From: an uncultured bacterium
GTDB lineage: Bacteria > Acidobacteriota > DATKUA01
Direction: 5' to 3'
Assembly: GCA_965602675.1 (NCBI GenBank)
Contig: CBFCZO010000007.1
Span: 4,240 to 68,239 of the forward strand
DNA length: 64,000 nt
Under the pieces are notes generated by a model. The model worked only from the letters and a program-made list of their open reading frames with translations, ran no database searches and was not told the origin of the DNA. The translations under genes and the position numbers were made by a program. Below are positions 1 to 64,000 of this stretch, one piece after another (the stretch's first letter is position 1; each line of letters begins with the position of its first letter).

Positions 1-542
1 ACAACGCATCGATCAAGGCGGCGCGCTTCGTCCGCTTCTGCAATGCCTTCAATCTCCCGATCGTCACCTTAGAGGACGTGCCGGGATTCATGCCGGGCAC
101 CTCACAGGAGTACGGCGGCATCATCCGCAACGGCGCCAAGCTGCTGTTCGCGTTCGCCGAGTGCACCGTGCCCAAGATCACCGTCGTTATCCGTAAGGCC
201 TACGGCGGCGCCTACTGCGTCATGAGCTCCAAGCACATCCGCGGCGACGTCAACTTCGCCTGGCCGACGGCCGAGATCGCCGTTATGGGCCCCGAGGGAG
301 CCGTGGAGATCATCTACAGCAAAGACCTCAAGGAGGCGGAGGATCCGGCGGCCAGGAAGGAGGAGCTGATGCAGCAGTACCTCGACCTCTTCGCCAACCC
401 CTACACGGCCGCCAAAAAGGGCTATATCGACGACGTCATCGAGCCCGCCAATACACGTTTCCGGATTGCAAAAGCGCTGGAGATGCTGGCGAGCAAACGG
501 GACTCCAATCCAGAAAAGAAAATCAGCAACATACCACTGTAA
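1..542 (+). CDS. mmdA: Acyl-CoA carboxyltransferase, C-terminal part (5'-truncated at window edge). Given the linked OadG-like/biotin-carrier/OadB genes, this is the methylmalonyl-CoA decarboxylase alpha subunit.
   Basis: In-frame translation from the window start carries the carboxyltransferase-domain signature (…[18 protein letters not shown]…[20 protein letters not shown]…), which matches the propionyl-CoA carboxylase beta / MmdA family. The stop is at 540-542. Confidence 0.85.
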
Positions 543-554
543 CAGGAGTCCGTC

Positions 555-857
555 GTGGAACTTGCAGATGCCCTGACAGTTGCCATCGCCGGCATGTCCG
601 TGGTTTTTTTCGGCCTGATACTGACCAGCCTGATCATTTCAGCTTTCAGCTTCGTACCGAACCTCCTCGAATCGATTAAAAACCGCGCCAAATTAAAATC
701 GGGTGAGAACCAGAGGAAGGTGGTTCTCGAAAACGTCGATCCGGATATCCTGGCCGTGATCGCGACCGTGCTCGAGGTGGAGCGGCGGCTCCAATACTCC
801 TACAGGGTCAGCAAGTTCACCTTCAAAGACAGGCAGCCGACATCCGGGCTTGTTTGA
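555..857 (+). CDS. Small membrane-anchored subunit, OadG/MmdD-like, of a Na+-translocating decarboxylase
   Basis: 100-aa protein with a GTG start 13 bp after mmdA. It has an N-terminal transmembrane helix (LTVAIAGMSVVFFGLILTSLII) and a charged tail, and sits between the carboxyltransferase and biotin-carrier genes as in mmd/oad operons. Confidence 0.6.
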   Translation: MELADALTVAIAGMSVVFFGLILTSLIISAFSFVPNLLESIKNRAKLKSGENQRKVVLENVDPDILAVIATVLEVERRLQYSYRVSKFTFKDRQPTSGLV

Positions 858-898
858 CCGGATTTGTCAGACAAATTCCTCAGCGGAGGATTCAATAA

Positions 899-1363
899 AT
901 GCGCGAATATGTTTTAGCCATAAGCGGCAAGGAGTACAAGGCCAGAGTGAAGGAGATCACCGCCGAGTACGCCCGGATCGTCGTCGATGATAAGGAGTAT
1001 CTCGTCGAGCTCGAGCAATTCGGCCAGAGCGAAATCTCCCCGCCGCCGGTCCGCAGAATCGAGCGGCAGCCCGCCGATACGGAGGCGCCCCTGAACGAGA
1101 CCCGGACGGTGACCACCTCCGCCGGACTCGCCGGCAGCGTCACCTCTCCCCTGCCCGGGACGATCCTGGAAATCCTGACGAACGAGGGCGATACGGTCAA
1201 GGCGGGCCAGAACCTGCTGGTGATGGAGTCGATGAAAATGGAAAACAAGATCCAGGCACCGCACGACGGCATGGTCAAGAAGATATTTGTCCGCAACGGC
1301 GACAACGTCTCCGAGGGCGACAAGCTCGTCGAGGTTACGCGCCCCATGATGACAACTCTGTGA
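899..1363 (+). CDS. Biotin carboxyl carrier protein (biotinyl domain), decarboxylase gamma subunit
   Basis: The C-terminal biotinyl-lysine motif ESMKMEN is embedded in a typical lipoyl/biotinyl domain (GQNLLVMESMKMENKIQAPHDGMV). A GGAGGA ribosome-binding site precedes the ATG. Confidence 0.85.
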   Translation: MREYVLAISGKEYKARVKEITAEYARIVVDDKEYLVELEQFGQSEISPPPVRRIERQPADTEAPLNETRTVTTSAGLAGSVTSPLPGTILEILTNEGDTVKAGQNLLVMESMKMENKIQAPHDGMVKKIFVRNGDNVSEGDKLVEVTRPMMTTL

Positions 1364-1417
1364 TAACTCTGCGCAACTGGAGCCGATTGTAAATGAAATA
1401 AAAGGATTCGGAACACC

Positions 1418-3100
1418 ATGAGAAAATGGTTGCTAATCCTGGTTGTGCTGCTGATTTCCCCGGCTGCGGAAGCCGGTGACAAGTTTATAGTCATTCATAC
1501 CGATGACCAGTACATCCGCCTCCTCAAAGGCACCGATGCGGGCATCGAGACCGGCACCACCGGCACGCTGCTCGACGCCAGGAAGGAAACCATCGGCGGC
1601 TTTGAAATCATAGAGGCGGAGGATGCCGTATCCATCGCGAGGGTCTCGCTGGCCGGCAATCACCTGCTCAAGGAACTGGACAGGGTCGACATCGAAACAC
1701 TCAACCTACTGGACATCGCCTTCAAATTCGAGAATTCCGATAGCTATTTCCTCGTCGACAAGGGCGAGAAGGACGGCGTCCGCAAGGGCACCAAGGGAAA
1801 GCTGCTCAAGGGCGGCAGGCTGATCGGATATTTCCGGATCATCTCTGCCGACGAATTGAATTCGACAGGACTTGCATACCAGCTCGATGTCGGCAGGGAT
1901 TATCGCGACGCCGAGACCGGCGAGTTCCAGGACTACTTCGAGCAGATAATCGGCAGCACCGGCCTAGTCAACCTCGATTACACAAACCTGATCATGATCG
2001 CCGTCGGCCTGCTCTTCATCTACCTGGCAATCGTGAAAGACTACGAGCCGCTGCTGCTGCTGCCGATCGGCTTCGGAATCCTGATCGGAAACATCCCGCT
2101 GCCGCTGCAACTGTTCAACAATATCTCGATCTATATGATCGACCCCATCACCCACCAATACGCCTTCAACACCACCGCCAACTCCGTTCTCGGTATCATC
2201 TATTCGCTTATAACCTCCGGCGTTCTACCGCCCCTGATCTTCCTCGGCATCGGGGCTATGACCGATTTCACAACCTTGCTCTCCAACCCAAAAACCGTCC
2301 TGCTGGGAGCGGCGGCACAGATCGGCGTGTTCGCGACTTTCCTCGGGGCGCTGTGGCTCGGCTTCAATCCGCAGTCCGCGGCTTCGATAGGAATTATCGG
2401 CGGGGCCGACGGCCCCACGGCTATCTTCCTCACCTCCAAGCTGGCGCCCTCGCTGATCGGCCCGATAGCCATAGCCGCCTACTCCTACATGGGCCTGATC
2501 CCCATCATCCAGCCCCCGATCATGAGGCTCCTGACTTCCACAAAGGAAAGGCTGATCCGGATGAAGCCCGGCCGCAAGGTCAGCAAGCGCGAGAAGATCA
2601 TCTTTCCCATCATCGCCTTTCTGGTGACCACGATGATCGCCCCCGGCGCCATCCCGCTGCTAGGTATGCTCTTCTTCGGCAACCTGCTCAAGGAATCCGG
2701 CGTCACCGCCCGCCTTGCCAAGACAGCAGCCAACGCGCTCATCGACATCGCAACCATTCTGCTCGGCTTGGGAGTGGGTGCCTCGACCACCGCGCAGGTG
2801 TTCCTCAACACAAAGTCTATCCTCATCTTTGTCCTCGGTTGCCTGGCGTTTATTGTCGCCAGCGCGTTCGGAATTCTCTTCGCCAAGTTCATGAACCTGT
2901 TCCTCGGCAAGGAAAACAAGATCAATCCGCTGATCGGCTCGGCTGGCGTCTCGGCTGTTCCCGACGCCGCCAGGGTCTCTGAGATGATCGGCCGCAGGTA
3001 TGATCCCAACAACCATCTGCTGATGCACGCCATGGGTCCAAATGTCGCCGGCGTCATCGGCTCAGGCATCGCCGCGGGGATCCTGCTGGGAATCTTTTAA
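1418..3100 (+). CDS. mmdB: Na+-transporting decarboxylase beta subunit (OadB/MmdB family) with an unusual ~180-aa N-terminal signal-anchored extension
   Basis: From residue ~185 onward the protein is a recognisable OadB: …IYLAIVKDYEPLLLLPIGFGILIGNIP… and C-terminal …SAGVSAVPDAA…MGPNVAGVIGS…. Upstream of that lies an N-terminal signal-like helix plus ~170 aa of Lys/Gly-rich, internally duplicated sequence, all in the same frame. Confidence 0.8.
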   Translation: MRKWLLILVVLLISPAAEAGDKFIVIHTDDQYIRLLKGTDAGIETGTTGTLLDARKETIGGFEIIEAEDAVSIARVSLAGNHLLKELDRVDIETLNLLDIAFKFENSDSYFLVDKGEKDGVRKGTKGKLLKGGRLIGYFRIISADELNSTGLAYQLDVGRDYRDAETGEFQDYFEQIIGSTGLVNLDYTNLIMIAVGLLFIYLAIVKDYEPLLLLPIGFGILIGNIPLPLQLFNNISIYMIDPITHQYAFNTTANSVLGIIYSLITSGVLPPLIFLGIGAMTDFTTLLSNPKTVLLGAAAQIGVFATFLGALWLGFNPQSAASIGIIGGADGPTAIFLTSKLAPSLIGPIAIAAYSYMGLIPIIQPPIMRLLTSTKERLIRMKPGRKVSKREKIIFPIIAFLVTTMIAPGAIPLLGMLFFGNLLKESGVTARLAKTAANALIDIATILLGLGVGASTTAQVFLNTKSILIFVLGCLAFIVASAFGILFAKFMNLFLGKENKINPLIGSAGVSAVPDAARVSEMIGRRYDPNNHLLMHAMGPNVAGVIGSGIAAGILLGIF

Positions 3101-3111
3101 GGAGTTCTAAT

Positions 3112-4029
3112 ATGTCCAAAATTCTTTCGGTTGTGCCAAATATATGCGAGGGCAGGGATCCCAAATTCATCGACTTCCTCGTGCAGAAGTTGCATGCCGT
3201 GAAGGGCCTGATCCTGCTCGACGTTTCCAGTGACACATCCCGCAACCGGACCGTTTTCTCCTTCACCGGCAAGCCCGAGGTGATCTTCCAGGGCGGCTTT
3301 GTACTGTATGAAGAAGCAATGAAACATATCGACATGCGCCGCCACGAGGGCTCATACCCGCGGATCGGCGCGGTGGACGTGTTTCCTTTCGTGCCGCTCA
3401 CGAACGTATCGATCGAAGAAGCCGTCGAGCTTTCTGTCGACTTCGCCAGGCAGGTGGCCGACCGATTCAAAGTGCCGGTCTATCTCTTCGCCGAGTCGGC
3501 ACAGGTGCCCAGCAGGAGGGACGTCGAAAGCATCCGCGAGGGCGAATTCGAGGGCCTGGAGCAAAAGCTGAAGGCACCCCGATGGAAACCGGACTTCGGA
3601 CCGATCGAGTTCAAGCCCGATTTCGGCGCGACGATCATCGGCGCCCGCTATCCGCTTATCAGCTTCAAGGTGCTGCTCAACACCTCGGATAAGGGTATCG
3701 CCCAGGTGATCAGCCAGGCCGTAGAGGATATCGTTCACGTCCATTCCTATTGCGGCATCGAGCCCGAGCGCAAGCTCATGCAGCTCACCGTCTCGATCTC
3801 CAACTACCGCAAGAAGCCGATGTACAAGGTGATCGAGGCGATCCGCATGGAGGCACGGCGCTACGGCGTTTGCATCGCCAATGTCGAAATGATAGGCCTC
3901 ATTCCGGAGGTGGCCTTCATCGAGTCTGCGCTTTACTACATGAACATTCACCAGTTTCCGATCGACCGCCTGCTCGAGCGCAGCGTGCAAAAGCACCTGT
4001 CGGAGCGCATCCAACTGGAAGAAGAATAA
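3112..4029 (+). CDS. Glutamate formimidoyltransferase (formiminotransferase domain)
   Basis: The N-terminal …VPNICEGRD… motif and 305-aa length match the FtcD formiminotransferase domain. An AAGGAG ribosome-binding site precedes the ATG. Confidence 0.75.
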   Translation: MSKILSVVPNICEGRDPKFIDFLVQKLHAVKGLILLDVSSDTSRNRTVFSFTGKPEVIFQGGFVLYEEAMKHIDMRRHEGSYPRIGAVDVFPFVPLTNVSIEEAVELSVDFARQVADRFKVPVYLFAESAQVPSRRDVESIREGEFEGLEQKLKAPRWKPDFGPIEFKPDFGATIIGARYPLISFKVLLNTSDKGIAQVISQAVEDIVHVHSYCGIEPERKLMQLTVSISNYRKKPMYKVIEAIRMEARRYGVCIANVEMIGLIPEVAFIESALYYMNIHQFPIDRLLERSVQKHLSERIQLEEE

Positions 4030-4049
4030 GTTTGCAGACAGTATAAACA

Positions 4050-4086
4050 CAACGGGGCCGCGTCTCACACGGTGGCCCCGTTTTGT
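4050..4086. terminator. Bidirectional intrinsic terminator between convergent genes
   Basis: ACGGGGCC…GGCCCCGT hairpin followed by TTTTG, located between the stop at 4029 (+) and the stop at 4093 (-). Confidence 0.6.
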
Positions 4087-4092
4087 CTCAAC

Positions 4093-5775
4093 TCAAACTG
4101 TAAGAATTTCTTGATGCTCGCCGAAGACGGCCCTCAGTGCGTCGGAGATCTCACCCAATGTCGTGTAGCAGCGGACGCACTCGAGGATGGGCGGCATCAC
4201 GTTCTCGCTCCCCGCAGCAGCCTCTCTCAAGCGCTTAAGCGATTGGCGAACCGCGCCGTTGTCGCGCGATGAACGCAGATCGGCCAGCTCCTTAATCTTG
4301 TCCTGCTCGACCGTTTCGTCAATGTGCAGGAGGTCCGCCTCATTCTCCGCTTTGCTGCTGCGGAACCGGTTGACGCCGACAACAACCTGGTCACCCTTCT
4401 CGATCGCCCGCTGATAACGGTAAGCCGCATCCTGGATCTCGCCTTGGACGAAGCCGTTCTCGATCGCCCTGATCGCGCCGCCGACCTCATCAATCCGCTC
4501 GATATACTCAGCCGCACGGCGTTCGATCTCGTCGGTCAAACTCTCGATCGCGTAGCTGCCGGCGAGCGGATCGATCGTATCGGCCACGCCGCTCTCATAA
4601 GCGATAACCTGTTGCGTGCGCAAGGCGATTTCCACCGTCCTCTCGCTAGGCAGCGCCATCGCTTCGTCGAGGCTGTTGGTGTGCAGGCTTTGCGTGCCTC
4701 CGAGAACGGCAGCGAGCGCCTGGAGCGCCACGCGCACCACGTTGTTCTCCGGCTGCTGTGCGGTCAGCGTCGAGCCGGCGGTCTGCGTGTGGAATCGCAG
4801 CAGCATCGACTTGGGGTCCTTCGCCCCGAAGCGTTCCTTGACGATCCGCGCCCACAGCCGGCGCGCAGCACGGAACTTGGCGATTTCCTCGAGGAAATTG
4901 TTGTGGCAGTTGAAGAAAAACGCGATCCGCGGTGCGATGTAGTCTACTTCCAGGCCGGCGCCCTTCGCTGCCTCAAGATAGGCGATTGCGTTGGCCAGCG
5001 TGAAGGCCACCTCCTGCACCGCCGTGCTGCCGGCCTCGCGGATGTGGTAGCCGCTGATGCTGATCGTGTTCCATTTCGGAACGTGGCTGTGGCAGAACTC
5101 GAAGATGTTGGTGATGATCCGCATCGACGCAGCCGGTGGGAAAATGTAGGTGCCGCGCGCGACGTACTCCTTGAGTATGTCGTTCTGGATCGTGCCGCGC
5201 AGGTTGTTAGCCGCCACGCCGGTCTGCTCCGCGCGGGCGATGTAGAGAGCCAGCAGAGTCGAGGCCGTGGCGTTGATTGTCATCGACGTCGACACCTTGT
5301 CGAGCGGGATACCGTCGAACAGCACCTCGAAATCGCGCAGGCTGTCGATGGCCACGCCGACCTTGCCGACCTCGCCGTGGCTCATCGGATGGTCGCTGTC
5401 GTAACCGATCTGCGTCGGCAGGTCGAACGCCACGCTCAGACCGGTTGTCCCCTGCTCCAGCAGATACTTGTAGCGCTGGTTGGATTCGGCCGCGGTGGCG
5501 AAACCGCTGTACTGGCGCATCGTCCAGAATCGCCCGCAGTACATCGTCGGCTGCACCCCGCGTGTGAACGGATATTCTCCCGGGAAACCGAGCTTCTTGA
5601 CGTAAGACCATCCATCGTCGTCCAGATCGGTGGGATCGAAACAGCGCTTCATCTCGATTCCGCTGCTCGTCTCGAACTTCGCCTTGCGCTCAGGATATTT
5701 ATCAAGGGCCTTTGATGTTTTGGCGGCCCATCGTTCCTTCTCGTTCAGCAACGTCTGCCGTTCTGAGTCGTCCAT
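4093..5775 (-). CDS. Methylmalonyl-CoA mutase, large catalytic (N-terminal) domain subunit; no fused B12-binding domain
   Basis: Strong mutase signatures (…[67 protein letters not shown]…). The chosen start is M22 of the ORF, at 5775, behind an AGGAGG site. The protein ends before any B12-binding (DxHxxG) domain. Confidence 0.9.
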
Positions 5776-5968
5776 AGGTTCCTCCTGGTGCGCAAAGCCA
5801 CGGAGCATTCTATGTGCGCGCCATCGCAATGGCAACAAATCGGCGAAACAAATCGACCCTGCAGGAACGATTTAAATGCTGCGCTCGCCGCGGCTGCCAC
5901 AAATCCCTTGTATGTACAATAAAAAGCCCCACGGGAAACCGCAGGGCTTTGGTTCGCTGATTCCCGGA

Positions 5969-8089
5969 CTATTGCGTGATACCGAGCAGGTCGAACATAA
6001 AGGCGTAGTAGAAGGCGTAGTCGCGGTAGCGCTTGAAGCGGCCGGAGGCGCCGCCGTGGCCGGCCTCCATGTTCGTCCTCAGCAGTAGACGGTTGTCGTC
6101 GGTCTTGAGCGCGCGTAGCTTGGCCACCCACTTGGCCGGCTCGAAGTACTGCACCTGTGAGTCGTGCAGGCTGGTTGTGACCAGCATGTTGGGGTAGGCC
6201 TTAGCCTCCACCTGGTCGTAGGGCGAGTAGGAAAGCATGTAGTCGTAGTACACCTTGTCGTTGGGGTTGCCCCACTCGTCGTACTCGCTGGTGGTCAGCG
6301 GGATGGAGGGATCGAGCATCGTGGTGATCACGTCGACCCACGGCACGTGCGCGAGGATGCCCTTGAACTGCTCGGGCGCCATGTTGGCGATCGCGCCCAT
6401 AAGCAGGCCGCCGGCGCTGCCGCCCTGCGCGAAGAGGCCGTCGGCGTAAGTGTAGTCCTCGTCGCAGAGGTACTTGGCGCAGTCGATGAAGTCGGTAAAG
6501 GTGTTCTTCTTCTTCAGCAGCTTGCCGTCGTCGTACCACCACCGGCCGAGCTCCTGACCGCCGCGCACGTGCGCGATGGCGTAGGAGACGCCGCGGTCGA
6601 CCAGCGTCAGGCGGATCGAGCTGAAGGTGGCGTCCGTGCTCGAGCCATACGAACCATAAGCATAGAGCAACAGCGGATTGGTACCGTCCTTCTTCATCAG
6701 CTCGGTCTTGTAGACGAGCGAGATCGGCACCTTGACGCCGTCGCGCGCGGTCGCCCACAGCCGCTCCGTGGTGTAGTTGGCGGGATCGAAGTCGCCCAGC
6801 ACCTCGTCGCGCTTCATCAACTCCTGCTCTCGCGAGGCCATATTGTAGTCGTAGGTCGACCAGGGCGTCGTCAGCGAGCTGTACCTGTAGCGCACCACGG
6901 GAGTGTCGAACTCCGGATTGGTGCTGACGTAGGCCATGTAAGCCGGCTCGCCGAAGTCGATGTAGTGCTCCTCGCCACCGTCCCAGGGCGCTATGCGGAT
7001 CTGGTTGAGGCCGTTCTTGCGCTCCTGCAGCACCAAGTAGTCCTTGAAGATCTCGATCCCTTCAAGCAACACGTCCTCGCGGTGCGGGATCACTTCCTCC
7101 CAGTTCTCCTGGGCGGTGGCCGTCACCGGGGTCTTCAGCAGGCGGAAGTTCTGCGCGTCCCAGTTGCTGACGATGTAGAAGTAGTCGCCGAAGTGGTCGA
7201 TCGAGTACTCGTGCTCGCGTTCGCGGGGCATAAAGAGTGTGAACTCGCCGGAGGGGTTGTCCGCGTCGAGGAAGCGGTACTCCGCGGCCAGCGTCTGTTG
7301 GCTGGCGATGATGATGTAGCGATCCGATTTCGTCTTCCATACGTAGGCTTCGAAAGTGTCATCGTCCTCCTGGTAAATCAGCGCGTCGCCGGCCGGGTCG
7401 CTGCCCAGCTCGTGGAGGTAGATCTGGAAGGAGCGCAGCGTCTCGGGGTCCTGCTTGCCGTAGAAAACCGTCTTGTTGTCGTTGGCCCAAGCCACGTTTC
7501 CCGTGACGTCGGGGATGACGTCGTCGTACATTTCGCCGCTCTCGATGTTCATAAAGGAGATGGTGTAGAAGCGCCGGCCGACAGTGTCCACGCCGTAGGC
7601 GAGGAGCTTGTTGTCGGTGCTGACGTTGAGGCCGCGGATGCTGAAGAACGGGTGGCCCTCGGCCAGCATGTTGGAGTCGACCATGATCTCCTCCTCGGCC
7701 TCGAGCGTGCCCGCCTTGCGGCAGTAGATCGCGTACTCCTTGCCCTCCTCGAAGCGGCTGTAGTACCAATAGCCGTTCTTGAAGTAGGGCACCGACTCGT
7801 CGGTCTGCTTGATGCGGCCCTTGATCTCCTCGAAGAGTTTCTCCTGGAAATCCTCTGTGTTGGCCATCATCTTCGCGGTGTAGTCGTTCTCGGCGGTCAG
7901 GTAGGCAATCACCTCGGGATTCTCGCGCTCCTTGAGCCAGTAATAGTTGTCGACGCGGACATCGCCATGTATTTCGAGTTCCTTCGCCTCAATCTTGGCG
8001 ACCGGGGGCTGAACTGCCTGTTCCGCCGGCTGGCAAGAAACCAGCATAAGAAGCAGAAACAGTGGTATTAATGCTTTGACTGAACGCAT
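5969..8089 (-). CDS. ptrB: Oligopeptidase B / prolyl oligopeptidase family (S9A) serine peptidase; lipoprotein signal
   Basis: N-terminal beta-propeller region and C-terminal catalytic region (…GGSAGGLLMGAIANMAPEQFKG…) match the S9A family. The signal peptide ends in LVSC. Confidence 0.85.
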   Translation of the reverse strand: MRSVKALIPLFLLLMLVSCQPAEQAVQPPVAKIEAKELEIHGDVRVDNYYWLKERENPEVIAYLTAENDYTAKMMANTEDFQEKLFEEIKGRIKQTDESVPYFKNGYWYYSRFEEGKEYAIYCRKAGTLEAEEEIMVDSNMLAEGHPFFSIRGLNVSTDNKLLAYGVDTVGRRFYTISFMNIESGEMYDDVIPDVTGNVAWANDNKTVFYGKQDPETLRSFQIYLHELGSDPAGDALIYQEDDDTFEAYVWKTKSDRYIIIASQQTLAAEYRFLDADNPSGEFTLFMPREREHEYSIDHFGDYFYIVSNWDAQNFRLLKTPVTATAQENWEEVIPHREDVLLEGIEIFKDYLVLQERKNGLNQIRIAPWDGGEEHYIDFGEPAYMAYVSTNPEFDTPVVRYRYSSLTTPWSTYDYNMASREQELMKRDEVLGDFDPANYTTERLWATARDGVKVPISLVYKTELMKKDGTNPLLLYAYGSYGSSTDATFSSIRLTLVDRGVSYAIAHVRGGQELGRWWYDDGKLLKKKNTFTDFIDCAKYLCDEDYTYADGLFAQGGSAGGLLMGAIANMAPEQFKGILAHVPWVDVITTMLDPSIPLTTSEYDEWGNPNDKVYYDYMLSYSPYDQVEAKAYPNMLVTTSLHDSQVQYFEPAKWVAKLRALKTDDNRLLLRTNMEAGHGGASGRFKRYRDYAFYYAFMFDLLGITQ

Positions 8090-8304
8090 TTGGCACCTCT
8101 CGGTTTCAGTAGACTTAACGGATTCCTTCCTGCATATCAGAGTAGCTGTTTCCAGTGAGGCTTTTGGTAAATGCTGATTATATTGGCGGGCATACCATTA
8201 CGCAAATATGGAACGCCGCCGGCCGGGCATTGTCTTGCGGCTCTCATATGAATTAATCTGGTGACCGCCCGCCGGACGCTGAATAAACCGTTTTGGTGAA
8301 GAAA

Positions 8305-9489
8305 ATGATCCCGGTAACAAAAGAGAATTCTTTTGATGTCTTGATCGTCGGCGGCGGCATCATGGGCTGCAGCACCGCCTATTATCTGCTTTCCACCGAT
8401 CCCGCCGTCTCGGTTGCCGTCATCGAGAAGGACCCCACGTATCAACTGGCATCCACCGCCCTCTCGATGGCCAACGTTCGTATCCAGTTCTCCCTCAAGG
8501 AAAACATCCTCATCTCCAAGTACGCGATGGAGGTGCTGGAACGGTTCGGCGAGGAGATGGAGATCGACGGCGAGATCCCCGATCCGGCCTTCCATCGGGA
8601 AGGCAATCTGTTTTTATTCAAGGAAGAGGAACTGGAGCCGGCACGGGCGGCCATGCAACTCCAACAAGACCTCGGCTGCAATGTTGAGTGGCTGGAACCG
8701 AACGAGATCATCAAACGCTTTCCGCTTTACAAAACAGACGGCTTCGCCGGCGCGACGTTCGGACCCGACGACGGCCATATCGACGCCCACTCGTTCCTTA
8801 TGGGCTATCGCTCTAAAGCTAAAAGCCTGGGCGCGGAATTTAGCAGAGGCGAAGTTGTTCGAGTTATCGTCGATAAAAACAGGGCATGCGGCATCGAACT
8901 GGCATCCGGCGACAAACTCAAATCGGAAGTCGTCGTCAACTGCGCGGGAGCGTGGGCGGCCGATCTTGCCAAAACGGTGGGCATCGAAATACCTGTGTTA
9001 CCGGTCAAGAGGCAGGTCTTTGCCCTCGACACCGAGGTCAAGCCTGAGGGGCAACTGCCGTTGACAAACCTGCCATCAGGGCTTTATTTCCGCACCGAAA
9101 CGGGCGACCTCATCCTCTGCGGAAAATCGCTGCCCGAAGATCAGGTAGGCTACGACACTTTATTGGACAACAGAAGATTCGAAGACATCTTGTGGCCGGA
9201 GCTGGCCGCATTCGTGCCCGCCTTCGACCGACTCAGGCTCGTCCGCGGGTGGGCGGGGCTCTACGCCGTCAACACCTTCGACGGCAACGCTTTCCTCGGA
9301 GAATGGCCGGAGCTGAAGGGCTTTTACCTCGCCAACGGATTCTCGGGACACGGCTTGCAGCAGGGCCCGGCGGTCGGCCGATATCTCTCGGAGCTGATCC
9401 TGAAAAAACGGCCCGCTCTGGACCTGAGCATTTTCTCGCCGGTGAGACTCCTGGAAGACAGGCAGGTGCTCGAAAGCGGCCTGGTTTGA
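8305..9489 (+). CDS. FAD-dependent oxidoreductase (DAO family; sarcosine/D-amino-acid oxidase-like)
   Basis: N-terminal Rossmann GxGxxG (DVLIVGGGIMGCSTAYYL) and 395-aa length. The ORF opens at a TTG at 8293; the ATG at 8305 is preferred. Confidence 0.75.
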   Translation: MIPVTKENSFDVLIVGGGIMGCSTAYYLLSTDPAVSVAVIEKDPTYQLASTALSMANVRIQFSLKENILISKYAMEVLERFGEEMEIDGEIPDPAFHREGNLFLFKEEELEPARAAMQLQQDLGCNVEWLEPNEIIKRFPLYKTDGFAGATFGPDDGHIDAHSFLMGYRSKAKSLGAEFSRGEVVRVIVDKNRACGIELASGDKLKSEVVVNCAGAWAADLAKTVGIEIPVLPVKRQVFALDTEVKPEGQLPLTNLPSGLYFRTETGDLILCGKSLPEDQVGYDTLLDNRRFEDILWPELAAFVPAFDRLRLVRGWAGLYAVNTFDGNAFLGEWPELKGFYLANGFSGHGLQQGPAVGRYLSELILKKRPALDLSIFSPVRLLEDRQVLESGLV

Positions 9490-9502
9490 CCACCAGGCTC
9501 CG

Positions 9503-10477
9503 CTAAAGGTCGAGTTGCCTGCCGATCCCTTTCACAAGAGCGCGCCGGTAAACCAGCGGTGCCGTCGCCATGTCGTCGAGGGCAAGGCCGAGGTTGACTG
9601 AGAATATCCGCTCGTCGTCTCTTTCCCTACCGGGAGATTTACCTGCAACCAGGTCGCCGAGATCCAGAATCCTTTCAGGAATGCCCTTGAAATAGCCGAC
9701 CTCGCGGTAGTAGAGCATCTGTTTCACATCGTCGGTGTAGAACTTGTCGGCGCGCTGGAACGGCTCGTGCTTCCAGTAGGAATCGAAATCGACCGGCGAG
9801 GCGAAAGCCCCCGGCTCGAACCACCCGTCTTCGATCACCGGATCCGGATTCTTTAAAATCGGACCGGCGGTGACGACGATATCGCTGCCCCTGACCGCCG
9901 CCTCGGGTGTTTCTACAATCTCGACCTCGATACCCAGTTCTTCACCAACCTTGTCACGGTAACGGCCGGCTGCTTCTTCGACGATATCGAAGGCTTTCAC
10001 CTTTTTAACGTCGAAGACGCATTTCAGCGCCTCGACATTGCTGAAGCCCTGAACTCCACAGCCCAGCACGCCGACAATCTCGGAATCCCGGCGGGCGAGG
10101 TACTTGGCCGCCACCGCAGTCGCCGCGCCGGTTCTCTTGGCCGTCACCCAGGCGCAATCCATCACGCAAACCGGCACGCCCGTCTCCGGATCGTTCAATA
10201 TCATTAGACCGTTGATATACGGCAAGCCGCGTCCGGGATTCTCGGGATACCCGGATACCCATTTCATTCCGGCCGAGTTGAGCGCGGGAATGAAAGCGGG
10301 CATGGCGTGAATAAATGCATCGGGCCTCGTATGAATTCCGGGTTTGGGGGGCATTTCCACCCTCCCTTCCCCCTTTTCCCTGAACATCATCTCGAGAGCA
10401 TCGATGATCTCCGCCATCGGCACGCCGACGCTCTCCACATCTTCTTGTGAAAGATAAAGAATCCTCTCTCCCGACAT
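9503..10477 (-). CDS. Ornithine cyclodeaminase / mu-crystallin family protein
   Basis: Family-typical central NAD-binding region (…SEIVGVLGCGVQGFSNVEALKCVFD…) and 324-aa size. A GAGGGTG ribosome-binding site precedes the ATG. Confidence 0.75.
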   Translation of the reverse strand: MSGERILYLSQEDVESVGVPMAEIIDALEMMFREKGEGRVEMPPKPGIHTRPDAFIHAMPAFIPALNSAGMKWVSGYPENPGRGLPYINGLMILNDPETGVPVCVMDCAWVTAKRTGAATAVAAKYLARRDSEIVGVLGCGVQGFSNVEALKCVFDVKKVKAFDIVEEAAGRYRDKVGEELGIEVEIVETPEAAVRGSDIVVTAGPILKNPDPVIEDGWFEPGAFASPVDFDSYWKHEPFQRADKFYTDDVKQMLYYREVGYFKGIPERILDLGDLVAGKSPGRERDDERIFSVNLGLALDDMATAPLVYRRALVKGIGRQLDL

Positions 10478-10644
10478 CGATTCACCCTCGTTTCAAACAA
10501 TTCGCCTGCAATAAATTCTCATGGTTCCGGGGGATAATGCAAGAACGCTTACTGCCGGCATGCCGTTGATTGCGAGATAGTCCCTCCTGGTGATATTAAT
10601 TGTCCCTCGAATTTGTTATAAACCACGAATAGTGTGATAACTCA

Positions 10645-12804
10645 GTGAAAAACAAGTCCATAGCGGCGCTCCTTTTCCTCTCGGCTGCAATCTCAGCCTT
10701 ATTGCTGGTCTCCGGATGCGGCGGCGGTGAGACTTCACCGCTTGCAGACAAACCCGAGCGAATCAATGTCCTGTTAGTCACAATCGACACCCTGCGCGCC
10801 GACTATCTCGGCTGCAGCGGCAACGAAGACGTCAGCACGCCGCAGATCGACAGGCTGGCTGCCGAAGGTGTGCGCTTCGCTTTCTGTGTCGCACACAATC
10901 CGATTACGCTCCCGAGCCACATCAATATCCTCACCGGAACTGACGCAAGGATACACGGCGTTCACGACAATCACGGCTTTAGGCTCGGTCCCGAAGCGAT
11001 AACGCTGGCGGAAACCTTGAAAACCGGAGGTTATCAGACAGCCGCCTTCATCGGAGCATTCGTCCTCGACAGGCAATTCGGCCTGGAACAGGGTTTCGAC
11101 CTATATGACGACAATCTCGAAACCGGCTCCCAGGTCCTCCTGCTTGGGCAGGAAAGGCGGGCGGAGGCAGTTGTGACCCCGGCAATTGAATGGATAGCAG
11201 GCCACGTGCAAAGACCGTGGTTTGTCTGGGTCCACCTCTATGATCCGCACGCTCCTTATACGCCACCAGCCCCCTTCGACGAGGAATTCGCATCGAATCC
11301 GTATGCCGGCGAAATAAGTTACACGGACGCAGCTCTGGGAAAACTGCTCGACTACCTGAGAAGCATAAACCTGCTCGACAACACCTTGCTGGTTCTCACC
11401 GGCGACCACGGCGAGGGTCTCGGCGATCACGGCGAGTTGACTCACGGAGTTTTCGCCTACAACACGACCATCCAGGTACCTCTGATTATTAGAGCGCCAT
11501 GGCTGGCCCGGCCGGGGATGGAGATCGAGCGCCGCGTCAGGCACATCGACTTGCTGCCGACTATCGTCGAATCCGTCGGTGGACAGATGCCCGGCGCTGC
11601 TCAGGGTGAATCCCTGCTTCCCCTGTTGCGTGGCAACGAAGAGCTGCCTGTTCCTGACAGCTACTTCGAGGCGCTCAGCTCTTCGTTCGCAAGAGGTTGG
11701 GCGCCGCTGCGGGGCATATACAGCGGAGAATGGAAGTACATCGAGTTACCCCTGCCCGAACTCTACGACATGGAAGCCGACCCCGATGAAACCCGGAATC
11801 TTCTGCAAAACCGGGCCGGAACATCTCAGAGATTGCGAACTACACTGCAAGGCATGACGGAAGATACAGAAACCGCTGTGGACGCACACGTGAGGGAGGA
11901 CGAGGAAACTAGGCGCAGGCTGATGGCGCTCGGCTATCTCTCCGGCTCCCCGCAATCCCTCAAAAACGAATATGGCCCCGACGACGACCCCAAGAATCTG
12001 ATCGAGGTTGATGCCCGCATTGAACGCGCGGCTGCGGCCGCCACCTCCGGCGATCTTGACCGATCCGTCGAAATCTTTGAGGAGCTCGTCGCAGAGCAGC
12101 CCGAGATGGCGATCTCGTATCAACTGCTTGCTAACCTGCTGGTGGAGCTGAACAGGGAAGACGAGGCGATTTCTTATCTGGAGCGGGCTGCCGACAAAGG
12201 CCTCGGCGGAGAGGCTGTCCTCAATCAACTCGCCAGAATGCTGTTACACGCAGGCGAGAGCGACCGCGCCGTGCCGATGCTCGAGGAGTTGATTAATCGC
12301 AACCCCGATGATCTTGACTCCGCAAATGCTCTCGCCTCATGGTATGCCAGGGAAGGAAACGCTGCCAAGGCCGAGTATTTATATGTCAGAATAATCGAGC
12401 GGGGTCCTGCCTACACAAATGCCCGTAGCGGATACGGGTGGATGCTGGCCAGGCAGGAGCGCTTCGAGGAAGCGATCGAACAGTTCAATGCAGCCCTGCA
12501 CTATCAGCCCAACAATCTGATGGCGCTGCACGGCTGCGGCGTGGTTTACGAACAGACCGGTATGCTCGAGAAAGCAGAGGAATCGTTCCGTAGAGTTTTA
12601 TCGCTCAACAATATGCATCATTTCGCCCGCCTGCGCCTGGGTCTCGTTCTGGAGCGCCTTGGAAATCTGCAGGAGGCAAGGGTTGAACTGTCGCGTTTCC
12701 TCGAGCTGGCGCAAGGACCTGAATTCGAGGATGCTCGCAGGCAAGCATCCATTGCGCTGGATAGAATTAATCGTGACGGCTCTGAAAACAGACATGATGA
12801 TTAG
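10645..12804 (+). CDS. Sulfatase-domain lipoprotein fused to C-terminal TPR repeats
   Basis: Alkaline-phosphatase-superfamily sulfatase motifs (…TIDTLRADYLGCSGN… with the CxxR active-site context, and LTGDHGEGLGDHGE…H). The C-terminal ~250 aa are TPR-like. The lipobox is LLVSGC. The only available start is a GTG. Confidence 0.8.
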   Translation: MKNKSIAALLFLSAAISALLLVSGCGGGETSPLADKPERINVLLVTIDTLRADYLGCSGNEDVSTPQIDRLAAEGVRFAFCVAHNPITLPSHINILTGTDARIHGVHDNHGFRLGPEAITLAETLKTGGYQTAAFIGAFVLDRQFGLEQGFDLYDDNLETGSQVLLLGQERRAEAVVTPAIEWIAGHVQRPWFVWVHLYDPHAPYTPPAPFDEEFASNPYAGEISYTDAALGKLLDYLRSINLLDNTLLVLTGDHGEGLGDHGELTHGVFAYNTTIQVPLIIRAPWLARPGMEIERRVRHIDLLPTIVESVGGQMPGAAQGESLLPLLRGNEELPVPDSYFEALSSSFARGWAPLRGIYSGEWKYIELPLPELYDMEADPDETRNLLQNRAGTSQRLRTTLQGMTEDTETAVDAHVREDEETRRRLMALGYLSGSPQSLKNEYGPDDDPKNLIEVDARIERAAAAATSGDLDRSVEIFEELVAEQPEMAISYQLLANLLVELNREDEAISYLERAADKGLGGEAVLNQLARMLLHAGESDRAVPMLEELINRNPDDLDSANALASWYAREGNAAKAEYLYVRIIERGPAYTNARSGYGWMLARQERFEEAIEQFNAALHYQPNNLMALHGCGVVYEQTGMLEKAEESFRRVLSLNNMHHFARLRLGLVLERLGNLQEARVELSRFLELAQGPEFEDARRQASIALDRINRDGSENRHDD

Positions 12805-12838
12805 ACATCAAACGAAAAAACAATCTAGTATAAACAGG

Positions 12839-15022
12839 ATGCGATATTCGAGGAGTACTGTTGTGAATTCGTTCTTGAGAACCGTTACGGCGGCCGTAGC
12901 CGTTTCCGCTGCTCTCGCACTGATTCTGACGGCCGGTGGTTGCAGCCGCGGAGAAGAAACCAAGCCGACCGCGGCTCTGGCCGCAAAGCCGGATAAGATA
13001 AATATCCTGCTGTTGACAATAGACACGTTGCGCACGGACCACCTCGGCTGCTATGGCAACGAGATAGTCGAAACCCCCGAGATCGACCGCATCGCGGCCG
13101 AAGGTGCGCGCTTCGATTTCTGCGTCGCCCACAACACGGTCACGTTGCCGAGCCACATCAATATTCTCACCGGGGAAGATCCCAGAACTCACGGCGTGCA
13201 CGACAACACCGGTTTCCGCCTGAAGCCGGAGACGGTCACGATCGCCGAGATTCTACACGACGCGGGTTACGGCACGGGTGCGTTCGTCGCCGCTTTTGTT
13301 CTCGACAGCCGCTACGGCATCGACCAGGGATTCGATCTCTACGATGACTACTACGGCATTAACCGTCCGGGCAACCCGCTGATCTCCGAACGTCCCGCCA
13401 ATGAGGTGGTCGATCCGGCCCTGCAGTGGATCAAGGGCCAGGGAGATAAACCCTGGTTCGCTTGGATCCATGTTTACGATCCCCACGCACCCCACCAGGT
13501 GGCGGAGCCGTTTGCCAGAAAATTCAAGGATAACCTCTACGCCGGTGAGGTCAGCTTCGTCGACCTCAATTTTGGAAAGGTGTTCGACTACCTGCGCAAC
13601 AGCGGCAAGATAGACAACACCCTGATTATAATCACCGCCGACCACGGGGAAGGTCTCGGCGACCACGGCGAAGACACCCACGGAATATTCGCCTATAACC
13701 CGACACTCTGGATTCCACTGATTATCCGGGCGCCGTGGTCCATACCCTCCGGAACCGTTGTCGAGCGCCGCGTTCGCCACATAGACATTTTACCGACGAT
13801 CCTGGACACCCTCGCAATCGAGGTACCTGAAAATAAGGGAGGCGAGTCCCTTCTTGCAGTGGCGAAGACGAGGGCTCCCGGCAATGCACCCGACAGCTAT
13901 TTCGAAGCCCTCAGCGCCTCCTTCAACAGAGGCTGGGCACCGCTGCGCGGAGTGCTGCACGACAACTGGAAATACATCGACCTGCCCCTGCCCGAGCTCT
14001 ACGACATGGCCGCTGATTTCCAAGAAAAATCGAACCTGATTGAATCCAGGGCGGGGACCGCCGCGTCGCTCCGTCGCATTCTGTCGCAGCTGCGGGAAGG
14101 CGAGGACGACGCATTCGAGTCGCGGATCACAGAAAGCGAGGAAACGCGCCAACGCCTGCGCAACCTCGGTTATCTGACCGGCACAAATGTGATCGATAAA
14201 AAGACGCACGGCCCCCATGACGACCCCAAGAATCTCATCGGACTCAGCAACCGGCTCGACAAGGGCGTCTCGCTGGCCACCGCCGGCAAATGGGATGAAG
14301 CCGAAGAAGTTCTCACTGCCCTGATCAATGAACAACCCGATATGGCGATCGCCTACAAGCATCTCGCGTGGGTTTATACCGATTCCGGGAGGCCTCAGCA
14401 GGCTGTGGAATTGATGGATGCCGCGGCGAAGAGAGGCATCGGCGGTAACGAGACCCTCACAGGCCTTGCGATGGCCCTCCAGGAAGCCGGCGAATCCAGG
14501 CGGTCTGTGGAAATACTCGAGGTGATCCGGCAGGACAATCCCGACGATATCGAGATCCTGCATTACCTCGCGATGGGCTTCGGAAATCTGGGCGAGGTGG
14601 CTAAATCGGAGGACCTGTTCATCCAGGTGCTTGAGCGCGATCCGAGTTTCCTGGAAGCCAGAGGTAACCTCGGCTGGCTACTCCTCGATGGCGGCCGCGA
14701 GCAGGAAGCCATGGAGCAGTTCAACATCGCCCTCAGGCAATTCCCTTATCACGCCAATTCGCTGCACGGAAAGGGATTGATCTATGAACGGTTCAAGAGG
14801 TGGGATGACGCAGTTGCCGCTTACCGTGAAGCCCTGAAAGCCGACCGCAAGCGCTACCCTGCGATGCTGCAACTGGCGATCGTGCTCACCCGTAGAGGCG
14901 ATTTCACAGAGGCGATTCCTCTGCTCGAACAATTCCTCAAAGAAGCTCCGGCAGGCAAGTATCCCGAAGAGCGAGCCGGAGCTCAGCGGCTGCTCAGCAG
15001 GTTGAAACAGCACGGTCAGTAG
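12839..15022 (+). CDS. Sulfatase-TPR lipoprotein, paralog of the preceding gene
   Basis: Roughly 60% identical to the preceding gene over its whole length (…TIDTLRTDHLGCYGN…ITADHGEGLGDHGE…). The six-frame ORF opens at 12659 but overlaps the upstream gene; the ATG at 12839 or the GTG at 12863 (behind GAGGAG) is more plausible. Confidence 0.75.
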   Translation: MRYSRSTVVNSFLRTVTAAVAVSAALALILTAGGCSRGEETKPTAALAAKPDKINILLLTIDTLRTDHLGCYGNEIVETPEIDRIAAEGARFDFCVAHNTVTLPSHINILTGEDPRTHGVHDNTGFRLKPETVTIAEILHDAGYGTGAFVAAFVLDSRYGIDQGFDLYDDYYGINRPGNPLISERPANEVVDPALQWIKGQGDKPWFAWIHVYDPHAPHQVAEPFARKFKDNLYAGEVSFVDLNFGKVFDYLRNSGKIDNTLIIITADHGEGLGDHGEDTHGIFAYNPTLWIPLIIRAPWSIPSGTVVERRVRHIDILPTILDTLAIEVPENKGGESLLAVAKTRAPGNAPDSYFEALSASFNRGWAPLRGVLHDNWKYIDLPLPELYDMAADFQEKSNLIESRAGTAASLRRILSQLREGEDDAFESRITESEETRQRLRNLGYLTGTNVIDKKTHGPHDDPKNLIGLSNRLDKGVSLATAGKWDEAEEVLTALINEQPDMAIAYKHLAWVYTDSGRPQQAVELMDAAAKRGIGGNETLTGLAMALQEAGESRRSVEILEVIRQDNPDDIEILHYLAMGFGNLGEVAKSEDLFIQVLERDPSFLEARGNLGWLLLDGGREQEAMEQFNIALRQFPYHANSLHGKGLIYERFKRWDDAVAAYREALKADRKRYPAMLQLAIVLTRRGDFTEAIPLLEQFLKEAPAGKYPEERAGAQRLLSRLKQHGQ

Positions 15023-15548
15023 ACACTGGATTTATCAACTTGAAGAGATAGATCAAACAACCCGCCGACACCTGCGCTCTCTACCCGCTGGTTTAACGGG
15101 ATTACATCTCGGCTCCTTCCTCCAACCGGACGGCATGTTGCCCCCCCCCTGATAAATCCGAAAAGCGGGCGACGGAATAAACCTCTTATTACCATCATGC
15201 CACAGGACTTGGAGGAAGGAACTCTCGCGCCGCGCTGTGGCCGCTCGCCCGCCAAACTCTGACCGACTCAATAAAACTCCCGAAGCTTAGACAAAACGCT
15301 GAACGCAATATACAAGTTCCCGAATCAATAATACGGTGTAACGTATTCAATATTATACATCGTAAATCATTTATTCTACACCACTTGTAACACTTAATAT
15401 TATAATCGCAATAGCAAATCCATTTATCTGTTGTGGCACTACAGAAATATGTATACACGTACTTGAAGTGTCGATTCATAATTATGTAACCCCATTGTTT
15501 GCAATGGAATAAAATCGCCTATTTGTGTCAACTTTCACCTGCCGCATT

Positions 15549-15564
15549 TGGCACACACATTGCT
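15549..15564 (+). promoter_or_regulatory. Sigma-54 (RpoN) -24/-12 promoter element, TGGCAC-N5-TTGCT, about 145 bp upstream of TBDR-like gene 1
   Basis: Exact match to the consensus TGGCAC-N5-TTGC in an AT-rich leader, correctly oriented. Confidence 0.65.
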
Positions 15565-15708
15565 TCGATATTCTGGTGTAGGGGAAGGGACTTTTTGACA
15601 CCTTTATAGTTATCCCGTCAGCGCGAGGAAAGGAGGGTGTGTGTATCTGGCGCTGTCCCCCGCGAGTAGGGTTTATATCTCATCAAATAGAATTTCTAAG
15701 GAGATGAC

Positions 15709-18495
15709 ATGAAAAAAATCCTCTTAACCGGTCTGTTACTTGCCGTGTGCGCAACGTTCGCGCTGGCGCAGACCACAACGGGTTCGATTTACGGAACCGT
15801 CAAGACTGCCGACGGGTTGGTGATACCTGACGTCAAGGTCTCACTCTCGGCCGAGCACGCTGCCACGATAACATCGATGACAAGCCAGCGTGGTGTTTTC
15901 CGCTTTGGCGAGCTGCCGATCGGCACCTTCACGCTCACCTTCGAAAAAGACGGTTACCAGAAGATTGTCCTGGAAGGTGTAGTGGTCAGAATTGCGGCGG
16001 CATCGCGCGTCGACATGACGCTCGAGGCCTCGGCAGCCGAGCAGGTAATCACGATCACCGGCGAGACCGCCGTTGTCGACCTCAAGAAGACCGGCACGGC
16101 AACCAACCTCTCGCAGGACTACCTCGCCAACATCCCCTCGGCGCGCGACCCCTGGGTCATCATGGATCAGGTGGCCGGCATCAACGTCGACCGCGTTAAC
16201 GTCGGCGGCTCCGAGTCGGGTCAGCAGAGCAACTTCGTCTCAAAGGGCGACGACGGCGACAACGCGATGTGGAACGTCGACGGCATCACCATCACCGACC
16301 AGTCGTCGATGTCCTCGCCCGGCTACTACGACTACGACTCTTTCGAAGAGATGCAGATCACCACGTCCGGCGCCGATGCCTCAATCCAGACCGCCGGCGT
16401 GGCACTGAACTTCATCACCAAGCAGGGCAGCGACACCTTACACGGCCAGGGCAGCGCCTACTATACCGGCGAGAGCCTGCAGGGCGAGAACGTTCCGTCC
16501 GACCTGGAAGCCCTCGGCTATGCCGGCAACCAGATCGACAGCATCAAGGACTACGGCTTCGACGTCGGCGGCCCGATCTGGAAGGGCAACCTCTGGTTCT
16601 GGGGCGCCTACCGCATGCAGAACATCTCGATGCTGGCGATCACCGGCATGGTCGACGCCACCGAGCTGAAAAACTACAACCTCAAGTTCACCGGCCAGGC
16701 AGGCGACCGCAACCGCTGGACCTTCTTCTACACCCGCGGCGAGAAAATCAAAACCGGCCGTAACGCGGCCTGGAACCGCCCGCCCGAGACCACCCACGAC
16801 CAGGGCGGCCCGACCATCCTCTACAAAGTCGAGGATACCTTCCTGGCGACCGACGACCTTATCCTGTCGGGTAAATTCGCCTACGTCGACAGCGGCTTCT
16901 TCCTGATGCCGCAAGGCGGCGACGCCATCCCCTTCCGCGAAGATTCCACCTACATGTACGGCGGCTCTTCGTGGTACTACGACACCAAGCGCCCCGAGTA
17001 CCAGCTCACAGTGACCGGCGAGCAGTATATCGAGGAAGCCTTCGGCGGCAGCCACGAGATCAAGGCCGGCTTCGAGTGGCGCAAGACCCCTGTGACCTCG
17101 CTCTCCGGCTACGGCGCCGACATGTTCCAGGTGCTGTGGGAGGGCGAGCCTTATGAGGTCTGGCTGACCGGAAAGGTCGACGCCAAAAAGGTGGCGATGC
17201 GCACCAGCTTCTACGCGATGGACATCTTCAACATCGACCGCTGGACCTTCAACATCGGCGTCCGCTACGACCGCCAGTGGGGCTACAACCAGGCCGCCAC
17301 GGTCGCCGGCAACCCGGTAATCCCAGACATCATTCCCGATCTCAACTACCAGGGTACCGACACCGTATTTGAGGTCTCCACTTTCGTGCCCCGCATTGGC
17401 GCGACCTACGATGTCTTCGGCGACGGCAAGACCGTTGTCCGTGCCAACTTCTCGATCTACGGCGACCAGATCATGGCCGGCACCGCCGAGCTGGTTAACC
17501 CGGCCGGCTGGCGCGAGGTCGACATGGAGTGGACCGACCTCAACGGCGACATGTACCCGCAGCGCAGCGAGCTGGGCGCGATCACCTGGTGGTACGGCCT
17601 CAACCCGTTCGATTCCACCGCCGACCCATACGACACCGGCATGAGGATCGAGACCAGCCAGCTGCCGCGCACAACCGAGTTCCTCCTCGGCGTGGAACGC
17701 GAAGTCATGCCGGAGCTCTCTGTCGCCGGCACCTTTATTTATCGCTACATAGACAAGTTCAACTGGCGTCCGGACGATGCATGGGTCAACGATCCCTACA
17801 CGCTGGCCGGCAGCGTCAGCCAGGGCGGCTTCACCCGCGAGTACTACGAGCCGACCGTGGACCCGGCGGGCACCTCGGCATTGCAGCCTCAGCCCGATTA
17901 CAACCGTAAGTACATGGGCGTCGAATTCCAGGTGACCAAGCGCCTCGCCGACAAGTGGATGGCCAACGCCTCCTTCTCCTATGGAGACACCAAGGTCTAC
18001 TACGGAAGCGATAAGGCTTATACCGACCCGACCAACATCCCGGTTCTCGACGGCTACTCCTACGCCCCGGAGACCAGCGGCAGCGGCAAGGCTTCCATCT
18101 TCATGAACTCCAAATGGGCCTTCAAGCTGACCGGACTCTACCAGCTGCCCTTCGACATCAACATCAGCGGCTACCTCAGCATGCGCGAAGGCTTCGCCTA
18201 CCCGATCCGCCTGCGCTCACCCTACCGCAATTTCTCGGCCGGCCGCGCCTACGCCCAGGCAGAGCCGATGGGCGAGAACCACCTGCCGTTACTGACGATG
18301 GTCGACTTCCGCGTCGAGAAGACCATTAATGTCAGTGATTTCGGTCGCCTCGGCATCATCATGGACGTCTTCAACCTGCTCAACACCGACACCACACTCG
18401 GCAAGAACCGCGACGGCTGGACCAGCTCATTCGGCCAGGTCACCGAGATCGTCAACCCGCGCATCTTCCGCCTCGGCGTGAGATTCCAGTTCTGA
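15709..18495 (+). CDS. TonB-dependent-receptor-like outer-membrane beta-barrel protein with N-terminal carboxypeptidase-regulatory-like domain (paralog 1)
   Basis: Signal peptide, CarboxypepD_reg-like beta-sandwich (GSIYGTVKTADGLVIPDVKVSL…), a plug-like segment, a long barrel region and the C-terminal …RFQF ending in aromatic Phe. An AAGGAG ribosome-binding site precedes the ATG. Confidence 0.8.
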   Translation: MKKILLTGLLLAVCATFALAQTTTGSIYGTVKTADGLVIPDVKVSLSAEHAATITSMTSQRGVFRFGELPIGTFTLTFEKDGYQKIVLEGVVVRIAAASRVDMTLEASAAEQVITITGETAVVDLKKTGTATNLSQDYLANIPSARDPWVIMDQVAGINVDRVNVGGSESGQQSNFVSKGDDGDNAMWNVDGITITDQSSMSSPGYYDYDSFEEMQITTSGADASIQTAGVALNFITKQGSDTLHGQGSAYYTGESLQGENVPSDLEALGYAGNQIDSIKDYGFDVGGPIWKGNLWFWGAYRMQNISMLAITGMVDATELKNYNLKFTGQAGDRNRWTFFYTRGEKIKTGRNAAWNRPPETTHDQGGPTILYKVEDTFLATDDLILSGKFAYVDSGFFLMPQGGDAIPFREDSTYMYGGSSWYYDTKRPEYQLTVTGEQYIEEAFGGSHEIKAGFEWRKTPVTSLSGYGADMFQVLWEGEPYEVWLTGKVDAKKVAMRTSFYAMDIFNIDRWTFNIGVRYDRQWGYNQAATVAGNPVIPDIIPDLNYQGTDTVFEVSTFVPRIGATYDVFGDGKTVVRANFSIYGDQIMAGTAELVNPAGWREVDMEWTDLNGDMYPQRSELGAITWWYGLNPFDSTADPYDTGMRIETSQLPRTTEFLLGVEREVMPELSVAGTFIYRYIDKFNWRPDDAWVNDPYTLAGSVSQGGFTREYYEPTVDPAGTSALQPQPDYNRKYMGVEFQVTKRLADKWMANASFSYGDTKVYYGSDKAYTDPTNIPVLDGYSYAPETSGSGKASIFMNSKWAFKLTGLYQLPFDINISGYLSMREGFAYPIRLRSPYRNFSAGRAYAQAEPMGENHLPLLTMVDFRVEKTINVSDFGRLGIIMDVFNLLNTDTTLGKNRDGWTSSFGQVTEIVNPRIFRLGVRFQF

Positions 18496-18517
18496 CATCG
18501 GTTGACGTAGAAGCTTC

Positions 18518-18548
18518 AAAGGCGGGGGGATCCACCCCCGCCTTTCTT
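18518..18548 (+). terminator. Intrinsic terminator after TBDR paralog 1
   Basis: GGCGGGGGG…ACCCCCGCC hairpin followed by TTTCTT. Confidence 0.6.
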
Positions 18549-18841
18549 ACACCCCGGGCAACTCGATATATTTGATCTACTCTACTGCTATTTCTACATA
18601 CACTACATTTCGATGGATTAACGATCCATAAAAATCATTGTGCATTTCACCACTTCTGAACCTGCCTCTCCATGACGCCGCTAATGACGGCACCACAGAC
18701 AGTAACGGAACAACCCAGCCCAAATAAATTCTAATTATCGAATACAATTTTTTGTATCAACAATACGAATTATTGAATCAGCGTCGATTGTGAAATCGAT
18801 TAAGTCATTGAATACGCTACATTTATTCATTGGCAACAATC

Positions 18842-18857
18842 GGGCACAATAGTTGCA
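18842..18857 (+). promoter_or_regulatory. Sigma-54 -24/-12 element, GGGCAC-N5-TTGCA, about 150 bp upstream of TBDR-like gene 2
   Basis: The GG-N10-GC core is conserved. Position and spacing are equivalent to those of paralog 1. Confidence 0.55.
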
Positions 18858-19005
18858 TTCTTAATTTGCCAGCGGAGGTTCAACTTTTTGTACAACACAT
18901 CCAACAAATCGTACGGCGCGAAAGGAGGTTGGTGAGGGGGTCCGTACAGTTGAGCCTCATTTATAGGGTGTTTGACTTTTCTAAACAAAAGTTACAGGAG
19001 ATGAC

Positions 19006-21789
19006 ATGAAAAAAATCCTCTTAACCAGTCTGTTGCTGGCGCTGTGTGCAACAGTCGCGCTGGCGCAGACCACAACGGGTTCGATTTACGGAACCGTCAA
19101 GACAGCCGAAGGATTGATTATTACGGAAGCTAAAGTCACGTTGTCTGCCGAGCACGCAGCAGGGAAGACAGTGATGACCAGCAACCGCGGCACTTTCCGC
19201 TTCGGTGAGCTGCCGATCGGCGCCTTCACGGTGACCTTCGAAAAAGAGGGCTACCAGACCCTAATCCTCGAAGGCGTGATTGTTCGCCTGGGCGCCGCAG
19301 CTCGCGTCGACGCCACCCTCGAGGTTTCGGCGGTCGAGCAGGTGATCACCATCACCGGCGAGACCGCGGTGGTTGACATGAAGAAAACGGGGACGGCCAC
19401 CAACATCTCACAGGACTACCTCGCCAATATCCCGTCGGCGCGCGACCCCTGGGTCATCATGGACCAGGTGGCCGGTATTAACGTCGACCGCGTCAACGTC
19501 GGCGGCTCCGAGTCGGGTCAGCAGAGTAACTTTGTCTCCAAGGGCGACGACGGCGACAACGCGATGTGGAACGTCGACGGCGTCACCATCACAGACCAGT
19601 CGTCAATGTCCTCACCGGGCTACTACGACTACGACTCCTTCGAAGAGATGCAGATCACCACATCCGGCGCCGACGCCTCGATTCAGACCGCCGGCGTTGC
19701 GCTGAACTTCATCACCAAGCAGGGCAGCGACACCTTCCACGGCCAGGGCAGCGCATACTACACCGGCGAGAGCCTGCAGGGCGAGAACATACCCTCCGAC
19801 TTGGAAGCCCTGGGCTACGCCGGCAACAAGATCGACAGCATCAAGGACTACGGCTTCGACGTCGGCGGCCCGATCTGGAAGGGCAACATCTGGTTCTGGG
19901 GCGCCTATCGCATGCAGGACATCTCGATGCTGACGATTACCGGCACAACGGACGCCACCGAGCTGAAGAACTACAACCTTAAGTTCACCGGTCAGGCCGG
20001 TGACCGCAACCGCTGGACCTTCTTCTACAACCGCGGCGAGAAGATCAAGACCGGCCGTAACGCGGCCTGGAACCGTCCGCCCGAGACCACCCACGACCAG
20101 GGCGGCCCGGGCATAATCTACAAGATCGAGGACACCTTCCTGGCGACCGACGACCTTATCCTGTCGGGTAAATTCGCCTATGTCGACAGCGGCTTCTTCA
20201 TGATGCCGCAAGGCGGCGACGCCATCCCCTTCCGCGAGGACTCCACCGGTATGTACGGCGGCTCTTCGTGGTACTACGACACCATGCGTCCGCAATACCA
20301 GTTTACCGTGACTGGCGAGCAGTACATCGACGAGGCCTTCGGCGGCAGCCACGAGATCAAGGCCGGCTTCGAGTGGCGCAAGACCCCGGTGACCTCGCTC
20401 TCCGGCTACGGCGCCGATATGTTCCAGGTGCTGTGGGAGGGCGAGCCTTATGAGGTCTGGCTGACCGGAAAGGTCGACGCCAAAAAGGTGGCGATGCGCA
20501 CCAGCTTCTACGCGATGGACATCTTCAACCGCGATCGCTGGACCTTCAACTTCGGCGTGCGCTACGACCACCAGTGGGGCTACAACGTAGCTTCGCAGGC
20601 AGGCGGCAATCCGGTCATCCCCGACCTGATCCCCGACCTCAACTACGGCGGCACCGACACAGTTTTCAAAACCACTGATTTCCTGCCGCGCTTCGGCTTG
20701 ACCTATGACATCTTCGGCGACGGCAAGACGATTTTCCGCGGTAACTTCTCGATCTACGGCGACCAGATCATGGCCGGCACCGCTGCAACGGTTAACCCGC
20801 TGACTTGGCGCGAGATCGATTACGAGTGGACCGACCTCAACGGCGACATGTACCCGCAGCGTAACGAACTTGGTGCGATCACCTGGTGGGGAGGCCTCAA
20901 CCCGTTCGACCCCGGAGATCCGCTCGACAACGGCCGCAGGATCGAGACCGACCAGCTGCCCACTACCTATGAGGTTATCTTCGGCGCCGAGCGTGAAGTT
21001 ATGCCGGAGCTGGCGGTTTCGGGAACCTTCATATACCGCTACTTCACCGACTACAACTGGCGTCCGGACGACGCATGGGTCAACGATCCTTACACGCTGG
21101 CCGGCAGCGTCACCCAGGGCGGCTTCACCCGCGAGTACTACGAGCCGACAATGCAGCCGAGAGGCACTTCGGCATTGCAGCCCCTGGCCGATTACCACCA
21201 AAAGTACATGGGCTTCGAGTTCACCGTGACCAAGCGCCTCGCCGACAAGTGGATGGCCAACGCCTCCTTCTCCTACGGCGACACCAAGGTCTACTACGAC
21301 AGCGACGCGGCCTACACCGATCCCACCAACATCTCGGTTCTCAACGGCTACTCCTACGCCCCGCAGACGAGCGGCAGCGGAAAGGCTTCCATCTTCATGA
21401 ACTCCAAGTGGGCCTTCAAGCTCACAGGACTCTACCAGTTGCCCCTCGACATCAACATCAGCGGCTACATCAGCATGCGCGAAGGCTTCGCCTACCCGAT
21501 CCGCCTGCGTTCGCCCTACCGCAACTTCTCGGCGGGCCGCGTCTACGCCCAGGCAGAGCCGATGGGCGAGAACCACCTGCCGTTGCTCACGATGGTGGAC
21601 TTCCGTGTTGAAAAGACCTTCAGGATCCAGGATTTCGGCCGCCTCGGCCTGATCATGGACGTCTTCAACCTGCTCAACACCAACACCACACTCGGCAAGA
21701 ACCGCGACGCCTGGACCAGCTCATTCGGCCAGGTCACAGAGATCGTCAACCCGCGCGTCTTCCGCCTCGGAGTGCGCTTCCAGTTCTAA
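19006..21789 (+). CDS. TonB-dependent-receptor-like OM protein with CarboxypepD_reg domain (paralog 2)
   Basis: About 85% identical to paralog 1, with the same architecture and the same terminal …RFQF. Confidence 0.8.
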   Translation: MKKILLTSLLLALCATVALAQTTTGSIYGTVKTAEGLIITEAKVTLSAEHAAGKTVMTSNRGTFRFGELPIGAFTVTFEKEGYQTLILEGVIVRLGAAARVDATLEVSAVEQVITITGETAVVDMKKTGTATNISQDYLANIPSARDPWVIMDQVAGINVDRVNVGGSESGQQSNFVSKGDDGDNAMWNVDGVTITDQSSMSSPGYYDYDSFEEMQITTSGADASIQTAGVALNFITKQGSDTFHGQGSAYYTGESLQGENIPSDLEALGYAGNKIDSIKDYGFDVGGPIWKGNIWFWGAYRMQDISMLTITGTTDATELKNYNLKFTGQAGDRNRWTFFYNRGEKIKTGRNAAWNRPPETTHDQGGPGIIYKIEDTFLATDDLILSGKFAYVDSGFFMMPQGGDAIPFREDSTGMYGGSSWYYDTMRPQYQFTVTGEQYIDEAFGGSHEIKAGFEWRKTPVTSLSGYGADMFQVLWEGEPYEVWLTGKVDAKKVAMRTSFYAMDIFNRDRWTFNFGVRYDHQWGYNVASQAGGNPVIPDLIPDLNYGGTDTVFKTTDFLPRFGLTYDIFGDGKTIFRGNFSIYGDQIMAGTAATVNPLTWREIDYEWTDLNGDMYPQRNELGAITWWGGLNPFDPGDPLDNGRRIETDQLPTTYEVIFGAEREVMPELAVSGTFIYRYFTDYNWRPDDAWVNDPYTLAGSVTQGGFTREYYEPTMQPRGTSALQPLADYHQKYMGFEFTVTKRLADKWMANASFSYGDTKVYYDSDAAYTDPTNISVLNGYSYAPQTSGSGKASIFMNSKWAFKLTGLYQLPLDINISGYISMREGFAYPIRLRSPYRNFSAGRVYAQAEPMGENHLPLLTMVDFRVEKTFRIQDFGRLGLIMDVFNLLNTNTTLGKNRDAWTSSFGQVTEIVNPRVFRLGVRFQF

Positions 21790-21810
21790 GCGGTTACTGA
21801 CCGACGTCAA

Positions 21811-21846
21811 AGGGCGGGGAGGATTATCCTTCCCGCCCTTTTCTTA
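21811..21846 (+). terminator. Intrinsic terminator after TBDR paralog 2
   Basis: GGGCGGGGAGG…CCTTCCCGCCC hairpin followed by TTTTCTT. Confidence 0.6.
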
Positions 21847-21872
21847 CAACCCGCCTTCCAAGTCCAAAACTC

Positions 21873-22475
21873 ATGAACCGCTGTTCTATCCCAGAAGGAC
21901 CTCAGACGATCGAGCAGTACGACGGCCACAGCTACACGCCGCAGACGGGTGGAAGCGGCAAGTCGGCGATCTTCATCAACTCGCGGTGGGCTTTCAAGGC
22001 CACCGCCTCGTACCAGTTCCCGCTTGATATCAATGTTTCCGGATACTTCAGCCTGCGCGAAGACTTCGTACACCCGATCCGCGTGCGTTCACCGTATAGG
22101 GACCACTTCGCGGGCAGGGTTTACCCGGTGGTCGAGCCGATCGGAGAGAACCACCTGCCTAACCTGTCGGTCTTCGACGTGCGCGTGGAAAAGGTCTTCC
22201 GGTTGCAGGATTTCGGCCGCTTGGGCCTGATCATGGACGTGTTCAACGTCTTCAACACCGATTCAACGCTCGGCAAGAACCGTAACGCCTACCAGAGCAC
22301 TTTCGATCAGATCACAGAGATCGTTAATCCGAGGCTGTTCCGTTTCGCCGTGCGTTTCCAGTTCTGGGACAATATCGGCTGTCTTGATGGCCTTTTGCGG
22401 GGAGGAATTCTTCCTCCCCGCGCTTTTTTTATAGATACTCCAGAGGATCCTGCCAGGAACCAATCCGCCCCCTGA
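21873..22475 (+). pseudogene. 3' remnant (last ~150 aa) of a fourth TBDR-like paralog, stop codon lost
   Basis: The translation aligns with the C-terminal barrel strands of the full copies (…YTPQTGGSGKSAIFINSRWAFK…FRFAVRFQF). The TGA that follows RFQF in the other copies is TGG here, so the frame runs on by 35 codons. No 5' 85% of the gene and no promoter are present. The remnant has its own terminator hairpin at 22396-22432. Confidence 0.6.
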
Positions 22476-22632
22476 GATAGAAGGTAATTATTCAAAAATT
22501 CGATTCATATTTTCCTGCTAGTATTCAATTTTGTGAATACAAATTTGTGGATTCCCAATACCACAATCTGTATCAGCAAGCCGACCGCCACCCTCAATTG
22601 ACCAATACTCCCGATAAATAAGCGCCGCGTGC

Positions 22633-22647
22633 GGCACAATAATTGCT
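22633..22647 (+). promoter_or_regulatory. Sigma-54 -24/-12 element, (C)GGCAC-N5-TTGCT, about 140 bp upstream of TBDR-like gene 3
   Basis: GGCACAATAATTGCT is nearly identical to the paralog-2 element GGCACAATAGTTGCA. Confidence 0.55.
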
Positions 22648-22785
22648 CTTATCCTTAAGAAGTCACAGAGACACAACTCTTTTTATTGCAGCAGTTATAA
22701 GAGAAAGGAGGTGAGGATTAGCGCGTAAGCATCACCTATCGGACAACAACCTTTTTTTCTCCAAGCTAAAAATCAGGGAGCTAAC

Positions 22786-25584
22786 ATGAAAAAAATTACA
22801 CTGACTCTGTTGCTGCTTGCGCTGTGCGCCACGCTGGCGACGGCACAGACGACAACGGGGTCGATCTACGGCACAGTCAAGACAGTCGACGGGCTTGTCA
22901 TTACCGATGTCAAGATAACGCTGACCGCTGAACACGCTGTAACCTTGACAATAACTACCGGCGAACGCGGCTCTTTCCGCTTCGGCGAACTGCCAATCGG
23001 CATGTTCAACATGACCTTCGAGAAAGAGGGTTATCAGACCCTGATTATCGAAGGAGTCATGGTACGCATTGCCGCCGCCTCGCGTGTCGACGCAACTCTG
23101 GAAGTTTCCGCGGTCGAGCAAACGATCACCATCACCGGCGAGACGGCGTTGGTCGACCTTAAGAAAACCGGCACGGCGACGAACCTGTCGCAGTCCTATC
23201 TGTCCAACATCCCCTCCGCCCGCGATCCCTGGGTTATCCTAGATCAGGTCGCAGGCATCAACGTCGACCGCGTCAACGTGGGCGGCTCGGAGTCGGGCCA
23301 GCAGAGCAACTTCATGTCACACGGTGATGATGGCGATAACGTGATGTGGAACATCGACGGCATTACCATCACCGACCAGTCATCGATGTCATCGCCCGGC
23401 TACTACGACTTCGACTCGTTCGAAGAGATGCAGATCACCACTTCCGGCGCGGACGCTTCGATTCAGACCGCCGGCGTGGCGCTGAACTTCATCACCAAGC
23501 AGGGCAGCGACACCTTCCACGGACAGGGCAGTGTCTACTACACCAACGATAGCCTGCAGGGTGAGAACATCCCGTCCGATCTGGAGGCGAGAGGATACTC
23601 GGGCAACCAGATCGACAGCATCAAGGACTACGGCTTCGACGCCGGCGGTCCTATCTGGAAGGGCAAACTCTGGTTCTGGGGCGCCTATCGCATGCAGGAC
23701 ATCACACTGCTGACGATCACCGGCCAGTCAGACGCCACCCAGCTGAAGAACTACAACCTCAAGTTCACCGGCCAGGCCGGCGACCGCAACCGCTGGACCT
23801 TCTTCTACACCCGCGGTGAAAAGATCAAGGACGGCCGCGGCGCTGCCTGGAACCGTCCGCCCGAAACAACCTTTGACCAGGGCGGACCGACCATCCTCTA
23901 CAAAGGCGAGGATACCTTCCTTGCTACCGACAACCTTATCCTCAGCGCCAAGTTCGCCTACGTCGACAGCGGCTTCTTCTTCCATCCGAAGGGCGGCGAC
24001 GCCATCCCGTACCGTGAAGACTCGACCGGTATTTGGGGTGGTTCCTTCTACTACTATGATACCACCCGTCCAGAGTACCAGTTCACTGGAACCGGTGAGT
24101 ATTACATCGAAGAGGCGTTCGGCGGCAGCCACGAGATCAAGGCCGGCTTCGAGTGGCGCAAGACCCCGGTGACCTCGCTCTCCGGTTACGGCGCCGACAT
24201 GGCGCAGATGTTATGGGAAGGCGAGCCCTACATGGTCTGGTTGACCGGCAAGGTCGACGCCAAGAAGGTGGCGATGCGCACCAGCTTCTACCTGATGGAT
24301 ATCTTCAACATGGACCGCTTCACCTTCAACTTCGGCCTGCGCTACGACCGCCAGTGGGGCTATAACAATGCTTCCAGGGCTGCCGGCAACCCGGTAATTC
24401 CCGATATCATCCCCGATCTCGACTACCAGGGCTCCGACACCGTCTTCAGCAGCACTGATATCGTGCCTCGCCTAGGCATGACCTACGACGTCTTCGGCGA
24501 CGGCAAGACGATCATCCGCGCCAACTTCTCAATGTACGCCGACCAGATCCAGGCCGGCACCGCCGAGTACGAAAATCCGCTCGGCTGGCGCGAAGTCGAC
24601 TACTACTGGACCGACCTCAACGGCGACATGTACCCGCAGAGTAACGAGTTGGGCGATATCGACTGGTGGTACGGCCTCAACCCGTTTGATCCCAACGCCG
24701 ATCCGTATATCACCAACGTGAATGTGACAGCCGAGAACGTAGCCCGCACGATGGAATTCCTCATCGGCGTCGAACGCGAGATCATGCCGCAGGTTGCCGT
24801 TTCCGGCACCTTCGTCTACCGCAAGTTCACCGACCTCTTCTGGCCGTGGAACGCCCTGCCCGACGATAACTGGCGGAGCGATCCTTGGACGGTCGCAGGC
24901 AGCGTGACCCAGGGCGGCTCCACGCGCGATTATTACGAGCCGACCATGGATGCGGCCGGAACGGTCACCTATGACAACCGTCCCGACTACTACCGCGTCT
25001 ACAAGGGACTGGAAGTTCAGGCTACCAAGCGCCTGGCCGACAAATGGATGGCTTCCGCGTCCTTCTCCTACGGCAGCACAACTCAGCACTTCGACAGCCC
25101 GGCTGCCTATGAAGACCCGACAAACATCCCGCAGACAAACGGCTTTGCCTACGCCCCTGAGTCCGGCGGCAGCGGCAAAACCGCCATCTTCATGAACTCG
25201 CGCTGGGCCTTCAAGCTGACCGGCCTCTACCAGCTCCCTTACGACATCAACGTCAGCGGCTACCTCAGCATGCGTGAGGGATTCGCCTACCCCGTTCGGC
25301 TCCGCTCGCCTTCGCGCGCATTCAGCGCCGGCAGGGCATACCCGCTGGCCGTTGGCATGGGTGAGGAGCACCTGGACAACGTGACGATGGTCGACCTGCG
25401 CGCCGAGAAGATTTTCAATCTTAAGGACTACGCGCGCGTCGGCCTCATCATGGACGTCTTTAACCTTCTTAACACAAATACCGAGCTGGGTCGCAACCGC
25501 GACGCCTGGCATAGCACTTTCGGCCAGGTTACCGAGATCGTGAACCCGAGGATCTTCCGCCTCGGCGTGAGACTCCAGTTCTGA
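22786..25584 (+). CDS. TonB-dependent-receptor-like OM protein with CarboxypepD_reg domain (paralog 3)
   Basis: About 75-80% identical to paralogs 1 and 2, with the same architecture and C-terminal …RLQF. The terminator (GCGGGGGGGG…CCTCCCCGC followed by TCTTTTCTT) is at about 25610-25650. Confidence 0.8.
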   Translation: MKKITLTLLLLALCATLATAQTTTGSIYGTVKTVDGLVITDVKITLTAEHAVTLTITTGERGSFRFGELPIGMFNMTFEKEGYQTLIIEGVMVRIAAASRVDATLEVSAVEQTITITGETALVDLKKTGTATNLSQSYLSNIPSARDPWVILDQVAGINVDRVNVGGSESGQQSNFMSHGDDGDNVMWNIDGITITDQSSMSSPGYYDFDSFEEMQITTSGADASIQTAGVALNFITKQGSDTFHGQGSVYYTNDSLQGENIPSDLEARGYSGNQIDSIKDYGFDAGGPIWKGKLWFWGAYRMQDITLLTITGQSDATQLKNYNLKFTGQAGDRNRWTFFYTRGEKIKDGRGAAWNRPPETTFDQGGPTILYKGEDTFLATDNLILSAKFAYVDSGFFFHPKGGDAIPYREDSTGIWGGSFYYYDTTRPEYQFTGTGEYYIEEAFGGSHEIKAGFEWRKTPVTSLSGYGADMAQMLWEGEPYMVWLTGKVDAKKVAMRTSFYLMDIFNMDRFTFNFGLRYDRQWGYNNASRAAGNPVIPDIIPDLDYQGSDTVFSSTDIVPRLGMTYDVFGDGKTIIRANFSMYADQIQAGTAEYENPLGWREVDYYWTDLNGDMYPQSNELGDIDWWYGLNPFDPNADPYITNVNVTAENVARTMEFLIGVEREIMPQVAVSGTFVYRKFTDLFWPWNALPDDNWRSDPWTVAGSVTQGGSTRDYYEPTMDAAGTVTYDNRPDYYRVYKGLEVQATKRLADKWMASASFSYGSTTQHFDSPAAYEDPTNIPQTNGFAYAPESGGSGKTAIFMNSRWAFKLTGLYQLPYDINVSGYLSMREGFAYPVRLRSPSRAFSAGRAYPLAVGMGEEHLDNVTMVDLRAEKIFNLKDYARVGLIMDVFNLLNTNTELGRNRDAWHSTFGQVTEIVNPRIFRLGVRLQF

Positions 25585-25758
25585 TCCGGCGACCTGAGCG
25601 ATAGCACAAAGCGGGGGGGGGTAAAAACCTCCCCGCTCTTTTCTTATTCTCTGCACTTCTGATATATTTAGCCACGCAAGTATCGGTGTCTTCTCGAGAG
25701 CCGGAACTGCGCAAATTAAGTATTGTCAATATTATGAATGATATTTCGCGTACGAGGT

Positions 25759-26727
25759 ATGGATATGCTTAGCAGACGGCCGGTTTATACGGTACTTTTC
25801 ACAGCTGTAATCTTCCTTGCAGCTTCCATCAGCCTCAGCGCCCAGGATTGGAGGGGACAGGGCCGGGTTATAGGCACGGTAAGCGCGCCCGACGGCACGC
25901 CGATCGCGGGCTGTCAGGTCAAGGGCACTCACCAGAGTTATCAGGACGGCCCCACGGTCGAGACTGACGAGAAGGGCAAATGGACAATCAGCGGAGTCAG
26001 AGGGGGAACCTGGATGATAGATTTTTATCATCCTGACTATCAGCCATACGGCATCAGCGTCCAGATCAGCAACGTCCGCCGCGGCAAGCCGATTGACATC
26101 GTGCTCCAGCCAGCCACGGGAGTCATCGGCGGCGTCGATGACGCGCTGGCCGAAGATGTTGCGGCGGCTGAAGAACTCTACGAAGCCGGCAACTACCAGG
26201 AAGCTCTGGACGCATTCAGCACCATTCTGGAGCAGAAGCCTGAGGTCAACGCGATACGCGTGCGCATCGGTGAGTGCCACCTGCAGCTCGGCAACAGCGA
26301 CGAGGCGAAGGCTCTCGGCGAGCAGGTGCTCTCGGCTGATCCCAACAACGCCGCAGCTCTCACGCTGATGGGCAACATAGCCTACAAACAGTCCGACTGG
26401 GAATCCGCGGAGAAATACTATTCCAGGATCGTCGAGCTCGCCCCGGGCGACGCAGGTGTCTGGGCCAACCTCGGCGAAATCACCATGAACCTGCGCAAAT
26501 ACGATAAAGCGCAGGAGGCCTACGAGAAGGCGATAGAGCTCAACCCGCAGTTCTTCGACCTTTACGTGCAACTGTCGGCAGTCCAGATGGTCGCGGAGGA
26601 ATACGATAAAGCCTTGGCAACACTTCAAAAGCTCAAGGAACTCGCCCCCCCCGACCACCAAATCTTCCAGATCTGGAACGTGGACGAGCTGATTGCAATT
26701 TGCCAAGCCGGGCTTGAGAACAAGTAA
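25759..26727 (+). CDS. Secreted carboxypeptidase-regulatory-like domain plus TPR repeat protein
   Basis: Signal peptide, then a CarboxypepD_reg-like segment (GRVIGTVSAPDGTPIAGCQVKG…DEKGKWTISGVRGGTWMIDF), then TPR-like helices. The start (25759 or 25765) is ambiguous. Confidence 0.65.
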   Translation: MDMLSRRPVYTVLFTAVIFLAASISLSAQDWRGQGRVIGTVSAPDGTPIAGCQVKGTHQSYQDGPTVETDEKGKWTISGVRGGTWMIDFYHPDYQPYGISVQISNVRRGKPIDIVLQPATGVIGGVDDALAEDVAAAEELYEAGNYQEALDAFSTILEQKPEVNAIRVRIGECHLQLGNSDEAKALGEQVLSADPNNAAALTLMGNIAYKQSDWESAEKYYSRIVELAPGDAGVWANLGEITMNLRKYDKAQEAYEKAIELNPQFFDLYVQLSAVQMVAEEYDKALATLQKLKELAPPDHQIFQIWNVDELIAICQAGLENK

Positions 26728-26775
26728 AAACAACCAGCCCGGCCGGGACGGCATTAAATTGCCGGGAGGATAGGC

Positions 26776-28977
26776 ATGCGCAAGTTTACCTTGTTTACGG
26801 CGGCTGCACTAGCAGTGGCGATCCTTGCACTGACCGCAGCCGGACAGGACGATCCTGTTCAGAAAAAACCCTTTTATTACAGAATCGAGGCTAACAGGGT
26901 CGCAATTCCTGTCTACGTTATCGATTCCGACGGCATGCCGGTCACCGGCCTGGGCATGGAAGACTTCGAAGTGCGGGAGGGGCGTAATCTCTGCCGCATC
27001 GAATCCGTGGAGTTCATCGACCACACCAAACCTGCCGCCCGCGTCTATGAAATCACACCACCGGAAAGCAGGCGGCAGTTTCTGCTGATCTTCGATCTCA
27101 GCTTCGCGAACATCCCCGGCATCAGGGCAGCCAGGTCCGCTGGTCTGAAATTTCTGCTCGAACAGACAACGCCGCTCGATCTGGTTGCCGTCGTGACCGT
27201 CTCTCAGCGCGGAGGGGTGGATCTGCTTTGCCCGTTCTCCACTCAGCGCAGCCAGGCTCTGCATTCCGTTTCCAGCCTCGGCCTGGGCGCATCACTGAAA
27301 TATCGTGATCCCGCGGGATTCGCCTTCGACAACGAGCTCGAGAGCATCGAGAACGAGATCTCCAGCTTGCAGGATGTCGAACAGAATCTGACCGGCGGAG
27401 GCAACGCCGCGGATGCGCTGCAGAATATGGGCGACATCATGAAACTAAACAAGTCGCTCGACCTACAGCGCTACACCGGTGTCGTCACTCGCTATATCGG
27501 CGTTTTCGAATCGCTGGCCACCGGGCTAAACAGCCTCCACGGCCGCAAGAACGTGATCCTCTTCTCCGAGGGCTTCGACCAGAAGGCGCTCACCGGCAAA
27601 ACGCTCTCAGAGCTGGAAGAAGACGCTGCACAGATGGCTACACTGACGACCGAAAATGTCGGCGCGATCGACTCCACGGGGCGCTACGGCTCAGTGGCCT
27701 TGCAGCGGGCGTTCGCGTCACTGCTCGATGAGTTCAGCCGCGGCAACTCTGTGTTCTACGTCGTCGACGTCGGCCGCCTCGATGCCGGTAGCACAGACGA
27801 GCATGAGACGCGCCAGCGCGGACAGAACACGCTCTTCCAGTTCGCCAACGAAACCAACGGTATTCTCTACAAGAACATCAACAGCATTGAGTCGATCCTG
27901 GACGATATCGCCCAGCGCACAAGTGCCAGCTACCTGGTGGTGTTCGAGCCGTCGAGACCGGGCAAGCCGGGAGAATTCAGGAAAGTGGATATTTCGGTTA
28001 GGAATCAGAAGCTCTCGGTTAACCATCAGGAGGGTTACTTCGTCGAGAAGGAGTATCGAGAATTCACTCCACAGGAAAAGATGATTCAGCTAAGCGAGTT
28101 TGTGAGCAAGGATCTGATAAGCCAGCGGATACCTTTCAACTTCGAGCCGCAGTTCTTCATGGGCAACGGCGTGCAGGTTCGCATACCTGTATTCCTGGAG
28201 GTGGAAGGCAGCAGCATCCTCGCCCTTAAAGGCGAACGCCGAAATGACAACATCGCGATCGAGATTTACGGTTATCTCGTTGACGATAAAAACAAACCAC
28301 TCGACTTCTTCTTCGATGTAATCAACTTCAGCACGCCCGAACAGAAAACACTCCTCCAAAGCAAGGGGATCAAGTATTACGGCCTGCTCATCTCCCAGCC
28401 GGGGCGTTACAAGATCAAGTGTATCGTCCGCGACCACGAACTCGGCGCCATCAGCTCCCAGATACAGACGGTTCAGGTTCCTCATTTCGACAAGCAAGTA
28501 TTGCGGATGAGCGGCCCGGTGTTCATAGAATCCCGCGATCACTGGCTCAACATGCTGAAAAAAACCAAACTGGAAGCCACCGGCCGCCGCGAAGGACAGC
28601 CTGTCGAATACCCATATGTATGGGGTGAGCGGGTGTGGACTCCCGCGCTCAATCCTACATTCGATCTCGCAAGGCCGGAGTTGTTTTACGTCCGCATGTA
28701 CAGCCTGCTGTTGCACCCGGAGCAGAATATTCCGCAAGTCTCGATGAAATTCGAAATTCTCGATTCCGAAGGCGGCAGTTTGTCTCTAACCCGCGTCGCC
28801 CTGGTCGATCGCAAGGATAATCCGGAGGAATCGACGTACGATCTGCTATTCCAGGTGAACTTGTCCGAGCTCGACCTGAAACCCGGCCAGCATTGGATAA
28901 GGTTCTCCATTACAGACAATCTCTCGGACAACGAAGTCTCCTCCGAGGTACCTTTCATTATCGCCGGAGCCGAGTAG
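26776..28977 (+). CDS. Large secreted hypothetical protein, possible VWA-like domain
   Basis: Signal peptide. A region (…FLLIFDLSFANIPGIRAARSAG…LDLVAVVTVSQRGGVD…) resembles a VWA fold but has an imperfect MIDAS motif. A GGGAGGA ribosome-binding site precedes the ATG. Confidence 0.5.
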   Translation: MRKFTLFTAAALAVAILALTAAGQDDPVQKKPFYYRIEANRVAIPVYVIDSDGMPVTGLGMEDFEVREGRNLCRIESVEFIDHTKPAARVYEITPPESRRQFLLIFDLSFANIPGIRAARSAGLKFLLEQTTPLDLVAVVTVSQRGGVDLLCPFSTQRSQALHSVSSLGLGASLKYRDPAGFAFDNELESIENEISSLQDVEQNLTGGGNAADALQNMGDIMKLNKSLDLQRYTGVVTRYIGVFESLATGLNSLHGRKNVILFSEGFDQKALTGKTLSELEEDAAQMATLTTENVGAIDSTGRYGSVALQRAFASLLDEFSRGNSVFYVVDVGRLDAGSTDEHETRQRGQNTLFQFANETNGILYKNINSIESILDDIAQRTSASYLVVFEPSRPGKPGEFRKVDISVRNQKLSVNHQEGYFVEKEYREFTPQEKMIQLSEFVSKDLISQRIPFNFEPQFFMGNGVQVRIPVFLEVEGSSILALKGERRNDNIAIEIYGYLVDDKNKPLDFFFDVINFSTPEQKTLLQSKGIKYYGLLISQPGRYKIKCIVRDHELGAISSQIQTVQVPHFDKQVLRMSGPVFIESRDHWLNMLKKTKLEATGRREGQPVEYPYVWGERVWTPALNPTFDLARPELFYVRMYSLLLHPEQNIPQVSMKFEILDSEGGSLSLTRVALVDRKDNPEESTYDLLFQVNLSELDLKPGQHWIRFSITDNLSDNEVSSEVPFIIAGAE

Positions 28978-28987
28978 GAAAAGAGTT

Positions 28988-31138
28988 ATGCGCAATCGAA
29001 TTCTAGGTTTGTTGCTGGCAATAACTTTTCTCAGCATGCTTCCGTTGACTGCGGTCGCACAGGAAGAGGTCGGCGAAGAAAAGGCTCCCGAGCCCCCGCC
29101 TTTGACGGAAAAGCATCGCAAGTGGCTCGAAGAGGATGTTGTCTACATCATCTCCGACGTGGAGAAAGAGGCTTTCCTTGAGCTGCTTACCAACGAGGAC
29201 CGCGACGATTTCATCGCCGCCTTCTGGTTGGTGCGCGACCCGACGCCCGGGACTGAGCTGAACGAGTTCAAGGACGAGCACTTCAAGCGCATTGAATTCG
29301 CAAACCACAAGTACGGCCGCGACACGGCGAAACCGGGGTGGAAAACCGACCGCGGAAAAATTCACGTGCTCCTCGGCGAGCCGCGCTTCAGATCGGAATA
29401 CCCCGAGGATATGCTGATTCAGCCGACAGTGCTGTGGCACTACATCTCCGTCGACAAATACGGCCTGCCGCCCAGCTTCTACCTCATCTTCTTCCGGAAT
29501 TACGGCGTCGGCGAAATGCGCCTCTACAGCCCAACTGCCGACGGCATTAACAAGCTCTTCCGCCCGCTGCCTTCCTTGCAGGGGATGGGCTCTGAAGCGC
29601 TGACCGAGCTGCTCTACACTTCTGTTGATTCCGAACTCGCACACGCGGTTTGGAGCCTCCTGCCGAGCGAGGGGGGACTTGCGACCGAACAATTCATGCC
29701 CAATCCGCTCAGCTCGGAGATGATGCTGGCGCGAGTGTACGACGCGCGCAACTATCCCAAGAATTACGAGTGGGTTGACACCTACCTGACCATGGGCACC
29801 ACCATCAAGGTGGACTACACCTTCCTGAAATCCTCGCCGGATTTTGTCTTCACCTGGATTCTTAATCCGCTAAGCCTACCTGAGATGCATTACGCCGTCT
29901 TCCTGCGGCCCGATCAGTTCTCTCTCGGGCGTTACCAGGACCGAGTATACGGTTCCGTTACCCTTGACGGCTTCATCACCACGGAAGAAGGCAAGCTGCT
30001 CTCCCCCATCAGGGAACACAGCGAGTTCGATGTGCCTCCGAGACAAGTTGAAGACGTGTCCAAGCGGCCGTTCGAGCTGGAGGGAATGTTGCCGATCATC
30101 CCCGGCTCCTATCAGTTCACGCTGATGTGGAAAAACGAGGTGTCACGGCGCAACATGCCCGTAATCGGGGACCTTGAGATTCCTGATATCGAGTCCCTGG
30201 AAAAACCGATTTTCTCTCCCCCAATCCTGATTCTTTCCGCCACTCCTCTTGATCAGCAGAAAACCACGCAGTCGGTGCGCCCGTTCCAGATCGGAAGTTA
30301 CCAATTCACGCCGAATATCAGCGGCGTCGTTCCCCCCGGCACGCCGGTGAATGTGTTCCTTCAGTTGGTTCTGCCTCCCGCGAAACCCATGGTGGTGGCC
30401 GACTACAACGTTGAATTCCGTTTCTATCAGGAAAACGAGGAAGTTCAAAAAGTGGTCGAGCCGCTCAGCAACTTCATCAAGAACGAGATGTTGTACATCT
30501 CGACAGGGATATTCAAGCCCGTTCCTTCCGAGAATCTAACCTCCGGAGATAACATCCTGAAGGTGGCTTTGGTCAGCGGCGAGGAAGATATTGCAGTCAG
30601 CAAAGAACTCAAGCTCAAGATCTGGAGCAGGGAGTTGAGGGATCCGTTCGTCATCAGGCGCGGCATGCCGCCCTATTCCAGGGGGGCACACTCCACCATC
30701 AGAGCCGAGCAGTGGATCCGCCGCGGCAACAACGCAAAGGCGATCGAAATGCTGCAGGAGGCCGTGCAGCGCGAGCCGGCCATGACCGACTCGAAAATGA
30801 CGCTGATGAGACTGCTGCTCAAGGAGCGAGAGTTTGAAAAAATAATCGTCCTCGGTGAGCCGCTCCTGATTGAAAAACCGCGTGATGTCCAGCTTCTCCT
30901 GCTGGTGGCTTCGGGCTACTTCGGCGCGGGCAAGGACAAAGACGCAGCAAGGCTGCTGGAGCGCACACTCAGCGAGCAGCCGAACAACCTCCACGCCCTC
31001 AACCTTCTGGCGCATGTGAAACTCGCCGGGGGAGACATTGCCGGGGCGCTCTCAGCGATTAACCGTTCACTCGAGGTCTATCCCGAGCAGCCCAACCTCA
31101 AGGAGCTCAAAGCCCAGATCGAGGCCGACGTGCAGTGA
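28988..31138 (+). CDS. GWxTD-domain protein with C-terminal TPR repeats, secreted
   Basis: The GWxTD motif is present (…KPGWKTDRGKIHVLLGEP…), with a signal peptide and C-terminal TPR-like helices. The gene starts 11 bp after the upstream gene. Confidence 0.7.
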   Translation: MRNRILGLLLAITFLSMLPLTAVAQEEVGEEKAPEPPPLTEKHRKWLEEDVVYIISDVEKEAFLELLTNEDRDDFIAAFWLVRDPTPGTELNEFKDEHFKRIEFANHKYGRDTAKPGWKTDRGKIHVLLGEPRFRSEYPEDMLIQPTVLWHYISVDKYGLPPSFYLIFFRNYGVGEMRLYSPTADGINKLFRPLPSLQGMGSEALTELLYTSVDSELAHAVWSLLPSEGGLATEQFMPNPLSSEMMLARVYDARNYPKNYEWVDTYLTMGTTIKVDYTFLKSSPDFVFTWILNPLSLPEMHYAVFLRPDQFSLGRYQDRVYGSVTLDGFITTEEGKLLSPIREHSEFDVPPRQVEDVSKRPFELEGMLPIIPGSYQFTLMWKNEVSRRNMPVIGDLEIPDIESLEKPIFSPPILILSATPLDQQKTTQSVRPFQIGSYQFTPNISGVVPPGTPVNVFLQLVLPPAKPMVVADYNVEFRFYQENEEVQKVVEPLSNFIKNEMLYISTGIFKPVPSENLTSGDNILKVALVSGEEDIAVSKELKLKIWSRELRDPFVIRRGMPPYSRGAHSTIRAEQWIRRGNNAKAIEMLQEAVQREPAMTDSKMTLMRLLLKEREFEKIIVLGEPLLIEKPRDVQLLLLVASGYFGAGKDKDAARLLERTLSEQPNNLHALNLLAHVKLAGGDIAGALSAINRSLEVYPEQPNLKELKAQIEADVQ

Positions 31139-31164
31139 ATGCGTAATCGCTCCGGAGATTTGCA

Positions 31165-31212
31165 CGGAAAAAATAACAAGCTCCACTCTTATTAAGAGTG
31201 GAGCTTTTGTTA
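31165..31212. terminator. Bidirectional intrinsic terminator between convergent genes
   Basis: Perfect 13-bp stem AAGCTCCACTCTT-atta-AAGAGTGGAGCTT, flanked by an A-run on the left and TTGTT on the right. Confidence 0.75.
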
Positions 31213-31237
31213 GCTAAAGATCCCGATTTAACGTTTT

Positions 31238-32995
31238 TCAGCGTTTCTTCTCGTAAGTTGCATCAGCCTTGGCGTCTTCCCCCGACTTCACACGCACCTG
31301 CAGGTCATCCGGCTTCTTCCAGCCCTCTGCGCTCTTGAACTCGACTGTCACCTGACCCGGCGTCACGCCATCGGCAGTCTCACCGCTTGCGAACCACTGG
31401 TTGGTGCCGGCAATTCGCCACATGGCGCCGTTGTCTACGGCCCCCTTTGGCTTCAGGATTATCGTCAGAGTCGCTGCTCTCTGCTTCTTGTATGCTCCCG
31501 TGACATTGGTCGTCTCGTTTGCTTTGACTGCCACACTGATGTTGTCGGGAGTCTTCCAGTCCGGGATGTCCTTGAACTCGATGATCCACTCGCCGGATTT
31601 GATACTCTCCCGCATCCGGCCGCTCTGACGCCAATTGGGCGTCCCCACAATGCGCCATTCAGCGCCTGCCTGCACCGCCGCTTCGGGCTGGATGTCGACC
31701 AGGATCCCTCCGTAGTCCGACGTATAGCTGGCGGTGATCGTCACCGTTTGGTCCTTGACTATCCTGACCTTTTGTTTCTCAGGCGTGCCCCAGCCTTCGA
31801 TCTCGCTGAACTCCACCGTGTGAGTGCCGGTTGGCAGATTGGTTTTCGTACTGCCGCTCACGCGCCAATCGTAGCCTTCTTCGGCGATTCGCCATTTGCC
31901 GCCTGCTTCGACTGCCTTGCTCGGCTCGATGTTGACGGTCAGTGCGCCCTTCTCCATTCCATACTTACCGGTAACCGTCGCAGGCCGTCGGGGATCGACG
32001 ATGACGGTTGCGTCATCCGGCTCTTTCCAGCCCGCAATCGACTTGAATTTGACGATGTTCTCGCCTGCGGGTGCGTTCTGAAGGGTTCGACCGCTGGGGT
32101 GCCAGTCGTCATCTCCTTTGAACCGCCATTGTGCGCCGTCGGTAACCGCCTCTTTCGGCTCGATGTTGACGGTCAGCACGCCCTTCTGCCTGCGATAAGT
32201 TCCCGTCATATTAGCCGTCTGCCCGGAGTCGATACGAACCTGCTTGACTGGAGACTTGTCCCAGTACTTCACATCTATGAACTCGATCGTATAAGTACCG
32301 CTGGGAACCTCGGTTTCCGTCGTACCAGAGTAAAACCACTGCGCGGTCCCCTGGCGCCGCCACAGCGCTCCTGCATTTCCGGCTTCGCCGGGGTCGATGG
32401 TAACAGTGAGTGAGCCCCACATCGGTTTGTATGCAACACGGACCGCAGCGGTCCGGCCGAGGGGAACCCTCACTGTCTGCCCTGTTGGTTGTTCCCAGTC
32501 TTTGATGCTGACGAACTCAATCGCCCAGTCGCCTTCCGGAACGTTGTCCTCCTGTTCGCCGCTTCGCAACCAGATCTCGGTGCCCTCGCGCCGCCACATC
32601 GCCCCCGCTCCAACCGCTTCCGGAGGTTCAATGGTAACAATCAGCGAGCCTGATAATGATCTGTATTCGACATCCAGCAGGGCTATCCTGCCTCTGGTTA
32701 TCGAGACTCGCTGAGAAACGGGAGCCTGCCAGCCGCGGATCTCGGTGAATTCCACAGTATAGTTTCCGGGCCGGATGTTGCTGAGCGTCGCGCCGCTGCG
32801 TTGCCAGTCGATTCCGGCAAAATTGGCGATGCGCCACATCGCTCCGGCGTCGACCGCTTCCGGCGGTGCGATGAATACTCGCAATGACCCCGTGGACTGG
32901 GCGGTAGGCGTCGTGGCGAAAGCAGCCGCAGAGATGACGACGAGCAGGATTGCCGCCAGGCCCAACCTCGATTTTCTATTCAAATTCGTTTTCAT
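31238..32995 (-). CDS. Secreted surface protein made of seven tandem ~78-aa PEGA-like repeats
   Basis: Signal peptide, then seven repeats of the pattern G-L-V-I-P-EAV-AGA-WR…W-SG…PG-YT-EF-I-GW-P-Q-V (about 35% pairwise identity). Confidence 0.6.
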   Translation of the reverse strand: MKTNLNRKSRLGLAAILLVVISAAAFATTPTAQSTGSLRVFIAPPEAVDAGAMWRIANFAGIDWQRSGATLSNIRPGNYTVEFTEIRGWQAPVSQRVSITRGRIALLDVEYRSLSGSLIVTIEPPEAVGAGAMWRREGTEIWLRSGEQEDNVPEGDWAIEFVSIKDWEQPTGQTVRVPLGRTAAVRVAYKPMWGSLTVTIDPGEAGNAGALWRRQGTAQWFYSGTTETEVPSGTYTIEFIDVKYWDKSPVKQVRIDSGQTANMTGTYRRQKGVLTVNIEPKEAVTDGAQWRFKGDDDWHPSGRTLQNAPAGENIVKFKSIAGWKEPDDATVIVDPRRPATVTGKYGMEKGALTVNIEPSKAVEAGGKWRIAEEGYDWRVSGSTKTNLPTGTHTVEFSEIEGWGTPEKQKVRIVKDQTVTITASYTSDYGGILVDIQPEAAVQAGAEWRIVGTPNWRQSGRMRESIKSGEWIIEFKDIPDWKTPDNISVAVKANETTNVTGAYKKQRAATLTIILKPKGAVDNGAMWRIAGTNQWFASGETADGVTPGQVTVEFKSAEGWKKPDDLQVRVKSGEDAKADATYEKKR

Positions 32996-33185
32996 TCTTT
33001 ACCCCCGTTGGTTAAATATAGTTGTGGCAACCGATTGTATTACCAGACCCCTCGCTCGCTGTTCACTTGAATGCTAAGCAATTCTAACCTCCAGACTCGT
33101 AGCGTTCAAGGAATTCGGTGGCTGAATACTTTCATCAAGTGTCGCACTCTGCTTTAATTGGACAAACAAATTGCGGGAGGGTGCC

Positions 33186-34922
33186 ATGGCAATTGAAAAC
33201 GGTGAACCGAAGCGCGGGAAAGCCGCGATCTCTGTCCACAGGCGTGATTTCTTGACGGCAGTCGGCGGCCTCGGCCTGGCCTCCACAGCATTCCCCTCCG
33301 CACTTTGGGCACGGGCGCAGGAGGAAGGCTCGATCACCAAGCAGACGATTGTCGAAGCCGAGAAACTCGCGGGGCTGGAGTTCACCGACGCCGAGCGGGA
33401 GTTGCTGCTTGAAGACATCGCAGACCTTCCGAAAAGCTATGAAGAAATCCGCGAGCTGAATATCGGTAACGAGGTTGCCCCGGCGCTCGAATTCAATCCC
33501 ATCCCTCCCGGAACAAAACTTCCCGAGCAGCCTATACCTTCCGGCCCGCTCGATGAAAACGTCGATCTACCGGCGAGCGAGGCCGACCTGGCCTTCATGC
33601 CGGTGACAAAGCTCTCGCAACTGGTCAGGGAGCGCAAGCTCACCTCCACCGAGCTGACCGCGATGTATCTCGCGCGCCTGCGCAAGCACGATCCCGCTCT
33701 CAAGTGTGTGATCAGCCTGACGACTGAGCGCGCGCTGGAAGAGGCCGACCGCGCCGACCGCGAAATCGCCGCCGGCAACTACCGCGGCCCGCTGCACGGC
33801 ATCCCCTGGGGCGCAAAGGATCTGCTCGCCGCCCGTAAATACCGCACCACATGGGGCGCGCGGCCTTACGAGGATCAGGTGATCAATGCCGACGCCACCG
33901 TGACCGATCGCCTTTCCGCTGCCGGAGCGGTGCTGGTCGCCAAGCTGACGCTCGGCGCGCTGGCCTGGGGCGATGTATGGTTCGGCGGCAAGACGCGCAA
34001 TCCATGGAATCCCGAGCAGGGCTCAAGCGGCTCGTCGGCGGGTCCGGCGTCATCAACGGCAGCGGGCCTCACCGGCTTCGCCATCGGCAGCGAAACCTGG
34101 GGCTCGATCGTTTCCCCCTGCTCCCGCTGCGGCTCCACCGGCCTGCGCCCCACATTCGGGCGCGTCAGCCGCCACGGCGCCATGGCTCTCTCATGGACGA
34201 TGGACAAGCTCGGTCCTATCTGCCGCAGCGTCGAGGATTGTGCCCTCGTGCTCGACGCGATTTACGGCCCCGACGGCTTGGACACCACCGTGATTGACCA
34301 CCCGTTTGCCTGGAACCGCGACCTCGACGTCACAAAGCTGCGTGTCGGCTACCTCAAGTCGGTCTTCGAGCGCGAGCCGGAGGAGGAGCAGGCGAAAGAG
34401 GCCCACGCGATCAACCTGCGCACGTTGGAAGAGCTGGAGAAGGCCGGCATCAGGCTGGTCCCCTTCGAGTTGCCCGACTTCCCCGTCGGCGCGCTCTCCT
34501 TCATCCTCAACGCGGAGGCCGCTGCCGCCTTCGACGAATTGACCCGCAGCAACCGCGACGACCTGCTGGTTCGCCAGATCAAAGATGCCTGGCCCAACAC
34601 CTTCCGCCAGAACCGCTTTGTCCCGGCCGTCGAATACATCCAGGCAAACCGTGCGCGCAGTATCCTGATGCGAAAGATGGCCGAGGTGATGGAGAAGGTC
34701 GACGTCTACGTCTGCCCTCCCTACGGCGGCAACAACCTCCTGCTCACCAACCTCACCGGACACCCCTGCGTCGTCCTGCCCAACGGCTTCCGCGAAAACG
34801 GCACTCCCACCAGCATCACCTTCAACGGCAAGCTCTTCGGCGAAGCGCAATTGCTGGCCGTCGCCAAAGCCTACCAAGACGCCACCGGTTACCATCTCAA
34901 GCACCCGCCGCTGTTTATTTGA
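33186..34922 (+). CDS. Amidase-signature family amidase, Tat-secreted
   Basis: Twin-arginine signal (HRRDFLTAVGGLGLA) and the amidase-signature Gly/Ser-rich region (…GSSGSSAGPASSTAAG…). The ATG at 33186 sits behind GGGAGG. The terminator hairpin is at 34935-34975. Confidence 0.8.
   Translation: MAIENGEPKRGKAAISVHRRDFLTAVGGLGLASTAFPSALWARAQEEGSITKQTIVEAEKLAGLEFTDAERELLLEDIADLPKSYEEIRELNIGNEVAPALEFNPIPPGTKLPEQPIPSGPLDENVDLPASEADLAFMPVTKLSQLVRERKLTSTELTAMYLARLRKHDPALKCVISLTTERALEEADRADREIAAGNYRGPLHGIPWGAKDLLAARKYRTTWGARPYEDQVINADATVTDRLSAAGAVLVAKLTLGALAWGDVWFGGKTRNPWNPEQGSSGSSAGPASSTAAGLTGFAIGSETWGSIVSPCSRCGSTGLRPTFGRVSRHGAMALSWTMDKLGPICRSVEDCALVLDAIYGPDGLDTTVIDHPFAWNRDLDVTKLRVGYLKSVFEREPEEEQAKEAHAINLRTLEELEKAGIRLVPFELPDFPVGALSFILNAEAAAAFDELTRSNRDDLLVRQIKDAWPNTFRQNRFVPAVEYIQANRARSILMRKMAEVMEKVDVYVCPPYGGNNLLLTNLTGHPCVVLPNGFRENGTPTSITFNGKLFGEAQLLAVAKAYQDATGYHLKHPPLFI
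34861..34907 (+). repeat. Direct repeat copy A, the authentic 3' end of the amidase CDS. Its partner is at 36131-36177.
   Basis: 47 bp, 39/47 identical to copy B. The differences are mostly at synonymous codon positions. Confidence 0.7.
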
Positions 34923-35209
34923 GCGTGAAAAAAATTACGCCGCGGATCGGGTCACACCGGTCCGCGGCGGTTTCTATAACAACGGAGGTTCGATTTACTT
35001 CACTTCGGCACTTCAAAGAACTTATCGTCCAAAGGCTCGTTGAACTTTAGTTCTTCAACAAGGATGGTGAGGCCCGCGGTGGTGTAAATCTTGAACGAAT
35101 CAACGAGGGTGTTGACTGATGCGGGCTATTCCACGATAACGACGAACCTCAGGCAGCAAATCACGCAGAGTATGTTTGGATAATAATCGTGATAATTATT
35201 TAAATCGCT

Positions 35210-35863
35210 TTATCTCATATTCAATCCTCTCTTCTTGATTCCATAATCATAAGTATCATCTTCACCGATCACATATACAGTGAAATAGTCTTCTCTATGT
35301 GGAAATGTATTCCATTCGAAATAACCTATCACACTTGATGATGTCACCTCGAATCCAAACGCATTAATGTACATGTGAGGAATAACTACAGTATCAATTG
35401 GTCTGATAGGATTGTCTAAATCGTTGTCTACAACAATGACAATGCCCAGTGCATGACGCTGATACAGGATGTAGCCTCCACTCATTTGGGGATAGGGTGC
35501 CCAGACCTCTACGGCCGCAACGTTCCTCGAGTACTTTTTGATATCATCCTCAGACAACTCAAAATCAGTAAATTTTTTTAACGCTCTCCTCTGAGCCAAG
35601 GCCACCTCTTTCGTAAGGGTTTGTATGGGTCCGAGAAAATAGAATCTGAAATCGGAATTAACAACACCATACTGAAACTCCGCATTCAATTTGTCGTATA
35701 TTTTGAAACGATTATGCAAAACTGCTTTTGAGTGTCCCAATAGTTTCCCTGCTTCAATTGCCTTCTCAACCTCTTCCTGCGGCGGGTAGACCTGAGAAAA
35801 TACTGATTGAGAGGCCACAGCAAAACAAACAATGAACGTCGCGATCACGAGTAATCTTTTCAT
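35210..35863 (-). CDS. Hypothetical secreted protein encoded in a low-GC insert
   Basis: Signal peptide (MKRLLVIATFIVCFAVASQSVFSQ). Base composition is markedly lower-GC than the flanks, and no family was recognised. Confidence 0.6.
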   Translation of the reverse strand: MKRLLVIATFIVCFAVASQSVFSQVYPPQEEVEKAIEAGKLLGHSKAVLHNRFKIYDKLNAEFQYGVVNSDFRFYFLGPIQTLTKEVALAQRRALKKFTDFELSEDDIKKYSRNVAAVEVWAPYPQMSGGYILYQRHALGIVIVVDNDLDNPIRPIDTVVIPHMYINAFGFEVTSSSVIGYFEWNTFPHREDYFTVYVIGEDDTYDYGIKKRGLNMR

Positions 35864-36130
35864 GACACACCCCCATCTAAAGACGATCTAGTATTATCAC
35901 ATCAGGCTAACAGTCACCGCACGCAACAGCAAGGGAATAAATATGCACTTTTAAATTTCTCAGAGTTTTATTATAAACGTCACATTCAATGTTTCTGATG
36001 GAAAATTCTTGTTAGTAACACACTATTCATTTCACAAGCTGATGTGATTAGATCGAACCTCTCGATAAACAAAAAGAGATGGTAGCTTTAACAATGGCAA
36101 AGTAGTAAGCAGTTGACTAGCTGTAGGCTG

Positions 36131-36177
36131 TAGCCAAGGCCTACTAGAACGCCACTGGCTACCACCTCAAGCACCCG
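36131..36177 (+). repeat. Direct repeat copy B, a diverged pseudo-copy of the amidase 3' end (encodes AKAY*NATGYHLKHP*)
   Basis: Same frame and peptide as the amidase C-terminus, but with an internal TAG. Weaker homology extends back to about 36108. Confidence 0.7.
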
Positions 36178-36236
36178 TAGACGCATTATTGCTCAATGGG
36201 CCTCCGGGCGCCTGCATGCAACACAAATCAAGAATG

Positions 36237-38006
36237 CTATTCCCCGTTTTTTTCAAACACCACCTTGCCGTCGACGATCGTCATCACAACGTTCATCTTG
36301 AGGATATCTTTCGGGTCGCACTTCATCAGGTTGAGATCGCAGACGGTGATGTCGGCCAGCTTGCCCTCCTTGATCGAGCCGCGCACTTCGTCCTCAAAAG
36401 CGGCGTAGGCGTTGTTGATCGTGTAGGCCTTGAGCGCCTCGTGAACGGAGATTTTCTGCTCGGGGAACCAGCCGCCCTCGGGCGTGCCGTTGAGCGTCGT
36501 GCGGTTGACGGCGGCGTTGATCAGGTACTTCGGGTGGACGTGGTACTCCGCCGCCGAGGTGCCGGGCCAGTCGGAACCGAAGGAAAGGATGGCGCCGTTG
36601 TCGAGCAGCGAATTGAACGCGTAGGCTCCCTTGCAGCGCTCGTGGCCGATGCGTTCCTTCATCCAGCGCATGTCGTCCGAGAGGTGGTAGGGGTTGACCT
36701 CGGCGATCACATTGAGGGTTCTGAAGCGTGAGAAATCGTCGGGGCGCAGCACCTGCGCGTGGATCACGCGGAAGCCGCGCAGATCCTGCCCCGTTTCGTC
36801 TCTGAGGCGTTCTATACAGTCGAGCAGCAGGGCGCAACCCCTGTCGCCGATGGCATGGACGTTGGCGACGAAGCCGGCGTTGTAGCCGACCTTCAGCAGC
36901 TCGTACATCTTCTCCATGTTACCGGTCACGAAATCAGGATCGTCGCTGGTGTGGCGGCGGTAGTGGCCGTAGTTGTCGGGCTGATCATCGTAAGGCTCGA
37001 AGAACAGGGCGCCGTGGGTGCCCATGATGCCGTCGACGTAGCCCTTGAGCGCGCCGTAACGCAGCCACGGATCGGGCTCCTTCGTCTCTGGGTGCAGGCC
37101 CATCGTCAGGCCCTTCTCTTGCAGCTCGGCACCGCGGGAAAGGTCGGGGCGCAGCCAGACGCGGCAGGTCAGCTCGCCGGCCTTCTGCAACTCCAGGAAG
37201 CGCGCGGTTTGTTCGGCAGTCGCGATATCCTGAACCTCGACGATGCCACACTCCGCCAGCTTTTTCAGGGCGGCGCGGTTTTCGTCGAGCAAACGCTTGC
37301 GCGACTTCGGCTTGACAACCTCACGGATTTGCTCCAACGCTGGAGAGGCGCGCTCGATCAACCCCGAGGGCCTGCCTTGCTCATCGAGCCGCATACCAGG
37401 CAGGCGCGACTCCTCCAGCCCCGCAGCCAGCAGCGCGGGCGTGTTGGCGAGATACAATTCATAGTCGAAACTGCAGAGCAGGCAGGGATTGCTAGCCGTG
37501 ATCTCATCTATCAGCCAACGGGTGGGTTGCCAGCGCTCCGTCTTCTTTTCCCCTGAAGTCTCGGCACCCAACGCCCACTCCTCGTAGGCTCCCCAGAGGC
37601 CGCCGGTAATCCATTCGCCGTCTTCGAGGATCCCGACCACGCGCTCCATCTCCGCGCGCAGGCCTTCATCATCGGCGACGGTCATCAGGTTGGCGTCGTT
37701 GATCAGCTCGCCCGCGCGGTTGAAATGCACGTGCCCGTCGATAAAACCGGGCACGACGAAGTCGCCGCCCAGGTCGACGACGCGCGTCCCCTCGCCAACA
37801 TATTTCCGCGCCTCGCCGTCGCTGTCGAGCACGGCCGAGATCTTATTGCCCGTAATCACGACAGCTCTAGCCCACTCGTGGCTCGTTTCCATCGTGTAGA
37901 CCTCGCCGTTGAGCAGCACGATGTCGGCCCTTTCAACACCCGGCGAGCAGGCCGCTAACAGAATGATCGCGGTAAAGAAGATCCCCAGCAAACAAGCGAA
38001 CCTCAT
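36237..38006 (-). CDS. Amidohydrolase-family metal-dependent hydrolase, lipoprotein
   Basis: Lipobox LLAAC. N-terminal metal-binding motif (…DLGGDFVVPGFIDGHVHF…). 589 aa. A GGAGGTGG ribosome-binding site precedes the ATG. Confidence 0.8.
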   Translation of the reverse strand: MRFACLLGIFFTAIILLAACSPGVERADIVLLNGEVYTMETSHEWARAVVITGNKISAVLDSDGEARKYVGEGTRVVDLGGDFVVPGFIDGHVHFNRAGELINDANLMTVADDEGLRAEMERVVGILEDGEWITGGLWGAYEEWALGAETSGEKKTERWQPTRWLIDEITASNPCLLCSFDYELYLANTPALLAAGLEESRLPGMRLDEQGRPSGLIERASPALEQIREVVKPKSRKRLLDENRAALKKLAECGIVEVQDIATAEQTARFLELQKAGELTCRVWLRPDLSRGAELQEKGLTMGLHPETKEPDPWLRYGALKGYVDGIMGTHGALFFEPYDDQPDNYGHYRRHTSDDPDFVTGNMEKMYELLKVGYNAGFVANVHAIGDRGCALLLDCIERLRDETGQDLRGFRVIHAQVLRPDDFSRFRTLNVIAEVNPYHLSDDMRWMKERIGHERCKGAYAFNSLLDNGAILSFGSDWPGTSAAEYHVHPKYLINAAVNRTTLNGTPEGGWFPEQKISVHEALKAYTINNAYAAFEDEVRGSIKEGKLADITVCDLNLMKCDPKDILKMNVVMTIVDGKVVFEKNGE

Positions 38007-38225
38007 GAGTCCACCTCCACCCGGTTTTTATAACGCTCTAGTTTTTGCGACCTCGAGCGTAATTGTCAATAGGACGGGCGGCCTGCCTGGTCTACCATTC
38101 AGGAACTGACGTGCCTGAGATGTAAGGATAGTTAATCAGAGGAGTTTAATAGCAAAAGCAAACCGGCCCGCGGTCGAATTGGGGGACCTCGGGCCGGAAT
38201 CTTTCACTGCCTGGAAAACAGGAAG

Positions 38226-38618
38226 TCAGACAGCTAAAGCCTGTTCCGGTTTATCCATGACTTCCTTGAACTGCTTGACGGCCTCGACGACATGCGTCGC
38301 ATAGATCATCGAGGGGCCGCCGCCCATCAGCATCGCCACGCCGAGGGCATCCATGATCTCCTCCTCGGTTGCGCCGGCGAGCAGGGCGTCATGGGTGTGA
38401 AAAGCGATGCAGCCGTCGCAGCGGACCGTGACGGCGATCGCCAGAGCGATCAGTTCCTTGGTCTTCGCATTGAGAGCGCCATCGGTGGCGTTGGCGTGAT
38501 GCAGCGAGCCGAAGGCCTTCATCGTCATGGGTTGGCCGTTGGCGAGCATCTGCTGGAAGGTTTTAATGTGATCAAGCTGATCGGGGTAATTCTTTGCTAC
38601 CGCTCTATCTTCAGCCAT
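38226..38618 (-). CDS. Carboxymuconolactone decarboxylase / AhpD-like family protein
   Basis: Catalytic CxxCxxxH motif (RCDGCIAFH). The start is the ATG at 38618 behind AGGAGG; the longer ORF in the six-frame track lacks a ribosome-binding site. A downstream terminator hairpin lies at about 38150-38197. Confidence 0.75.
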   Translation of the reverse strand: MAEDRAVAKNYPDQLDHIKTFQQMLANGQPMTMKAFGSLHHANATDGALNAKTKELIALAIAVTVRCDGCIAFHTHDALLAGATEEEIMDALGVAMLMGGGPSMIYATHVVEAVKQFKEVMDKPEQALAV

Positions 38619-39004
38619 TGTTTCCTCCTGTATGATAAAACCGTCATTTATCAAAATCGTCGACGCAGACGGAAAAGTTCTTGAGCCGACGGCAATATAG
38701 CGTTGCAGGATGATGAATCTATGGAATTCAAACGATCTATATGTCACGACCGGGATAAGGGCTCAATCACAACCGATCGCCTTCATCACGTATTATCAAG
38801 AATCGCCGCTTCCTTCTTCCAATTACAGTATACTGCCACTAGGCGGTCAATATCAACCCTGTGCGAAGTTTATATCGCGTATATTGGGAATATATTCTCT
38901 ATTTAGCGTGCCAGGCTCGCCCGCCTCGTTGTGTTGGATAGGCCCGTAGGCTTGCGGCTGTCTGCGCCGATGATTCCGCAAGCGTTATCTTCAGGCGCTA
39001 ATCC

Positions 39005-39328
39005 TTACCTCTCTCTGTTCTGGCTTATGATCGCCCGGCGTGCCCAGCGCAGCAGCTCGTCGCTATCCTCGAGAATCTCAGCCGGGACCTCGTAATAGCT
39101 CTTAATCGTCTGCTTCGCGTTAGGGCGGAAGGGCTCCATGCCCTTAGCTTCGTATGCTTTTCTGCTGTCGGCGTCAGTCTTGAAGAAAAGCGTGTCCTTG
39201 TTAATGATCGCAAAAAAAACATCCCTGGCGTAGAGGCCGTAACCGCCGAACATGCGTTTACAAACCAGTCCCTCGAGGCCGCCCAGCTGATCGAGCACGT
39301 AGTCCCGAAACTCTTCATTTTTAGTCAT
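39005..39328 (-). CDS. TfoX N-terminal domain protein (standalone)
   Basis: TfoX_N signature (…LVCKRMFGGYGLYARDVFFAII…) in a 107-aa protein. Confidence 0.7.
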   Translation of the reverse strand: MTKNEEFRDYVLDQLGGLEGLVCKRMFGGYGLYARDVFFAIINKDTLFFKTDADSRKAYEAKGMEPFRPNAKQTIKSYYEVPAEILEDSDELLRWARRAIISQNRER

Positions 39329-39355
39329 GAGGATATTCTATCTCGGGAGAAGTAC

Positions 39356-39395
39356 AAAAAAAACGGCGCGCGTTACGGATCGGCAATCGCGCGCC
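39356..39395 (-). terminator. Minus-strand intrinsic terminator with no annotated upstream gene
   Basis: On the minus strand, GGCGCGCG-15 nt loop-CGCGCGCC is followed by T8. It sits about 30 bp upstream of the tfoX start, inside a 660-bp ORF-free region. Confidence 0.55.
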
Positions 39396-39993
39396 TGCTT
39401 GGCAGTTAAGGCATGCGAGTAACTACTTTGGAAACCGTTCATGGTGAACGGATTAATTTCGCAAACTCGCAAAGTGGGTAGCTTCATTGACATAAGAAAA
39501 GACCGCTAACCAATAACTAAACTCGGTAGATATCTTTCAGATTCAAACGGGAGGCCGGAGTGAACCATGCTTAACAAATTCAACCGCCGGTGGCTTTTCT
39601 CTTTTCAACGAGCATCCACGCGCTTCACATTATAATAATAACGCCACCACATGATCAATTGCAAGTTTTTTTATCTCGCGGCCCAAGAAAAAATACACTT
39701 CAAGGAGCCGAGATGTCAGCTACCATGTTACGCAGTTACTAAATAACATCCTTGTAATACAACAATTATAGCAATAACCGGGCACGCCTTGCCTGACACC
39801 GCCTCAGAGCTGTTGTTGTGGCGATTGGATTAATTGGTATTTAATTCACAACTTAGGCGCTGAGAAAAGGAGAGTTCCCGTCACCGTCAAACAGATACAA
39901 AGCAATAAAATCAACAGCTGCTATAATCCTGTGAACAACTGCAGCATGGATTCCGTAACATTTTCAGCCGGCATCCAAAACAGGGGTAGTCAG

Positions 39994-41094
39994 ATGAAGA
40001 TAAACAATTTCGAACTGGAACGCTTTTTCGCAAAATACGAATTCAGCTCGCCATATCTTTTGTGCTGCTCCGACTGCGAGACGATGAGCATCGCCGAGCT
40101 GCTGGCGTTCGGGGAGGATTACAGCGAGGAAATGGCCGGCTTGCGGCTGGGCTATACGGAGTCGAAAGGCCACCCGGCCCTGCGCGATGCCGTTTCGGAC
40201 ATGTATATAAAAACCACTGCCGACGACGTGCTTGCGTTCAGCGGCGCCGAGGAAGGCATCTTCGTATTGATGAACGCACTGCTGGAACGCGACGACCACA
40301 TTATCGTGCAGTTCCCGGCCTACCAGTCGCTGTTCGAGGTGGCGCAGGCAATCGGCTGCGACGTCACTCGCTGGACACTCGACGAGGAGCGCGGCTGGCG
40401 GCCCGATCTCGATTTGTTGCGGGACTCGATTCGTCCTGAGACGAAACTCATCGTCATCAATTTCCCGCATAATCCCACAGGATCGCTCGCCACGCACGGG
40501 GAGTATCTGGATATAATCGAAATCGCAAGCGACCGTGGGATTCACTTACTTTCCGACGAGGTTTACCGGCTCTCTGAATACTCTCCCGCGGATCGCCTCG
40601 GAGCAATGTGCGACCTCTACGACAAAGGAATCTCGCTGGGAGTGATGTCAAAGAGCCTCGGACTGGCGGGCTTGAGGATCGGGTGGCTGGCGACGCGCGA
40701 TCGGGAAGCCATGCGTAAACTTGCCGCCTACAAGGACTACACTACTATCTGCAACAGTGCTCCCAGTGAACTGCTGGCCACTTTTGCATTGAAGCACAGC
40801 GAAAGGATCCTGCAACGCAACCTGGGGATAATCCAGAAAAACCTGGATTTGCTCGACCGATTCTTCGCAGAGCACGAGGATGGATTCGAGTGGATACGCC
40901 CCAAGGCCGGGCCGATCGCCTTTCCTCGATTACGTGAGGGAAGCGTGAAGGAATTCTCCCGTGATCTGCTCGAGAAAGCCGGAGTGCTATTGTTACCGAG
41001 TAAGGTATTCGATTACGGCGACAGCCACTTCCGCATCGGCTTCGGCCGGGCGGATATGCCGGAAGCCCTTGAGAAGCTGTCAGAGGCGGTCTGA
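39994..41094 (+). CDS. Class I/II PLP-dependent aminotransferase
   Basis: PLP-lysine region (…GVMSKSLGLAGLRIGWLA…) and about 365-aa size. The start at 39994 (M22 of the ORF) sits behind AGGGGTAG. Confidence 0.8.
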   Translation: MKINNFELERFFAKYEFSSPYLLCCSDCETMSIAELLAFGEDYSEEMAGLRLGYTESKGHPALRDAVSDMYIKTTADDVLAFSGAEEGIFVLMNALLERDDHIIVQFPAYQSLFEVAQAIGCDVTRWTLDEERGWRPDLDLLRDSIRPETKLIVINFPHNPTGSLATHGEYLDIIEIASDRGIHLLSDEVYRLSEYSPADRLGAMCDLYDKGISLGVMSKSLGLAGLRIGWLATRDREAMRKLAAYKDYTTICNSAPSELLATFALKHSERILQRNLGIIQKNLDLLDRFFAEHEDGFEWIRPKAGPIAFPRLREGSVKEFSRDLLEKAGVLLLPSKVFDYGDSHFRIGFGRADMPEALEKLSEAV

Positions 41095-41144
41095 CAAAGC
41101 CCGGGCGGCAGAATCCCGGACGGCCCGCTGGTATCTCAAAAGTC

Positions 41145-41417
41145 CTAATCCTTGTGGTTCCACCACTTGAGAAGCTCGGGATCGGTAGTGTCATTCGACG
41201 CATAGTAAACGGCGCAACGCATGGTGTAGAGCACGCAGCGGCAGGTCATCTGCCCCTGGTGGGAGTTGATCTTCATCCAGAGGTCCTCGGGATCGGCGCC
41301 CTTGAGATCCCCGATGCGACGGATGCCAATATCCCACAGATCGCCCGCGATGCTCGGTCCTACACTGGGAATCGTCGTCAATTCCCGTATGGCGGCTTCC
41401 CTGATTGTTTCGCTCAT
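41145..41417 (-). CDS. Cdd1-like helix-hairpin-helix small protein
   Basis: The 90-aa protein has …IPSVGPSIAGDLWDIGIRRIGDL…, an HhH, and a C-terminal Cys cluster. Its start codon overlaps the stop of the upstream gene (ATGA). Confidence 0.55.
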   Translation of the reverse strand: MSETIREAAIRELTTIPSVGPSIAGDLWDIGIRRIGDLKGADPEDLWMKINSHQGQMTCRCVLYTMRCAVYYASNDTTDPELLKWWNHKD

Positions 41418-42343
41418 TGTTCAAGTTCCTCGGCGAAGGTTAGGACGTAGCCGTTGTTATCCTCGATCGCGAATTCCCTCATACCATAAAAAGTGTCGTG
41501 GAGATCGACCACTATCTTTGCCTTGTCTTTGATGCTCTCATGGAACTCGTCAATGCCTTCCAACACAATGAAGAGCACTAGCGAGCCTCCCACCGCTGAA
41601 TCACTGAACGCCGGATACTCTTCAACAAGGCTGTCAAGCGCCTGGAACATGATCTCGGCGCCCCCGTTGCTCATCATCGCCCAATCGTAGTTCCCGCCTT
41701 CAGGCACACTCATCACCAGCTGGAAGCCGAGTGCGTCGCGGTAAAAATCGACTGTTTCATTCACATCGGCAACCATCAGGTTCGCGGTCAGGCTTTTCAT
41801 TTCAGTTCCTCCGATCGCCGAGCGTTCCATCCGATTCTGCGAGTAGCATTTGAAACCACTCTCTCCGGTGGAAAGGTGGAAACCGACCAGCAATGCGCCT
41901 TCACCATCCAACTCGTACGTCACCTTGGCCTGCCAGCCGGGCGGGGCGTTCTCCAGATCCTCTGATACGAATGCCAATACACCGCCCTCAGCGGTGGGCG
42001 CTTCCAGCACGTAGCGATTGATGAAACCCTCTACATGGAACTGCCGGAAAACGTGCTTCTTGCGTGCTTTGTCGTAGCTGATGAAACCGACGTCCTCGTG
42101 AACTTCGCCGTCAGGATTCTTCTCCTGCGGAGCGAAAACCGCAGTCGTACTCAGCTTGATGAACTGCCCACCCAACGCGAATTCAATACGGGTCGTGACC
42201 TCGGAGCGGCCCGACATCCCTTCGCCGGCTCCACGCCACTCACCGATTAGCGGGCGGAACGGCTGCCAGACATCCACATCGGTGGTTTGCCCCGCCGCCG
42301 ACGTCATAAAAACTGTTAAAGCAACCAGTGCAAATCGACGCAT
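41414..42343 (-). CDS. Secreted protein with C-terminal VOC (glyoxalase/bleomycin-resistance) domain
   Basis: Signal peptide. The C-terminal ~120 aa (…LMVADVNETVDFYRDALGFQL…) show the VOC pattern. Confidence 0.6.
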   Translation of the reverse strand: MRRFALVALTVFMTSAAGQTTDVDVWQPFRPLIGEWRGAGEGMSGRSEVTTRIEFALGGQFIKLSTTAVFAPQEKNPDGEVHEDVGFISYDKARKKHVFRQFHVEGFINRYVLEAPTAEGGVLAFVSEDLENAPPGWQAKVTYELDGEGALLVGFHLSTGESGFKCYSQNRMERSAIGGTEMKSLTANLMVADVNETVDFYRDALGFQLVMSVPEGGNYDWAMMSNGGAEIMFQALDSLVEEYPAFSDSAVGGSLVLFIVLEGIDEFHESIKDKAKIVVDLHDTFYGMREFAIEDNNGYVLTFAEELEQ

Positions 42344-42434
42344 GGGAAACCTCGTGATTACGCTGTATCACCATAGCTTAGTGGCGCCCCATTGAATATG
42401 TCAAGACAAATGTTCAGTCTTTTGTTCAGTTGTG

Positions 42435-43946
42435 TTATTGCTTCATCCCGGCCGCTTGCTTCAGCGCGATCGCGTCCTTCATATCCTGTAGATTCTTGGT
42501 GAGGTAATACCAACCATTCTTGAAGGCAGAATAATCGGGGCCGCCCATCGCAGAACCGTAGCGCACGGAGTTGGCGAAGAAGAGCCACTGGTCGATCCAC
42601 TTGCGCTCCAGCCCCTCGTCGAATGGATTGTCGTCGGCCTTGGCGAGGCCCGCCTGCCAGGCTGAAACCATCAGCTTGGTCGTCGTTTCGACCATCTTAT
42701 CGGTCTCGGCAATCGTCATCTCCAGCTGCTCGAAATGGCCGTCGGACCACGAGCCTCCGTGGCATGCCGTGCAGACTTTCCTGAGGACGGCCTTTCTGCG
42801 AGCCTGCTCCCCGGCGTCGATAAGGAATTCCGATGCGGGGACGCCGGTGAAGGTGGTCGGCAACGGCAGGCCATCGGAGTTCTTGATGACCGAGGTCTCG
42901 CCGCTCTTGGGTTGTGGGTGGGAATAGATCAAGCCGAAGATGCGGACATAGAGACGCGCTCCGAAGTTGTGGCTCCGTTCCGCTACGACCTCGCCTTCGG
43001 AATTGACCAATAATGCACTATGGCAGGCTGCGCAGGTGGGGGCGCGAAAATCGTCACCGACAGCCCATGGCACGGCGTTCCACTCCCATTCATCCGCCTT
43101 TGAGAGGAAGATGTTGCCGTGCTTGCTCTCGCGCCACGTCTCCCAGCCGGGCACATCGGGATTGAGGTGGCATTGCAGGCAGGTGTAAGGCTTGCGTGCA
43201 GTCTCGATCGAGAAACCATGGCGGGGGTGGCATGCAGCGCATGAGCCGCGACTGCCGTCGGGATTGACACGGCCGACGCCCTGGTTCGGCCAGTTGCTGA
43301 GATTCGGCACCTCCAGCTCGCCGTAGTCGCTCTCGACGGTCTTCTTGCCGTCGACCTCGATCACCGTCCCGTGGCAGGAGAAACAAGTCTCGCCGCGGCC
43401 CACTGCCGAGGCCGGCTTCTGCTGCAAAGCCCCGTCCACCACCTCGGCGACTCCGACCGACGTGTTCACCAACGCCATAAAGACGGGATTTTCGAGGAGG
43501 TTGCCTACGGCGTGGCCCTTCTTGCTTCCCGAATACTCGTCTCGCTCGACCGGATGGCAGGTAGCGCAGTCGTCCGGAGAAACAACGACATTGATCTCGT
43601 AGCCCTCGTGCTCGAAGGAGTCCGCGTGCTTGCCCGTGTTGCGGCCGTGGCATTCATAGCAGCCGACGGCGACGCCCTGCAGTTCCTCCGGCACGTACTC
43701 CGCCGATATCCGCCGCTCAAGCTTTTCAGCCTGCATTGCTTCGGCCGGAGTTGCGGCGGAATGACGGCTGTCCCGCCAGTCGGCGACGATGCCGGGAGTG
43801 TAATACTGGTGGCACTCGATGCACTCAGCACTCTCGTCGCTTAGCTTTCCCTCCTGGCGAGCGTTAACGATATCAACTGGCAAAATCGCAGCGAAAAAAG
43901 CCGTGCCCGCGCAAACAAGGATTAATAAGAAACCCAGTTTCTTCAT
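42435..43946 (-). CDS. Octahaem c-type cytochrome, HAO-like multihaem family
   Basis: Signal peptide plus eight CxxCH motifs (CIECH, CYECH, CATCH, CFSCH, CAACH, CLQCH, CAACH, CTACH) in 503 aa. Confidence 0.8.
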   Translation of the reverse strand: MKKLGFLLILVCAGTAFFAAILPVDIVNARQEGKLSDESAECIECHQYYTPGIVADWRDSRHSAATPAEAMQAEKLERRISAEYVPEELQGVAVGCYECHGRNTGKHADSFEHEGYEINVVVSPDDCATCHPVERDEYSGSKKGHAVGNLLENPVFMALVNTSVGVAEVVDGALQQKPASAVGRGETCFSCHGTVIEVDGKKTVESDYGELEVPNLSNWPNQGVGRVNPDGSRGSCAACHPRHGFSIETARKPYTCLQCHLNPDVPGWETWRESKHGNIFLSKADEWEWNAVPWAVGDDFRAPTCAACHSALLVNSEGEVVAERSHNFGARLYVRIFGLIYSHPQPKSGETSVIKNSDGLPLPTTFTGVPASEFLIDAGEQARRKAVLRKVCTACHGGSWSDGHFEQLEMTIAETDKMVETTTKLMVSAWQAGLAKADDNPFDEGLERKWIDQWLFFANSVRYGSAMGGPDYSAFKNGWYYLTKNLQDMKDAIALKQAAGMKQ

Positions 43947-44156
43947 AGCTGTCCCCCGAAAGTTTGGCTGGTCCGATTACCCTTGCTAATAATATGTCCG
44001 CCAATTCCTCAAATATCAATCCCCGAATGTTTGTAACTCGGATAAAGATGGACTTCGTAGAGGATTTGCAAAGCAGACAAATCAAAATACGCTATTTGCA
44101 TTCGGTTTTTGACTAACATATTATCTCATACACATCACTTCACATCGGGGGTAACC

Positions 44157-45521
44157 ATGTTTAATAAACCAAATGCCGGATGTACCCTGATCGGCAAGCC
44201 TTTATCAATTCTTCTAATCACCATTTTGCTGACCTTATGCTTCTCATTCGTGTCATATTCCCAAGATTACGAGTGGCGGAAAGTCAGCAGTTCGGGCCCT
44301 GAACCCAGAATCAACCATGCGATGGCCTACGACATCAGCCGAGATAGAGTCGTCCTCTTCGGCGGAGAAACCCGAACCAATCAAGCTGTTGCTTTCGGGG
44401 ATACCTGGGAGTGGGACGGCAGCGCCTGGACGCTGGTCAGTACAAGCGGTCCGATACCTCGATGTGGCCACGCGATGGCCTATGATGATTCGCGAAATAG
44501 AGTTGTTCTTTTCGGCGGAGAAGCCCCCCCAGGCTTTCCAATATACGATGACACCTGGGAATGGGACGGATCAAGCTGGACACAACGCGCGCAGATGAGC
44601 GCAGCCCCTCCGCCGGCTCGGTGTGCCCATGCCATGGTATACGACAGCAAACGCAAAGTTGTCGTCATGTTCGGCGGAATGGGCTGGAATCGTTATAAGG
44701 ATACGTGGTTCTGGAACGGGACGAACTGGTCTCTCGTCACAACAAAAGGTATTCATGAGCTCCAGGATCATGGCATGGCCTACCACATCCAGCGAGACAA
44801 AGTTGTACTATACGGTGGGCACAGAGGTCTCGGCTTGCCGGAATCAACCACCTATCACTGGGACGGCAGCGCCTGGGGCATGGTCTCCACACAAGGCCCG
44901 GGAGAGCTATGGCAACACTCGATGGTTTATGACAGCCAGCGCAAGCTGGTCGTCCTCTTCGGTGGGAATAACGACGAGGGGCTACAGGGATTTGTCAACA
45001 CCTGGACATGGAACTGTAATTCGTGGAACTTGGAGAACACACAAGGTCCCGAGGTGACCTACGGCCAGGATATGGTCCACGACTCCACGCGAAATCACAT
45101 TGTCCTCTTCGGCGGCGGTATCGGCGGAATCAAAAGGGGCGACACCTGGATCTACGGCCCGCCCATCCTCTACGACCTTTCTCCCAAATTCGCCAAATCC
45201 GCCCCCAAGCTTGTGGCGGCTGGCGAAAGTACGCGACTTATCACCCGCATCAAGAACACCGGTAAGGGCGTATCCATGGCGTGCACGCTGAGCTTCTACC
45301 TGACCAAGAAGCCCAAGATGACGAAGAAAGCGATACTGTTGGGATCTGCCGGCGTCCCCGCGATCAATAACGGTAAAAGCAAGAAAATCAAGGTCACTGC
45401 CAAAGTGCCGACGAACATCAAGATCGGCAAATACTATGTAGTCGTAAAGCTTTGTGTCGAAGACAAGAACACTAACAATAACGTCAAGGCAAGCAACGGG
45501 AAGATCCTGGAGATCTACTGA
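44157..45521 (+). CDS. Kelch-repeat (beta-propeller) secreted protein
   Basis: Six repeats of the pattern DTWEWDGSAWT…R.GHAMAYD…VVLFGG. A C-terminal Lys-rich domain follows. Confidence 0.75.
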   Translation: MFNKPNAGCTLIGKPLSILLITILLTLCFSFVSYSQDYEWRKVSSSGPEPRINHAMAYDISRDRVVLFGGETRTNQAVAFGDTWEWDGSAWTLVSTSGPIPRCGHAMAYDDSRNRVVLFGGEAPPGFPIYDDTWEWDGSSWTQRAQMSAAPPPARCAHAMVYDSKRKVVVMFGGMGWNRYKDTWFWNGTNWSLVTTKGIHELQDHGMAYHIQRDKVVLYGGHRGLGLPESTTYHWDGSAWGMVSTQGPGELWQHSMVYDSQRKLVVLFGGNNDEGLQGFVNTWTWNCNSWNLENTQGPEVTYGQDMVHDSTRNHIVLFGGGIGGIKRGDTWIYGPPILYDLSPKFAKSAPKLVAAGESTRLITRIKNTGKGVSMACTLSFYLTKKPKMTKKAILLGSAGVPAINNGKSKKIKVTAKVPTNIKIGKYYVVVKLCVEDKNTNNNVKASNGKILEIY

Positions 45522-45638
45522 GATTCACTCTGCACCGATCGTTTAAGCCGATCCGGAGTGTCTGAGACACAAACAGAGACTAAAAGAACAAGGGCGGGTT
45601 GTTTCCCGCCCCTGTTTGTTCGATCCGTGTGCGGCCGG

Positions 45639-47282
45639 TTACTTGCCGAGGCCCTTCATTCTGATTGCAGGAATGTAAGGATTATCCGGCAGAAGCTCGG
45701 GACGCTCCGCGCCGTCGGCCCAATGGCGGCCGATGGCGTAATAAAGGTTCATCGCTTGGATCGTGCCGTCGTAGCGCCAGCGCGGATCCATCTCGTCGCT
45801 CGGCTGATGGTAGCGACCGGCAAAAAGCTCTCCGAACATCTTGCTCGCATCTTCCTCGCTCATCCCGCGGACTTTACGGCCTGTGCCCGTTGAGAGAGCG
45901 ACCACCCCGCGGGCGCAGAGCGGGAAATGGTCGGAACGGAAAGTGCCGCCGCCCCTGTCGGCCCCACCGATGTTGAGCGTCAGGCCGAGACGCTCGCCAA
46001 TCGCCCTGACCGCATCCAGAGCGTTGGTGAATTTGACAATCCCTGCGCCGAAATCCTCGGTCGGGCCATAAACGTTGACGACATCGATGTTGACCGCAAT
46101 TGCGGTTTTCTCAAGCGGGAAGATGGGATTTGTCGCATAGTACTCGGCTCCCAGCAGGCCGGTCTCTTCCGCAGTGGTAGCCATGAAGACTATCGAGCGC
46201 TCAGGCGGCGTCATCTCGCTGTAAGCCCGCGCCAGGCAGATGATGGCGGCGATGCCGGAAGCGTTATCCCGAGCGCCGTTGTAGATATTGTCGCCGTCTA
46301 TCGCCCGGCCAACGCCGAAATGATCCCAATGGCCGCAGTAAACCACCGCCTCGTCGCCCTTGGTTGTGCCGGGCAGGATGCCGATGACGTTGGGCGTTTC
46401 AAACTCGCGGTGCTCCTGCTTGAACTCGGCTACGACGCTGATGCCGAGCGGCACAGGCTGGAAATCGCGGCCGTCGGCCTTTTCCTTCAGCTCGGCGTAT
46501 GTTGTGCCGACAAAGGCAAGTGCCTTGTCGAACGCAGGCTGGGCAACCCAGGAGTTGATCAGGAGTTGATTCGGGATGGTGCCCCTGATCTGGATGCGCT
46601 CGATCGCCCAGGAGTTCTGCACGACGCTGAAGTTGTAAGTCGCCGTCTCGTCGGTGTGGATAAGGATGATACCCTTCGCACCCTTTGCCCGCGCGATCTC
46701 CTCCTTGTAGGTCCAGCGGCCGTAGTAGCTGAGCGATTCATTATAGAATCCGGTCTTCTCCAGGTCGGGATCGTTGACCAGCATTACCAGGATCTTGTCC
46801 TTGACGTCCACTCCCTTGTAATCATCCCAATCGTACTCCGGCGCTTCAATCCCATAGCCGACGAACAGCAAGTCACCCTCTGCGCCGACCGAGTCAAGCG
46901 GCAGCTCGCTGTTGACCACAACCTCGTCCACCGGCGCGAAGCTGACGCTCTGCCCACCGGCGGAAAGCGTGAAATTGACGGAATCCTGAATCGTTTCGAT
47001 GCCGAGCATCGGCACCTGCTGGAAATAACCCCGCTCCTCGGAGATCGGCTGAAGCCCGATCGCTTCGAACTGAGCAGCGATGTAGGCCGCGGCCAACTCG
47101 CCGCCGCGAGTGCCGGGAGCCCGGCCTTCGCAGATATCGCTCGCGAGGAACTTCAGGTGCGCGACAAACTCCGATTCGGAGAATCTCGGCTGATCAGCGG
47201 TCCCCTGCTTTTCCGCTCCGCCGAGACAAAGACCGGTCGTTAAAAACATCGCGGCTAATAATAAGATTACTCTTTCCCTCAT
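45639..47282 (-). CDS. M28-family aminopeptidase with PA domain
   Basis: Zn-ligand region …NGARDNASGIAAIICLARAY… and …HTDETATYNF…. The start is M17, behind GGGGAGGAG. Confidence 0.8.
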   Translation of the reverse strand: MRERVILLLAAMFLTTGLCLGGAEKQGTADQPRFSESEFVAHLKFLASDICEGRAPGTRGGELAAAYIAAQFEAIGLQPISEERGYFQQVPMLGIETIQDSVNFTLSAGGQSVSFAPVDEVVVNSELPLDSVGAEGDLLFVGYGIEAPEYDWDDYKGVDVKDKILVMLVNDPDLEKTGFYNESLSYYGRWTYKEEIARAKGAKGIILIHTDETATYNFSVVQNSWAIERIQIRGTIPNQLLINSWVAQPAFDKALAFVGTTYAELKEKADGRDFQPVPLGISVVAEFKQEHREFETPNVIGILPGTTKGDEAVVYCGHWDHFGVGRAIDGDNIYNGARDNASGIAAIICLARAYSEMTPPERSIVFMATTAEETGLLGAEYYATNPIFPLEKTAIAVNIDVVNVYGPTEDFGAGIVKFTNALDAVRAIGERLGLTLNIGGADRGGGTFRSDHFPLCARGVVALSTGTGRKVRGMSEEDASKMFGELFAGRYHQPSDEMDPRWRYDGTIQAMNLYYAIGRHWADGAERPELLPDNPYIPAIRMKGLGK

Positions 47283-47531
47283 TTTACTCCTCCCCGTAGG
47301 TTTGCGGCTGACAGAAAGCTGGTAACCCATAAATGCACGGATTAAACCGATTTAACAGCCGGTAAAGCAAATCTCCCGACTAACTGGTATCACCGACTCA
47401 GCATTACATTTTGTCAAAAAGTTCGCGGTTTTCACAGAGTAAATGTTGCGCCCGGCTCACAACAAATTGATGAAAACCGGCCTCGGGGGTATCATCCAAT
47501 CGGAATCGCTGCAAAAGCAGGGAGGAGAGAC

Positions 47532-48290
47532 ATGCCGCCGACACACGAAGCAATTGATCGCGTGATGAAGAAACTCCGACTGGAAACACCACTGGTTGCC
47601 ATCTACGACGCTTCCCCGTCGGATGAGTTCGCTCCCATGCTGAAGGCCAAGGGACACGCGTGCTGTTTCGCCTTCTATAAGAGCTGGCTGGACGGCGAAA
47701 CAGTCGCTTTCGTCAAAGCCCCTGAGGAGAGTAATGATTTTGCCGAGCCGACCCACGGCTGCCCCGGCGCACAGCGGGCGCTCGGCCTGACGAAGGATTA
47801 CCCTCCCTTCATGGCTCATTTCCTTACAGACGGTGTGGGCGCACCCATGGGAGAGGGCCTGATGGCCACCCCTGAGCTGGCGCAGGAATTCCTCGACCGG
47901 GCGGTTGCGCCGGAGGTTTCCGGCGATTCAGTTTTGATCGGCCCGCTAAAGCTTGACCAGTGGGACAAAGTCAGGAGTGTGACATTCCTCGTCGACGCCG
48001 ACCGCCTCTCAGCCGTGATGCGCCTGGCCGGATTCTGGTCGTCAGATCCGGATCTCGTCTCTGCGCCCTTCTCATCGGGTTGCGGGCTCCTCTGGCGCGA
48101 CCTGATAAACCAGGAACGCGACAGGCCGCTGATCGGCTGCACAGATATGGCAATGCGCAAATACCTGCCGCCGGAGATCCTTTGCCTGACCGTCACGCCA
48201 CAGCGCTTCGAGCAGATGATGACAATCCCGGATGGCTCATTCCTCGACAAAACGTGGTGGAACGAGCTGATGGACAGCCGCGGCCTCTGA
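47532..48290 (+). CDS. Hypothetical protein (possibly DUF169-like)
   Basis: 252 aa. A GGGAGGAG ribosome-binding site precedes the ATG. No confident family was recognised. Confidence 0.5.
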   Translation: MPPTHEAIDRVMKKLRLETPLVAIYDASPSDEFAPMLKAKGHACCFAFYKSWLDGETVAFVKAPEESNDFAEPTHGCPGAQRALGLTKDYPPFMAHFLTDGVGAPMGEGLMATPELAQEFLDRAVAPEVSGDSVLIGPLKLDQWDKVRSVTFLVDADRLSAVMRLAGFWSSDPDLVSAPFSSGCGLLWRDLINQERDRPLIGCTDMAMRKYLPPEILCLTVTPQRFEQMMTIPDGSFLDKTWWNELMDSRGL

Positions 48291-48454
48291 GCCACCGACC
48301 GGCTTAGAAGCGGCTGCAGAGCTCCCCCGTGGAAGCAGTAACTCGTTCCCTTACAGAGACGAAATCACGTAAGCACTCTGCAGTACAAAGGTTAGGATGA
48401 TGAGAGAGAAGTAGGAAAAGGAGCAGGCCAGTCTTACTCCCCGTTCCAGTCGCG

Positions 48455-49225
48455 CTATTTCGTCCCTGCCTTCGTATGGTCTTCGTGGCAGCCGACGCAG
48501 TTCATCTTGCCGACTTGCGTCGGGCCTTCGCCGTCCCTGCCATGGCACTCGAGGCAGTACGCCGTCTCCGGCATAATGGTAAGAGGTGATTCGAACGTAC
48601 CTTCGAGCCGGGCATTGAGGCTTGCCGCCGCTCTAGCTGAAATCTCCGCAGCCAACCACCCGCAGCGCTCGCTATGCTCTTTTGAACCCAATTTGTAGCC
48701 GGAATTCGAAATTGAAACATGGCACAAGGGCGAGCCGGCCTTTGCTGGCACCAACTCAACATCGTTTCTCGGATTCTTCGGCGCGAAAGAGGGTAGCTCG
48801 GTCTGAACGTAATAACGGAACAGATCATCGATGATCGCCGTCCTCTCGCTGCCGCTGGCGAACAACGCCACCACCGCGGAAGCGCCGTTGAGCGCCCCGC
48901 AGACCGTGCCCCAGTTCGCTACGCCCCCGGCGCCGTATGACATCATTGCACTGGGGAATCCGCTGTAAGGCTCCCCGAATTTGTCGGCCAGCAGGCCGAT
49001 TATACCGTTGAATCCCGCAAACATGCAGCCCCCCTGCCGGAAGTCCCTGTACGCCCTCTCGGCGACTTCTGCGGGATCGAGTTTCTTGTAAGGCCAGGGG
49101 AACTCGGCCGCATGCGCCGAGGCCGCGCATGAAACTGCGCTCCCTAGAACGCTCCCGCCTAATAGAGATACGCCGGCAATCCCCCCCGCGCCGAACAACT
49201 CCCTCCTCGTCACTCGATATGCCAT
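48455..49225 (-). CDS. Tat-secreted C_GCAxxG_C_C-family redox protein with C-terminal di-haem tail
   Basis: Twin-arginine signal (RRELFGAGGIAG). A …GAGGVANWGTVCGALNGASAVVALF… segment matches the C_GCAxxG_C_C family. Two C-terminal CxxCH motifs are present (CLECH, CVGCH). The start at 49225 sits behind AAGGAG. Confidence 0.6.
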   Translation of the reverse strand: MAYRVTRRELFGAGGIAGVSLLGGSVLGSAVSCAASAHAAEFPWPYKKLDPAEVAERAYRDFRQGGCMFAGFNGIIGLLADKFGEPYSGFPSAMMSYGAGGVANWGTVCGALNGASAVVALFASGSERTAIIDDLFRYYVQTELPSFAPKNPRNDVELVPAKAGSPLCHVSISNSGYKLGSKEHSERCGWLAAEISARAAASLNARLEGTFESPLTIMPETAYCLECHGRDGEGPTQVGKMNCVGCHEDHTKAGTK

Positions 49226-49487
49226 CGCCTCCACTCCTTTGCCACACTGGTTTTATCAACCCAGTGTTTAACGTGATTCCGTCCAACCCCGCTGTAGCCT
49301 ACATCACAACACTCAAGCCGAACCCGGCGGCCCTGAATCCGCCGCTGGATGAAATTGCCCAACACGGCACAATCCTGTAGTGGAGCCTTCTCGGCCCCGG
49401 TCTTCATCCATGTATATTTGCGTCAGACCTCTTTATTACGCGGCCAACCTGAAGGATCGCCCTACAGCACGAATCCCGCTGCCACGT

Positions 49488-52400
49488 TCAATTCAATTCG
49501 AACACGTAGCGCTCGACCGGGTGGTAACCCCGGCGCACGATCTCCTCGCCCTTGTAAACCGCCCAAGAGGGCACGCCGCGCTCATAGCGCCGGGTCATGT
49601 GGTAGAGCTGCATCGTGCTGTTGGAGAGCATCAGGTAGAGGACCTTGTCGCGGTTCCACGGGTTGGGCAACACAATTACCAAGCCGTCGTCGGGCCGCGC
49701 GAACAGCTCGCCGCGCCAGCGGAACCAGTTGCGGCCGACCTCAAGCTCATCCAGCTTCCCGGCAATCTCGGTTATCAGAGTGTTGTCATGCGGTGCGCCC
49801 ACGACGATCAGGTCGTGCGAGGCCAGCTCATCGCGCGTGATTTCACAGTCCTTGCGCAGCGGCGGTAGGATCTCGCTGTATGCGTCGGCCAAGGTCTCCT
49901 GCCACTGCAACGCCAACGAGTGGTTGGCTTCGATCTGCCGCGCCGTGCCGTAGACGATTTTCGTGTGATGGAAGTCGTCGACGAAATTAGCGAAGATATA
50001 GAAATTGTCGCGCTCGACGGGGAAATCGTTGCCCGAATTGAAGACAACCTTTGTGGGCTTGGCCGGAACGCTCACCATGAACGATGAAACGGCGCCGCTG
50101 ATCTCCATCGGCATGCGGTGAACGGTCACGCCACAAAACACATCGACTGTCCCGAACAGGTGGTAAGGCTCCCCGCGCTGGGTAACCTCGAAGTTCACTT
50201 GCCAGGATTCACCGCCGGCCCGTTCAGCAGTCACTTTCACCTCCGGCGCAGGCAGGCCCTTGCGGCCGATCCATTGCTCGATGAAGCCGCGCAGCGGCTT
50301 ACCCGAAATCTGCTCTGCCGCGGAAATAAACTGCCCGGTGCTGATTTCTTTATCGGTGAAAACGCTGTAAACCTCGTCCATCATCTTGAGGAACAGGTCG
50401 TTGCCGAGCAGCAGCCGCAACTGATGAAGGACATACGTTCCCTTGATACGCGGAACCTGGTAGAAGCGGTATGCGTCGAAGCGCTCTTCGGTCTCCAGCG
50501 GCACGAGGTCCTCCTCGCGCGAGACGGTGTAGAGGAAGGCGTTGTTCAGCCCGGCCAGTTCGTCGCTGAGCCGGCCGGCAGCCTCGCCGGGATTGCCGGG
50601 CATGCCGTCCAATAGACGCCAGTAGGCCGGGGAACCGCTGATCAGCCAGCTCTCGGCCTGGGTGGCGGGGTAGATGGAGTTGCGCCACAGGCTGCGCTTG
50701 TCGATTCGGTAAATATCCGCTGCCGCCGAAACGTCGAGCCTCGTGAGGTAGATCGGCTCGGGAGCAGGCATCCTTGCTTTTCCACCAAGAGCATGCAGCT
50801 TGTCGGTGACGAAAATCGGGCTGGGCGTGGAATAGCCGAGGCTGAGATGCGGCTCGGCGCCGGGAAGATCAGCGACGAAGCGGTCGCCGACGAACTTGTG
50901 CCGCAGCGTCAGCTTCCCGTAGTGGGCCAGGAAAACGAGCTGGTCGGCCATGTCGCCGGTGGTTATCTTGCCGTCGCAGGCGTGAGCCCGGTTGATCGGG
51001 GAGGAAGCCCACAACTCCGATACGGCGATCGAGTCAATCTCGCCCTTTTTACGGTGATAGAACTCATTGAAGGCCAGGTCGCGGTTCCACGGGCGGAACA
51101 TCAGGTCGTAGGGAGCGTTGTCGGCGTTGACGATATACTCCTTGCGGACCTCCAGATCCTTGTTGTTGTTATTGCACCAGTAGTAGTCGGTTAGCCCCGC
51201 GGGGAAATCGCCCTCGCTGCTGCGCCACAGACGCCACTTGTAAGTTCCCAGCAGGAAGATGCCGACTTCGTCGTTCTTGGCGTCGGCGAAGGGCCACTCG
51301 TTGGTGTACTGCCCGTTGTTGCGATCGGTTAGGATCTCGACAACATCGTCGATCGAGTCGCCGTACTGCATCGCTTTGCGGATGCGGTTGCTCTGCGGTG
51401 TCCCCTCGTCGTTATAGGGCGTCTGGCTGACGGTGGTCTCGCCGATGACGATGCCGGCGTCGTTGATGTAAAAGTCGGAGCCCGAATGGAGGCCGCCGGG
51501 GAAGGTGTGGTAGACAATGCGGTGCCCCTTGGAGGGTACGACGTCGCAGATCACGTCCCAATGTACCCCGGTGTAGCCGTTCCACATAAAGATCTGACCG
51601 AAGACGAAACGCCCGTCCTCCGTGGCCGACCCGGTTGCGGTAATGGCCGAGCACTTGTGATGCTCATCGCTGATTAACAGCTCATCTTCATGCTTGAGAA
51701 AGTTGATCCCGGACGTAGCGTTGGCTGTTCGTTGTAATGCGCCGCGCATTTGGCCGAAGTCGATGATCGAGTTGATCCCGGCGATGTCGACTACATCAAG
51801 CGGCCTGCCGTCGAATCTCGCTCCCGCGTAGGAAGCGCCGTCGGCGATCCCCTTCATCTCGACCTGATACTCCTCATCGTAGCGGTTGAGCATAAAGGCC
51901 TGGGTCATGAAGCGGATGGTGTTCCAGCCGTCTCCGGGATTGGCTCTGTTCTGGCGGATTGCGAGTTTGTTTATATACTCGACGATCTCATCCGACACCA
52001 GGTAGCCGTACTGATATCCGCGGTCGTAAGGCTCGCCCTCGATATGGACGAAGATCCAGCCGCGGTCGTCGTAACGGTAGGCGGGTCCGAACCAGCTTAC
52101 CGTCTCCAGCGGGATGTAACGGCTGATGTTGTCGATCTTCTCGAGCTTGACGTCGTCGAACCAGGCCTTGCCCGTCGCCGTTCCGTTGAAACCAAAATTC
52201 ACTTTCACCCGGTCTTTCTTCTTGGTGGCGATGAACAACACCTCGATCTCGCGCCATCCCGACGTAGCACCCACGGCGGGAGAGTGATTGGTGAAGGGAA
52301 ACGAGAGCATCGTCAGGCACGCAGGAACCGCTGTGGGAAAATGTGAGGTCGGATCGGAAAAGGCGTCCTCGGTCTTTACCCAGCCACTCAGCCGGTAGAG

Positions 52401-52694
52401 GTGGCCGATTACTAAATCTACAGGTTGCGAGCTTAGAGTGATGCTGCCGGGCGCAGAGTGGCTGATTATCAGGCTCGAGCCGCCGCTGTGCCTGACTGCC
52501 GAGTCAACCATGACAGCATTTCCGCCGGGAACATCCGTTTCGAGTTCCCAACCGGCAGGCGATCCTTCCCCGTCGCGCTCTTCGAAACCGGGATTCGTCA
52601 GCGGGATATCTTCGTCGGCAAGCGCCGATAGTCCGACGAAAAGCGGCAAGATCAGAGCGGTTAGCAGAATTCTATAAGACTTCTTCTCAGGCAT
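49488..52694 (-). CDS. Large secreted multidomain protein: CBM-like N-terminal domain, Ntn-hydrolase (C45-like) domain, degenerate M1-peptidase-like C-terminal domain
   Basis: Signal peptide. An N-terminal galactose-binding-like module (…GWVKTEDAF…GKAWFDDVKLEKI) is followed by a …HHKCSAITATG…YINDAGIVIGETT… segment resembling C45 acyltransferase/hydrolases. The C-terminal …KGTYVLHQLRLLLGNDLFLKMM… segment resembles the M1 post-catalytic domain but has no HEXXH. The start at 52694 sits behind GGAGGAG. Confidence 0.55.
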   Translation of the reverse strand: MPEKKSYRILLTALILPLFVGLSALADEDIPLTNPGFEERDGEGSPAGWELETDVPGGNAVMVDSAVRHSGGSSLIISHSAPGSITLSSQPVDLVIGHLYRLSGWVKTEDAFSDPTSHFPTAVPACLTMLSFPFTNHSPAVGATSGWREIEVLFIATKKKDRVKVNFGFNGTATGKAWFDDVKLEKIDNISRYIPLETVSWFGPAYRYDDRGWIFVHIEGEPYDRGYQYGYLVSDEIVEYINKLAIRQNRANPGDGWNTIRFMTQAFMLNRYDEEYQVEMKGIADGASYAGARFDGRPLDVVDIAGINSIIDFGQMRGALQRTANATSGINFLKHEDELLISDEHHKCSAITATGSATEDGRFVFGQIFMWNGYTGVHWDVICDVVPSKGHRIVYHTFPGGLHSGSDFYINDAGIVIGETTVSQTPYNDEGTPQSNRIRKAMQYGDSIDDVVEILTDRNNGQYTNEWPFADAKNDEVGIFLLGTYKWRLWRSSEGDFPAGLTDYYWCNNNNKDLEVRKEYIVNADNAPYDLMFRPWNRDLAFNEFYHRKKGEIDSIAVSELWASSPINRAHACDGKITTGDMADQLVFLAHYGKLTLRHKFVGDRFVADLPGAEPHLSLGYSTPSPIFVTDKLHALGGKARMPAPEPIYLTRLDVSAAADIYRIDKRSLWRNSIYPATQAESWLISGSPAYWRLLDGMPGNPGEAAGRLSDELAGLNNAFLYTVSREEDLVPLETEERFDAYRFYQVPRIKGTYVLHQLRLLLGNDLFLKMMDEVYSVFTDKEISTGQFISAAEQISGKPLRGFIEQWIGRKGLPAPEVKVTAERAGGESWQVNFEVTQRGEPYHLFGTVDVFCGVTVHRMPMEISGAVSSFMVSVPAKPTKVVFNSGNDFPVERDNFYIFANFVDDFHHTKIVYGTARQIEANHSLALQWQETLADAYSEILPPLRKDCEITRDELASHDLIVVGAPHDNTLITEIAGKLDELEVGRNWFRWRGELFARPDDGLVIVLPNPWNRDKVLYLMLSNSTMQLYHMTRRYERGVPSWAVYKGEEIVRRGYHPVERYVFELN

Positions 52695-52961
52695 TATTCT
52701 CCTCCCCTGATGCGGCATGTGGAAAAACAACCTCAGTAACCCGAAACCTATTCTAGCCGCTTTCTTACCTAAGCGTAAAGAAGATGAAATTATAATGGAA
52801 ACGCCATTATTTCATTTTATGGAGGCGCTTTATTTACCTGGGAACGCCGATCAAGTCTTCCATAACCGAGAAAAATATTGCGTCGAAGTTTTTTTTATGC
52901 GATACATGAATCCTAACCAACATATACACTCTCGGGCAGAGTGCGTTACTAGGAGGGGAAA

Positions 52962-53159
52962 ATGAAGGTATTGGAGTGGCTTGCTTTGATCATCGTATTT
53001 ATCGGGGCAATCAACTGGGGGCTCGTCGGGCTGTTTGATTTCAACCTCGTAACATACCTGTTTGCCTCAATGGAATGGTTAGTGAAGACAATCTACGTCA
53101 TCGTGGGGCTTGCCGGTATTGTACTCCTCATCTGCAAGTTTGCTACTGCGAAGGAATAA
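52962..53159 (+). CDS. DUF378 small membrane protein
   Basis: INWGLVGLF motif, two transmembrane helices, 65 aa. An AGGAGGGG ribosome-binding site precedes the ATG. The terminator at 53183-53213 is CCTCCCC…GGGGAGG followed by T6. Confidence 0.75.
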   Translation: MKVLEWLALIIVFIGAINWGLVGLFDFNLVTYLFASMEWLVKTIYVIVGLAGIVLLICKFATAKE

Positions 53160-53301
53160 CGCCCGTGATTATTTCACCAAACCTCCCCGGGGGCCCACTG
53201 GGGAGGGTTTTTTGTTATCTTTAAACAAGAACCGTTCTCTTTCTCTATCAAAAATTTGTTTGATTAAGGTGCCCTGGGTGTGCTACAAGGCAATAACTCG
53301 T

Positions 53302-54001
53302 AACTGTCCCTATTTAAATAGAAAATGCCACGCAGACCAAGAATAGTGATACAAGGCGTTGCCCACCTCTTGACGCAGAGGGGCAACAACAGTCAGGACG
53401 TCTTCCTAGCCGATAAGGACAAGATTGCCTACCTGGAAAAGCTCACAAAAAAGGCGGAGAAATACTCGCTGGAGATCCTGGGGTACTGCCTGATGAGCAA
53501 CAACGTCCACCTGATCGGCACACCCCGGAAACCGGAATCACTGGCGAAGGCCTTCGGACGCACGAATCTCTCTTACACCCAATACTTCAACGAAAAGTAC
53601 AGTTTCAGCGGGCACCTCTGGCAGAATCGTTACTATTCCTGCCCGCTCGACGAGGAACACTTCTGGCGAGCGCTCTGCTACATCGAGAGAATTCCCGTGA
53701 GGGCCGGCCTCGTCGAGAACGCCTGGTCATACAGCTGGTCCAGCGCGGCTGCGCATATCGGCAATGACTCGCTCGATAAACTGATCGATCTGCGTAAATG
53801 GGAATCCATGGCAGCCGGCATCGGCTGGGAATCCCAGCTCAAACGCCCCGATGACAAGAAGACAATCTCGAGGATAAACCGCAGTCTGAAATCCGGCCGC
53901 CCCCTGGGCAATGACGATTTCATCGACGCTCTGGAGCTGAAAACAAGCCGCCGCCTCCGCCCGCTGCCCGTCGGCCGCCCGCCCAATAAATAGGGACAGT
54001 T
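53302..54001 (+). mobile_element. REP-associated / IS200-like tyrosine transposase unit bounded by 14-bp perfect inverted repeats
   Basis: AACTGTCCCTATTT at 53302-53315 and its reverse complement AAATAGGGACAGTT at 53988-54001 bracket the transposase ORF. A third partial copy, TAACTGTCCTTA, lies at 54055-54066. Confidence 0.65.
53325..53993 (+). CDS. IS200/IS605-family Y1 (HUH) transposase, RAYT-like
   Basis: …HLLTQRGNN… and the HuH-type motif …NNVHLIG…, plus a Tyr-containing C-terminal region (SYTQYFNEKY). Confidence 0.7.
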   Translation: MPRRPRIVIQGVAHLLTQRGNNSQDVFLADKDKIAYLEKLTKKAEKYSLEILGYCLMSNNVHLIGTPRKPESLAKAFGRTNLSYTQYFNEKYSFSGHLWQNRYYSCPLDEEHFWRALCYIERIPVRAGLVENAWSYSWSSAAAHIGNDSLDKLIDLRKWESMAAGIGWESQLKRPDDKKTISRINRSLKSGRPLGNDDFIDALELKTSRRLRPLPVGRPPNK

Positions 54002-54063
54002 CCTTGTTAAGCTCACGCAATTATCAGCCTTCCGCAACTCACAGGATAATATGATAACTGTCC

Positions 54064-54576
54064 TTATCTGAGCACAAACTCCCACGCACAATGGTATTCC
54101 GGCGGGTGAGGATCGGGCGGGCACGTGAGACAGCGCGTCCGGAAGCGCGGATCGATTGTCGATGCAAAGGTAGTGTACTCGACTATGCCCACCTCCTTGC
54201 ACGGAAACGGCTCCAGGCCCTTGCGCTCACGGGCTGACTGCACCCGGCAATTGTTCATCGTCAGAATCACGGTTTTGTCGTCGACGACCTCTATTGTCTG
54301 TACGTTGATGAATGAATAAAGGCGACGGTCGAGAGCCTTAGCAAGAGCGTCAACTCCACCGCCTTCCGGTATCTCGTGACGCTTCATGATTCTCCCGGCT
54401 TCAATCGGCGAAAACCGCCCCCACGCTTCCTTGTCGAGATCGATGGCATCCCTTATTCCAAAGCGGCCTTCAACAGCCTGAAACCAAAGGCCGTCGTGCG
54501 CGAGCCACAGCTTCGCGGCATCGGCAAGCATGTCGATGATTAGTTCCTTATCATATTTATCTATATCCCTGGCCAT
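54064..54576 (-). CDS. Hypothetical protein
   Basis: 170 aa counted from the internal ATG at 54576. No family was recognised. Confidence 0.5.
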   Translation of the reverse strand: MARDIDKYDKELIIDMLADAAKLWLAHDGLWFQAVEGRFGIRDAIDLDKEAWGRFSPIEAGRIMKRHEIPEGGGVDALAKALDRRLYSFINVQTIEVVDDKTVILTMNNCRVQSARERKGLEPFPCKEVGIVEYTTFASTIDPRFRTRCLTCPPDPHPPEYHCAWEFVLR

Positions 54577-54730
54577 GAATCCCCCCGTTAAAAAGGCGTG
54601 TTGGTTCTTCTCCCTGCCAATATTAGCGGAACCGGGTAGGGATATGAAGTGCGATCCGACTCGACGTTGACAGCAATGCATGTTTCTGCGTACTTTGCAC
54701 TCAATCCAACATCAACAGTGAGGGGGCACG

Positions 54731-55960
54731 ATGGCGCGATCCTACGAATATCTCATAATCGGAGCAGGCCTGGCAGGGCACAATGCCGCTGTTGAAATTC
54801 GGGAGCGGGATAGCGGCTCAACCCTGGCGATAGTCGGCGCCGAACCCCACCGTCCTTATAACCGCCCCCCCCTCAGCAAGGCCCTACTAACCGGACAAGC
54901 GCCGGAGGACAGCGTTTATATCGAAAAGAGCGAATTCTATCAGAGCAAGGGCATCGAGCTGATTCCCGGCACCACAGCATCTGCTCTCGACGCAGCAATA
55001 AAGACGGTTTTTCTTTCAGACGGCCGGGAACTGGAATATGGCAAATTGCTGGTTGCGACGGGCGGTAACGCCCGGCAACTAAATATTCCGGGGTGGGAAC
55101 TAACAGGCGTATTCACTCTTCGGAACCTGGAAGACTCACTGGCGATCAAAGCAGCAGCGGTGAATGCGGAGGGCGTCGTGGTAATCGGGGGAGGCTTTGT
55201 GGGAGCGGAGACCGCGTCCTCATTAACGGAGAGCGGCCGCAGAGTCAGCATGATCTTTCCGGAACAAGCTGTTCTTGGGAGGCTGTTGCCCCAGGATTTC
55301 GGCCTGTTCCTCAATGAAGTCTATCGAGATCGAGGTGTCGAAATTCTCGCCGCCGATTCAGTTGTTGCTTTCGAGGGAGACGATAGGGTGAAACGCGTGA
55401 GAACCGAAAGCGGGAAAGTCGTCGACTGCGATCTGGTGGTGGTCGGAGCCGGAATAGAGTTACAAACCGCCTTCACACGAGATGCGCTGGCTACCGATCG
55501 ACGCGGCGCCGTGATAACCGACGACCACCTGCGCAGCAGCGCAGAGAGTGTCTGGGCTGCCGGCGATATCGCCTCATACTACGATAGGCTATACCAGCGG
55601 CAAATGCGATTCGAGCACTGGAGCACTGCGATGAATCAGGGCAAGAACGCCGGCGCAGCGATGGCGGGCGATCCGCAGCCCTTCACCTCACCGGCCTACT
55701 TCTTCTCCGTCCTCTTCGGGATGTTTATCCAAATCGGCGGAAATTTCGAGCCGGAAGATATCTCAAGGCGAGGAAATCCGGATGAAAAAACTGTGGGCTA
55801 TTACTCTTTCCACGAGGGCGTAATCGAGGGCTACACCGTTCTGGGAAGACCCCAAGAGGAGGAAAAGGTTATTCAACGGTTGATCCTGGACAGGCGAAGA
55901 AAAGAGGAATTGGCTGAAGCGCTGGCCGATGAAAACCGTGATCTCAGTACTCTGATTTGA
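54731..55960 (+). CDS. FAD/NAD(P)-binding pyridine nucleotide-disulfide oxidoreductase (ferredoxin-reductase / AIF-like)
   Basis: N-terminal YEYLIIGAGLAGHNAA and a second Rossmann fold (VVIGGGFVGAE). Confidence 0.8.
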   Translation: MARSYEYLIIGAGLAGHNAAVEIRERDSGSTLAIVGAEPHRPYNRPPLSKALLTGQAPEDSVYIEKSEFYQSKGIELIPGTTASALDAAIKTVFLSDGRELEYGKLLVATGGNARQLNIPGWELTGVFTLRNLEDSLAIKAAAVNAEGVVVIGGGFVGAETASSLTESGRRVSMIFPEQAVLGRLLPQDFGLFLNEVYRDRGVEILAADSVVAFEGDDRVKRVRTESGKVVDCDLVVVGAGIELQTAFTRDALATDRRGAVITDDHLRSSAESVWAAGDIASYYDRLYQRQMRFEHWSTAMNQGKNAGAAMAGDPQPFTSPAYFFSVLFGMFIQIGGNFEPEDISRRGNPDEKTVGYYSFHEGVIEGYTVLGRPQEEEKVIQRLILDRRRKEELAEALADENRDLSTLI

Positions 55961-56026
55961 TTTGTCACTCCCGGAATTGTACTTGGATCAATAGACGTTA
56001 TCGGTATCCACCAAAACAACAACGAC

Positions 56027-56635
56027 TCAAGGCTTAGTCCATATATTTTTCAGAAGTGTATCGCTGGCACTTTTCAGAAGCTCGTTTTCATCCTGCTCCG
56101 GGTTGATCCGTATCTTCATAACCGCCCCGATCATGAACACCAGGATATGGAGCGCGATCAGTTTTCGATCAACATCGCTCCTGATCTCGCCGGCCTTCTG
56201 GCCTTTCTCAATGATCGTCTCAAAAACTTCAAGGAATCTGGCATGGGACTTCTTATAGACATCTCGTATCCTTTCGTCTCGCAGGCTTTCAACATAGAGT
56301 TCCAGATCGATATGACCGTAGTACTTGGCCGCCCAAACCGAATAAATCGAAAGGAAATAATTGATAACCTTTAATAAAGCCTCCCGTGCGCTCTCGATCC
56401 TCTCCACTAGGCTAAACAGCTCTTCTTTCTCTTTGTTGATCCACCTGCTCAGGGCCAGCATAATGTCGTTCTTTCCCTTGAAGTAGTTGTAGACTGCGCC
56501 TGTGCTCAGCCCTGCTTCACCGCTGATGTCGGCAATCGTAGTGTTGAAGAAACCGTTTCTAAGGAAGCATACGTCGGCCGCTCGAAGGATTTGTTCTTTC
56601 CTGTTTTGGATATGCGAATCCGAAACTTTGGGCAC
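56027..56635 (-). CDS. TetR/AcrR family transcriptional regulator
   Basis: N-terminal helix-turn-helix (…FNTTIADISGEAGLSTGAVYNYFKGK…). Confidence 0.85.
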   Translation of the reverse strand: MPKVSDSHIQNRKEQILRAADVCFLRNGFFNTTIADISGEAGLSTGAVYNYFKGKNDIMLALSRWINKEKEELFSLVERIESAREALLKVINYFLSIYSVWAAKYYGHIDLELYVESLRDERIRDVYKKSHARFLEVFETIIEKGQKAGEIRSDVDRKLIALHILVFMIGAVMKIRINPEQDENELLKSASDTLLKNIWTKP

Positions 56636-56829
56636 CCCACTCCTCCTCTGCGGCAGCTAATAGACACCATCCGGGATTATTTCTGCGAGTTAAGCTACCC
56701 GACAACTACCGTATTAACAAATATAGCACCCGAGAAGGACAAATCGTAATAAGTGAGATTACACTTCACACTGGCTTGGCATTATCTGGAAGCGCGCTGG
56801 ATATAAACTGCAGTGAGAGTCACCTTCAC

Positions 56830-57861
56830 TCAACCCGAATGGATCTCGACAATATCCTCGTCGACCAACTCGTAATCCTTGTTTACCAGCTGCCCGTCGA
56901 ACTTGCCGGAGCCCCACACCTTCGCCGTCTTCAAAGAGCCGGCGATATCCTTGTGAATTGCCTCGGCCAGGTCGAAGAGTGTGTCACCCCGGTGCAGCAC
57001 GAACGGATTTTCCTTATCGGGAGCCTTGCCGGGAGCCTTTGTGTAGACCCGCAGCAGAGAGAGCATTTCGAACACTGAGCGCTTAAGACGGTCGAGGCTG
57101 TCCTCGTCCACACTGGAGACTTTCTGAATCTCGAATAAATCTCCGTAAAACTCCTTGAAAATCTCAAGATTATCCTCAGCGTTGGGTAAATCCATCTTGT
57201 TGGCGACTATTATTGCCTTGAGGGGTTCAACCCCCACCGCCAGATTCTCGGGCTCGTCATGCCCGAAGAGCACTACTTTGTGCTCTTTCAGTATTCTCAG
57301 TGTCTCTTCGTACTGGCTGAGAATATCGTCGTTACGGGCCGAAAGCACGAGCAACGCCGCATCCGCCACCCTGACGATCTGCGGCAGCCAGCTCTCGATA
57401 TAACCTTTGGCAACCGGCGGAAGGTCGATAAGCTGGATCTGCACGTTCTCGTACAGCATCATACCCGGGAGCGGCAAGCGCGTGGTGAAGGGATAATCCG
57501 CTACCTGGGGTTCCGCATTGGTGAGACAGGCCAGCAACTCCGACTTACCGGAGTTCGGCGGGCCGACGAGTACCACCTGCCCCTCCCCGCATTTCTTGAC
57601 GTAAATCCCGCCGCTTTTCCGGGGACTGCCCTTGCGGGCCTGTTCCTTGCGCATTCTGGAAATGCGGCGCTTGATGTCGGCCTGCATCTTCTCCGTTCCC
57701 TTGTGCTTGGGAATCGAACGGAGCATTTCCTGCAAGGCCGCCATCTTCTCGGCAGAGGACGTTGCGGACTTGAATTGCTTTTCCGCCGCGAAGAACTCAG
57801 GTGTAAGATTCGCCGGCAACCCAAACCTCCGGGAGGGACGTTCGAGAATGTAGATCAACAA
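56830..57861 (-). CDS. DRG/Obg-like GTPase with C-terminal TGS domain (COG1163-like)
   Basis: G1 motif VVLVGPPNSGKSELL and G2/G3 region …YPFTTRLP…IQLIDLPP…. The C-terminal TGS-like end is …KVWGSGKFDGQLVNKDYELVDEDIVEI. Confidence 0.7.
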   Translation of the reverse strand: MLIYILERPSRRFGLPANLTPEFFAAEKQFKSATSSAEKMAALQEMLRSIPKHKGTEKMQADIKRRISRMRKEQARKGSPRKSGGIYVKKCGEGQVVLVGPPNSGKSELLACLTNAEPQVADYPFTTRLPLPGMMLYENVQIQLIDLPPVAKGYIESWLPQIVRVADAALLVLSARNDDILSQYEETLRILKEHKVVLFGHDEPENLAVGVEPLKAIIVANKMDLPNAEDNLEIFKEFYGDLFEIQKVSSVDEDSLDRLKRSVFEMLSLLRVYTKAPGKAPDKENPFVLHRGDTLFDLAEAIHKDIAGSLKTAKVWGSGKFDGQLVNKDYELVDEDIVEIHSG

Positions 57862-57927
57862 GTGTACACGACTCTAACGGAATTATAGCACCTTCGGCGA
57901 GGACTTACCCAGAGGCTTGATTACTAT

Positions 57928-60468
57928 TCAGTCCAACAAATCTAGCAGGTCGGGTACGAATTGCTTCAACATCTTTCTCGTGCGGCTGCTGAGGTAGTGG
58001 CGTAAAGCAAGGAATACGCTTTCATCCTCGAGGCCGAGTAATTCGCTCCATCGATCGGCAAACGACGGCACTGGAGGCAGCGAGATAAGATGGGCCAGGC
58101 GAATGGCTGCCGGCTGCAAGTTATCGTAGATGAAGGCCTTCATTTCATCGAGTATGTCGTCGAATCCATGCGCCGCGGCACCAGAGGTTACCAGTGCGAC
58201 CATTTCGAGATAATCGCCTGCGCACTCACGTGTAATGGTAACCGCCAGAGATTTTCTCAGCTCCTCCCAGGCGCTTCGCGTCTCATCTTGAGGAGGAGGA
58301 GAGTCGGATACGCGTGGAGGCTCATGCATCAACTCTATCACAAACGAATCGAACACTTGCCTGGCCCTCTCATCGCGCGATTCAAGCAGATGCTTGTGCA
58401 ATAACATTGCAGCCTCGATGATCGTCTTGCTGGCAGCGGGGTAGCGAATAGAAAGCATCGCAGGGTCGAGTTTTCCGCTCTTTCGAGCCCCTTCGCGCAA
58501 GTTCTTATCGCGCTGGATCATCCTCGAGGCTCCAAGCGAGAAAACGCTCCGAAGCGCCCTGTCCAGCTGTATCTTCTCCAACCGTCCGGGCTTGTCCGTC
58601 GAATACGTATTCTTCAGTGCCTTGACCAGCCCTCGCAGCTCGCGTTCCTCATCAGGCCTTCGGTTCCGAACCTTTTGGAGAGCCCCCCTGGTGCCGCGAA
58701 GTTCCGTGAGCAAATCCGCCAGTGCTTTCTTCTCCTTACCTGCAAGCGATTTCAGCCTGAAACCGCTGCGTTCGATTTCCAGGCAGAGCTCCTCCAGCAT
58801 TACGTCCAGGCGCTGATCGGAAACGTTGTTGAGGCGGCCGATCAAGGAAGCCGCCGATTTTTTACCTCTTTCGGAAAAGGTCGCGCGGCTTCCAAATGCG
58901 ACGGATAACATCGCTCGCGCAAGCCTGTGCTGCGCCAGCTCGCTGGTGCCATGAAAGATATTTCGCTTGAAATGGTTTGCAAAGCGTCCGAAGGCGCCGT
59001 CGTAGACTGCTTCCTCATAAGGCAGGTTAAAGGATGTTGCTTCATCAGGCATCCGGTCCCCGCCGCCGAACGCCTTTGCCAGTGATGCCACCGCTCCACC
59101 GCTGACGAGGTAAATGCCCTCTTGAATCATTTCGAGGGCGTGCGCGGGCATCTTTGTTTTTCGCCACCCGTAACGTTCGGTTAAAAGCTTGCCAAGCAGT
59201 TCCGAAGCTCCCGGGCTCTTGATTTCGGATAGATTCTGGATAATGCGGGTAAAGACGTACTCGTCCATGGTTCCGCGCTCGAGCAGAAGACGGATGTGCT
59301 TCAACTTCACCGCTTGCGCCAACTCCGATTTCTCCAGCGCACGCAAACCCAGGAGCAGAGCGCCTGGATTGAACGAGAGCAGAAGGAACTCGAACACCTT
59401 ATCCGATGGACTGCGGGCGATCACGTCGGAGGCGGTTTCATAGAGGTCGAAGTTCTGCATCTCGTCCAGGGCCACCTTCTGATACCGGAACGCAGTTTCA
59501 CCCGCTTCGCGCCGCTCCATCTTCTCAATCGTCCTGGCCTTGATCGAATATGCAGCCTCCGCCGCGATGTCGCCGAAGCTCACGTTCTCCATCTTGAGAA
59601 GCGCACTGAGCACAAAGCGTTTCGTGCCGTCCCCATGAGACGCCCGAAAGTCCTGGGAGACTTTCTCGAGGAACTCCTCGTCTACCTGCACAATGTCAGA
59701 ACCTTGATTAATAAGTGCTTCCAGCAGGCAGTAATAGACGGAAATCAGCCGGTTGGGCCTGATTTTATCCCCGCCTTTACGGCTCTTGAGTTGCTCCAGT
59801 CGGCGCTCAATAACAGCGACAACTCTATCGACGGCGTCTCTGAGGACGGACTCGATGTTGCCCTTTTTGAGCTTGCCGTTGCGCCGCAGGAACAGGAGTC
59901 CCTTGTAGACGGATGCCAGCTCCGGAAACTTCTCCACTTTCTTGAGGTTGAAGTGCGCCTCGAAGAAGTTGTCGAGCGTTTGAAGGTATCGATCCACAGC
60001 AACTTGTAAGGAGCTCAATTCCTTCGCTCGTCGCAGGACATTCTCGAGCACGAAGCGGTTGCTCTCGTAATATCTAAGCTCGTCGAATTCCCGCCAAATG
60101 TCTTTGAGATTGCTGAAGTGATTCTCGAGAGCAGTAACTAAGCGGCGGTCTCGAAGGTAGCCGCTGATTCGAATCAGATCGAAATCCTGAGCGTGTGCCG
60201 GACCGACAAGATTCTCCAGCACTATTCGGACGACCTGTTCGCTCGGCTCGATTGAACCAAAATCAGCCAGGTGGTTCTCGGCATCAAGCAGACAAAAGCC
60301 GTCCTTTTCGCTCAGGCCCTTGTGGATGAGCTTGAGGATTAATTGCCGCTTGAGCCGCCGAAATTCGTCTTCTTCAGATTCGGGACCGTCAGCGTCAGTG
60401 CTTAATAATTCCTCTTCGGAACTGCCTGGGGACTCATCCTGGCTGAGATTACTATTGTCTTTTTCCAT
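57928..60468 (-). CDS. Large (846 aa) all-alpha hypothetical protein with acidic N-terminus
   Basis: No recognisable motifs. The gene lies 66 bp upstream of, and co-oriented with, the GTPase gene. Confidence 0.55.
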   Translation of the reverse strand: MEKDNSNLSQDESPGSSEEELLSTDADGPESEEDEFRRLKRQLILKLIHKGLSEKDGFCLLDAENHLADFGSIEPSEQVVRIVLENLVGPAHAQDFDLIRISGYLRDRRLVTALENHFSNLKDIWREFDELRYYESNRFVLENVLRRAKELSSLQVAVDRYLQTLDNFFEAHFNLKKVEKFPELASVYKGLLFLRRNGKLKKGNIESVLRDAVDRVVAVIERRLEQLKSRKGGDKIRPNRLISVYYCLLEALINQGSDIVQVDEEFLEKVSQDFRASHGDGTKRFVLSALLKMENVSFGDIAAEAAYSIKARTIEKMERREAGETAFRYQKVALDEMQNFDLYETASDVIARSPSDKVFEFLLLSFNPGALLLGLRALEKSELAQAVKLKHIRLLLERGTMDEYVFTRIIQNLSEIKSPGASELLGKLLTERYGWRKTKMPAHALEMIQEGIYLVSGGAVASLAKAFGGGDRMPDEATSFNLPYEEAVYDGAFGRFANHFKRNIFHGTSELAQHRLARAMLSVAFGSRATFSERGKKSAASLIGRLNNVSDQRLDVMLEELCLEIERSGFRLKSLAGKEKKALADLLTELRGTRGALQKVRNRRPDEERELRGLVKALKNTYSTDKPGRLEKIQLDRALRSVFSLGASRMIQRDKNLREGARKSGKLDPAMLSIRYPAASKTIIEAAMLLHKHLLESRDERARQVFDSFVIELMHEPPRVSDSPPPQDETRSAWEELRKSLAVTITRECAGDYLEMVALVTSGAAAHGFDDILDEMKAFIYDNLQPAAIRLAHLISLPPVPSFADRWSELLGLEDESVFLALRHYLSSRTRKMLKQFVPDLLDLLD

Positions 60469-60632
60469 TCCTGCGCCCGGTGAAACACAGCATACAAAGC
60501 ACGTTATCAGGTCTTAATGGCCCTCGCTGAGTGAAAAAACGCTCAGCTAAACCCAATCATCACTTCTCCCCTAACCTTACTCAATGGCGATACTACCCCT
60601 CAACGGAATATATTTTAATCTTTATTTGCTAA

Positions 60633-60673
60633 TACTCTATAGTTTGTGGACAAATTGATGTAGTACTATAGAG
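60633..60673. promoter_or_regulatory. Perfect 10-bp inverted repeat (ACTCTATAGT-N21-ACTATAGAGT) in a divergent promoter region
   Basis: Located in the AT-rich intergenic region between the 846-aa gene (-) and the deacetylase gene (+). Confidence 0.4.
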
Positions 60674-60845
60674 TCCGATGGCAAGTAGTGGATAGAAAGA
60701 CACTGCCTCATATGACCAATTAATCCGTACTGTGTAATAGAATTGCTCTGTGGCGAAACAATACTTGAACAGTTCCGTATTTGGGCGTAGGTTCAACTCT
60801 GGAAGTAGTTCTCAACTCATCCCGCACGGGAGCAGCCAAAGGATA

Positions 60846-62570
60846 ATGATCTTGAGACAGAGAAAAACAGAGCTGATAAAAAGAACCATCTTCGCGTTCG
60901 TCGCGACCTGTTTACTATTCTGCACCGGTGTGATCGTTGCTCAGGACGATCCCGTGAATGCAGATTCCGGGGAAGTGATAGATATAGTCGGCCCTCAGCC
61001 TGTCGCTCCGGGCGATTACGCTTCTTTCCGGGCTCTGGTTCGAAACACCGGCAGTTTCCCCTGGAGCGCGGGCACGAAGATCAGGTACCGGCTTAAATTT
61101 CACAAAAAAACTGTGTGGCAGCACACCGAAAACGCGACCGGCACTCCCACCGGCGAACAAAGATGGGTGGAATTGCTGGCTCAGATGCCTGCAAAACTCG
61201 AGGACGGAATATATCGCTTCAGAGCGGATATCGTTAACGGGGATGTTCAGATAGCGCACTCTCCGAAAGCAGTGCCTGTTTATCTCGATCCCTTCGCTTT
61301 TTACGACGGCTTCGAACGCAGCAAGGCCGATCAAGGCGGATGGGGCTTCAAGCGAGCTGAGGGCGATAACAGGATCCGCACCACCAAGACGATGCCCTAT
61401 TCTGGAAGTCGAGGCCTAGAACTGACATTAAACGGCGGCGGCACCTCTTACCTGGAGTACGAATACCACGAAAGCGCCCCCGACAGAATCACCATCAGCA
61501 TGCGCCTACGCTTCGACCAGGCTGCGATGGATTCCGGCGGACCGATCAATTTCTTCACGATATTCGGCGCCGACCAGTACACATCCGCCTACTTCTATTA
61601 CTATCTCGAGAAAAAATGGTTCCAGTTGGCCTATCTCAAACCCGGTGGTGAATGGGAGCACTGCTGCATTGCCTACAGCACACTCGCGCCGGATACTTGG
61701 TATCACTTAAGAGCCACCGTCGTTCTCGGGAGCGAAGGCCGGTTCGTGCTTGCTTTAGACGGCGTCGAGATCATGCGCCGAAAAGCAGTTTTGGATTACG
61801 GCATAATCTCAAACCTGGCTGTCGGCCATTATCCCAGCGACACACGCCTGAGAGGCACGGTGAACATCGATGATGTCCGCTGGGCTAGGGAAGGCGTCGA
61901 TGCGATCGGCCTCGGCCGTGTTTCAATCACCTTCGACGATGGAGCCATCTCGCAGTGGATAAACGCAAGGCCGTTGCTTGACAAGTATGGTTACAAGGCT
62001 TCTTTCTATATAATTACCGAAAACTCGAGCGACCCGATCGATTCCCAAACGGGTGGTATTTATGCGATGGACAGGAATCAACTCCTGGCCTTGCAACAGC
62101 AAGGGCACGTGATCGGATCCCATTCCCACACTCACAAACACATGACTAAGTTGAGTGCCGAGGAGATCGAGCAGGAGTTGAGCATCTCAAGAACCACGCT
62201 CGCATCCTGGGGCCTACAGGTCAATTCATTCAGCCTTCCCTATGGGGACTTCAACGATGATGTCCTGACCCGCGTCGCTAAAAGCTATCAGTTTTGCCTC
62301 ACGACCCAGGAGGGGATCAATCCATTCGATGCCTTCAAGTCCAAGCGCAACCTGCTGCGCGTGGATCCGGCGACTAAATCCTTCAAGGAACTCAGGCGCC
62401 TTATTGACGAAACCGAGCGCACGGGAGGCTGGCTGGTTCTCTACTATCACTCAATCGGACCCGGGCACTCGGGCGATGCTTATTGGGTGAGTTCCAATAC
62501 TTTTGGCAGAACACTGAAATACCTTAGCGAGAAAAACATCAAGGTGATCCCCATCGAGCTGGCGCCCTGA
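60846..62570 (+). CDS. Secreted protein with C-terminal polysaccharide deacetylase (NodB-homology) domain
   Basis: …VSITFDDGAISQWINARPLLDKYGYKASFYI…GHVIGSHSHTHKHMT… matches the NodB motifs. Signal peptide. The ATG at 60846 is preferred over the GTG at 60750. Confidence 0.75.
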   Translation: MILRQRKTELIKRTIFAFVATCLLFCTGVIVAQDDPVNADSGEVIDIVGPQPVAPGDYASFRALVRNTGSFPWSAGTKIRYRLKFHKKTVWQHTENATGTPTGEQRWVELLAQMPAKLEDGIYRFRADIVNGDVQIAHSPKAVPVYLDPFAFYDGFERSKADQGGWGFKRAEGDNRIRTTKTMPYSGSRGLELTLNGGGTSYLEYEYHESAPDRITISMRLRFDQAAMDSGGPINFFTIFGADQYTSAYFYYYLEKKWFQLAYLKPGGEWEHCCIAYSTLAPDTWYHLRATVVLGSEGRFVLALDGVEIMRRKAVLDYGIISNLAVGHYPSDTRLRGTVNIDDVRWAREGVDAIGLGRVSITFDDGAISQWINARPLLDKYGYKASFYIITENSSDPIDSQTGGIYAMDRNQLLALQQQGHVIGSHSHTHKHMTKLSAEEIEQELSISRTTLASWGLQVNSFSLPYGDFNDDVLTRVAKSYQFCLTTQEGINPFDAFKSKRNLLRVDPATKSFKELRRLIDETERTGGWLVLYYHSIGPGHSGDAYWVSSNTFGRTLKYLSEKNIKVIPIELAP

Positions 62571-62627
62571 CCGCATCAGGATAAAGGCCTACTGACGAGC
62601 CGGTGAAATTACCTGCGATACAACAAC

Positions 62628-64000
62628 ATGAAGAGGGTTTCGAAATATGAAATAGCGCTCCCCCGCGAGGGGAAGATGCTGGTCGAGGCCTCGATTTTTG
62701 CATCCGACAGAATCAGGCTCGAGGAGACGGCGGTCCGCCAGCTCGCTGACGGCGCTTCGATCCCCACCGTCAACCGCGCCCTGGCCACGCCGGACATCCA
62801 CCAGGGCTACGGCGTGCCGATCGGCAGCGTGCTCGGCATGGAAGAGGTTGTCGTGCCGGCGGCTGTCGGGTTCGACATCAACTGCGGCATGCGCGTCCTC
62901 ACGACCAGTCTGCGGGCGACAGACTCCGGGCTTCGCCAACTTGCCACCTCGACTCGCCGAGACATTCCACTGGGCGAGGGCAAGTCAAACATCACAATGG
63001 CGAGGAAAGACCTCGAGAAGGTGCTGGCGCGGGGAGTCAGCGGCCTGCTCGATGTCAAGCACACGGGCCACAAAGTCTGGGACAGCTGGAACAGCGATGA
63101 GGAAAGATCGAACATTTTCCGCATCGAAGACGGCGGCTCCCTCGACGGCGAACCGGGCGCAGTCAGCGAGATTGCTTTCAGGCGCGGCGCCAACCAGCTG
63201 GGCACCCTGGGCGGCGGCAATCATTTCGTCGAGTTCCAGATCGTCGAGGAGGTGTTCGAGCCCTCGATCGCTGCGCGCTTCGGGCTTTTCCAGAACCAGC
63301 TTGTGGTGATGATCCACTCCGGCTCCCGCGGGCTCGGCCACCAGGTAGGCGGGGACTACATGAAGCTGGCTACCAAACTTACCGGCGGCAGGAGCCAGGT
63401 CCCCTATCTTGGGCTCGACACCAAGGAAGGGCGCCGCTATCTAGGCGCCATGCGCGCGGCCGCCAATTTCGCCTTCGCCAACCGCCACCTGATGGGCCTG
63501 CTCGTCGCCCGAAACATACGCTATTTCTACCCGGACGCCTCGATCCAACTCCTCTATGATGTTCCGCACAACATCGCCAAGTTCGAGCGCCACTCCAGCA
63601 AAATGCTCCTGATACACCGCAAGGGGGCAACCAGGGCATTCGGCCCAAGGCGGATGGCTGGCACAAGCTATGCCGATACGGGGCAGCCGGTGCTCATCCC
63701 CGGGTCCATGGGCACGAGCAGCTACGTTCTCGCGGGAGTCGACGACAACAGCCGCAGCCTCGACAGCGTCAACCACGGCGCCGGCCGCGCGATGAGCCGC
63801 ACGCAGGCGGGCGGCAAGTGGCGCAAAGGCAAGATGATAAAGCCGCCGGCGGTAAGCGACGAGGACTTTGAGCGAGCGATGGAAGGCGTCGTGCTCATTG
63901 CAGAGAGCATGCGTGGCATTAAGGAAGAAGCCCCGCAGGCATATAAGGACATCGACCTGGTGATGGAGACCGTCCTCGGAGCACGCCTGGCCAAGGCGGT
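62628..64000 (+). CDS. rtcB: RNA ligase RtcB (3'-truncated at window edge)
   Basis: An open frame from the ATG at 62628 to the window end. RtcB signatures are present (…DIHQGYGVPIGSV…GFDINCGMR…GGNHFVEF…HSGSRGLGHQV…NHGAGRAM…). The ORF is absent from the supplied track because it has no stop codon within the window. Confidence 0.85.
   Translation, partial: MKRVSKYEIALPREGKMLVEASIFASDRIRLEETAVRQLADGASIPTVNRALATPDIHQGYGVPIGSVLGMEEVVVPAAVGFDINCGMRVLTTSLRATDSGLRQLATSTRRDIPLGEGKSNITMARKDLEKVLARGVSGLLDVKHTGHKVWDSWNSDEERSNIFRIEDGGSLDGEPGAVSEIAFRRGANQLGTLGGGNHFVEFQIVEEVFEPSIAARFGLFQNQLVVMIHSGSRGLGHQVGGDYMKLATKLTGGRSQVPYLGLDTKEGRRYLGAMRAAANFAFANRHLMGLLVARNIRYFYPDASIQLLYDVPHNIAKFERHSSKMLLIHRKGATRAFGPRRMAGTSYADTGQPVLIPGSMGTSSYVLAGVDDNSRSLDSVNHGAGRAMSRTQAGGKWRKGKMIKPPAVSDEDFERAMEGVVLIAESMRGIKEEAPQAYKDIDLVMETVLGARLAKA

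What the first reader, a model, noticed from the sequence alone, without database searches (positions are those of the whole stretch)
56830..60750. Operon of an 846-aa unknown all-alpha protein and a DRG-like TGS GTPase, behind a perfect palindromic operator
A large protein with an acidic N-terminus and no recognisable domains is followed 66 bp later by a COG1163-type GTPase, a family rare in bacteria. The shared upstream region carries ACTCTATAGT-N21-ACTATAGAGT (60633-60673), facing the divergently transcribed deacetylase gene. A TetR gene lies just downstream. This could be an uncharacterised GTPase-partner pair.
Basis: inference. Interest (0 to 1): 0.5.

Follow-up and report, generated by a model that had tools for sequence, protein, structure and literature searches.

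The report
Orphan solenoid protein beside DRG-like GTPase

Summary
Both genes are real. The 846-aa protein (57928-60468, minus strand) is all-alpha and has no Pfam, NCBIfam, PHROG, PADLOC or PDB sequence match. A confident AlphaFold model shows only generic HEAT/ARM-like solenoid similarity. The family is tiny, about 20 sequences, all from metagenomes or Acidobacteriota MAGs.

The GTPase is DRG/Rbg-like (HTH, G domain, TGS), but it lacks the S5D2L insertion that defines DRGs. Its start is TTG at 57819, giving 329 aa and a 108-bp gap rather than 66 bp.

The pair is co-conserved in 10 of 10 distinct loci with enough sequence downstream, down to 35% identity. RtcB lies divergently upstream, directly or one gene away, in 10 loci, including this window (62628 to the window end).

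- The GTPase family is not rare in bacteria. Relatives at about 52-54% identity stand alone in Terriglobia, Blastocatellia and Armatimonadota.
- The palindrome exists at 60634-60674, but it is near chance level for the window and is lost in the closest other species.
- Every locus keeps a TGnTATAAT-type -10 element between the two genes, so the GTPase has its own promoter. The TetR gene occurs only in this species and the closest other one.

Best reading: a lineage-specific solenoid adaptor of a ribosome-associated GTPase, possibly linked to RtcB RNA repair. The function is inferred, not shown.

The parts
57928..60468 (-). Gene for the 846-aa orphan alpha-solenoid protein. It has a disordered acidic N-terminus (1-29), then 40 helices, and ends in the conserved tail VPDLLDLLD.
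56830..57819 (-). Gene for a 329-aa bacterial DRG-like GTPase (HTH 7-63, G domain 81-252, TGS 255-326). G1 is GPPNSGKS, G3 is DLPP, G4 is NKMD. Start revised to TTG 57819.
   Evidence: Pfam MMR_HSR1 + TGS. PDB phmmer best hits are Rbg1 and Rbg2 at about 2e-28, against Obg at 1.6e-14. AF2 pLDDT 88.2. Foldseek top hits are Rbg1 at 1e-19 and Rbg2 at 2e-13. Start codon set from alignment A3 and the DNA.
57882..57890 (-). Extended -10 promoter element TGCTATAAT in the 108-bp spacer, 62 nt before the GTPase start codon.
   Evidence: It is the only invariant block in otherwise unalignable spacers of 7 loci. TGnTATAAT (8 loci) or TTGTATAAT (2 loci) is present in all 10 distinct loci: nine loci, 24-65 nt before the start, plus the window at 62 nt. 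Stand-alone GTPase genes also have -10-like elements upstream. No terminator-like site between the genes.
60612..60617 (-). Putative -10 hexamer (TAAAAT) for the large gene, about 140 nt before its ATG.
   Evidence: It lies in a 30-nt block (AGCAAATAAAGrTTAAAATATATTCCGTTG) that is almost identical in L005/L014 (one position differs). More distant loci have TGGTATAAT, TGATATAAT or TGGTAAAAT 45-64 nt before the large gene. Inferred, not tested.
60634..60674 (.). Perfect inverted repeat ACTCTATAGT-N21-ACTATAGAGT in the middle of the divergent intergenic region. Each arm contains the 6-bp palindrome CTATAG.
   Evidence: Found. Present in the identical contig L013. Not conserved in L005/L014 and absent from all other loci. 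Near the chance level for the window. One arm overlaps the -35 position of the putative large-gene promoter. The other overlaps a -10-like TAGAGT of a plus-strand promoter-like site.
62628..64000 (+). RtcB RNA ligase gene. It runs off the window end (457 aa seen) and is transcribed divergently from the large gene.
   Evidence: Translation. Pfam RtcB E=2e-120. RtcB is directly divergent from the large gene in L001, L002, L007, L011, L016 and L017, and one gene away in the window, L004, L005 and L006 (L005 assigned by ORF size and synteny only).
60846..62570 (+). Polysaccharide deacetylase gene (probable start 60846, 574 aa), lying between RtcB and the large gene. It is a lineage-specific insertion and not part of the conserved unit.
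   Evidence: Pfam Polysacc_deac_1. At this position in L004 (Pfam) and, judged by ORF size and synteny, in L005; absent in L001, L002, L007, L011, L016 and L017.
56027..56635 (-). TetR-family regulator gene downstream of the GTPase. It is context only.
   Evidence: Pfam TetR_N. A 203-aa ORF sits at the same place in L005 (not domain-scanned) and nothing comparable in the other loci. No inverted repeat in its own upstream region.

Best explanation
The 846-aa protein founds a small orphan family of alpha-solenoid (HEAT/ARM-like) proteins found so far only in one clade of uncultured Acidobacteriota. It is encoded immediately upstream of a bacterial DRG/Rbg-like GTPase (HTH, G domain, TGS, no S5D2L) and next to a divergent RtcB RNA ligase gene. 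I read it as a lineage-specific binding partner or adaptor of that GTPase. By analogy with its closest relatives Rbg1 and Rbg2, the GTPase is expected to act on the ribosome near the GTPase-associated centre. The solenoid would supply the large protein-binding surface that stabilises, recruits or regulates the GTPase, as DFRPs do for eukaryotic DRGs although it is unrelated to them. It may also connect the GTPase to RtcB-dependent repair of damaged tRNA or rRNA.

Shown: both genes exist; the fold class; the DRG-like nature of the GTPase; strict co-conservation of the pair; the recurrent RtcB neighbour; separate conserved promoters.

Inferred: physical interaction; ribosome association; any link to RNA repair.

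The palindrome is most likely a species-specific or chance feature overlapping the divergent promoters, not a conserved operator.
For: - Pair conservation. The large gene is followed by the GTPase gene, with a 77-155 nt spacer, in all 10 distinct loci that have room: the window, L001, L002, L004, L005, L007, L011, L016, L017 and L018. The large protein falls to 35-37% identity across them.
- Shuffled surroundings. Downstream flanks differ among these loci, and several upstream arrangements occur (M1 peptidase and SelA; ABC2 permeases; deacetylase), so the core has survived rearrangements on both sides.
- Matching phylogeny. In a neighbour-joining tree of 119 GTPases, the 21 sequences at least 57% identical to the window's form one clade. 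It contains all 11 known paired genes and none of the 4 known unpaired ones.
- Unpaired relatives. GTPases at 52-54% identity in Blastocatellia, Terriglobia, Armatimonadota and one unnamed metagenome contig (L012) have no such neighbour and no RtcB nearby.
- The GTPase is DRG-like. Rbg1 and Rbg2 are clearly the best sequence and fold matches. DRGs work with dedicated partners that contact the TGS and G domains (PMC3510508; PMC8629797).
- Fold class of the large protein. The confident model matches only HEAT/ARM solenoids that act as binding scaffolds, such as importin-beta, CRM1, SF3B1 and TOG domains.
- RtcB lies within one gene in 10 loci. RtcB coupled to a ribosome-rescue factor, with TPR scaffolds added, has a precedent in RtcB-PrfH modules (PMC6514570).
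Against: - No direct evidence of interaction.
- The family is confined to one clade, so conserved gene order could partly be inheritance rather than selection.
- The GTPase keeps its own consensus promoter in every locus, so the two genes need not be co-expressed.
- Related GTPases function without the large protein in many bacteria.
- Only 9 positions are specific to the paired GTPase clade, and none is in the TGS domain, which is where DFRPs bind DRGs.
- The large protein has many invariant polar residues, for example QDFRAxxGxGTKRFVL and NIFHG. That would also fit an enzymatic or RNA-binding role rather than a passive scaffold.
- RtcB is separated from the large gene by an inserted gene in two subclades.
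Confidence: 0.4

Rival explanations
1. The large protein works with RtcB, as an RNA-repair scaffold or substrate-recruiting factor sharing a divergent promoter region. The GTPase is an unrelated neighbour kept by ancestry.
For: RtcB is directly divergent from the large gene in 6 loci and one gene away in 4 more. Unpaired GTPases have no RtcB nearby, so RtcB proximity appears together with the large protein. The GTPase has an independent promoter. Scaffold proteins are known to join RtcB modules (PMC6514570).
Confidence: 0.2
2. There is no functional link. An orphan gene of unknown role arose in one Acidobacteriota lineage next to a housekeeping GTPase gene, and the order persists by phylogenetic inertia.
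For: The family is restricted to about 20 sequences from one clade: 2 of 185,579 species genomes, 9 clusters among 1.84e9 representatives. Both genes have separate promoters. Few clade-specific changes are seen in the GTPase.
Against: The clade is deep. GTPase identity within it falls to 57-62%, close to the 52-54% seen between phyla. Both flanks have been rearranged repeatedly while the adjacency held in 10 of 10 loci. The large protein is under clear purifying selection, with 95 invariant columns across sequences as low as 35% identical and a confident fold.
Confidence: 0.25
3. One reading: one operon controlled by a palindromic operator in the shared upstream region, bound by the neighbouring TetR regulator.
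For: The 10-bp perfect inverted repeat is real and sits centrally in the divergent intergenic region. Its arms overlap a -35 position and a -10-like hexamer. A TetR gene is 194 bp downstream of the GTPase. No terminator-like site lies between the genes.
Against: The closest other species has the same gene order, with a TetR-sized ORF at the same place, and an alignable intergenic region, but it lacks the palindrome. No other locus has it. It is at chance level for the window. An N21 spacer is atypical for one TetR dimer (established knowledge). The TetR gene is absent from the 8 other loci. A conserved internal promoter precedes the GTPase gene.
Confidence: 0.07

Closest known systems
DRG/Rbg GTPases with their DFRP partners (yeast Rbg1-Tma46 and Rbg2-Gir2; human DRG1-DFRP1 and DRG2-DFRP2)
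   Same: The GTPase has the same N-terminal helical HTH domain, an Obg-type G domain and a C-terminal TGS domain. Rbg1 and Rbg2 are its best sequence and fold matches. Like DRGs, it is encoded with a dedicated, faster-evolving partner candidate.
   Different: It lacks the roughly 65-residue S5D2L insertion between G3 and G4. G3 is DLPP instead of DLPG. The partner candidate is an 846-aa folded solenoid, not an extended, largely unstructured DFRP segment with zinc-finger or RWD domains, and it shows no sequence similarity to anything known. DRG reviews state that bacteria have no DRG homologues (PMC8629797).
Stand-alone bacterial HTH-G-TGS GTPases (annotated 'ribosome-interacting GTPase 1' or 'GTPase' in Terriglobia, Blastocatellia and Armatimonadota MAGs)
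   Same: Same length (325-334 aa), same domains, same MPANLTPEY N-terminus, same DLPP G3 motif, and 50-55% identity.
   Different: They have no large solenoid gene upstream and no RtcB nearby. The window's GTPase belongs to a separate monophyletic subclade.
HEAT/ARM alpha-solenoid scaffolds (importin-beta/karyopherins, CRM1, SF3B1, TOG domains, archaeal HEAT-like TON_1937; GCN1 as a functional analogy)
   Same: An all-helical repeat architecture of similar size. These are the top and only structural matches. Karyopherins bind a small GTPase, and GCN1 sits on stalled ribosomes together with Rbg2-Gir2 (PDB 7nrc title).
RtcB-centred RNA repair modules (RtcB-RtcA-RtcR, RtcB-PrfH, Rsr/Y-RNA-RtcB)
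   Same: A typical RtcB (Pfam E=2e-120) lies next to genes for a translation-associated factor and a helical-repeat protein. This resembles RtcB-PrfH modules that acquire TPR scaffolds (PMC6514570).
   Different: RtcB is divergent rather than co-oriented, and sometimes one gene away. No RtcA, RtcR, PrfH, archease or Ro gene was called in the loci read, and no Rfam RNA was found in the window and five loci scanned. A GTPase partner is not mentioned in the one RtcB-neighbourhood paper I could read; the main survey was not held.

Membership tests
DRG (developmentally regulated GTP-binding protein / Rbg) family | Obg-type G domain with G1-G5 motifs | tested here: met
   G1 is GPPNSGKS, G2 is YPFTT and G4 is NKMD. 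Pfam MMR_HSR1 E=2e-16. One departure: G3 is DLPP, not DxxG. P134 and P135 are invariant in 43 bacterial sequences, whereas Rbg1 has DLPG.
DRG (developmentally regulated GTP-binding protein / Rbg) family | N-terminal helix-turn-helix domain preceding the G domain | tested here: met
   The AF2 model has three helices at 7-18, 22-35 and 43-63. phmmer aligns residues 34-156 of the 343-aa ORF translation (20-142 of the 329-aa protein) to Rbg1 residues 9-135, which include the HTH region.
DRG (developmentally regulated GTP-binding protein / Rbg) family | S5D2L domain of about 65 residues inserted between G3 and G4 (Rbg1 residues 176-240) | tested here: not met
   Only 71 residues separate DLPP (132-135) from NKMD (207-210). 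The model shows just one helix and two strands (one short) there. The Rbg1 alignment skips Rbg1 residues 136-250 against 58 query residues. Domain definition from PMC3510508.
DRG (developmentally regulated GTP-binding protein / Rbg) family | C-terminal TGS domain | tested here: met
   Pfam TGS E=2e-14, residues 271-341 of the 343-aa ORF translation (257-327 of the 329-aa protein). Matches the DRG1 TGS structure 2eki at 1.2e-10.
DRG (developmentally regulated GTP-binding protein / Rbg) family | Association with a DFRP-domain partner and with ribosomes | not testable with these tools
   The neighbour has no DFRP domain. Binding to the neighbour and to ribosomes needs experiment.
HEAT/ARM repeat proteins (the 846-aa protein) | Tandem pairs of antiparallel helices forming a solenoid, detectable by repeat profiles | tested here: inconclusive
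   The model is all helical and its best fold matches are HEAT/ARM proteins. No HEAT or ARM Pfam model passes threshold. Only RTP1_C1 (3 of 16 members, best E 0.004) and isolated TPR hits appear.
DFRP (DRG family regulatory protein) | DFRP domain, an extended helical segment that wraps the TGS and G domains | tested here: not met
   No Pfam or PDB sequence match. The protein is a large folded solenoid. A functional analogy remains possible.
TetR-operator regulated operon | Palindromic operator conserved with the regulator gene | tested here: not met
   L005/L014 has a TetR-sized ORF at the same place but not the palindrome.

The most novel reading that the evidence does not exclude
The solenoid is a bacterial functional counterpart of the eukaryotic DRG partners (DFRP and GCN1). 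It would dock the DRG-like GTPase onto stalled or damaged ribosomes and bring in RtcB to re-ligate cleaved tRNA or rRNA. That would be a ribosome-coupled RNA-repair and translation-rescue module not described before, built around a GTPase family that the DRG literature says is absent from bacteria.
Probability: 0.12. Interest if true: 0.7.

Novelty: new variant of a known kind. Interest (0 to 1): 0.42.

Why it matters
DRG GTPases are universal in eukaryotes and archaea and always act with a dedicated partner, but their molecular role on the ribosome is still debated. Reviews state that bacteria lack them (PMC8629797).

This locus shows two things. First, a DRG-like HTH-G-TGS GTPase without the S5D2L domain is widespread in Acidobacteriota and some other phyla. 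Second, one clade has acquired a large, unrelated partner candidate encoded beside it and next to RtcB. If the interaction is real, it would be an independent invention of the 'DRG plus partner' arrangement and a simple bacterial system for studying it. It would also hint at a link between this GTPase class and RNA repair.

The practical weight is limited. The organisms are uncultured, the family is tiny, and the function is inferred from gene order alone.

Tried and rejected
- Sequence searches on the large protein gave nothing usable. Pfam, NCBIfam, PADLOC and PHROGs had no hits. A profile against PDB sequences gave one chance-level hit, ScaR at E 0.49. Scanning each member against Pfam at E<=1 gave only scattered sub-threshold hits.
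- A full HMMER profile search of 1.84e9 representatives found no distant relatives.
- The palindrome as operator was rejected after alignment with L005/L014 and a window-wide count. A pattern search of the loci held at that point (15 of the 18) found it only in L013, the identical contig.
- The TetR upstream region has no inverted repeat.
- A sigma-54-like reading of the conserved block GGCAGTGTCTTTCT was considered by eye and rejected because there is no GC at the -12 position.
- Rfam (gathering threshold; window and five related loci) and tRNA (window only) scans found nothing. A first Rfam call exceeded the size limit.
- The Pyr_redox_2 oxidoreductase was considered as a PYROXD1-like protector of RtcB. 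It was rejected because it is near the unit only in the window, L004 and L005.
- Horizontal acquisition was considered. GC and GC3 of the genes fit the window.
- The Burroughs & Aravind 2016 survey of RtcB neighbourhoods could not be read; it is not held.
- Model coordinates are not exposed, so surface conservation and electrostatics could not be mapped.

Full report
**1. What is in the sequence**

On the minus strand, one search lists a TetR-family gene (56027-56635), a GTPase ORF (56830-57861 as listed) and an 846-aa ORF (57928-60468). On the plus strand lies a polysaccharide deacetylase ORF (60750-62570). Beyond it, an ORF that runs off the window end was found by direct translation. It starts at 62628 and is RtcB (Pfam E=2e-120).

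The GTPase start needs revision. All homologues begin MPANLTPE or MAANLSPE and are 325-334 aa long. The matching TTG is at 57819, with GGAGG 7 nt upstream. The gene is therefore 56830-57819 (329 aa), and the spacer to the large gene is 108 bp, not 66.

The deacetylase probably starts at ATG 60846. That gives 574 aa with a signal-peptide-like N-terminus, matching the 574-577 aa orthologues. The divergent intergenic region is then 377 bp.

**2. The large protein**

It has no hit in Pfam, NCBIfam, PADLOC or PHROGs. A word-indexed search of 5.8 billion proteins found only 16 relatives at 35-99% identity, all from metagenomes. A full HMMER profile search of 1.84 billion cluster representatives found 9 hits, all below 1e-30. 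So there is no detectable distant relative.

Among 185,579 species genomes only two carry it, both Acidobacteriota MAGs. A scan of JGI metagenome contigs added three loci. One of them, L013, is identical to the window.

The alignment (A1) has 95 invariant columns. They include WREQDELRLYES, KPNRLIAVYYCLLEAL, QDFRAxxGxGTKRFVL, EKMERREAG and NIFHG, and the protein ends in the conserved tail LVPDLLDLLD.

AlphaFold2 with this alignment gives a confident model (pLDDT 85.8, pTM 0.82). Residues 1-29 are disordered and acidic, and 40 helices follow.

**3. The GTPase**

Pfam finds MMR_HSR1 and TGS. Against PDB sequences the best hits are yeast Rbg1 and Rbg2 at about 2e-28, well ahead of Obg at 1.6e-14.

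The AF2 model (pLDDT 88.2) has a three-helix N-terminal domain, a G domain and a TGS domain. Foldseek ranks Rbg1 (1e-19) and Rbg2 (2e-13) above everything else, which starts at 2e-10.

DRGs are defined partly by a roughly 65-residue S5D2L domain inserted between G3 and G4, at Rbg1 residues 176-240 (PMC3510508). Here only 71 residues separate G3 from G4, which is the normal length for an Obg-type G domain, so that insertion is absent.

G3 reads DLPP rather than DLPG, and this is invariant in 43 bacterial sequences.

The protein is therefore DRG-like but not a canonical DRG.

The family is not rare in bacteria. 7978 proteins scored below 1e-10. The 120 listed are 48-99% identical and all carry the MMR_HSR1 and TGS families; nearly all are full length, apart from a few contig-end fragments. 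Named sources include Terriglobia, Blastocatellia, Armatimonadota and 'bacterium HR10'. A recent DRG review nevertheless states that bacteria have no homologues (PMC8629797). A 2026 preprint treats Obg as the bacterial counterpart.

**4. Co-occurrence**

I read the surroundings of ten distinct members of the large-protein family.

| Locus | Arrangement |
|---|---|
| window | RtcB, deacetylase, large gene, GTPase |
| L004 | RtcB, deacetylase, large gene, GTPase |
| L005 (same as L014) | RtcB, deacetylase, large gene, GTPase (assigned by ORF size and synteny) |
| L001 | RtcB divergent, large gene, GTPase |
| L002 (same as L003) | RtcB divergent, large gene, GTPase |
| L007 | RtcB divergent, large gene, GTPase |
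| L011 | RtcB divergent, large gene, GTPase |
| L016 | RtcB divergent, large gene, GTPase |
| L017 | RtcB divergent, large gene, GTPase |
| L018 | large gene, GTPase; the cut upstream gene has no Pfam hit |

In every one of these, the large gene is followed in the same direction by the GTPase gene, 77-155 nt later. L007 and L011 were reached from the GTPase side. Their upstream proteins are family members at 37% identity.

An eleventh locus, L006, ends just after the large gene, so its downstream neighbour cannot be seen. It has RtcB, then a 681-aa unknown gene, then the large gene.

The other flanking genes differ among groups of loci. They include M1 peptidase and SelA, ABC2 permeases, flavodoxin, M24 peptidase, Pyr_redox_2 with DUF6125, and HTH_20.

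By contrast, GTPases 52-54% identical to the window's have neither the large gene nor RtcB nearby. This holds in Blastocatellia (L008), Terriglobia (L009), Armatimonadota (L010) and one more locus (L012).

In a neighbour-joining tree of 119 GTPases, the 21 sequences at least 57% identical form one clade. It holds all known paired genes and none of the unpaired ones.

The large protein goes 77, 68, 65, 54, 46, 39, 38, 35%. The GTPase goes 85, 78, 79, 78, 76, 63, 60, 62%. So the two genes are inherited together, and the large protein evolves faster.

**5. Transcription signals**

The spacers between the two genes do not align across loci, except for one invariant block. It reads TGnTATAAT in 8 distinct loci and TTGTATAAT in 2. 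In the nine related loci it ends 24-65 nt before the GTPase start. In the window it is TGCTATAAT at 57890-57882, 62 nt before the start.

Stand-alone GTPase genes also have -10-like elements upstream, for example TGGTATAAT in L008. The GTPase gene therefore keeps its own promoter. No terminator-like site separates the genes, so read-through remains possible.

The large gene also has -10-like elements upstream: TGGTATAAT, TGATATAAT or TGGTAAAAT in L001, L011 and L007. In the window, a TAAAAT at 60617-60612 lies in a 30-nt block almost identical in L005.

'Operon' is thus too strong a word. These are two adjacent, co-oriented genes with separate conserved promoters.

**6. The palindrome**

- The window contains 7 distinct perfect inverted repeats of at least 10 bp with spacers of at most 40 nt. 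Shuffles give about 3 matching start positions.
- The motif has no other copy in the window.
- The closest other species (L005/L014) has the same gene order, with a TetR-sized ORF at the same place, and an alignable intergenic region. There GACTCTATA survives from one arm, and the other arm reads TCAGGTGTGC.
- No other locus has a comparable repeat.
- One arm overlaps the -35 position of the putative large-gene promoter. The other overlaps a -10-like TAGAGT of a plus-strand promoter-like site.

I conclude that it is a species-specific or chance feature. A regulatory role in this one species cannot be excluded.

**7. Interpretation**

Three things are firmly shown.
- There is a new, very small protein family with a solenoid fold.
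- The GTPase is a DRG-like bacterial GTPase lacking S5D2L.
- The two are strictly adjacent over considerable divergence, with RtcB as a recurrent third neighbour.

The most economical functional reading is that the solenoid is a lineage-specific partner of the GTPase. The GTPase's closest characterised relatives act on ribosomes with dedicated partners. Those partners contact the TGS and G domains, stimulate GTP hydrolysis and recruit the GTPase to polysomes (PMC3510508; PMC8629797).

RtcB adjacency suggests a connection to RNA repair at the ribosome. RtcB-PrfH modules with helical-repeat accessory proteins are a precedent (PMC6514570).

Several observations count against a strong claim.
- The promoters are independent.
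- The taxonomic range is narrow.
- There is no interaction evidence.
- Only nine residues are specific to the paired GTPase clade. Four cluster at 160-170, near where S5D2L would be inserted, and none is in the TGS domain.
- The many invariant polar residues of the large protein would also fit an enzyme or an RNA-binding protein.

I give the partner reading 0.4.

**8. Novelty and score**

The large protein is a new family. The arrangement is a new variant of the known 'DRG-type GTPase plus dedicated partner' theme, with an unrelated partner and a new neighbour, RtcB.

It is moderately interesting. It contradicts the textbook distribution of DRG-like GTPases and offers a testable pair. But the function rests on gene order alone, in uncultured organisms. 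Interest 0.42.

Noticed in passing
window 62628-64000 (+): An RtcB RNA ligase gene runs off the window end (Pfam E=2e-120). The ORF list omits it because it is open-ended. It is the conserved third neighbour of the pair in related loci.
   Followed up: yes
window 57882-57890 (-), and the same spacer in L001, L002, L004, L005, L007, L011, L016, L017, L018: An invariant extended -10 element (TGnTATAAT or TTGTATAAT) is the only conserved block between the large gene and the GTPase gene. This implies an internal promoter.
   Followed up: yes
window 57415-57426 (-), GTPase residues 132-135: The G3 (switch II) motif is DLPP instead of DxxG, invariant in 43 bacterial homologues. A proline at the glycine position has no backbone NH to contact the gamma-phosphate, so the switch mechanism may differ from other Obg-family GTPases.
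   Followed up: partly
window 57931-57957 (-), large-protein residues 838-846: The extreme C-terminus, VPDLLDLLD, is one of the best conserved stretches of the family (P839 and D843 invariant, V838 nearly so). An acidic and hydrophobic tail like this could be a docking motif. It loosely recalls the C-terminal tails of archaeal and eukaryotic ribosomal stalk proteins that bind translational GTPases; that comparison is from memory and was not tested.
   Followed up: no
window 60750-60845 (+): The listed GTG start of the deacetylase ORF is probably wrong. ATG 60846 gives 574 aa with a signal-peptide-like N-terminus (MILRQRKTELIKRTIFAFVATCLLFCTG) and matches the orthologue lengths.
   Followed up: partly
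L010 7001-8699: In an Armatimonadota MAG the stand-alone GTPase gene overlaps by 29 nt a downstream methyltransferase gene with PrmA/MTS-type Pfam hits. PrmA methylates ribosomal protein L11 at the GTPase-associated centre, so this may be an independent hint of a ribosomal role.
   Followed up: no
window 54064-55960; L004 11683-13561; L005 10587-12485; L018 5036-5554: A DUF6125 gene lies downstream of the GTPase in the window, L004 and L018, with a Pyr_redox_2 (ferredoxin-reductase-like) gene beside it in the window and L004. L005 has ORFs of matching size and position, and the cut 413-aa gene in L018 was not identified. The function of DUF6125 is unknown.
   Followed up: no
L013 and L015 (both from JGI metagenome Ga0114922): One metagenome holds a contig identical to the window (L013, 100% protein identity, palindrome included). 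It also holds a second contig with a 43% identical family member (L015). Two species carrying the family therefore co-occur in one sample.
   Followed up: partly
window 11635-11687, 31178-31206, 47663-47703: Other perfect inverted repeats of at least 10 bp: 12-bp arms with a 29-nt spacer at 11635; a 14-bp-arm hairpin with a 1-nt loop at 31178; and 10-bp arms with a 21-nt spacer at 47663. None was examined.
   Followed up: no
L006 3491-5536 (-) and L018 1-924 (-): In the subclade at 42-43% identity, an unknown gene with no Pfam hit lies upstream of the large gene. In L006 it is 681 aa and occupies the slot between RtcB and the large gene that the deacetylase fills in the window. In L018 the gene is cut by the contig end and RtcB is not in view.
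   Followed up: no
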